Assembly: GCA_029269845.2 (NCBI GenBank)
Contig: CP149973.1
Coordinates: 1,080,001 to 1,112,000 of the forward strand
DNA from: Opitutia bacterium KCR 482
GTDB taxonomy: Bacteria; Verrucomicrobiota; Verrucomicrobiia; Opitutales; Intestinicryptomonadaceae
DNA: 32,000 nt
Direction of reading: 5' to 3'
Under the pieces are notes generated by a model. The model was not told the origin of the DNA. It saw only the letters and a list, made by a program, of their open reading frames with translations, and ran no database searches. The translations under genes were made by a program, and so were the position numbers. The first letter of the stretch is position 1. Every line of letters begins with the position of its first letter. Shown in pieces: positions 1-32,000 of this stretch.

Positions 1-785
1 TTGTCGCCCAACGCCCACATGATGACGTCGAGGTTGTGGACGTGCTGTTCGACGATTTGGTCTCCCGAAGTCCAGATAAACGCGCCCCACTTGCGGATTT
101 GGTATTCGGTGGAGTCGAAGCCGAGGTCTTCCCAGCCCGTGTAGCCGCCGACGTAGTACGCGCCGTTCCAGTAGCACTGCGCGGCGAGGATTTCGCCGAT
201 TTCGCCGTCGTGAATGCGCTTCATGACGTCCTGATACGCGGCGGAGTGGCGGCGCTGGTTGCCCGTTACAATGCACATTCCCTTTTCCTTCGCCTTCTTG
301 GAAAGCTCCCTGATTTCGCGCGCCTGCGTGATGTCTACGCATGCGGGCTTTTCGAGGAACGCGTGCTTGCCCGCTTCGACGATTTGCGCGAAGTGCGGCG
401 TGCGAAACACGGGCGGAGTGGCTTCAATAACCAAGTCTACGTCCTCTTTAAGGAGCTGTTCGCAGCAGTCCCAGCCCGTGAAAGTTTTTACGGTCGAGGG
501 GTTGAAGATTTCGTCGGACTGCGCCTTGAATTTCTTGTCGCAGAAGTCCTTGATTTTCTTCTTGGCGTTGGGGAGCTTGTCGGCAAACAAGTCCGCCATC
601 GCGACGACCTTTACGTTTTGGTCGGCCTCAATCATGTTGCATGTCGCGCCCGTGCCGCGGCCGCCGCAGCCGATAAGCCCCACCTTGATGCGGTCGCTGC
701 CTTTGATTTGCGCGTAGCTGAAACGCGGCAGAGCCGCCGCCGCGCCGAGAATTGCCGATGTTTTTACAAAATCGCGTCTTTCCAT
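1..785 (-). CDS. Gfo/Idh/MocA-family NAD-binding oxidoreductase with twin-arginine (TAT) signal. Partial: only about 261 N-terminal codons lie in the window. Tandem paralog of 816..2135.
   Basis: Absent from the ORF track because it runs off the window edge. Hand translation of the minus strand from ATG 785..783 gives MERRDFVKTSAILGAAAALPRFSYAQIKGSDRIKVGLIGCGG. This is colinear with the N-terminus of the 816..2135 product. It has an RRDF TAT motif and a GxGxxG Rossmann motif. GGAG (complement of 798..801) lies 12 nt upstream of the ATG. Confidence 0.8.
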   Translation of the reverse strand, partial: MERRDFVKTSAILGAAAALPRFSYAQIKGSDRIKVGLIGCGGRGTGATCNMIEADQNVKVVAMADLFADKLPNAKKKIKDFCDKKFKAQSDEIFNPSTVKTFTGWDCCEQLLKEDVDLVIEATPPVFRTPHFAQIVEAGKHAFLEKPACVDITQAREIRELSKKAKEKGMCIVTGNQRRHSAAYQDVMKRIHDGEIGEILAAQCYWNGAYYVGGYTGWEDLGFDSTEYQIRKWGAFIWTSGDQIVEQHVHNLDVIMWALGD

Positions 786-815
786 AATTTTCAATTTCTC
801 CTGATTTTTAATTTA

Positions 816-2135
816 TTAAACGAGTTTGTATTTTCCGGGAACGGGAACGCCGTTCCACGGCATGCGTTTGCCGAGTTCGATTTTTTCGGGGCAGAAGCTT
901 TCCTGCGACTTCGCCAAAACCCAGTCGAACTTGAACTTCTTGCCGGAGTACGCGCTCATGCGGCCCGCGATTGCAAGGAGGGTCGAGTTTACAAGCTGGT
1001 TGATTTTGTTGACGTGTCTGCCTTCGCGGATTGCGTCGAGCAGGAATCTGTGCTCTTCCGACATGCACTCCTTTGCCTTTTCCTTGTCGCAGACCCAAAG
1101 CTTGTTGCCCTTGCGGTCGGAAATGTAGATTTGGCCGTAGAGGTTGGAGTACATAATGCCCTTTGTGCCGACGAGTCTTTCGCCGATTTCGCCCGACGAT
1201 TTCGGATCCTGCTGGCAGTAGCTTTGGAGGCGGAGGCCGTCGCCCATGTCGAAGTCCACCTCGAAGTTGCTGAAACGGTCGCCGTATGTCGGCGTGGGAA
1301 GGTCGGTGCTTCTGTTGCCCCAGCCGCGGACTTCAACAGGCTTGCGGTTGTCGCCCAACGCCCACATGATGACGTCGATATTGTGGACGTGCTGTTCGAC
1401 GATGTTGTCGCCCGAAGTCCAGATAAACGAGAACCAGTTGCGGATTTGGTATTCCATGGTGTCCCACGCAAGCTCCTCGTTTCTGTGGAAGCCGGGGCCG
1501 CCGACGTAGACGGGCGAATTCCAGTAGCACTGGGCGTTGACGATTTCGCCGATTTCGCCGTCCTGAACGCGCTTTACCATTTCCTGATAGCCCGAATAGT
1601 AGCGGCGTTGCGTGCCGCAGACTACGCACAGGCCCTTTTCGTCGGCCTTTTTGGAAAGTTCGAGCATTTTGCGGGCCTGAACCGCGTCGACGCACGGCGG
1701 CTTTTCGAGGAACGCGTGTTTACCCGCCGCCACGATTTTTTCGAAGTGCGGAGTGCGGAACACGGGCGGGCACGCGTCGATTACGACGTCGATGTCGGTC
1801 GCCAAAATTTCGTCGACGCAATTCAGACCGACGAAACGCTTTACCTTCGACATGTCCAAAATGCCCTTCGCGCTGTCGCCGAGCTTTTCGATGTGCTTTT
1901 GCACGCGGTCGAGAGCCTGCTGCGGCTTGTCCGCAAAAAGGTCGGCAACCGCCACGATTTCTATGTTCTGGTCGGCGGAAATCATGTTGCATAGCGCGCC
2001 CCTGCCGCGGCCGCCGCAGCCGATAAGACCCACTTTAATGCGGTCGTTTCCCTTTGCCCTTGCAAGGCTATAACGCGGCAACGCCGCCGCCATGCCCAAC
2101 ACAGCCGTCGATTTCACAAAATCGCGTCTTTCCAT
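816..2135 (-). CDS. Gfo/Idh/MocA-family oxidoreductase with TAT signal peptide; possibly a GH109-like NAD-dependent glycosidase (inference).
   Basis: 439-aa ORF. N-terminus MERRDFVKSTAVLGMAAALPRYSLARA is a twin-arginine signal. IKVGLIGCGGRGRG is a Rossmann motif. The central EKP motif (HAFLEKP) is typical of the family. The size and TAT export match the GH109-type architecture. Confidence 0.9.
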   Translation of the reverse strand: MERRDFVKSTAVLGMAAALPRYSLARAKGNDRIKVGLIGCGGRGRGALCNMISADQNIEIVAVADLFADKPQQALDRVQKHIEKLGDSAKGILDMSKVKRFVGLNCVDEILATDIDVVIDACPPVFRTPHFEKIVAAGKHAFLEKPPCVDAVQARKMLELSKKADEKGLCVVCGTQRRYYSGYQEMVKRVQDGEIGEIVNAQCYWNSPVYVGGPGFHRNEELAWDTMEYQIRNWFSFIWTSGDNIVEQHVHNIDVIMWALGDNRKPVEVRGWGNRSTDLPTPTYGDRFSNFEVDFDMGDGLRLQSYCQQDPKSSGEIGERLVGTKGIMYSNLYGQIYISDRKGNKLWVCDKEKAKECMSEEHRFLLDAIREGRHVNKINQLVNSTLLAIAGRMSAYSGKKFKFDWVLAKSQESFCPEKIELGKRMPWNGVPVPGKYKLV

Positions 2136-2276
2136 AATAATAATCCTTTGTCGATAATTGTTGTAGGTGATTATAAAAAATTTGAACGCAAGCCTCCCCC
2201 CGCGAACAAAAAAAAGCTTATGGGCGATTCCGCCTCTTTAAATTGACACTAAATACCGCGCGGAGATTCCGTCAAC

Positions 2277-2311
2277 AAAAAAAACGCAATCCGAGCGGAC
2301 GCGTCGGGATT
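2277..2311 (-). terminator. Rho-independent terminator of mgtE
   Basis: On the minus strand, directly after the mgtE stop: stem aatccc-ga...tc-ggatt (2288..2311, one bulge), then gcg and a T8 run (A8 on the plus strand, 2277..2284). Confidence 0.5.
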
Positions 2312-2312
2312 T

Positions 2313-3698
2313 TCACGAAAGGAAAATGGAGGCAAGCCCCAAAAAAATGAAAAAACCGCCCGAATCGGTAAAGCCCGTAGTGAAAATGGACGAGCCGGAG
2401 GCGGGGTCGAACCCGAAGCGTTTGAGCGTGAACGGAATGAAGCTTCCCATGAAGCCGCCGAGCGACATGTTTATCACCATCGCAACCCACACAATCAGCG
2501 CGAGATCGAAGCGGAATGTCGTAATTACCGCAAGAAGCGCGCCCAGCAGCCCTATGCAAATTCCGTTCAAAAAGCCCTTGCACGTCTCCCGCACGCAGAC
2601 CCTGCGCATATCGAAAATCCCCGCCTCGCCGAGCGCGATTGACCTCACCGTGACCGCGAGCGTCTGCGCGCCCGTGTTTCCGCCGATGCCGGCTATTATC
2701 GGCATGAACACCGCAAGAAGCGGGAGGGCGGCTATGTTTGTGTCGAACATTCCCACGACGCCCGACGCTATGAACGCGGTCAGCAAGTTCACCAAAAGCC
2801 ACGGCGAACGCTGCTTTATGCTCGTCGAAATGGGGTCGAAAAGACCCTCGTCCGCGCCCGCGCCCGCGAGTTTCTGCAAGTCTTCCGTGCCCTCCTCGCG
2901 CATGATGTCGATAACGTCGTCGTGCGTGATTATCCCCAAAAGTTCGCCGTTTTCGCCGACCACGGGCAGCGTATGGTAGTCGGTATCCGCCATGATGTGG
3001 GCGACGATTTCCTTGTCCATCGAGGGCGAAAGCAGCCCGATGAGGTTGGTCGCCATGATGTCGCGGACTTTCGCGCCCTTCGGGGCAAGCATGAGCGCGC
3101 GCATGGAAACCACCCCTTCGAGAATGTCGCCCGAATCTACGACATACAGATAGTAGATGTTCTCGTACTCGTCGCGCATGCGGCGGACTTCGCCGATTGC
3201 CTCGTCAACCGTCAGCTGGTCGTCGAGGGTGGCGACGTGCGGGTTCATTATCGCGCCCGCAGTGTCGGCGGGGTATTCGAGAAGCTCGCGGACGTTTTCG
3301 GCGGTTTCGGGCTGCGAACGCTGCATGCCTTTAAGGAGCCTGTCCCTATCCTCCTGCTCCAGCTCGCGGACGATGTCGGCGGCGTCGTCGGGCTCCATCT
3401 CGTTGAGGACGGAAACCGCGCGGTGCTCGCGCATTTCGGAGACGAGCTCCGCGGACATGTCGGGGTCCATTTCGGAGACGACCTCCGAGACCTTTTCGGG
3501 GTTGAGCTTGCGGAGAACCTGCCGCTGGGTGTCTACGTCGAGACGTTCGAGGAAGACCGAAAGCGTGTGGGGAGTGGTTTCTAGGAGGGTTGCGGTGTCG
3601 AGCTTGTCAAGCTCGTCGGCTTCGGACATTACGACGAGGTCGTAAAGCGAATAGCCGTGTTCGCTCTGGGCGTCCAATATGTCGTCGTCGTTTGACAT
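2313..3698 (-). CDS. mgtE: Magnesium transporter MgtE
   Basis: 461-aa ORF with the MgtE layout: an acidic N-domain, tandem CBS region (VSMRALMLAPKGAKVRDIM...ITHDDVIDIM) and a C-terminal membrane domain with GIGGNTGAQ and the FIPFTLKRFGFDPA motif. Confidence 0.95.
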   Translation of the reverse strand: MSNDDDILDAQSEHGYSLYDLVVMSEADELDKLDTATLLETTPHTLSVFLERLDVDTQRQVLRKLNPEKVSEVVSEMDPDMSAELVSEMREHRAVSVLNEMEPDDAADIVRELEQEDRDRLLKGMQRSQPETAENVRELLEYPADTAGAIMNPHVATLDDQLTVDEAIGEVRRMRDEYENIYYLYVVDSGDILEGVVSMRALMLAPKGAKVRDIMATNLIGLLSPSMDKEIVAHIMADTDYHTLPVVGENGELLGIITHDDVIDIMREEGTEDLQKLAGAGADEGLFDPISTSIKQRSPWLLVNLLTAFIASGVVGMFDTNIAALPLLAVFMPIIAGIGGNTGAQTLAVTVRSIALGEAGIFDMRRVCVRETCKGFLNGICIGLLGALLAVITTFRFDLALIVWVAMVINMSLGGFMGSFIPFTLKRFGFDPASGSSIFTTGFTDSGGFFIFLGLASIFLS

Positions 3699-3745
3699 TC
3701 CCCTAAAAAATCGTCGAAGTACATTTTATTTTTACGGCCGACAAT

Positions 3746-4915
3746 TCAAGACTTTTCGCATTCCCCGCGAAATTTTTTTGCGCCCGCCCGCGCGTGCGCG
3801 CGGCGGCTTTGCGGGAATAAACCCGTTTTGCGGTTTCCCCAACCCGACACATAAAAGCGGGTTTTGCAAAATCGCAGATAAAAAATATCAGTTAAAAAAA
3901 CACCGCGCCTCGACGCGGGAAAAATGCCACGCATGTTGACGTAGCGCGAGCGGAGCAGCGACTGGTCGCGATGCCCCATGTTTAATTGCAGGCGCGGCAA
4001 GTCGGCGTAGCGTTTTGCGTGGAAGCTTGCGTAGGTGTGGCGCAGAATGTCCTGAATCCAGCATCCGCGAAAGCCAGAGTTATCGCGGATTTTCCGCCAG
4101 CGGCGTTGCCAGTCTGTCGGGCATATATGGGAAGAGTTTTGGGATTTGCGGGAAATCAAGAGCCTGTTCAAGACGGGCGGAATTTCCACCTGCCGCACGC
4201 CGCCTGTTTTCGAGCACTGCGAGCGGACGGTGATTGTCTTTTCTTCGGTGTCGATATCGCGCCAAGTTAGCCTGCGGACTTCGCGCGGGCGGATTCCAGT
4301 GTAGACCAAAAGCGCGGCAACGACCCCGCAACTCGGACTTTCGAGCTGGGCAGTCTTGATTAGCCGCCTTGTTTCGGCAAGTTTCAACGGCAGGATTTCT
4401 CTTTCGATTACTTTCTTGCGCTCGATTCGCTTTATCGGGTTTTTGTCGCACCATTCGCGGCGTATGGCGAATTCAAACAGACCGTGCAACATAGTCCGAG
4501 CCTTGTTGAATTGCGGGTTGGTATGAAACGCCGCATTCAGCCATTCCTCGCATTCCGATACGCTAAGCTCCGAAAAGTTGCGCTTGCCGAGTTCGGGATT
4601 TGTCCGCAAAAGACGGTTTCCGATACAACGAATGTCCCTTATGGAATCTGGACGCAAGTGCTGCTTGCTTTTAAAATATAAAGCGAACCCGTCGGATAAT
4701 GCCATTTCCTTCACCCGAATACTGCGCAAGCCAACCTCAATAACTTTCAAAATAAACTGCGCGTCGGTCAATTTGCAACCGCTTGGCTTTGCGTCCAAAA
4801 TGTTTTTGACATAACGCGCCGAATCGAGAACCGACACGGTCGCCGCCCCCAAAACTTCCTTAGCTGAATTTAGTATAGTGTTCATCGTATTTAAAATACG
4901 ATAGTCAAACATCAA
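3746..4915 (-). CDS. Tyrosine recombinase / phage-integrase-family site-specific recombinase. Maximal ORF given; alternative starts are ATG 4912 and ATG 4885.
   Basis: Catalytic signature in the correct order: R in TGIRPREVRRLTWRDID, H-x-x-R in ILRHTYASF, H in NMGHRD, and Y in LRSRYVNM (Tyr codon at 3941..3943). The track start at 4915 is a TTG. The 65 codons after the Tyr read through a terminator-like hairpin and may not be genuine. Confidence 0.8.
   Translation of the reverse strand: MMFDYRILNTMNTILNSAKEVLGAATVSVLDSARYVKNILDAKPSGCKLTDAQFILKVIEVGLRSIRVKEMALSDGFALYFKSKQHLRPDSIRDIRCIGNRLLRTNPELGKRNFSELSVSECEEWLNAAFHTNPQFNKARTMLHGLFEFAIRREWCDKNPIKRIERKKVIEREILPLKLAETRRLIKTAQLESPSCGVVAALLVYTGIRPREVRRLTWRDIDTEEKTITVRSQCSKTGGVRQVEIPPVLNRLLISRKSQNSSHICPTDWQRRWRKIRDNSGFRGCWIQDILRHTYASFHAKRYADLPRLQLNMGHRDQSLLRSRYVNMRGIFPASRRGVFLTDIFYLRFCKTRFYVSGWGNRKTGLFPQSRRAHARAGAKKFRGECEKS
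3894..3919 (-). terminator. Terminator-like hairpin plus T7 run, 22 nt after the recombinase catalytic Tyr codon and inside the annotated reading frame
   Basis: Minus strand reads cccgcg-tcgagg-cgcgg-tg-TTTTTTT. The 5-bp GC stem pairs 3903..3907 with 3914..3918, the loop is 6 nt, and the T7 run is A7 on the plus strand at 3894..3900. Confidence 0.4.
4883..4907. repeat. Left arm of a 25-nt inverted repeat (IRL)
   Basis: The sequence is catcgtatttaaaatacgatagtca. Its reverse complement, tgactatcgtattttaaatacgatg, matches 5055..5079 at 24/25 positions, with 21 contiguous matches. It contains a perfect 9+1+9 palindrome (atcgtattt a aaatacgat). Confidence 0.9.
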
Positions 4916-5054
4916 TTTCCAAAAAACTTTTGAACTTTTTGAAATTAGCTACTTCGGCAATTTTCTTGAACGGTTGGGAAACGTAATTTTGCGTTGGGTT
5001 TGAGAAATTGTACTTTTTAAATTTATTGCAATTCAAATTCTTGCAACTTTACGA
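4908..5054. promoter_or_regulatory. Candidate invertible promoter segment (147 bp) between the recombinase gene and the pentapeptide PEP-CTERM gene
   Basis: The segment is AT-rich and bracketed by the 25-nt IR pair. Two sigma70-like hexamer pairs face the plus-strand gene: TTGCAA 5026..5031 - N18 - TACGAT 5050..5055, and TTGCAA 5041..5046 - N17 - TATTTT 5064..5069. A weaker TTCAAG-N17-TAATTT faces the recombinase. Confidence 0.4.
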
Positions 5055-5079
5055 TGACTATCGTATTTTAAATACTATG
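5055..5079. repeat. Right arm of the 25-nt inverted repeat (IRR)
   Basis: The sequence is tgactatcgtattttaaatactatg, with a single mismatch (t5076) to the reverse complement of IRL. It ends 12 nt before the ATG at 5091. Confidence 0.9.
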
Positions 5080-5090
5080 CTCGTGAAATC

Positions 5091-8012
5091 ATGAAAAAAG
5101 CATTCATATTCCTGCAAGCAGCAATCATTTCAAGCGTAGCTTTTGCCGACAACGAAAATTTTGACGGACAAGACGTTAGTGGTCGAAGTTTTAGTGGCTC
5201 ATACGCTAATTCAAGTTGGGTAGGTTCTATCGCAATCGGGACGCGCTTTTCCGACTATTATACTAATAGCGACTATAGTAATTCGGATTTTAGCAACGCC
5301 AATTTGACTGCGGCTACATTTTGGGAAGCTACATTGACTGGGGCGAATTTCACAAATGCGATAATAAAACATGCATATTTTAGCGGTACAACTTCGAAAG
5401 GGTTTACTGAGGCGCAATTAAAATCGACCAAGAGCTATCAGGAAAAAGATTTAGGTAGAATAAACCTTGATGGAAATGATTTAAGTGGATGGGATTTTAG
5501 CGAGCAGAACTTAGAGAGAGCTAGCTTTTATAATGCTACGTTGACAAGTGCGAAATTAAGCAAGGCTAATTTAACTTCGGCAGAATTTAACAGTGCTAAT
5601 TTGGCAGGTGCAGATTTAAGCAATGCTGATTTAACTTCGGCAGATTTTTGCATTGCTAACTTGACTGACGCGAATTTCACCAATGCAAATTTAACTTCGA
5701 CAAACTTTAACAGTGCTAATTTGGCAGGTGCAGATTTAAGCAATGCAAATTTAACTTCGACTACATTTGGGGATGCTGCATTGACTGACGCGAATTTCAC
5801 CAATGCTACAATAAAAGATGCATATTTTACGAATGCTAACTTGACTGGGGCGAATTTTGCGAACACAAATTTAACTTCGGCACATTTTCATGGGGCTACT
5901 TTGACCGGTGCAGATTTAAGCAATGCAAATTTAACTTCGACATATTTAGATTATGTTAACTTGACAAATGCAGATTTAAGCAATGCTGATTTAACTTCGG
6001 CATATTTAGGCGATGCTAACTTGACTGACGCGAATTTCAATAATGCAACAATAAATGGCGCGAATTTTAGCGGTATAAATTCGAAAGGGTTTACTGAGGC
6101 ACAATTAAAATCGACCAAGAGTTATCAGGAAAAAGATTTAAGCGATATAACCTTTAGTCCGTGGGGTAGTGATTTTAGTGGTTGGGATTTTAGCGAACAG
6201 AACTTAGAGAGAGCTAGCTTTTATAATGCTACGTTGACAAGTGCGAAATTAAGCAAGACGAATTTAACTTCGGCAGATTTTAACAGTGCTAATTTGGCAA
6301 GTGCAGATTTCACAAATGCGATAATAAAAGACACAAATTTTAGCAATGCAACTTCATTTACTGAGGAACAATTAAAATCGACCAAGAGCTATCAGGAAAA
6401 AGATTTGAGCGGAATAAAGTTGCTCTATAACGATTTGAGTGGTTGGGATTTTAATGAACAGAACTTAAGCTCTGCTGATTTTTTGGGTGCTACGTTAACG
6501 GGAACAAGTTTTACAAACGCAATAATCAAAGGTGCGCGTTTTTCAAGTATTGCAAAAGATCAGTTGCTATCAACCAAGAGCTATCAAGAAAAAAATCTGG
6601 AAGGAACAAGTTTTTTGCAGTGCGACTTTTCTGGTATTGATTTCAGTAATGCAAACCTAAATTCGGCGAGCTTTTCGTTCACGGCGTTAGCAGGTTCAAA
6701 TTTCAATAATGCTACAATAAATGGCGCGAATTTTAGCGGTACAACTTCGAAAGGGTTTACTGAGGCGCAATTAAAGTCGACCAAGAGCTACCAAGAAAAG
6801 GATTTAGGAAGTATAAGTCTTGGCAATAATGATTTAAATGGCTGGAATTTTAGCGGGCAAAATCTAACATCTGCAAGTTTTGAAAATGCTTCTTTGGCAA
6901 ATGCAGATTTAAGCAATGCTACAATAAATGGCGCGAATTTTAGCGGTACAACGTTGAAGGGTTTTACTGAGGCGCAATTAAAATCAACCAAGAGCTACCA
7001 AGAAAAAAATTTGAGCAGTATAAATCTTGGCAATAACGATTTAAATGGATGGAATTTTAGCGGGCAAAATCTAACATCTGCAAGTTTTGAAAATGCTTCT
7101 TTGGCAAATGCAGATTTAAGCAATGCTACAATAAATGGCGCGAATTTTAGCGGTACAACGTTGAAGGGTTTTACTGAGGCGCAATTAAAATCAACCAAGA
7201 GCTACCAAGAAAAAAATTTGAACAGTATAAATCTTGGCAATAACGATTTAAATGGATGGAATTTTAGCGGGCAGAATCTAACATCTGCCAATTTTGAAAA
7301 TGCTTCTTTGGCAAATGCAGATTTAAGCAATGCTACAATAAATGGCGCGAATTTTAGCGGCGCCGATTTGCGCGGTGCAACGTTTGAAAACATTGTCGGC
7401 GACCCGAATTACAAAAACACGATAATGACGGACGGAACAATCAAGAATTTTCGGATGATGGGCTATAAGGACAATTTGCTTATTCGTAAATATGAAAATT
7501 CTGACGGGAAAACAATTTCCGCGAAGATTTCGGATTACCATAGATTTGCCTCAATTTCTTTTGGGGAGAAGTTGACTCTTGAAAATGGTGCGGCGTTCGA
7601 AATTGCAAACAGAGCAGTTCTGTATGTTGGTTGGCGCGGAATGATTCAAATTGACACTGATTTAAGCGGTTCTACGAAATTCACGGTAGGCAAATATTCC
7701 AGTCTTTATTTTTCGGACGGGGCAACTCTTACTGTAAATATTGTTGAAGAGATATTGTCGAGCGATGTCTACGATGTTGCTGTAATTTCGTTTGCAGATA
7801 GTTCTCGTATTTCCGGATTGGGTGATTTTGTTAAGGGCAAAACGTTATTCCTGACCGTAAACGGAAAGAAATTTAGTGGCGCGTGGGACTACGCGCTTAA
7901 AAGCGACGGATTGTACATTTCACTCAACATTCCCGAGCCTGCGACTTATGCGGTTGTTTTTGGGCTGTTGGCGATGGGGGTTGCGGTAAGGCGCAATTTG
8001 AAAAGGAGATAG
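5091..8012 (+). CDS. Secreted pentapeptide-repeat protein with N-terminal signal peptide and C-terminal PEP-CTERM sorting signal
   Basis: 973-aa ORF. The signal peptide is MKKAFIFLQAAIISSVAFA/DN. There are long runs of A(N/D)LxS/A-type pentapeptides (ANLTSAEFNSANLAGADLSNADLTSADF...). The linker motif FTEAQLKSTKSYQEK(D/N)L and variants occur seven times. The C-terminus IPEPATYAVVFGLLAMGVAVRRNLKRR has the PEP motif, a TM helix and a basic tail. Confidence 0.9.
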   Translation: MKKAFIFLQAAIISSVAFADNENFDGQDVSGRSFSGSYANSSWVGSIAIGTRFSDYYTNSDYSNSDFSNANLTAATFWEATLTGANFTNAIIKHAYFSGTTSKGFTEAQLKSTKSYQEKDLGRINLDGNDLSGWDFSEQNLERASFYNATLTSAKLSKANLTSAEFNSANLAGADLSNADLTSADFCIANLTDANFTNANLTSTNFNSANLAGADLSNANLTSTTFGDAALTDANFTNATIKDAYFTNANLTGANFANTNLTSAHFHGATLTGADLSNANLTSTYLDYVNLTNADLSNADLTSAYLGDANLTDANFNNATINGANFSGINSKGFTEAQLKSTKSYQEKDLSDITFSPWGSDFSGWDFSEQNLERASFYNATLTSAKLSKTNLTSADFNSANLASADFTNAIIKDTNFSNATSFTEEQLKSTKSYQEKDLSGIKLLYNDLSGWDFNEQNLSSADFLGATLTGTSFTNAIIKGARFSSIAKDQLLSTKSYQEKNLEGTSFLQCDFSGIDFSNANLNSASFSFTALAGSNFNNATINGANFSGTTSKGFTEAQLKSTKSYQEKDLGSISLGNNDLNGWNFSGQNLTSASFENASLANADLSNATINGANFSGTTLKGFTEAQLKSTKSYQEKNLSSINLGNNDLNGWNFSGQNLTSASFENASLANADLSNATINGANFSGTTLKGFTEAQLKSTKSYQEKNLNSINLGNNDLNGWNFSGQNLTSANFENASLANADLSNATINGANFSGADLRGATFENIVGDPNYKNTIMTDGTIKNFRMMGYKDNLLIRKYENSDGKTISAKISDYHRFASISFGEKLTLENGAAFEIANRAVLYVGWRGMIQIDTDLSGSTKFTVGKYSSLYFSDGATLTVNIVEEILSSDVYDVAVISFADSSRISGLGDFVKGKTLFLTVNGKKFSGAWDYALKSDGLYISLNIPEPATYAVVFGLLAMGVAVRRNLKRR
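6708..7360 (+). repeat. In-frame tandem repeat, 207-bp unit (69 codons), about 3.15 copies, inside the pentapeptide gene
   Basis: Units begin with aatgctacaataaatggcgcgaattttagcgg at 6708, 6915, 7122 and 7329 (the last is partial). Copies 2 and 3 differ at only a few bases, for example ttgagcagta versus ttgaacagta. More diverged dispersed copies lie at about 5378..5610 and 6065..6300. The mirror-image minus-strand ORFs at 6788, 6995 and 7202 show the same 207-bp period. Confidence 0.9.
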
Positions 8013-8138
8013 AAGCGCAAAGCGAAAAAACTTGGGGCGCGGCTCATTTTGGACTTGCAAAAAATCGGCATATGCAATTTATTTCGGGCTTGCAAGGGGA
8101 ATTGATATTGCCGCCCTTGCGCTTCTACTTTATACAAC

Positions 8139-8852
8139 ATGACAACTATGAAAAACATAAAAAAATCAAAAGGTTTCACGCTCGTCGAGCTGCTCATCGT
8201 TATCGCCATTATCGGCGTTCTCGCCAGCTTGATTTATCCCGCCCTCTCTCAGGCCATGGGTGCGGGCAGCAAAGTTAAGTCGATGAACAGCGCAAGCAAC
8301 ATCGCAAAAACTTGGCTCTCCTATGTCAAAACGGGCACTAAAACCCGCATCGTAACGGGTCAGACCATCTACGACTGGGCCGCCGCCCTCGCCCGCGGCG
8401 TTGACGACTTCAACGACCCCAAGCTCTGGATTCTCGACTTCGACCTCCCCGTTATCGAAAAAATTTCCTCGGGCGCGGCTATGCCCAAGTTTGTTATCGA
8501 CCGCAAAGGCTCGAACACAAGGCTTGACCCCGAATTCAAAAGCTTCCCCATCAGCTGGGCCGTCGCAAACCGCACAGACCCCAACGCGCCCTCGGGCACT
8601 CCCCTCGTCTGGACGCGCGGCTTGAAGCCCAACGGCGAGTGGGACGCCAACGAAGGCGTGTTCAAGCGCGAGGGCGGCCACATTGCCTACACCGACGCGC
8701 ACGTCGAATGGTACACTTCCCTCCGCGACGAAAACACGGGCCAGGGGCTCTTGACGGTCTACGGCGAAACGTCGAGAACGTTCAACATTGCGCAGGCAAT
8801 CCGCGGCGGCTCGGGCAACATTCTCAAAAGCTCGGTAGGTTTCGAAGAATAA
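8139..8852 (+). CDS. Prepilin-type N-terminal cleavage/methylation domain protein (type II secretion / type IV pilin-like pseudopilin)
   Basis: KGFTLVELLIVIAIIGVLASL is the canonical prepilin peptidase motif (G/FTLxE) followed by a hydrophobic helix. The C-terminal GGHIAYTDAHVEW resembles the conserved GG-x5-DGHV end of the PVC-group prepilin-like families. The start could also be ATG 8148. Confidence 0.85.
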   Translation: MTTMKNIKKSKGFTLVELLIVIAIIGVLASLIYPALSQAMGAGSKVKSMNSASNIAKTWLSYVKTGTKTRIVTGQTIYDWAAALARGVDDFNDPKLWILDFDLPVIEKISSGAAMPKFVIDRKGSNTRLDPEFKSFPISWAVANRTDPNAPSGTPLVWTRGLKPNGEWDANEGVFKREGGHIAYTDAHVEWYTSLRDENTGQGLLTVYGETSRTFNIAQAIRGGSGNILKSSVGFEE

Positions 8853-8889
8853 CCTCGGGCAGATTATAATCATTTTTTATCTCCTTGCG

Positions 8890-8923
8890 CGGACGCGTCC
8901 ATTCGGGCGCGTCCGTTTCTTTT
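8890..8923 (+). terminator. Rho-independent terminator after the prepilin-like gene
   Basis: The stem cggacgcg (8890..8897) pairs with cgcgtccg (8908..8915). The loop is 10 nt. It is followed by tttctttt. Confidence 0.55.
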
Positions 8924-9139
8924 GCAAGAAAGCGCGGGTAGCAGACGAGCAACTTGCCTTTGGCAAGCAGAAATTGCGAACTGAGTTGGAACGAAGTCGC
9001 AAATTCAATAAATCTTGGGCAAATAATAATTTCCCAAAATATTCTTGCAAATTCGGGGCGGAGTGCTTTTACTATATTATAACAAAAGCCTGTTTGGGCA
9101 TATTTAATTTCAAACCCAAAAATTATCTACTAAACAGCA

Positions 9140-10591
9140 ATGAAGAAAACAGCTACAATCCTACTCGGTTCGCTCTGCGCCCTCTGCGCGCAAGCTGCGG
9201 ACAACATCTACGGCGGTGCCGATTACGAAAAACGCACGACAATTAAGGGTGAAGACGTAGTCCTCAACCCGAATCAAGCATCTCCGACCGCAGAAGCGTT
9301 CTTCGGGAACAAAGACCAAGACAATACAATCAGGTCTCTCACGACAAATGGTTCGCCAAGCAAGTGGAACTGCGCGTTCGGGCTTATTATCGACATCAAA
9401 TCGACTGCCGACACTTTCGATGCCTTCTACAACAACGGCACAATGTCGTGGAATGGCGCATACACCAAAAGCCTTGTATTCCAAAACTCAGCAGGCAACA
9501 GCACATACGCCAACATCGATTTGGGTACGTTCTCAATGCAGACCAACAACCTTAGTGAAACTGGCAGATTGAAAATTCTCACAAACGCAAACGTTACGGG
9601 CACGTCGTTCACGGCAACCAACAATGTACAGTTGATTATTGACAACAACTCGACTGTCACCTACCAGATGAGCGGAGCGACGACGTTCAACAATACTTCG
9701 CTCCTCCAAATCGGAAGCGGCTCGACGTTAAACGCCACAAATTCGACGTTTTCGTTCAATGGCGCTAATACCAAGGCTATAATCAACGGCGTCTTCAACT
9801 ACGTTGCCACAAACGGAATCAACCTGAAGCTTAGAAACGCCACAATTTCGGGCGCGGGCGCAAAAGTTATTGCAACCGAAGTCAAGAGCGGCACGGCAAA
9901 CGCGAACTCGCAAATCTACTTTGACGGCGAAAACATCGTTTCGGACGGTGCAAGCATTGAAGCGACAGGCGCACTCAGGCTCAATGGTGGCAGCAGGCTG
10001 GTAATTGACGACACCGCCGGCGAAATCAAGCTTACGAAGACGCTTGCAAGCGGCATATTATACTGGGGCAGAGTTCTCTTTGCTGGCAACGGCGAACTTA
10101 TTGTCAACAAGAAAAACGCGTTCACCACAGACAACACAAAGGGTTTTGCACAGCTGACGAACGTCGGCGGTCTAAGCAGCCCCAACAAGCTCACTGTTGC
10201 CGCCGACAACAACTTTGAAGGCGTATACTTCCAAGACTCATCGAGAATGGAAATCACGGTAATCGACGGAGTGAAAGCAAACTTCAATACCGTCGGCAGA
10301 AACGCAAGCAAAGACACAACCTCATCGCCTGTTCTCGCAGAACTCCACTTCGCCGATTTTGTTGAAGGCACAATCTTCTTCGACGAAAACGCTTGGTGGA
10401 ATGACGAAAAGCTCACGGTGACCGCAAACGACGGCTCGAACAGCTACACAAAAGACCAGCTCGCGCTCGTGGAAGTCAATTCCGAATACGGCAAATACGC
10501 GCTCCGCTTCCAAATCCCCGAACCCTCGACGTACGCGGCGATTTTCGGCGCAATCGCGCTGGGCTTGGCGGCATACCGCAGACGCAAATAA
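9140..10591 (+). CDS. Secreted PEP-CTERM-anchored protein of unknown function (Asn/Thr/Gly-rich, probably beta-helical)
   Basis: 483-aa ORF. The signal peptide is MKKTATILLGSLCALCAQA. The C-terminus is IPEPSTYAAIFGAIALGLAAYRRRK (PEP-CTERM). The body is rich in N/T/G/S repeats similar to autotransporter passenger domains. Confidence 0.85.
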   Translation: MKKTATILLGSLCALCAQAADNIYGGADYEKRTTIKGEDVVLNPNQASPTAEAFFGNKDQDNTIRSLTTNGSPSKWNCAFGLIIDIKSTADTFDAFYNNGTMSWNGAYTKSLVFQNSAGNSTYANIDLGTFSMQTNNLSETGRLKILTNANVTGTSFTATNNVQLIIDNNSTVTYQMSGATTFNNTSLLQIGSGSTLNATNSTFSFNGANTKAIINGVFNYVATNGINLKLRNATISGAGAKVIATEVKSGTANANSQIYFDGENIVSDGASIEATGALRLNGGSRLVIDDTAGEIKLTKTLASGILYWGRVLFAGNGELIVNKKNAFTTDNTKGFAQLTNVGGLSSPNKLTVAADNNFEGVYFQDSSRMEITVIDGVKANFNTVGRNASKDTTSSPVLAELHFADFVEGTIFFDENAWWNDEKLTVTANDGSNSYTKDQLALVEVNSEYGKYALRFQIPEPSTYAAIFGAIALGLAAYRRRK

Positions 10592-10606
10592 GCGCAAAAT
10601 TTCAAA

Positions 10607-10638
10607 ACAAAACCGCTCCTAATTGGGGCGGTTTTTTT
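10607..10638 (+). terminator. Rho-independent terminator after the PEP-CTERM gene
   Basis: The stem aaccgctcc (10611..10619) pairs with ggggcggtt (10625..10633), including one G-U pair. The loop is 5 nt. It is followed by a T-run up to 10638. Confidence 0.6.
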
Positions 10639-10687
10639 GTGTAAGAATAAAAAAACCGCCAACGCATTTTACCCGCCCCGCGCAAAC

Positions 10688-10724
10688 AAAAAGCCCATGC
10701 AGAGTGTCCGCGCGGGCTTTTTAT
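10688..10724 (-). terminator. Terminator for the convergent rhaB-like gene (hairpin usable on both strands)
   Basis: The stem aaagccc (10690..10696) pairs with gggcttt (10714..10720). On the minus strand it is followed by tttttgtttg. It lies 23 nt past the stop at 10747. Confidence 0.5.
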
Positions 10725-10746
10725 TCGGCTTGTAACGACCGCAATT

Positions 10747-12222
10747 TTAGAGGAAGCGTTCCTTGAATTTGCCGAGCGCGTCAGCCCAAAGTTGGGCATC
10801 GACTTTCGACGGCTCGAAAATCTTGGGTTCGCAGCTTGCCGAAATCACGGCGCGAGCCTGCGCCAGATTCGAAACTACGCCGTCTGCTTTCATCTGCATA
10901 GCGACATTGCCGAGCGCGGTAGATTCGGTCGGGCCGGCGAGAATCGTGCGGCCCGTGGCGTTTGCGGTAAAGGCGTTCAGCACGGCGTCTTTCGAGCCGC
11001 CGCCCATGACGTTGATTTCCGAGACTTTCACGCCCGCAAGCTTTTCGATGGTCTCGAAAACGCACGCGTATTTGAGCGCGATGCTCTCCTGAATGGCGCG
11101 GAAAATGCGTCCGTGGGTGTCGGGCACGGGCTGCGACGTTTTACGGGCGAATTCGGCGATTGCCGCAGGCATGTCGTCGGGCATGACGAAATCGGACGCG
11201 TCGGGGTTGAGCAGCGTGCGCATGGGCCGGCTTTCCGAAGCCTCCTTTTCAAGCTCGGAGTACGGTTTGTCGCAGCCGCGGGCTTTCCAGACTTCCTTCG
11301 ATTTCTGAACAAGCCACATGCCCGTTACGTTTTTGAGGAAGCGGATTGTGTTTTCCGCGCCGACTTCGTTTGTGAAATTTTCGGCAAATGACGCGTCGGT
11401 CGCAATCGGCGAGGGAATTTCGACTCCGGGGAGCGACCACGTTCCGCTGTTAATGTAGGCTGGAAGCGCGGTGCGCGCGGGCGTTGCGGCGACGGCGGAG
11501 GCGGTGTCGTGGCTTGCCACCGCCACTACCTTCAAGTCGCCGAGTTCGCCGCGCAGATTTTGGCGCAAAGCGCCGATTGTGTCGCCGCATTCGGCGAATC
11601 CGTTTTTGAAAATCCCCGCGGGCGCGCCGATTTTCCCGAGAATCTCCGCCGACCAGCCGCGCTTGAACGGGTTGTACATCTGTGTGGTGGAGGCGTTCGT
11701 GCGCTCGTTTACCTTCACGCCCGTGAGCATGAACGCAAGGAGGTCTGGCATCATGAGAAATGTTTTTGCCCTGCCGATGTTGCCGCCCTTTTCGAGCTCC
11801 GCCGCAATTTGGAAGACGGTGTTGAAGAACATGAACTGAATGCCCGTCTGCGAGTAGATTTCCTTTTTGGAGATTTTCGCGAACACAGAATCCATCATGC
11901 CGTCGGTGCGCGAATCGCGGTAGATGTAGGGCATGTTGAGGAGCTTGTCGGATTCGTCGAGCAGCCCGTAGTCAACCCCCCAAGTGTCGATGCCGAGCGA
12001 TACGATTGCGTCGCCGTAAAGCGAGCGCGCCTTTTTGACTGCGGAGACGATTTCGCCGAAAATCGCCTCGACGTCCCAGTGGAACGAGTTTCCGATTTTC
12101 ACGGGCGCGCTCGCCCAGCGCGAAACCTCTTCGAGCTTGATTGTCTTGGAGTCGAAACGCCCCGCCATCAGCCTGCCGCTGCCCGCGCCCAAATCGACCG
12201 CCAAATATACTTTGTCCGCCAT
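10747..12222 (-). CDS. rhaB: Rhamnulokinase (FGGY carbohydrate kinase family)
   Basis: 491 aa. Several blocks match my recollection of E. coli RhaB: AVDLGAGSGRLM, GIDTWGVDYGLLD, YRDSRTDGMM, IYSQTGIQFMFFNT, VVAVASHDTASAVAA and SGTWSL. Confidence 0.85.
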   Translation of the reverse strand: MADKVYLAVDLGAGSGRLMAGRFDSKTIKLEEVSRWASAPVKIGNSFHWDVEAIFGEIVSAVKKARSLYGDAIVSLGIDTWGVDYGLLDESDKLLNMPYIYRDSRTDGMMDSVFAKISKKEIYSQTGIQFMFFNTVFQIAAELEKGGNIGRAKTFLMMPDLLAFMLTGVKVNERTNASTTQMYNPFKRGWSAEILGKIGAPAGIFKNGFAECGDTIGALRQNLRGELGDLKVVAVASHDTASAVAATPARTALPAYINSGTWSLPGVEIPSPIATDASFAENFTNEVGAENTIRFLKNVTGMWLVQKSKEVWKARGCDKPYSELEKEASESRPMRTLLNPDASDFVMPDDMPAAIAEFARKTSQPVPDTHGRIFRAIQESIALKYACVFETIEKLAGVKVSEINVMGGGSKDAVLNAFTANATGRTILAGPTESTALGNVAMQMKADGVVSNLAQARAVISASCEPKIFEPSKVDAQLWADALGKFKERFL

Positions 12223-12267
12223 ATTATTTCCTGTCTGTTTTTGTTAAAATTTGATTCCGCGCCGCCG

Positions 12268-14169
12268 CTATTCGAAGAGTTCGAAAACGGCGGTGTCGGG
12301 GGTGGCAAAATCGTATTCGAATTTGTCGGCGTTGACCGCCGCGACTTTCCCGCTGTAAATTTCCACGACTTTCGAGTATTTTTTCGGAAGCGTTATCGCG
12401 CGTCTGCCGCCTTTCGCCGTGTGGATTGCCACAAGCCTTTCGCTCGCGAACACGGGCGTTTCGAAGTCGGTATACAGCGTTGCGCCCGCCTTTGCGGCAA
12501 GGTCGCGCATGACGGCGGGAGTGAGCTTTTCGTAGTCGTAGACGTACGCGCGGGTGTGGTCGGAGTATTTGCGCGCGTTCACGCCGTCCGTTTTATACGG
12601 GAAGCCCGTGAGCTTTTCCACGCGCGAGACGTCGAGCGTCTTGCCGTCGGAAATGCCCGCGGCATCGAGGAACACCGCCGTTTTCCCCTGCGTGAAGACG
12701 TGCTTTTCGAGAACTTCCCGACGTTCGGGCGTGAGGTGGAACATCGCGGGGAACACGAACATTTTTATGCGCGACATGTCCGCCTTGCCGATGTCGTTGA
12801 ACGAGTATACTTCGAACGGCGCACCGAGCCGGTTGAGCTTTGTGCGCATGTCGACGAAAATCTTTTTGCATTTTTTGTTCGTCTCGTTGACGTACACCGC
12901 GCTCTGCGGGTCTACGATGAGCGCGACTTCCGCCATGCTGCGCTCGTTCTTCGCGGCGTATTTGTCCCACAGTTTTTTGCTTTGGGCGATGAGCTTCATC
13001 GTTTCGGGGGCGTCGTAGAAGCCGCCCCACATGTCGAAGCACCAGAGCGATGCGCCGTTGACCATCGTCAGCGCGAACTCGCGCTTCATGCCCGCGTCAA
13101 CCTCCGCCTGATTCTTCCATTCGGAGTCGAAGCCCGCGACGTTCAGGCGCGGAACTTTTGTAGTGGGCGTGCGGTGGTCGATTTCGTGCAGCCAGCCCTT
13201 GCCGCTGCGCAGGCGCGAGCCGTTGGGACACATGAAGCCGCTGCCCTGCCCCATTTTTCTGTCGTAGTACGTTCCGGGGGAGACGAAAAAGTCGATGTTC
13301 GGCGACGAGAAAATGCGCTCGTAGCTGAGGTGTCCGCAAGAGACCATTCTCCCCTGAGCAAGCTGGACAATGTAGCCGAAGAACATGCCTATCTGCTTGT
13401 CGGGCGAAACCATTTTGCGGGTAATGCCCGAAAATTCGTTGATTGTATCTACGATGATATCGCTCGAAAATTCGCAATAGTCGATTATGTCGCCCTCGGT
13501 TTGCGGGTCGCGGATAAAGTCTTCGAAAGTCGCGTGGTCGATGCGGTCGAATGTCGGCACCTGCACGATTTTCTTGCCGCGCTCGGCGAGCCACTTTTTC
13601 CACGCCTTCGTTTTGTTTCTGCCCGCGGCGAAGCGGCTGTAATCCATCCATTCGTCGGTCTGCCCGCAGGCGAGCAGATACGCCTTTATTTTGTCGCCGT
13701 ACTTCTTTTCGGTGTGTTTTAGAAATTCTTTCAGGTACTTTGCGGTTTCCCTGCGCCAGCGCGGGTTCGAAACCGCGTTCGAAAGCTGGGTGAAGCTGTC
13801 GCATTCCATCGAATTCCACGCCTCCTGACGCGTAAACCAGTGGGGCGAGTTGAGGTCTACAATGCAGACGAATTTTGCGTTGGGGTTGACCGCAAGAATG
13901 TCGTCGAACTGTTTGTCGAGAACTTCGAAATGGTATTCGTCGAACCAAGTCCAGATGTTGGGGTACTGGCTGTATCTGTCGCCGAGCGAGTTTGTCGTGT
14001 TGGCGGGCAGAAACGCGACGGTGTCTACCCCCGCGTCGGCAAAGCGTTTCATTGCCGCAAATTCGGGCATGAACGAACGGTACGAAAATATCTTCTCCCC
14101 GCCGAACGAAGCCGACGCCGCGACCGCCGCAAGAGCCGCGGTCAAAAATGTTTTTACTGAATTTCCCAT
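12268..14169 (-). CDS. Secreted putative glycoside hydrolase, GH42-like (beta-galactosidase-type C-terminal domain); function uncertain
   Basis: The ORF is trimmed to ATG 14169 (MGNSVKTFLTAALAAVAASASF, a signal peptide). The 62 upstream codons in the track are Cys/Phe-rich and cover an AT-rich promoter-like region. The C-terminal segment IKMFVFPAMFHLTPERREVLEKHVFTQGKTAVFLDAAGISDG resembles the GH42 trimerisation-domain pattern. The family assignment comes from motif memory only. Confidence 0.7.
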   Translation of the reverse strand: MGNSVKTFLTAALAAVAASASFGGEKIFSYRSFMPEFAAMKRFADAGVDTVAFLPANTTNSLGDRYSQYPNIWTWFDEYHFEVLDKQFDDILAVNPNAKFVCIVDLNSPHWFTRQEAWNSMECDSFTQLSNAVSNPRWRRETAKYLKEFLKHTEKKYGDKIKAYLLACGQTDEWMDYSRFAAGRNKTKAWKKWLAERGKKIVQVPTFDRIDHATFEDFIRDPQTEGDIIDYCEFSSDIIVDTINEFSGITRKMVSPDKQIGMFFGYIVQLAQGRMVSCGHLSYERIFSSPNIDFFVSPGTYYDRKMGQGSGFMCPNGSRLRSGKGWLHEIDHRTPTTKVPRLNVAGFDSEWKNQAEVDAGMKREFALTMVNGASLWCFDMWGGFYDAPETMKLIAQSKKLWDKYAAKNERSMAEVALIVDPQSAVYVNETNKKCKKIFVDMRTKLNRLGAPFEVYSFNDIGKADMSRIKMFVFPAMFHLTPERREVLEKHVFTQGKTAVFLDAAGISDGKTLDVSRVEKLTGFPYKTDGVNARKYSDHTRAYVYDYEKLTPAVMRDLAAKAGATLYTDFETPVFASERLVAIHTAKGGRRAITLPKKYSKVVEIYSGKVAAVNADKFEYDFATPDTAVFELFE

Positions 14170-14409
14170 GTTTTGCTTTCTGTTTGTCGAAAAAAATATT
14201 GGCAAAAAAAACAAACAAATGCAAAGAAAAAAGCTCACGCCCCTGCAAAAACAGCCGCAGTCCGCGCCGATTGCGCAAAGCTGCGCGGCGGCAAAAATTG
14301 CGGCGGGCGAAACGCGGAGAAGCCCGCGGATTTTCCGCAGGCAGAGGAAACGCAATCAGCGGGCGCGGGAACGGAGTATTTGCGGCGGACGGAAGACCGA
14401 AAGCGCGGG

Positions 14410-15930
14410 CTAAATGCCGTCGCCCACGGTGTAGTAGGGAACGCCGAGCTTTTCGCACGCCGATTTCAGGTCGCTCTCGCGGTCGCTTATGACGTAGAGC
14501 TTGTCGCCGTCGAAAAGGGTCGTCGTGCCGTCGGGAATGAAATAGCGTCCGCCGCGCTTTACCATGATTACAAGCGTGTTCCGCGGAAGCCCCAGCTTCA
14601 TCAGGGTGTTCCCCTTTTCGAGAAGCGTTTGGCTTACGTCGATTTCGGAAAGGACGGATTTCATTTCGTCGGGCAGCTCGAAATCCAAGTCGGATTTTTT
14701 TGCGTTGGACTTGTCGCAAACGCCCAGCCACGACGCCATTTTCACAACGGTCATGCCCTGCACCATAAGCGACAGAATCGTGATGAAAAACACCACGTTG
14801 AAAATCAGCCGCGCGTTCGGCACGTCGGCGACGAGCGGGTATGTCGCAAAGATAATCGGGACAGCTCCGCGCAGACCGACCCACGAAATGTACATTCTGC
14901 CGCGATTCGAATAGCGTCTGAACGGAAGCAGGCTCAGCCACACGCTCAGCGGACGCCCCACGACTATCAAAAACGCGCCGATTAAAATCGCGAACGCGGC
15001 CACCGGCACAAGCTCGCGCGGGTTCACGAGAAGTCCGAGGGTAAGGAAGATTATTATCTGCCAAAGCCACGCGAAAACCGCAAAAAATTTCTTCGTGCTC
15101 TTCAAGTGGACGACGGTCGAGTTGCCGAAAATAAGCCCCGCGATGTAGACCGCCAAGTAGCCGTTGCCGCCGACGGCGTCCACCACCGCGAACACCGAAA
15201 ACCCGCACGCGACAAGCAGCACCGAGTACAGCGCGACGTTGTCGAGCGACGCCCTGTTGACGAGCCAGACTATCCCGTACCCGAGCGCGACGCCCAACGC
15301 CGCGCCCAGAATAATCTGCAAGAAAAACGAGTACACCGCCGAGTGGAATTCAAGCCCGCCCTGAATGTATTGAATGAGGACAATGGTGAGAATGTACGCC
15401 ATGGGGTCGTTGCTGCCGCTTTCGAGTTCGAGGGTTTCGCGCAGGTTTTCCCTGAGTTTAAGCCCGCGAGCGCGCAACAGAGCGAAAACCGAGGCGGAGT
15501 CCGTGGACGACATCACCGACGCCAACAGCATCGACTCCGCCAAGCCCAGCTTGAAGCCGAAAAGCCCGCAAATGCCCCAGATGAACGCGCCCGTGAGCGC
15601 GGCGGTCGCCACGACCCCGAAAGTTGCAAGCACAAGCCCCTCGCCTACAATCGGCTTGACGTCGGAAATGCGGGTGTCCATACCGCCCGAAAAGAGGATT
15701 ACGCTAAGCGCCATGATTCCCACAAACTGCGTCGCGTAGACGTTGTCGAAGTGGTATCCTACTCCGTCGGTTCCCATGAGCATGCCCACAAGCAGAAACA
15801 GAAGCAGGGACGGCACGCCGAAGCGCGAGCTCATTTTTCCCGCGAATATGCTCAGAAGCAGCATGCCTGAACCGACAAGAAGTATGTTTTCGGGAGTAAT
15901 GTTTTTCATTTTTTGAATGCGGTTTGCCAC
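14410..15930 (-). CDS. nhaP2: K+/H+ antiporter, NhaP2/CvrA type (CPA1 family) with C-terminal TrkA-C (RCK_C) domain
   Basis: The N-terminal region SRFGVPSLLLFLLVGMLMGTDGVGYHFDNVYATQFVGIMALSVILFSGGMDT is colinear with E. coli NhaP2. There are many TM helices. The soluble tail is GNTLMKLGLPRNTLVIMVKRGGRYFIPDGTTTLFDGDKLYVI. The track start is GTG 15930; ATG 15909 (MKNITPE) is an equally plausible start. Confidence 0.9.
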   Translation of the reverse strand: MANRIQKMKNITPENILLVGSGMLLLSIFAGKMSSRFGVPSLLLFLLVGMLMGTDGVGYHFDNVYATQFVGIMALSVILFSGGMDTRISDVKPIVGEGLVLATFGVVATAALTGAFIWGICGLFGFKLGLAESMLLASVMSSTDSASVFALLRARGLKLRENLRETLELESGSNDPMAYILTIVLIQYIQGGLEFHSAVYSFFLQIILGAALGVALGYGIVWLVNRASLDNVALYSVLLVACGFSVFAVVDAVGGNGYLAVYIAGLIFGNSTVVHLKSTKKFFAVFAWLWQIIIFLTLGLLVNPRELVPVAAFAILIGAFLIVVGRPLSVWLSLLPFRRYSNRGRMYISWVGLRGAVPIIFATYPLVADVPNARLIFNVVFFITILSLMVQGMTVVKMASWLGVCDKSNAKKSDLDFELPDEMKSVLSEIDVSQTLLEKGNTLMKLGLPRNTLVIMVKRGGRYFIPDGTTTLFDGDKLYVISDRESDLKSACEKLGVPYYTVGDGI

Positions 15931-16056
15931 CCGAAATCCGCGGCTTTGCCAAGCGGAACGGACGCGTTTTTTATTGAAGACCGACCGAATATGTAGTATT
16001 GAATTCCGACTTTCAAACCATTATATTTATTTTTCGAAAAAAAGCTGACATACATC

Positions 16057-16899
16057 ATGAAAATTCTGGCGAAAATATTTGCGGCGGCACTCGCGCTTGC
16101 GGCGGTCGCCGCGTACGGCAAAACCGTCGAAGTAAAAGCTCCGAGCGAAGCGATGAAAAAGGAGGTCTCCGCGCTCGTGGTTCTGCCCGACTCCTACGAC
16201 GCCGATTCGGGGAAATCCTACCCCGCAATCTACCTGCTCCACGGCTTCGGCGGCAACCACACGACGTGGCCCAAGCGCACAAAACCCAACCTCGACGAAA
16301 TCGCCACGCAACAGGGAATAATCTTCGTCTGTCCCGACGGCGCGAAAAGCTGGTACTGGGACGCCCCAAAAAAGCCGGAATACAAGTACGAAACATTCGT
16401 CTCGAAAGAGCTTGTGGAATTTATAGACAAAAACTTCCGCACGGTGAAGTCGCCCAAAGCCCGCGCAATCACGGGGTTCAGCATGGGCGGGCACGGCGGA
16501 CTCTGGCTCGGGATAAGGCACGGCGACGTTTTCGGAGCGTGCGGCTCGATGAGCGGCGGCGTAGACATTCGCCCGTTCCCGTCGAGCTGGGCGATGAAAG
16601 ATTCGCTCGGCGCGAAGAGCGAAAACCCCGAAATTTGGGACTCGCACACCGTAATCAACGAAGCCGACAAAATCGACCCCTCGAAAGCCCCCGCCATGAT
16701 TATCGACTGCGGCACTAAGGACTTTTTCTACAAGGTAAACCAAGCACTCCACGAAAAGCTCCTGCGCCTGAACATTCCGCACGAGTACACCACGCGCCCA
16801 GGGGCGCACACGCACGAGTACTGGAACAACGCGGTCGATTTCCAGATTCTTTTCTTCAAAAAATTCTTCGAAGCAAGCAATACAAGCAACAAAGAATAA
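16057..16899 (+). CDS. Secreted esterase, alpha/beta-hydrolase (esterase D / CE1-type putative esterase family)
   Basis: The signal peptide is MKILAKIFAAALALAAVAAYG. YLLHGFGGNHTTW is present, together with the nucleophile elbow GFSMGGHG (GxSxG). Confidence 0.9.
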   Translation: MKILAKIFAAALALAAVAAYGKTVEVKAPSEAMKKEVSALVVLPDSYDADSGKSYPAIYLLHGFGGNHTTWPKRTKPNLDEIATQQGIIFVCPDGAKSWYWDAPKKPEYKYETFVSKELVEFIDKNFRTVKSPKARAITGFSMGGHGGLWLGIRHGDVFGACGSMSGGVDIRPFPSSWAMKDSLGAKSENPEIWDSHTVINEADKIDPSKAPAMIIDCGTKDFFYKVNQALHEKLLRLNIPHEYTTRPGAHTHEYWNNAVDFQILFFKKFFEASNTSNKE

Positions 16900-16912
16900 G
16901 GATACAATATAT

Positions 16913-18019
16913 ATGAAAAGGACAATATCCGCAATACTCGCCGTCTGCGCGGCGGCGTCGCTTTCCGCGCGCGAAAGATGGACGGAACAGCAGGCGAACC
17001 AGTGGTACGCAAGCCAGCCGTTCTACGCGGGGGCGAACTTCATTCCGTCGAACGCAATCAACCAAATCGAAATGTGGAGCACCGACACGTTCAGCCCCGA
17101 TGTAATCGACCGCGAGCTGGGCTGGGCGCAAAGCCTCGGCTTCAACGCAATGCGCGTGTTCCTGAGCGACGTCGTGTGGAAGCACGAGGGCGAAAAGCTT
17201 TTTGCGAACATGGAAAAGTATCTTGAAATCGCCGACAGGCGCGGAATCAAAACGCTCTTCGTGTTCTTCGACAGCTGCTGGAACCCCGAATCGGAGTACG
17301 GCAAACAGCCCGAGCCCAAGCTCTGCAATCACAATTCGGGCTGGGTGAAATCGCCGTCGTTCAAGGTGCTCAACGACAAATCGCAGTGGGGAGACCTTGA
17401 AAAATACGTAAAGGCGGTCATCACGCGCTTCAAGGACGACAAGCGAATCATCGGCTGGGACATCTACAACGAGCCAGGAAACGTGGGATACACGGTAATC
17501 GACGGCAGGGAGAACGAAAACGCCGAAGTGTTCCGCAACACGCGCGAGCTGCTCGAAAAGGCGTTCGTGTGGGCGCGGGCGGCGAACCCCTCGCAACCCA
17601 TTACTTCTGGCGAATACTCCGGCGACGACCACATCGTTGGCAGGGTTTTCAACAAGCTCCAGCGCGACAAGTCCGACATCATTTCGTTCCACTGCTACGG
17701 CGGCGCAAAGGCGTTGAACACGGTAATTAAAAAGCTCAAAAAATACAATCGCCCGCTTTTCTGCACCGAGTACATGGCGCGCCCCGCGAGCACATTCAAC
17801 CCGTGCCTCGGAATCATGAAGGAGCACAAGGTTGCGGCGTTCAACTGGGGCTTGGTAAGCGGCAAAACGCAGACAATATACTCGTGGAAATTCAACAAGA
17901 TGAAAAACCCCACCCCCGACCTGCTCAAACTGTGGTTCCACGACGTTTTCTTCGAAAGCGGCGTTCCGTACAAGCAGGAGGAGGCCGACTACATCAAGAA
18001 AATCATGGGCAAAAAATAA
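16913..18019 (+). CDS. Secreted clan GH-A glycoside hydrolase (GH5-like; homologs are often labelled 1,4-beta-xylanase or cellulase family)
   Basis: The signal peptide is MKRTISAILAVCAAASLSA. The conserved N-terminal block is ERWTEQQANQWYASQPFYAGANFIPSNAINQIEMW. The acid/base motif is WDIYNEPGN, and the candidate nucleophile is in LFCTEYMAR. It lies 13 nt after the esterase gene, so the two probably form an operon. Confidence 0.85.
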   Translation: MKRTISAILAVCAAASLSARERWTEQQANQWYASQPFYAGANFIPSNAINQIEMWSTDTFSPDVIDRELGWAQSLGFNAMRVFLSDVVWKHEGEKLFANMEKYLEIADRRGIKTLFVFFDSCWNPESEYGKQPEPKLCNHNSGWVKSPSFKVLNDKSQWGDLEKYVKAVITRFKDDKRIIGWDIYNEPGNVGYTVIDGRENENAEVFRNTRELLEKAFVWARAANPSQPITSGEYSGDDHIVGRVFNKLQRDKSDIISFHCYGGAKALNTVIKKLKKYNRPLFCTEYMARPASTFNPCLGIMKEHKVAAFNWGLVSGKTQTIYSWKFNKMKNPTPDLLKLWFHDVFFESGVPYKQEEADYIKKIMGKK

Positions 18020-18042
18020 AAGCCCGCGGCAAAACGCAAAAC

Positions 18043-18077
18043 AAAAAACGGCGCAGGATTTTTCCCGCGCCGTTTTT
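18043..18077. terminator. Bidirectional rho-independent terminator between convergent GH genes
   Basis: The stem aacggcgc (18047..18054) pairs with gcgccgtt (18067..18074). An A-run lies upstream and a T-run downstream. Confidence 0.65.
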
Positions 18078-18106
18078 GCGTTTAAAAGAACCGAAACCAC
18101 CCCGCC

Positions 18107-19543
18107 CTATTTGGCGGCGGGGACGAAATCGACGGCTTCGAGCTCGGCTACGACTATCGGGGAGTCGTAAATCGGCAGGTTTTTGAACACAGTTCCCCCG
18201 CGGGTTTTTACGATATTCGCGGCGGGGATTTCGTATACGCCGCCCGTCAGAATGTCCACCCACACGGGCTTTTTGAAGCTTGCCTTGACCTCCACGTCGG
18301 CGGGGGTCGTCTTGTTAAAGTTTGTCGGAGTGCATTCGTCGTACCACACAACGAACGCCGTTCCGCCCCTCGGAGAGTAGCCGAAAACCGAGTGCGACAA
18401 GCCCGTCTTCACCGAAACCTCTTTGTTCGGGTTTTCGAAAAGCTCGAAGACCGAAACCAAGTTCTGCACGGCGTAGTACGCGGTTTTGATTTTCACCACA
18501 TTGTGCTTTTCGTCGGTCTCCAATAGCCCCTTGACGTTGAGCATTTTGATGAAGTCGGTCGCGGCGTAGTGCATGTCGGAAATTGTGAAGCACGAAGTCC
18601 AGATGCCCCTGCCGTGGTCGCCGAGCATGCGGCGCAAGTCCCACTTTGCCTGCGAAAGCTCCGTCCACGGGTGCTTTGTGAGCGCGCCGCCGAGAAAGCC
18701 CTTGGAGGGCGCGCCGTTTTCGCCCTGCCTGAGCTGGACTTTCTTGGAGTATTTTTTCAGGATTTCCGCCATTTTCTCGACGTCTACGTACGAGTTTTCG
18801 GGGCGGAAGTCGTAGCCGTGGTACGAAAGCCAGTCGAAGAGTTCGAGCTTGCCCGCGTCGGAGAGAGCCTTGACGTATTCCTCGAATTTTTCGGGAACGA
18901 TTCTCGCAAGCGCAAGCCCCGAAATCTTGGCGTTGGGGTCGTTCTTTCTGATGATTTCGGCGGTGCGCACGTTCATGTCGACGGTATCGGCGACGGTGCG
19001 CTTTCTGTCCAAGTCGGGCTCGTTCCACATTTCCCACTCGACGCGCCCCGCGTAGCGTTTCGACATTGCGTCGACCCACGCGTCCCACGCGGCTTTCGCT
19101 TCGGGAGACGACGGCATGCCGCCTTTGAGGAACGGCGTGCCGCCGCCCTTGTAGATTGTGTTGCCGTAGGAGGTCTGAATCCACGGCGTGATTCCGAGGG
19201 CTATGCACTCGTCGACGATTTTGTCGAGCCATGCGAAGTCGTAGACGCCCTTTTGGCTCTCGGTTTTCGCCCAGCCGCCTTGAAGCCTTATGTGCTTCAT
19301 GCCGAGCGGCGCAAGATACTGCTTGTACTTGTCGAAATCGGCGTAGTCTCTGTCGAGCGTTTCGCCGCCGATTGTGAGGTTGTTCCGCGCCTCCGCAGTG
19401 CTCTTGGGTTTGAGCGTTCCCAAGCGTGTATACGAAACGTCGAGGTCGGTTTTAACCCTGTCCGCCGAAGTGTCGATTTTCGGCGAGGCCGTCCCCGTCA
19501 GTGCGAATGCGGCAAGAGCCGCCGTTAAAAACAATTTTACCAT
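18107..19543 (-). CDS. Secreted clan GH-A glycoside hydrolase (GH39/GH5-like TIM barrel plus C-terminal beta-sandwich)
   Basis: The signal peptide is MVKLFLTAALAAFALTGTASP. The VEWEMWNEPDL acid/base motif is present. The N-terminal block HIRLQGGWAKTESQKGVYDFAWLDKIVDECIALGITPW is typical of clan A enzymes. The exact family is not resolvable by eye. Confidence 0.8.
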   Translation of the reverse strand: MVKLFLTAALAAFALTGTASPKIDTSADRVKTDLDVSYTRLGTLKPKSTAEARNNLTIGGETLDRDYADFDKYKQYLAPLGMKHIRLQGGWAKTESQKGVYDFAWLDKIVDECIALGITPWIQTSYGNTIYKGGGTPFLKGGMPSSPEAKAAWDAWVDAMSKRYAGRVEWEMWNEPDLDRKRTVADTVDMNVRTAEIIRKNDPNAKISGLALARIVPEKFEEYVKALSDAGKLELFDWLSYHGYDFRPENSYVDVEKMAEILKKYSKKVQLRQGENGAPSKGFLGGALTKHPWTELSQAKWDLRRMLGDHGRGIWTSCFTISDMHYAATDFIKMLNVKGLLETDEKHNVVKIKTAYYAVQNLVSVFELFENPNKEVSVKTGLSHSVFGYSPRGGTAFVVWYDECTPTNFNKTTPADVEVKASFKKPVWVDILTGGVYEIPAANIVKTRGGTVFKNLPIYDSPIVVAELEAVDFVPAAK

Positions 19544-19715
19544 AGTAAGTATATATTTGTATTAAAAAGGAAGTCCGCGCAAATGCGCGGGCACATGGAA
19601 AGTATTATCAAAAATCGGGCGCGTCTTTCAACAAAAAAACGCGTCGATGCAAACGGCGTCCGAACCGCGCAAAAGGCGTCCTCCCCGCGAGTTGCGGAGA
19701 TGCCCGCGCGGCGAG

Positions 19716-21344
19716 CTATTTTACCGAAACCGAGAACGGGAAGAGCGGCAGACCGTCGGAATTGCGCAGGCACACGTCGTCCTGCGGGTACTGTTTCCAC
19801 AGGTAGCGCACGCCGTCGATTTTCCCGCCGTTGCGCGACGACACTACGATTTTCCCGCCGTCGAGCGCGGCGTCCGCCGCAACCCATTTTCCGCCTACCG
19901 ACGCCTCGAAGCCGCGCAGCGCGCCGTCGGCTTTGAGCCCGCGCCCGAAAGAATCCACGGACACTTCCGCCGAAGCCCCGCCGAATTTCGCGCTTTCGAA
20001 AATCGGCGAAAGCGGCGACTCCCCGCGCTTCCCGTAGACGCAAGCCATAGCGACGCGCTCCATGCGCAGCCCGACGTCCGTTTTGTTGCGCGGGTGTACG
20101 TCGTTTTTGTCGCCGATGTCGAGGGTGCAGACTGTGTACATGTTTTCGGTACGCTCGGAAACGGCAAGCTGCGCCGCGCGTACCTCCGCCCAGTTTGCGC
20201 TTTTCCCGTAGGACGAAAGCTGCGCCTGAATGAACGGCAGGTTCGGGTCGGCAAAGCATTCGCGCCAGACGCGGACGACGGTTTCGAGCTGGCTTTCGAA
20301 CGCGCCTAGCGAAGCCCCGCGGGCGTCGGACTCGCCCTGATACCACAAAATGCCGCGAGCCGCGTAGCCCGCGAGGGGCGCGACTTTCGCGTTGAAATTG
20401 TAGAACGGCGTCGCGGAGGCGGAGAACGGCGAATCTTTCGACGGCGGGACATATGCACGGTATCCGCCCCAGCTTTCGGGCTTTTTGCCGCCGCGCTTCC
20501 ATTCGGCGAGTTCCGACTTGCGCTTTTCGACTTTCGCGCTGTATTCGGCGAGGGCTTTTTCGTAGCCGCCGCTGTCCCACTTGCGCATATCGATTGCATG
20601 GGACTTCTTGCGCATCTCCAAAAATCCGTTCCCCGCGCACGCCGATTCTGGAATCCACGCCGCCATCGGGGAGCCGCCGATCGGCGTGAAAACGAGCCCC
20701 ACGGGAACGTCCAAGTCGGCGGCGAGTTTTTCGGCGAAATAGAAGCCTATCGCGCTCCAAAGGGGGACGTTTTTCGGGGTCGCCGCGCGCCAGACCGAGC
20801 CTTCGGGCGAATCCTTTTGCGGAGCGCGGGCGAGGTCGAGCGAGCACAGCGAAGTGCGCTCGAAGGTTCCGAATTTACGTTCGAGAAATGTGTCGGGAAG
20901 CGCACCCCTGATTTTTTTGAAACAGCGCACCGCGGGATAATTTGCGCGTTCGGTTGCCGCCTTGCCGTCGGTCGTGGGAAGAAGCGGCCACGCCATGTTG
21001 CTCTGCCCCCCCAAGACCCAAACTTCGCCGACGAGCACGTCGGAGACGGCCTTCGCCGCCCTGCCGTTTTCGGCGATTTCGATTTTGCGCGGCGTTTTCG
21101 ATGCGGGAAGCGGCGGGAGCTGCACGCTCCACTCGCCCGATTTGCCAGCCCGCGCCGTCGCCGACTTGCCCGCAAACGACACCGAAATCTCCGAATCGGG
21201 CGACGCCCACCCCCAGATTTTCAGCGGTTTGCCGCACTGCAAAACCGCGCCGTCGGAAAACACGCGCGGCAGTTTTACTTCGGCGGAGGAAACGGTCGCC
21301 GCAAGAAGCGCGGCGCAAAAAAACATTGTCTTGCCAAATTTCAT
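19716..21344 (-). CDS. Sialate O-acetylesterase family protein (SASA/SGNH-type carbohydrate esterase)
   Basis: Trimmed to ATG 21344 (MKFGKTMFFCAALLAATVSSAEV, a signal peptide). The family hallmarks are LPRVFSDGAVLQ and GEVWVLGGQSNM (GQSNM catalytic Ser block), plus ILWYQGESD. Confidence 0.85.
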   Translation of the reverse strand: MKFGKTMFFCAALLAATVSSAEVKLPRVFSDGAVLQCGKPLKIWGWASPDSEISVSFAGKSATARAGKSGEWSVQLPPLPASKTPRKIEIAENGRAAKAVSDVLVGEVWVLGGQSNMAWPLLPTTDGKAATERANYPAVRCFKKIRGALPDTFLERKFGTFERTSLCSLDLARAPQKDSPEGSVWRAATPKNVPLWSAIGFYFAEKLAADLDVPVGLVFTPIGGSPMAAWIPESACAGNGFLEMRKKSHAIDMRKWDSGGYEKALAEYSAKVEKRKSELAEWKRGGKKPESWGGYRAYVPPSKDSPFSASATPFYNFNAKVAPLAGYAARGILWYQGESDARGASLGAFESQLETVVRVWRECFADPNLPFIQAQLSSYGKSANWAEVRAAQLAVSERTENMYTVCTLDIGDKNDVHPRNKTDVGLRMERVAMACVYGKRGESPLSPIFESAKFGGASAEVSVDSFGRGLKADGALRGFEASVGGKWVAADAALDGGKIVVSSRNGGKIDGVRYLWKQYPQDDVCLRNSDGLPLFPFSVSVK

Positions 21345-21481
21345 ACAAAAAACCAATATGCAAAAACGCTTCGGATTGCGAGAAAAATCCGCAGCAAAAT
21401 ATTTCCTTTTACCCGCGCTCAATCGATATATTCAATATCTTACGAAAACAATACACTCAGCATTTACTCAAAAGCGGAAAT

Positions 21482-21989
21482 AAAATCATCTGGAACGACC
21501 GCGAAGGCGGAAAATTCGTGTCGCGCATAATGGACGTCGAAACGCGGCAATCTGCGCATAATAGACCCCTACAACTACACGTCGCACTTCATCTGGACGC
21601 CCGACTCGAAAGCGGTTCTCGCGTGGACTAAAATTCCGCCCCACGGCGACGGATTCTTCGTGATAGAAGACACTCCGCAAGCCCGCGCCACGCAAATCGG
21701 CAGGGACGTCATGACCAGAAACGGGCACTGCACCTACATCTCGCCCAAGTGGGTTCTCAACGACACCTACCCCGACAAAGACGCAGTCCAAACCGTCTAC
21801 CTTTTCAACACGCAGACGGGCGAGCGCACCGACATCGCAAAGCTCCACATGCCCAAAAGGCGCGGGGGCGAATTCCGCTGCGACACCCACCCGCGCTCGA
21901 CGCCCGACGGCAAAAAAGTCATTGTAGACTCCGCCCACAGCGGGCAGCGGCAGCTCTACATGCTCGACATTTCGGACATCGCGAAATAG
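21482..21989 (+). pseudogene. 5'-truncated and frameshifted remnant of a TolB-like beta-propeller protein
   Basis: Frame 2 reads KIIWNDREGGKFVSRIMDVETRQSA up to about 21556. Frame 0 continues from about 21555 with RIIDPYNYTSHFIWTPDSKAVLAWTK...RCDTHPRSTPDGKKVIVDSAHSGQRQLYMLDISDI. These are WD/TolB-like repeat patterns. Frame 0 has a stop at 21528..21530, and there is no upstream N-terminal region. The track ORF 21660..21989 begins at an internal GTG. Confidence 0.45.
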
Positions 21990-22029
21990 GCGCGAACGGG
22001 CGCATAAAAAATTTTCAAAAAAAAAACTC

Positions 22030-22058
22030 TTGACAAATTCAAAACGCCCATCGATAAT
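22030..22058 (+). promoter_or_regulatory. Near-consensus sigma70-type promoter
   Basis: TTGACA (22030..22035), a 17-nt spacer, then GATAAT (22053..22058). An A10 run at 22017..22026 lies just upstream and resembles an UP element. Confidence 0.4.
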
Positions 22059-22064
22059 CACCTA

Positions 22065-22167
22065 CGAAAATAAAGATTACATTTCTCCTACGGGAGATGG
22101 GGTAAATAAATAAAGTAGAAAACAAACTGGTCGGTAGCGTGGGGGTACGCTACCGACCTTCTTTTTG
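22065..22167 (+). ncRNA. Candidate small RNA of about 100 nt; no family recognised
   Basis: The region is bounded by the promoter above and a strong terminator. It contains a 5' hairpin tctcc-UACG-ggaga (22084..22097) with a UNCG-type tetraloop, then an AU-rich linker with stops in all three frames. There is no ORF longer than 2 codons. Confidence 0.3.
22129..22167. terminator. Strong rho-independent terminator (12-bp stem), usable on both strands
   Basis: The stem ggtcggtagcgt (22129..22140) pairs with acgctaccgacc (22147..22158). The loop is 6 nt. It is followed by ttcttttt on the plus strand and by agtttgttttc on the minus strand. It lies 70 nt beyond the TauE stop. Confidence 0.7.
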
Positions 22168-22237
22168 TCAAATTCGCGCCCCGCCGCGCAAAACGCAAAT
22201 GGGCGCAAACTTCGGAAAGCCTCGGCGCAAGGCGGGC

Positions 22238-22999
22238 TTAGCAAAAGAACATCGCGGCGGTCGAAATAATCGTGGTCGCCACAATGAACGCCCTGTACCA
22301 CTTTTCGGGAAGCTTTTTCACAAACCAAATTCCGAAGACCGCGCCGAGCAGAATGAACGGAATGCCCACGGCTCCCACGGCGAGGCTTTTTGCGCCTATG
22401 TTGTCCCACGCAAAAATCTGGAACGGCAGCTTCATGTAGTTTACAAGCAGAAAAAACCACGCGTTTGTGCCCACAAAAACAAGCTTCGGAAGCCTCGCGC
22501 TCAGCAGGTATACCGACATAACGGGCCCCGCAGCGTTGCCAATCATAGTGGTAAATCCTCCCGCCACGCCGAACGACTGCGCGTACCACCACTTGCGGGC
22601 AATCGAGCCGTCGCACGCGCCGCCGCGCTCCGTCCAAAACATCACCACAAGCCCCAAAAATATGCAAAAGGCAATCAGAATTCTGAACTCGTCGGCGGGA
22701 ACGAAAGAATCAACGAATATCGCAAGGAAAAATCCGGCCACCGCAGGCGGCAGAAGTTTGAGCACAATCCGCCACGATGTCTGGCGGCGGTAGTAGCACA
22801 CGGCGACGAGGTCGGCAAAGCAGAGCATGGGAAGAATCACGCCCGTGGAGGGCTTCGCGCCGAAGGCTATCGCCATGAGCGGAATGGAAATCGTGTTTAT
22901 GCCCTGCATGCCCGTCTTCGACATTCCGACGAGCACCGCGCACAGAAAAAGCGTCCACATCTGGGCGGGCGACGAAAACAACTGTGAAAAATCGAACAT
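22238..22999 (-). CDS. TauE/SafE-family sulfite/anion exporter (DUF81 membrane protein)
   Basis: Trimmed to ATG 22999 (MFDFSQLF...). The family-typical N-terminus is LFLCAVLVGMSKTGMQGINTISIPLMAIAFG. It is a polytopic membrane protein of about 250 aa. Confidence 0.9.
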   Translation of the reverse strand: MFDFSQLFSSPAQMWTLFLCAVLVGMSKTGMQGINTISIPLMAIAFGAKPSTGVILPMLCFADLVAVCYYRRQTSWRIVLKLLPPAVAGFFLAIFVDSFVPADEFRILIAFCIFLGLVVMFWTERGGACDGSIARKWWYAQSFGVAGGFTTMIGNAAGPVMSVYLLSARLPKLVFVGTNAWFFLLVNYMKLPFQIFAWDNIGAKSLAVGAVGIPFILLGAVFGIWFVKKLPEKWYRAFIVATTIISTAAMFFC

Positions 23000-23148
23000 A
23001 ATCGGGCAATAATCGCCCCCGACGCGCGGATTGCGAGTTTTTTCAAACAAAAAAACGCCGAAAATGTCTATCTACCGCAACGCAAAAATGCGGCGGAATA
23101 ACGTTGAAATTATAAACGCTTCGCGCAAACTTCACTTCAAACCGATTA

Positions 23149-23691
23149 ATGAACATGACACTCGAAGAAAGACTCGAAAAATATCTCGGACAAAATCCGC
23201 AAATCGACCCCACAGCATACGTCAGCAAACACGCCGTCCTAATCGGAGACGTGAAAATCGGCGCGCATGCGAGCGTCTGGCCGGGCTGCGTGCTCCGCGC
23301 CGACATCAATTCGATTGAGATTGGCGAAGGCTCGAACATTCAGGACGGCACAATGGTGCACCTCGCCGACGACGCCGGCGTGAAAATCGGCAGAGACACA
23401 ACAATCGGGCACGGCGCGGTTATCCACGCGTGCGAAATCGGCAGCGAGTGCCTCATCGGAATGGGCGCGGTCGTGCTCGACAATGCGGTTATCGGCGACA
23501 ACTCCATTGTCGGCGCGGGCGCGGTAGTCACGAAAAACACGGTTGTTCCCGCGGGCTCGCTCGTGCTCGGCACTCCCGCAAAAATCGTAAAGCAGCTCGA
23601 CGACAAAACGAAAGAGGGTCTCGGCTACTGGTCGAAAAAGTACCGCAAACTCGCCGCGGCGAACAAGGCGAAGGAAGAGGCGTCCGAATAA
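23149..23691 (+). CDS. Gamma-carbonic-anhydrase-family / left-handed beta-helix (hexapeptide) protein
   Basis: Hexapeptide repeats are present, with the family signature IDPTAYVSKHAVLIGDVKIGAHASVWPGCVLRADINSIEIGEGSNIQDGTMVH. Confidence 0.9.
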   Translation: MNMTLEERLEKYLGQNPQIDPTAYVSKHAVLIGDVKIGAHASVWPGCVLRADINSIEIGEGSNIQDGTMVHLADDAGVKIGRDTTIGHGAVIHACEIGSECLIGMGAVVLDNAVIGDNSIVGAGAVVTKNTVVPAGSLVLGTPAKIVKQLDDKTKEGLGYWSKKYRKLAAANKAKEEASE

Positions 23692-24275
23692 TGAGCCTTG
23701 AAGACGCACTCAGACGGCGCGCCGAACGCGTGGCGCGACTCCGCGAAACCTGCGCCGACATCTTCGCGCTGTCGCAAAACATCTCGCTCGAAATCGGCTG
23801 CGGCAAGGGGCACTGGCTGAGCGCGTACGCCGCCGACAACCCCGACGAGCTGTGCGTCGGAATCGACCTCATCAGCGAGCGCGTGCGCGACTCGCAACGC
23901 CGCGCGAAAAACAAAAACGCCTCGAACGCGCATTTCGTCAAGGCGGAGGCTCTCGAATTTTTGGAGGCAATGCCGCGCGACGCGCGACTCGCCAAAATCT
24001 TCATATTTTTCCCCGACCCGTGGCCGAAGGAACGCCACCACAAACGCCGCCTCATGCAGCACGAATTTCTCGACTACATCAGGCAGTTCGCAAACGCGGG
24101 CACAAAGCTCTACTTCCGCACCGACTACCGCGAATACTTCGACTGGACGGCGGAAATCATCAACGAAAACTCCAACTGGAAAATCACCGAAGAGACCGAG
24201 CTTCCCCTCGAAGAGGTATCCCAATTCCAGCGCATTCTGCCCGAATTTTCAACGCTCGTAGCCGAAGCCGTCTAA
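23691..24275 (+). CDS. trmB: tRNA (guanine-N7)-methyltransferase TrmB
   Basis: Trimmed to ATG 23691 (MSLEDAL...), which overlaps the upstream TAA by 1 nt (TAATG). The SAM motif is LEIGCGKGHW, and the TrmB hallmark is FFPDPWPKERHHKRRL. Confidence 0.9.
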   Translation: MSLEDALRRRAERVARLRETCADIFALSQNISLEIGCGKGHWLSAYAADNPDELCVGIDLISERVRDSQRRAKNKNASNAHFVKAEALEFLEAMPRDARLAKIFIFFPDPWPKERHHKRRLMQHEFLDYIRQFANAGTKLYFRTDYREYFDWTAEIINENSNWKITEETELPLEEVSQFQRILPEFSTLVAEAV

Positions 24276-24466
24276 GCGGCGCGGAAGTTCGGCAAACGCA
24301 AGACGCTCCCGCAATCGGGCGCGTTTTTTTTGCGCCTCCGCGCCCCGAGCAAAACCGAGTCGGGCTTGGAGAACGGGCGCGGGCGTGCCGCGCAAAACCG
24401 GAGCGGCGAAAGCCGCCGACAATATCGCATAAGTCCGCTTCACATTTCCAGTTGTATTTTAGCGTT

Positions 24467-25267
24467 TTAAAATATTATCGAAACCGCCGCCATGAACGCC
24501 ATTCCCGAAAACACGCCGACAATCCCGTAGTGCTCCTCGCCGTATTCCTTCGCCATCGGCAGAAGCTCGTCGAGGGAGATGTAGACCATTATTCCCGCAG
24601 TCAGCGCGAGAGCCGCGCCCACAAGCTGCGGCGTCAAATACGGCGCGAGCGCAAAATACGCAAACACCGCCCCGAGCGGCTCGGCCATGCCCGAAAGAGT
24701 CGCCCAGCAGAACGCCTTGCGCTTGTCGCCCGTCGCCGAATAAATCGGCAGAGCCACCGACACGCCCTCGGGAATGTTGTGGAGCATTATCGCTATCGCC
24801 ACGCCGACTCCGACCTTGATGTCGTCCAAGCCCGCCACGAAAACCGAAAGCCCCTCCGGAAAATTGTGGATTGCAAGCGCGACCGCCGTAAAGACCGCCG
24901 CCCTCCCCGCTTTCGACGGACGCCCGTGCGCATGCGGCTCCGCGCCGCGCTCCGCCATTTCGTGGTCGACGTGTTCGGGAATGAAGTAGTCTATGACGCC
25001 CGCAAGCGCGACGCCCGCGAAGAACGCGAGCACCGCGAGGGCGTGTCCGAGCCTGTCGGAAATTCCGCCGCCCTGCATTTTCGCAATCGCCGTCGGCAGA
25101 ATGTCCGTAAAAGACAGGTAAACCATCACGCCCGCCGAAAAGCTCATTCCGAGCGCGAAAATCTTGAAGTCGTTTTTTCTGAGCGCGAACGTAAGCGCGG
25201 CTCCAACGCCCGTCGCCGCTCCGGCGACCAGCGCGAGTAGAAATGCAATCGGCGCGTTGTCTTCCAT
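24467..25267 (-). CDS. zupT: Zinc transporter ZupT (ZIP family)
   Basis: Trimmed to ATG 25267 (MEDNAPIAFLLALVAGAATGVGA). The ZIP signatures AIHNFPEGLSV and MLHNIPEGVSVA are present, and the protein is about 267 aa. Confidence 0.9.
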   Translation of the reverse strand: MEDNAPIAFLLALVAGAATGVGAALTFALRKNDFKIFALGMSFSAGVMVYLSFTDILPTAIAKMQGGGISDRLGHALAVLAFFAGVALAGVIDYFIPEHVDHEMAERGAEPHAHGRPSKAGRAAVFTAVALAIHNFPEGLSVFVAGLDDIKVGVGVAIAIMLHNIPEGVSVALPIYSATGDKRKAFCWATLSGMAEPLGAVFAYFALAPYLTPQLVGAALALTAGIMVYISLDELLPMAKEYGEEHYGIVGVFSGMAFMAAVSIIF

Positions 25268-25296
25268 GATTTTTGCTTTACATTTTTTTATTTGTT

Positions 25297-25347
25297 GACG
25301 ATAAAACACAATATTAAAAATCGTCTTTTTACGGAATCGGACGATTT
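25297..25347. promoter_or_regulatory. Candidate operator in the zupT / rubrerythrin divergent region: three GACGAT half-sites
   Basis: GACGAT lies at 25297..25302, ATCGTC at 25320..25325 and GACGAT at 25340..25345. The last two extend to the 8-nt inverted repeat aaatcgtc / gacgattt. Confidence 0.3.
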
Positions 25348-25365
25348 CAAAAAAAAGGAAACATC

Positions 25366-25935
25366 ATGGAATTAAAAGGCAGCAAAACAGAAAAGAACCT
25401 CATGTGCGCGTTCGCGGGCGAATCGCAGGCGCGGAACAAATACACCTACTTTGCAAGCGTCGCGAAGAAGGAGGGCTACGAACAGATTTCGGCAATCTTC
25501 ACGGAAACCGCCGACAACGAAAAGGAGCACGCAAAACGCTTCTACAAACTGCTCGGCAATACCGACGTGGAAATTCAGGCAACATGCGGCAGCCGCTTCG
25601 GCAATACATTCGAAAACCTCATCGCAGCAGCCGAGGGCGAATACGACGAATGGCACAACCTCTACTGCAACTTTGCCGACGTTGCCGACGCCGAGGGATT
25701 CGCGGAAATCGCGACGGTGTTCAGAAAAATCGCGGAGGTTGAGGCGCACCACGAAGCCCGCTACCGCGCCCTTGCGCAAAACGTAAAGGACGGCAAAGTT
25801 TTCAAAAAGGACGCGCCCGTGCGCTGGAAATGCCGCAACTGCGGATTCGTTTTCGAGGGCGCGGAAGCTCCCGAAAAGTGCCCCGCATGCGCCCACCCGC
25901 AGGCGTATTTCGAAGTGCTTGCCGACAATTTCTAA
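25366..25935 (+). CDS. rbr: Rubrerythrin
   Basis: The N-terminal diiron four-helix domain has [26 protein letters not shown] and [14 protein letters not shown] motifs. The C-terminal rubredoxin-like domain has CRNCG...CPACAHP. Confidence 0.95.
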
Positions 25936-25978
25936 ACATTTTCTCCGCCGCAAAAAAACGGCGGGGGTGCTTCAATAC

Positions 25979-26010
25979 AAAAAAAGGCGCGGAATTTTCC
26001 GCGCCTTTTT
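25979..26010. terminator. Bidirectional rho-independent terminator between rbr and the convergent lpt-like gene
   Basis: A perfect stem aaaaggcgcgg (25981..25991) pairs with ccgcgcctttt (25998..26008). The loop is aatttt. An A-run lies upstream and a T-run downstream. Confidence 0.7.
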
Positions 26011-26031
26011 TGTTCGCAAAGTTGCGTCAGG

Positions 26032-28236
26032 CTACTTGCGCTTTACGGGGAGCTTTATCGTCGGGCGCGAGGGAGCTTCGTCGTCCTCGTCGGGGGTCGT
26101 CGGGCGGACGAATCCGCCCGAGGGAGCCTGCGCGGGAGCGGGCGACGCCTCGCCCTCGACCGCCACCGACTGCGAGCCTTTGTTGTAGACTATTCTGTGC
26201 CCCGACAGGCGGGAGTTGTCCTCTCGGTTTATCACAACGGGGCTGTCTTCAAGCACAAGCATCTGCTCGTCGGCGTAGATGTCGGCGCGTCCGCACCTGA
26301 CCTCTTTCAGCCCCTGGTCGAGCTTCACGTTTTCGGTCATGGCAATCTGCGTGATTTCCTTTTGCGCTCCCGATTTCGGCGCGCGCATCACAACCTCAAT
26401 CTTGCCGCACGACGCCTCGGTATCGGTGCCGCTCACCTTTACGTTGCCCTGAAAATAGTAGCGGTCGTCCTTGTCGGAGCTTGTAAGCCACTGTTTGTCG
26501 CTTTTGATTACGGTTTTCGACGACGCGATTTTCGCCGCGCTTTCCGAATCTTTCATGCCGATGTTTCTAAACGGAGGAAGCACGATAGTCGGGCGTTTGT
26601 CTGGCTTCGCCGGATCGGTCGAAAGCTCGACGAATTTGTGCGGCTTCTTTTCCGTGCCGCCCGCGCCCTTCATTTTCAGGCGCGGATAGATTACGGCGTT
26701 TTCCGCCTGCGCGGAGTACGATTTCTGCCTGATTGAAACGCCGTCGCTTGCCGCTATTTTCTTTGCCGTGGTCGCGCCCGCGTCGTCGGATTCGGCGAAG
26801 ACGTCGAGCTTCTGGCAGTTCGCGGAGATGTCCGCCGACTCGATTGACACGTCGCGCCTGAACTCGAACTTCGTCGCCTTGCCGTCCTTCGAGAACGCCA
26901 GCACGCGCGACTTCACTCTTGTTTTCGTCTTTGCGGATTTTCCGCCCGACGCCGCGCCGAGAGCCGCGCCGACGTCCGCCGACTCCGCAAGCGAGACCCT
27001 CACGAAAGATTTTTTGCCCTCCGAAAGCGCAAGCCCCCTGTTTGCGTTGCGGACGAATACGACGGTGTCGGCTTGGAGCGTCGTGCCGCGCTTGGGGTTG
27101 TCGAGCCGCGCGTCGCCCGACAGGCGGATTTCGGATTTTTCGGGGAAGATTTCGAGCAGCGCGCCCGTCGCGATTCCGTCGTCGCTTGCGAAGCGGATTT
27201 TATCGTAGCCCGTGATGTGTTCGAGCTTCGCCTTTCCGCTGTCCGAGTCCGACGCCGCCGCGCGGAGCTTTCCGCATGTCGCGTTGAAGTCGTCCGCCGC
27301 AATTTTGACGTCGCCGTCTATGTCGAACATGGTTTTGCCGTCCTTGCGGTACATGACGATTTTGTCGGCGTAGATGTCGATTCTGTTTTCCGAGCCGTCC
27401 TTTTCGGCGTGGAAAACCTCCGCCTTGGCGCGGGTTGTCCTGTCGGAGTACGCTTCCACTTTCTGCGCCCCGCGGTCGAGGAGCATACGCGCCCCGCCGA
27501 GCTTCGCCTTGCTTGCGATGTCCGTAATTTGCGGATTCCCCGCGAGGTTCGCCCGCCCCGTCTGCGGGAAGATTTCTGCGCGTCCGGCGCGCGCCCTGCG
27601 CCCGTCGCGCGTCATGTCCACGTTTTCGGACGCCGTGATTTTGCCTATGCCGCCGCCCGATTTTGCGGCGTCAAGCTCGATTTTCCCGCAGCTTAAATCC
27701 ATCTCGGAATTTTTGACCGACACCGCGCCGCGAAGCACAAACACGTTCGCCCTGCCCTTGTAGTCGAGGCTCGCGTAGTCGCTTTTAAGCTTTGTGTCGG
27801 GCGATTTGCCGCCCTTTACGGAAATGTCCACGTCGGAGAAAACCTCCACAAAGCGCGGGTCGCCGAACCATTTCCATTTTTTCCCCGTCATGTCGAAATC
27901 GGCGGAGGAGACCGAAAGCTCGTCCGGGCTTTCCGAAATCTTCGTCGTCGGGTTTACCCTCGCCGACGGGCTTTTTATAGTGGCGCGAAGGACTGCGTCC
28001 GACTTCCCCTCGAAGAGGTCGAGCCTTATTCCGTCGATGTCCACGCGGTTTTCGTCCACATATTTTGCGCGGTCGCCGAAAAGCTCCCACTCTTTTACGC
28101 CCGTGTTTTCGTCGAAATTCGGAAGCTCGAAATTCGAGACCGTGCCGGGGAGCATTGTCGTCTGGCGCGCGCCCGAAGCGGGGCACACCGCGGCGGCTAA
28201 AACAAAAAGTATTATCGGAAGATTTTTCGGCATCAT
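26032..28236 (-). CDS. Large periplasmic protein with an LptC-like N-terminal module and several LptA/OstA-like modules
   Basis: Trimmed to ATG 28236 (MMPKNLPIILFVLAAAVCPASG, a signal or anchor sequence), which overlaps the elbB stop in an ATGA. LptA-like strings include YYFQGNVKVSGTDTEASCGKIEVV and RCGRADIYADEQMLVLEDSPVVINREDNSRLSGHRIVYNKGSQSVAVEG. Five recurring x-C-(G/Q)-(K/R) module motifs are present: LSCGKIEL, ATCGKLRA, ANCQKLDV, ASCGKIEV and VRCGRADI. The tail is Pro/acidic/basic. The longer track ORF overlaps elbB and is rejected. Confidence 0.75.
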   Translation of the reverse strand: MMPKNLPIILFVLAAAVCPASGARQTTMLPGTVSNFELPNFDENTGVKEWELFGDRAKYVDENRVDIDGIRLDLFEGKSDAVLRATIKSPSARVNPTTKISESPDELSVSSADFDMTGKKWKWFGDPRFVEVFSDVDISVKGGKSPDTKLKSDYASLDYKGRANVFVLRGAVSVKNSEMDLSCGKIELDAAKSGGGIGKITASENVDMTRDGRRARAGRAEIFPQTGRANLAGNPQITDIASKAKLGGARMLLDRGAQKVEAYSDRTTRAKAEVFHAEKDGSENRIDIYADKIVMYRKDGKTMFDIDGDVKIAADDFNATCGKLRAAASDSDSGKAKLEHITGYDKIRFASDDGIATGALLEIFPEKSEIRLSGDARLDNPKRGTTLQADTVVFVRNANRGLALSEGKKSFVRVSLAESADVGAALGAASGGKSAKTKTRVKSRVLAFSKDGKATKFEFRRDVSIESADISANCQKLDVFAESDDAGATTAKKIAASDGVSIRQKSYSAQAENAVIYPRLKMKGAGGTEKKPHKFVELSTDPAKPDKRPTIVLPPFRNIGMKDSESAAKIASSKTVIKSDKQWLTSSDKDDRYYFQGNVKVSGTDTEASCGKIEVVMRAPKSGAQKEITQIAMTENVKLDQGLKEVRCGRADIYADEQMLVLEDSPVVINREDNSRLSGHRIVYNKGSQSVAVEGEASPAPAQAPSGGFVRPTTPDEDDEAPSRPTIKLPVKRK

Positions 28237-28892
28237 TTTGCTGATTTTAACATTGCCGCCAACATCGCCCCGACGCCCCTGTCGATTTGCACGGTATCGG
28301 CGGCGAGCATGTACGCGGGAGTTGAAAAAACGTTCCTTTCGGAGTCGCAAACGAAGCCGTCGGCGGCGCATTCGACGTGCTCGCCGCCGAGCGCGCGGAT
28401 AGCCTCCGCCGTCTGCGGGTCGCGCCCTATCGTAAGCTTGACGCCGCCGCCTATCGACTTCGCCCCGATTACGGGCGAAATGCAGACGAAGCCCACGGGC
28501 TTGCCCGCCGAAACCATCGCCTTTACCGCCGCGTCAACCTCGGCGTTTACCGACATGTCCGCACCCCTGAACGCGAAGTCCGAAAGGTTTTTCGCCGCGC
28601 CGAAGCCGCCGGGGAAAACGAGAATGTCGAAGTCTTCCGCGCGGAATTCCGACAGAGCGGAGATTTCGCCGCGGGCGATTCTTGCGGACTCCGCAAGCAC
28701 GCTGCGCGCGCCGCTTTCGGGCGAGCCGTCCGCGTGGTTTACGGTATCCGACTGCGGAATGTCGGGCGCAAAAAACGCCGTCTTTGCGCCGAGTTTTTGA
28801 AGGTTCAAAAGTGTTATCACGGCTTCGTGGATTTCGGAGCCGTCGAAGACTCCGCAACCCGACAGTACTATTGCGGCGGTTTTGTTTTTCAT
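28233..28892 (-). CDS. elbB: ElbB-like DJ-1/PfpI-superfamily protein (glyoxalase / isoprenoid-biosynthesis-associated)
   Basis: The sequence is colinear with E. coli ElbB as I recall it: AIVLSGCGVFDGSEIHEAVITLL, FFAPD, NVLAESARIARGEI, VFPGGFGAAKNLSDFA, GKPVGFVCISP and TPAYML. Confidence 0.9.
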   Translation of the reverse strand: MKNKTAAIVLSGCGVFDGSEIHEAVITLLNLQKLGAKTAFFAPDIPQSDTVNHADGSPESGARSVLAESARIARGEISALSEFRAEDFDILVFPGGFGAAKNLSDFAFRGADMSVNAEVDAAVKAMVSAGKPVGFVCISPVIGAKSIGGGVKLTIGRDPQTAEAIRALGGEHVECAADGFVCDSERNVFSTPAYMLAADTVQIDRGVGAMLAAMLKSAK

Positions 28893-28932
28893 GTTGTCTT
28901 TATAAAATCGTTGGAGGGGCTTTTGTTCAACC

Positions 28933-29709
28933 CTAAATTTCGACGGACAGCCCGTCGTACGCCATATGACACGGCGCAGGGAGGTTCGGTTCCCATTCGC
29001 CGTAGTCGAGCCTGCCCGTGGTGTGTATGAAATACGACACTTTTGGCGAAATCTCGCGCGTGTATTCTATTGCCTCCTCCACGCTCAGGTGCGACGGGTG
29101 CTCCTGCGGGCGCAGGGCGTCTATGGCGAGCAGGTCGGCGTTTTTTGCAAGCTCTATCGCGCGGGGCGAAAGCATTTTGCAGTCGGTAAAATAGGCGAGC
29201 TTTTTGCCGCAGTCCTCAAACACAAGACCGAGCGTCTTTACGGGCCCGTGCGGAAGCTCTACCGACTTCACCGTCGCGCCGTTTGGCAGTTCGAGAGTCT
29301 CCGGCATTTTGTTTACGGCAAAGCACGGGTAGCCTTTCGAATGCGGGTGCTGGTCGAGGGCGTAGGGGAACATTGCGCGTATGCGCTCCAAGCCGTAGTC
29401 GTTGGAATAGACGGGGAGGACGTTGCCGTCGATTTTGTCGCAGAATCTGCGGAGGTCGTCCATACCCGCGATGTGGTCGGCGTGTCCATGCGTCAGAATG
29501 AAGATGTCGGCGAAGTCGATTCCGTTTTTCAGGCACTGAATGCGCAGCTCGGGCGAGGCGTCCACGAGAATCGAGCACGACGAAAGCTCTATGTACGCGC
29601 TCGTGCGGGTGCGCCAGTTTTTGGGGTTGGACAAATCCAAGCCGCGGTTCGTTCCGCCTATGACGGGCACGCCCTGGGAAGTGCCCGTTCCGAGAAACGT
29701 GATTTTCAT
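28933..29709 (-). CDS. MBL-fold metallo-hydrolase (PhnP-like phosphodiesterase subgroup)
   Basis: The N-terminus is MKITFLGTGTSQGVP. The HxHxDH motif is present (LTHGHADHIAG). The protein is about 258 aa. Confidence 0.85.
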   Translation of the reverse strand: MKITFLGTGTSQGVPVIGGTNRGLDLSNPKNWRTRTSAYIELSSCSILVDASPELRIQCLKNGIDFADIFILTHGHADHIAGMDDLRRFCDKIDGNVLPVYSNDYGLERIRAMFPYALDQHPHSKGYPCFAVNKMPETLELPNGATVKSVELPHGPVKTLGLVFEDCGKKLAYFTDCKMLSPRAIELAKNADLLAIDALRPQEHPSHLSVEEAIEYTREISPKVSYFIHTTGRLDYGEWEPNLPAPCHMAYDGLSVEI

Positions 29710-29724
29710 GCTCCCTCCCGACGG

Positions 29725-30720
29725 CTATTCGTAGTATTTGACGTAGGCGTTGCGGCGCAGACCTTCGAGCCATTTCTGGTACATTGCCTTGCCGTTCTGC
29801 TCGACGATTGTCCATTCAATCTGCTCGCGCACATCGTCGATGGACTGCACGCCCTCGTTCTTTTTGTCCTCCACTTTGAGAATGAAAATCATATCGCCTA
29901 TTTCCGTGGGCTTTGTAATCTCGCCGACTTTGAGAGCAAATACCTCGCGGTCGAGAACGGGGTTGAGTTCGCCCTTTTTGTACCAGCCCCAGTCGCCGCC
30001 CTTAGTGGAGCTGTCGTCCTTGCTGAAACGCTTGGCAAGCTCGGCGAAGTCCTCGCCCTTTTTGAGTCGTTCGACGATTTCGGCGGCGAGCTTGCGGTTT
30101 TCGTCGATGCTTGCATACATGCCCGTTTTGAGGGTAATAAGCCTGATTTTCACGCTCGCGGGAGAGTACCATTTGGACTTGTTGGCGTCGTAGTACTCCT
30201 TGATTTTCGCGGGGCTGATTTCCGACACCGTCTGGCGTTTCTGCCCCTGCATGTAGCCCACGATGATGTCCTTTTCCTGCTCGGCGCGGAACTGCTTTAT
30301 TGTCTTGCCCTGCGCCTGCACGAACTTGACGAACTCGGCGCGGTCGCCGTTGAACTCGCGGTTGAGGTAGTCGTCGAAATGCGTGTCGAGGTAGGACTGC
30401 GGAATGGTCATGCCCTTCGACTTGAACTCCTTTACGATAAGCTCGCGGTCAACCATGTTCTGGACGATTTCGCGCACGTAGGCGTTTACGCGGCTGGTGA
30501 ACTCGAACTCGGAACGCGCCGCCGCGCGGATTTGCGGAATGAACGGCTCGACCTCCTTCATGACCTCCGCGCGCGTGATGACCCTGTCTTCGACGACCGC
30601 GATGATGTTGTTTGTGCCGAGCACGCGTTTGTTGTCGGGGCGCAGAAGCCCCTGCGCAAAAGTCTGGCTGGCGGCGAGCGCTAGCATTGCAAAGGCTGCG
30701 GTAAAAAATCCTGTCTTCAT
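29725..30720 (-). CDS. Periplasmic peptidyl-prolyl isomerase, SurA-like N-domain plus PpiC/parvulin domain
   Basis: The signal peptide is MKTGFFTAAFAMLALAASQTFA. The parvulin block is GEDFAELAKRFSKDDSSTKGGDWGWYKKGELNPVLDREVFALKVGEITKPTEIGDMIFILKVEDKK. The ATG at 30720 overlaps the mfd stop (ATGA). Confidence 0.85.
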   Translation of the reverse strand: MKTGFFTAAFAMLALAASQTFAQGLLRPDNKRVLGTNNIIAVVEDRVITRAEVMKEVEPFIPQIRAAARSEFEFTSRVNAYVREIVQNMVDRELIVKEFKSKGMTIPQSYLDTHFDDYLNREFNGDRAEFVKFVQAQGKTIKQFRAEQEKDIIVGYMQGQKRQTVSEISPAKIKEYYDANKSKWYSPASVKIRLITLKTGMYASIDENRKLAAEIVERLKKGEDFAELAKRFSKDDSSTKGGDWGWYKKGELNPVLDREVFALKVGEITKPTEIGDMIFILKVEDKKNEGVQSIDDVREQIEWTIVEQNGKAMYQKWLEGLRRNAYVKYYE

Positions 30721-32000
30721 ATTTTCCTAAGCGATGGAACGACGTTTGTTAAAAATTTTTCAATCTCCGCGAGTTTGGCATTCGCGCCGCGTTTCGTCAA
30801 GCGGGGAAAACGGTCATTGAGTCTGAAATATTCGGGGTTGCTTCCGCCGCGCCTGCGCAGTTTGAGGGCGTCGCCCTGCGTCTCCACGCCGACGAAGCCG
30901 CAAGACTCGGCGCAGACGCGCACGCGCCCGACTTTCAAAAGGTATTCGGCGGGCTCCGGAATTTTCCCGAACCTGTCCGCCATTTCGAAGCGTATTGCCT
31001 CAATCTCGTCGAGAGAGGCCGCCATCGAGATTTTGCGGTAGAAGTCTACGCGCAGCTGGGTTTGCGGAATGTAGGCGGGCGGAATGTACGCCTTGACGTT
31101 TTCGCCGCCGCCGCGCTCCATTTCGCGGATTCTGATTTCCTGAAAGTAGTTTTCGGTGTTCGAGACGTCTGCCTCGTTCCTGTCGGCCTCGCCCATTTTC
31201 ACGAAGTCCAAATCGACCGCCGCCCGCTCTATTCCGCAAGCCTTCTCGCCTTTCAAAAGGGCGACGCTGCGCTTCAAGAGGGCGCAGTAGAGGTCGAAGC
31301 CCACGCCCGCGATGTGCCCGCTCTGCTTTGCGCCGAGCAGGTTGCCGCAGCCGCGCAGCTGCAAGTCGCGCGTGGCGATTCTGAAACCCGCGCCGGGCTT
31401 GTTGTACTGGCGGATTGCCCCGAGGCGTTTGCGCGCGCTTTCCACAAGCCCGGCGTAGCGGTGGAGCAAGAGCCACGCGTACGCGCGGCGGGTGAACCTG
31501 CCTACGCGCCCGCGCAACTGGTAGAGCTGCGCAAGCCCGAACTTGTCCGCGCCCTCTATGATTATCGTGTTGCAGTTGGGAATGTCCAAGCCCGATTCGA
31601 TGATTGTAGTGCACACAAGAATGTCGTACTTTCCGTCAACGAACTGCGACATCAGGCGTTCGAGCCTGTTTTCGCCCATTTGCCCGTGGCCTACGGCAAT
31701 CCGCGCGTCGGGGAACATTTTGCGGAGGTTTTCGGCGGTCGCCTCTATCGTCGAAACGCGGTTGTGGAGATAGAAGACCTGCCCGTTGCGGGCAAGCTCG
31801 CGCCCGACGGCCTCGCGCACGGCGTCGTCGGAATACTCGCGGACGACGGTTTCGACGGGAAAGCGGTTTTTAGGCGGCGTTTCCATGAGGCTTATCGTCC
31901 GCGCGCCCATCATCGCAAAATAGAGGGTTCGGGGAATCGGGGTCGCGCTCATCGAAAGAACGTCGACGCCCTCGCGCATTTTCTTTATGCGCTCCTTGTG
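30717..32000 (-). CDS. mfd: Transcription-repair coupling factor Mfd, C-terminal part (continues upstream beyond the window)
   Basis: The frame stays open to the window edge (HKERIKKMREGVDVLSMSATPIPRTL). The helicase motifs are MSATPIPRTL, VCTTIIESGLDIPNCNTII and QLYQLRGRVGR, followed by the TRG and C-terminal domains. Confidence 0.95.
   Translation of the reverse strand, partial: HKERIKKMREGVDVLSMSATPIPRTLYFAMMGARTISLMETPPKNRFPVETVVREYSDDAVREAVGRELARNGQVFYLHNRVSTIEATAENLRKMFPDARIAVGHGQMGENRLERLMSQFVDGKYDILVCTTIIESGLDIPNCNTIIIEGADKFGLAQLYQLRGRVGRFTRRAYAWLLLHRYAGLVESARKRLGAIRQYNKPGAGFRIATRDLQLRGCGNLLGAKQSGHIAGVGFDLYCALLKRSVALLKGEKACGIERAAVDLDFVKMGEADRNEADVSNTENYFQEIRIREMERGGGENVKAYIPPAYIPQTQLRVDFYRKISMAASLDEIEAIRFEMADRFGKIPEPAEYLLKVGRVRVCAESCGFVGVETQGDALKLRRRGGSNPEYFRLNDRFPRLTKRGANAKLAEIEKFLTNVVPSLRKI

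Follow-up and report, generated by a model that had tools for sequence, protein, structure and literature searches.

The window analyzed here, a stretch of 32,000 nucleotides from Opitutia bacterium KCR 482, carries a tyrosine recombinase gene and, divergent from it, a gene for a large secreted protein. Between them lies a short AT-rich segment bounded by an inverted repeat. The features of the locus, in window coordinates, are as follows.

3746..4885, minus strand: tyrosine recombinase gene, candidate invertase, 379 aa (Pfam PF00589 at 1.8e-12)
4883..4907: recombinase-proximal arm, holding a core site and the recombinase start codon (CAT 4883-4885 on the plus strand)
4887..4899: proximal core site GTATT-TAA-AATAC, centre 4892-4894
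4893..4898, minus strand: -10-like TATTTT in the proximal core, with a weak -35 TTGGAA at 4917-4922 (minus) and an 18-nt spacer
4903..4908, minus strand: TTGACT, 3 nt from the core, a -35-like hexamer that is near-invariant throughout the family as TTGAC(A/T)
4908..5054: putatively invertible interior, 147 bp, AT-rich; homologous interiors are inverted in sister loci
5041..5046, plus strand: TTGCAA, a weak -35 on the cargo side, separated by 17 nt from the TATTTT (5064-5069) of the distal core
5055..5079: distal arm, from the inverted-repeat search
5063..5075: distal core site GTATT-TTA-AATAC, centre 5068-5070
5076..5081, plus strand: TATGCT, -10-like hexamer just outside the distal core, where the family flank is TATAnT-like
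5077..5094, plus strand: 5-codon mini-ORF (ATG CTC GTG AAA TCA TGA), its stop overlapping the cargo ATG at 5091 (ATGA)
5079..8016: strain-variable cargo segment; homology to orthologous loci ends at the outer edge of the distal core
5091..8012, plus strand: cargo gene for a secreted 973-aa pentapeptide-repeat protein with a PEP-CTERM-like C-terminus, GC 37% vs ~57% around it

The recombinase ORF has its 5' end at ATG 4885 on the minus strand and diverges from the cargo gene, just as the original prediction had described it. Its only Pfam match is Phage_integrase, of the tyrosine recombinase family, and a serine invertase of the Hin/Gin/Mpi type was rejected on this basis. We found 911 homologues, the best of which is 95% identical over 330 aa. 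The protein is distantly Xer-like and falls below every NCBIfam cut-off. Its best similarity is to NF040815 XerA (1.2e-14) and, in the PDB, to XerA (5hxy) and XerD (1a0p); the scores are 54.5 bits against a cut-off of 220 for XerA, 38.6 against 335 for XerC, 30.7 against 330 for XerD, and 38.3 against 265 for the integron integrase model TIGR02249. No Fim recombinase model was among its NCBIfam matches at E<=0.01. Alignment to XerA and XerD places the motifs YTGIRPRE, (D)ILRHT, and GH...RSRY at the Arg-I, xxR-H, GH, and RSRY Tyr positions, and in this recombinase family Asp takes the place of the box-II His (the first His of HxxR). An exact-sequence look-up returned nothing on record for either the recombinase or the cargo protein of the window.

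The homologues are 331 aa long, and the equivalent stop would fall near 3890 in the window. Two homopolymer differences relative to the homologous locus L001 shift the frame of the window recombinase after RSRYVNMRG. The last ~12 conserved residues (ISRxEAxxFF) are frameshifted, ISRxEAxxFF* is replaced by a 60-aa read-through, and the ORF continues through a terminator-like hairpin at 3918-3903. A 20-aa tail is kept in 101 of 120 homologues. The indels of the window copy sit in T-runs and could be assembly errors.

The cargo gene had been described as encoding a PEP-CTERM pentapeptide protein. The pentapeptide repeats stand, in a protein of 973 aa, but the PEP-CTERM match is sub-threshold, at 16.8 bits against a cut-off of 20.7.

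Paired core sites in the window and in gut Opitutales

An inverted-repeat search recovered two 25-nt arms (4883-4907 and 5055-5079) that are 96% complementary (24/25) and lie 147 nt apart, with an exact stretch of 21 nt (4887-4907 and 5055-5075). This stretch is the longest exact inverted repeat in all 32 kb for loops of 20-300 nt, and in 200 first-order Markov resamples of the surrounding 1.2 kb the longest inverted repeat was 13 nt or less. The 25-nt repeat is confirmed and stands far above chance. Each arm contains a 19-nt dyad, ATCGTATTT[A/T]AAATACGAT, which is perfect at 4884-4902 and has one mismatch at 5060-5078; there are 2 matches to it across the window against 0.00 expected. The arms carry reversed centres (TTTAAAA vs TTTTAAA) and TGACT as an inner extension, and are therefore truly inverted. 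These results bear out three elements of the original prediction, namely the repeat bracketing a 147-bp segment, the dyad in each arm (the left one a perfect 9+1+9), and the true inversion of the arms with respect to each other.

Both cores are intact, and their centres, TAA (4892-4894) and TTA (5068-5070), are reverse complements. We infer that TT-NNN-AA within the core is the crossover region. No further core site occurs anywhere in the 32-kb window, which excludes a multi-site shufflon at this locus. A riboswitch or sRNA reading was dropped, as no Rfam family rose above noise, and so was a tRNA-linked island, as no tRNA was found. When 4883-5094 is folded as RNA, the pairing between the two arms predominates (z = -6.9), which is uninformative given the DNA-level evidence.

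Related genomes, which the original prediction had proposed to search, hold the core beside a homologous recombinase many times over: in gut Opitutales genomes and metagenomes, more than 100 homologous tyrosine-recombinase genes are preceded by the two-core arrangement. Interiors span 139-176 nt, and each genome has 2-6 paralogous loci. In most loci the core is positioned at -14 relative to the recombinase ATG, and in 94-96% of loci this ATG is 1 nt past the core. One orphan inverton, at L009:5167-5330, lacks a neighbouring recombinase. Paralogues have the GTATT/AATAC arms in common, and action in trans is possible. These loci make up a large family of DNA inversion switches in gut Verrucomicrobia for which we found no earlier description, and a literature search found no paper on phase variation in gut Opitutales.

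Family cargo includes PEP-CTERM and pentapeptide proteins, autotransporters, LPS/glycan enzymes, and TIR-domain proteins, functions that are typical of phase-variable genes. Gut Opitutales are common, little-studied members of human and animal microbiomes. Each genome has several of these compact switch modules, linked to genes for surface proteins and glycan-modifying enzymes and to defence-like genes, and much of the repertoire that these bacteria use at the surface and in interactions with phages is therefore likely phase-variable, as in Bacteroides and Akkermansia. The cultured relative Intestinicryptomonas porci Cla-KB-P66 carries several copies, and experiments are therefore feasible.

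If strands are exchanged in the TT-NNN-AA overlap, the centre triplet must be the reverse complement at the partner site. We found this relationship in 112 of 113 core pairs, where the chance expectation is 1 in 64; the matched pairs represent 16 triplet classes and 97 distinct interiors. Such covariation is what is predicted for the crossover region of a tyrosine recombinase in inverted orientation. The 16 classes, matched between partners, thereby form a natural mutagenesis record of the overlap homology rule.

Comparison of sister loci points to inversion itself. L102 and L087/L091 have collinear flanks, 94-96% identical over 600 nt on either side, and their interiors align only when one is reverse-complemented, at 98-99% identity; the interior of L056 matches that of L087 at 161/161 positions, again as the reverse complement. 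In L007 compared with L105/L057/L064, the flanks are 82-92% identical and the interior 82-89%, in reverse only. The inverted interiors at these two sister loci measure 141-162 nt, identities reach 92-96% in the flanks and 89-100% in the reversed interiors, and the flipped copies come from independent samples and assemblies. Collinear flanks around an interior that matches only when reversed indicate that inversion occurs in nature at these loci. Only 6 of ~113 family loci are in the flipped orientation, and inversion may be rare or strongly biased. One of the copies in the cultured strain Cla-KB-P66, L052, appears flipped by TTGAC position alone, with no unflipped orthologue to compare.

At the window locus itself, no flipped copy was found among 12 orthologous sequences (the window and 11 close relatives), all of which are in the common orientation; orthologues with intact recombinases are no exception. 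The recombinase-driven switch that had been predicted is thus strongly supported for the family (more than 100 loci, 112/113 matched pairs, both orientations in sister loci) but not seen in action in the window, where 12/12 sequences have one orientation. We regard it as very likely that the element belongs to a truly inverting family.

Promoter-like elements and a proposed split-promoter model

Cargo genes begin within 14-60 nt of the distal core, on its outer side, and the cargo promoter must therefore overlap the switch. All promoter assignments made here are consensus matches in a host phylum whose promoters are poorly mapped. A generic sigma-70 scan of the segment lists only a minus-strand TTGAAT-N18-TACAAT, which is not conserved in the family, and flagged neither TTGCAA-N17-TATTTT nor the other proposed promoter hexamers. 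TTGCAA-N17-TATTTT (5041-5046 / 5064-5069) and the mini-ORF at 5077-5094 with its ATGA overlap are present as originally read. Outward-facing ATGs, claimed for both arms, are likewise there, but the distal one is specific to the window, the family consensus at this position being TATAnT. The mini-ORF is no family feature; L041 has an analogous one of 6 codons.

In the original prediction, TTGCAA-N17-TATTTT was one of two candidate promoters aimed at the cargo gene. Across the family, weak -35 matches peak (~3/6) at 17-18 nt from TATT at both interior ends, with means of 3.0 and 2.85 of 6. Because an equivalent promoter thus lies at either end, TTGCAA-N17-TATTTT alone cannot make expression orientation-dependent. 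The sole conserved asymmetric feature of the interior is TTGACA, which averages 5.7/6 matches at one end only. Outside the segment, the distal flank reads T59 A78 T71 A72 n T44 and the recombinase-side flank [C/G]ATG[A/G]A; 40% of distal flanks and 0% of proximal ones combine an A at position 2 with a T at position 6.

We propose, with a probability of roughly 80%, that the element is a site-specific DNA inversion switch (inverton) of a multi-copy gut Opitutales family, operating by a split-promoter logic that is deduced from the conserved geometry. Two inverted GTATT-NNN-AATAC cores bracket ~150 bp. The adjacent Xer-like recombinase would bind the GTATT/AATAC arms and their flanks, and strand exchange would take place in the TT-NNN-AA overlap. 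Whichever interior end faces the recombinase, a weak TTGnnn and the TATTNN in the core would start transcription at the ATG or 1 nt before it, and the recombinase would be made in both orientations from a leaderless mRNA. In the window, TTGGAA/TATTTT is the pair expected to give such a leaderless start at, or 1 nt before, the recombinase ATG. One interior end also carries a TTGACA close to the consensus, preceded by an AT-rich tract. The window has the common orientation, in which TTGACA faces the recombinase and the hexamer 16 nt downstream is [C/G]ATG[A/G]A, which would not act as a -10. After inversion, TTGACT would come to lie at 5054-5059, 16 nt upstream of TATGCT, and would complete a strong split promoter starting transcription near 5088, just before ATG 5091. 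Under this arrangement, the recombination site itself includes the start codon of the recombinase and a -10 element, and the promoter that switches may straddle the site.

With the asymmetric TTGAC(A/T) facing the recombinase, the window most likely represents the basal or OFF state of the pentapeptide/PEP-CTERM gene, and not the ON state that had been assumed; a flip would raise expression. We lean slightly towards the flipped state being the high-expression state. Family switches of this kind probably turn surface-protein and other variable genes on and off. The cargo side of the window already reads ATGACT-N16-TATGCT, owing to the inner arm extension, which could leave little of the predicted ON/OFF contrast at this locus. 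Alternatively, TTGACA may be bound by the recombinase or an accessory factor and set directional bias.

It is also conceivable, though doubtful, that the segment inverts and the present orientation is ON, with TTGCAA-N17-TATTTT driving the pentapeptide gene and a flip removing this promoter. The two hexamers have canonical spacing, the -35-like peak at the cargo-side end is conserved in the family, and a start near 5076-5077 would produce a leaderless mini-ORF that is ATGA-coupled to the cargo gene, an arrangement that L041 resembles. An ON majority would be possible if assemblies mirror the majority state, as reported for the Akkermansia cps1 inverton in mice (PMC13343947). However, since the -35 at the other end is equally good and the -10 lies in the immobile core, a flip would swap this promoter for an equivalent one. 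An ON-now state would also fail to explain why TTGACA is near-invariant and why TATAnT lies outside the distal site.

Possible activity of the window copy and variability of its cargo

Because the tail of the local recombinase is frameshifted, the window copy may depend on a paralogue or be locked. We consider it unlikely that the window switch is a relic, a member of an inverting family that no longer flips after losing the recombinase tail. The shifted frame relative to L001, the retention of the tail by most homologues, and the single orientation of all 12 orthologous sequences are consistent with such a loss. Against it, both cores are intact with matching centres, and orthologues whose recombinase is intact are also all in the common orientation. 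Moreover, paralogues with the same arms might act in trans, an orphan inverton exists in the family, and the T-run indels might not be real. On balance, the window copy can probably still flip, by its own enzyme or a paralogue.

The cargo side of the locus is strain-variable. Homology to the window ends at 5077-5078 in 9 orthologous loci, with unrelated low-GC cargo beyond, and in L001 it resumes at 8017 with 99.7% identity. Cargo of the ~110 loci falls into 57 clusters, of which 11 are PEP-CTERM and 2 autotransporter clusters. The order MgtE - recombinase - cargo - N_methyl is stable across strains; this synteny, and the position of the recombinase outside the repeats, led us to reject IS or transposon ends.

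The sharp left boundary and the diversity of cargo would fit a recombinase and sites that serve primarily as an integration or exchange platform (integron- or island-like), with cargo swapped at the distal core and inversion secondary; XerA and integron integrase are also among the best NCBIfam similarities. This is improbable. The right cargo boundary has no second core-like or repeat site, and no attC-like repeats, tRNA, or direct repeat were seen. The integron-integrase model gives 38 bits, far from its cut-off of 265. A conserved switch abutting cargo exchanged by homologous recombination would give an equally sharp left boundary, and mosaic breakpoints also fall inside the recombinase gene. 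The related idea that the module is a self-contained, duplicating expression platform, its distal core a capture or swap junction for foreign low-GC cargo (an inverting, integron-like acceptor), is a long shot; if true, paralogous platforms would be kept apart by their diversified crossover triplets.

Finally, the palindromes might be operators for a dimeric regulator, or might bind the recombinase in an autoregulatory role, and so loop the divergent promoter region without any inversion, each arm being a dyad and the sites overlapping -10-like elements and the recombinase start codon, but this is highly improbable and already contradicted: a dimeric operator needs no inverted asymmetric centre at its partner, yet 112/113 pairs in 16 classes have one, and interiors are physically inverted between collinear flanks.

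Comparison with known recombination systems

The closest known systems are the Akkermansia invertons and the switches of the fimS and Bacteroides Tsr type. In fimS with FimB/FimE (E. coli) and the Tsr-type switches of Bacteroides fragilis, the gene for a tyrosine recombinase adjoins a short promoter segment that is flanked by IRs and governs a surface structure. Both show a strong orientation bias, hold the entire promoter inside the segment, and have recombinase genes with their own promoters. The Opitutales loci resemble them in the tyrosine recombinase beside an IR-flanked segment, the surface-gene cargo, and the orientation bias. They differ in having the recombinase start codon within the repeat and a -10-like element in the crossover core, and in a switchable promoter that would be split, with the -35 inside and the -10 outside the segment.

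Xer systems (XerA/XerC/XerD) provide the best sequence similarity and also use a short dyad site with a central overlap. Unlike them, the Opitutales loci have two inverted sites instead of a single dif, several paralogues per genome, and Asp in HxxR. The integron platform is similar in that a tyrosine recombinase gene diverges from a site and promoter feeding variable, foreign-looking genes, and in the window the cargo boundary falls exactly at the site. Unlike integrons, the Opitutales loci have no IntI signature and no attC-like site at the cargo ends, and they have two inverted sites with documented inversion.

The invertons of Akkermansia muciniphila share with the Opitutales family the phylum, the gut habitat, and palindrome-like xxATT-N-AATxx repeats. 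Their motif is CGGATT..AATCCG (Jiang et al. 2019, as quoted in PMC13343947), which differs from GTATT-NNN-AATAC. In PMC11892184, where they appear as 'group 138', one example, 2092093-2092109-2092267-2092283, has 17-nt repeats and an interior of ~157 nt, a geometry nearly equal to that of the Opitutales interiors (139-176 nt). Akkermansia invertons are enriched beside PEP-CTERM and autotransporter genes (PMC11892184), an association found in both groups, and occur in both orientations in natural samples (PMC13343947). Nearly every Opitutales inverton has its own abutting recombinase gene, whereas the Akkermansia papers (PMC11892184, PMC13343947) name no invertase. Invertases near invertons are generally placed beyond the inverton's regulation (PMC11892184); in contrast, the Opitutales recombinase gene sits where the inverton can regulate it. 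Loci from MAGs labelled Akkermansia yielded no Akkermansia-type motif, and one locus from such a MAG, L033, has the Opitutales-type design.

Inverted repeat and covarying core sites

We recovered the inverted repeat at the position given in the original prediction, with two 25-nt arms (4883-4907 and 5055-5079) that carry one mismatch and lie 147 nt apart. Its exact 21-nt portion is the longest inverted repeat in the window for loops of 20-300 nt, and the maximum in 200 Markov resamplings of the surrounding 1.2 kb was 13 nt. The dyad ATCGTATTT[A/T]AAATACGAT is present in each arm (two matches, with zero expected). The two sites have mirror-image centres (TTTAAAA and TTTTAAA) and are therefore genuinely inverted relative to each other. 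The feature in the window is real. It is associated with the following elements:

ATG at 4885, within the left arm, minus strand: open reading frame with a Phage_integrase domain, from a domain search (the recombinase)
Start at 5091, plus strand: 973-aa pentapeptide-repeat protein with a signal peptide and a PEP-CTERM-like end (the cargo)
4922-4917 (TTGGAA) and 4898-4893 (TATTTT), minus strand: putative weak promoter on the recombinase side

The cargo gene has a G+C content of 37%, against a background of ~57%. The 5-codon mini-ORF described earlier is also present and arises from the distal TATG in the window; an analogous one occurs at locus L041, and the family consensus at that place is TATA. 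Beyond the variable cargo, every syntenic locus has a conserved gene (8139-8852 in the window) that encodes a prepilin-type N-terminal methylation motif (N_methyl).

The window recombinase has 911 detectable homologues, the best 120 of which are 68-95% identical to it and typically 331 aa long. The synteny MgtE, recombinase, variable genes, N_methyl protein recurs in other assemblies. A scan of representative genomes located the family in gut Opitutales (UMGS885, Candidatus Merdousia, Intestinicryptomonas porci, and one Puniceicoccaceae isolate), with 2-6 paralogues per genome and many contigs terminating near the recombinase gene, and a metagenome scan added 80 further loci.

Two GTATT-NNN-AATAC cores lie upstream of the recombinase in nearly every locus, spaced 139-176 nt apart, and the proximal, recombinase-side core usually begins 14 nt before the recombinase ATG. 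Among all pairs of exact cores 100-300 nt apart, counted with no filter (n = 113), the central triplets were reverse-complementary in 112 and fell into 16 classes across 97 distinct interiors (the segments between the arms). Closely related recombinases (at least 80% identical) use different triplets; therefore, the triplet is not read by the protein. Tyrosine recombinases are known to require homology between partner sites in the overlap region, and the central triplet has to match between partners in the same way. This match, across so many classes, rules out a simple pair of operators.

The sole pair with non-complementary centres (GCA versus TGT; L066:3820-3999) and the flipped locus L102, whose proximal core is point-mutated (GTACT...; L102:3966-3978), are candidate locked switches. 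Two loci ~250 kb apart on one contig (L017 and L020, CAKTSY010000001.1) have the TAG/CTA centre in common and interiors that are nearly alike. Triplet diversification thus does not insulate every pair of paralogous sites, and these two could undergo large rearrangements with each other. An 'orphan' inverton (L009:5167-5330) has the two cores (TAA/TTA) and is flanked on one side by a PEP-CTERM gene, but no recombinase gene abuts it; its interior is found with a recombinase at L082, which suggests that paralogues act on the orphan in trans.

Inversion between collinear loci

We next compared loci with collinear flanks. L102 is 94-96% identical to L087 and L091 in both 600-nt flanks, whereas its interior (161-162 nt) reaches 98-99% identity with theirs only after reverse complementation; in forward alignment, identity is ~71% and confined to a short stretch. 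In L056, an independent Logan assembly picked up through an odd N-terminal extension of the predicted protein, the interior is the reverse complement of that of L087 at 161/161 positions. Similarly, L007 matches L105, L057, and L064 in the distal flank (92%) and the recombinase flank (82-86%), and its interior matches in reverse only (82-89%). Because assembly k-mers typically exceed the arms in length, and because the flipped state was found repeatedly in independent samples, we take these inversions as real.

By interior polarity, 106/112 pairs share the common orientation, with a TTGAC(A/T) hexamer facing the recombinase, and five are flipped (L007, L014, L052, L056, and L118); L102 is a sixth flipped locus. 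The window and its 11 close relatives (L001-3, L006, L009, L073, L077, L114, and L137-139) are all in the common orientation, with no flipped copy of the window's own locus among them. Thus, the main idea of the original prediction, a segment inverted by the adjacent recombinase, holds for the family, through triplet covariation and inverted sister loci, whereas we infer flipping of the window copy itself. In several metagenomic contigs (L138, L012, L031, and L067), one end coincides exactly with a core site, that of L138 lying 3 nt past the distal core; such ends are expected if assemblers meet alternative continuations, from inversion or cargo heterogeneity.

Invertible promoters with flanking inverted repeats that are flipped by a tyrosine recombinase are well known, as in fimS with FimB/FimE and the Tsr enzymes of Bacteroides. 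Within the phylum, Akkermansia muciniphila carries dozens of invertons; their motif is CGGATT..AATCCG, with repeats of 17 nt and interiors of ~157 nt. These invertons are overrepresented near genes for PEP-CTERM proteins and autotransporters, and one of them controls the cps1 capsule (PMC11892184, PMC13343947). The Opitutales family has habitat, geometry, and cargo types in common with these invertons, but differs in its core motif, in a recombinase clade that scores above no curated NCBIfam cut-off, and in having its own recombinase at almost every switch, with the start codon part of the repeat. Moreover, invertases near invertons are usually placed beyond regulation by the inverton (PMC11892184), whereas the Opitutales recombinase genes sit where the inverton could regulate them. 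In the literature covered, which is incomplete, we found no paper linking Opitutales and invertons.

Putative promoter geometry and the probable state of the window

To analyze promoter geometry, all interiors were oriented alike and anchored on the cores. Both interior ends show a modest -35-like peak (~3 of 6 TTGACA matches, against a background of ~1.5) 17-18 nt ahead of the TATTNN belonging to every core. With this TATTNN as a -10 element, transcription would start 7-8 nt further on, which on the recombinase side would be the nucleotide before the conserved ATG (94-96% of loci) or its A. The recombinase would be made from a leaderless mRNA, whichever interior end faces it. The cargo-facing promoter of the original prediction, TTGCAA (5041-5046) with TATTTT (5064-5069) on the plus strand, has its elements in place but also an equivalent at the other end; because both ends are alike in this respect, this putative weak promoter cannot be the source of orientation-dependence.

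In contrast, a near-invariant TTGACA (5.7 of 6 matches) occurs at one interior end only. It follows an AT-rich tract and stops 3 nt short of the core; 16 nt downstream of it lies a hexamer just outside the core. This hexamer is [C/G]ATG[A/G]A on the recombinase side and TATAnT on the cargo side (T59 A78 T71 A72 n T44), so that flipping would pair the consensus -35 with a -10 on the other side of the recombination site, a pairing that the common state would lack. In the window, a flip would carry TTGACT (4908-4903, minus strand) to 5054-5059, where it would pair with TATGCT (5076-5081) and place a start near 5088, ahead of the ATG at 5091. On this pairing, we read the window as probably in a basal/OFF state (probability of about 0.55).

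The main rival is that the present orientation is ON, as first proposed, which we regard as possible but doubtful. The window arms extend inward with TGACT on both sides; therefore, the cargo side already reads ATGACT-N16-TATGCT, and the switch could be blunted in the window. Another possible role for TTGACA is as a binding site responsible for the strong orientation bias.

Cargo variation and the recombinase allele

The first genes beyond the distal core form 57 clusters, with Pfam matches to PEP-CTERM (11), pentapeptide repeats (9), autotransporters (2), LPS/glycan enzymes (WavE, GT25, and acyltransferase 3), CAP12/Pycsar-type TIR domains (2 clusters), one protein kinase, and one dynamin-like GTPase; many clusters have no Pfam family. 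A ~155-aa P-loop protein recurs behind switches, and non-surface cargo occurs in L005, L018, L021, L036, L110, L121, L123, and others. The TIR, kinase, GTPase, and P-loop cargo points tentatively to phase-variable defence against phages. The cargo start codons follow the distal core by 14-60 nt, too short a distance to accommodate a separate promoter.

At the window's chromosomal position, the cargo is entirely different from strain to strain (compared with L001, L137, L139, L006, L073, L077, and L114), the alternatives being the 973-aa pentapeptide protein, 255 aa + 943 aa, 141 aa + 578 aa, 218 aa, and a 187-aa membrane protein. Homology to the window extends exactly to the outer edge of the distal core (5077-5078), and in L001 it returns at 8017 with 99.7% identity, leaving 5079-8016 as the variable segment. 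Breakpoints also fall within the recombinase gene: identity between L139 and the window is 99% up to 4513 but drops to 79% over 4497-5078, a mosaic in which the 5' third of the recombinase gene appears to travel together with the switch and the cargo. Since these breakpoints lie inside the gene and a search of the right cargo boundary in the window revealed no second site, we favour homologous recombination between switch modules; site-specific capture of cargo cassettes at the core, where homology ends, is improbable.

Two T-runs at the 3' end of the window recombinase gene (3890-3935, minus strand) differ in length from those of intact alleles: compared with L001, T5 replaces T3 (CATTTTTCCC) and T7 replaces T8 ahead of the stop. 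The frame is shifted after RSRYVNMRG, which destroys the conserved tail ISRxEAxxFF-stop and lengthens the ORF by 48 codons to 379 aa, across a terminator-like hairpin (3918-3903). The enzyme may be impaired; the differences may be homopolymer errors of assembly or could be a real slip, inactivating or phase-variable. In box II (window residues ~277-283, QDILRHT), Asp stands where XerA/XerD have the first His of HxxR. Finally, L056 and L087 have the same cargo and identical (inverted) interiors, yet the first 400 nt of their recombinase genes are only 78% identical, which suggests shuffling of these genes among paralogous modules.
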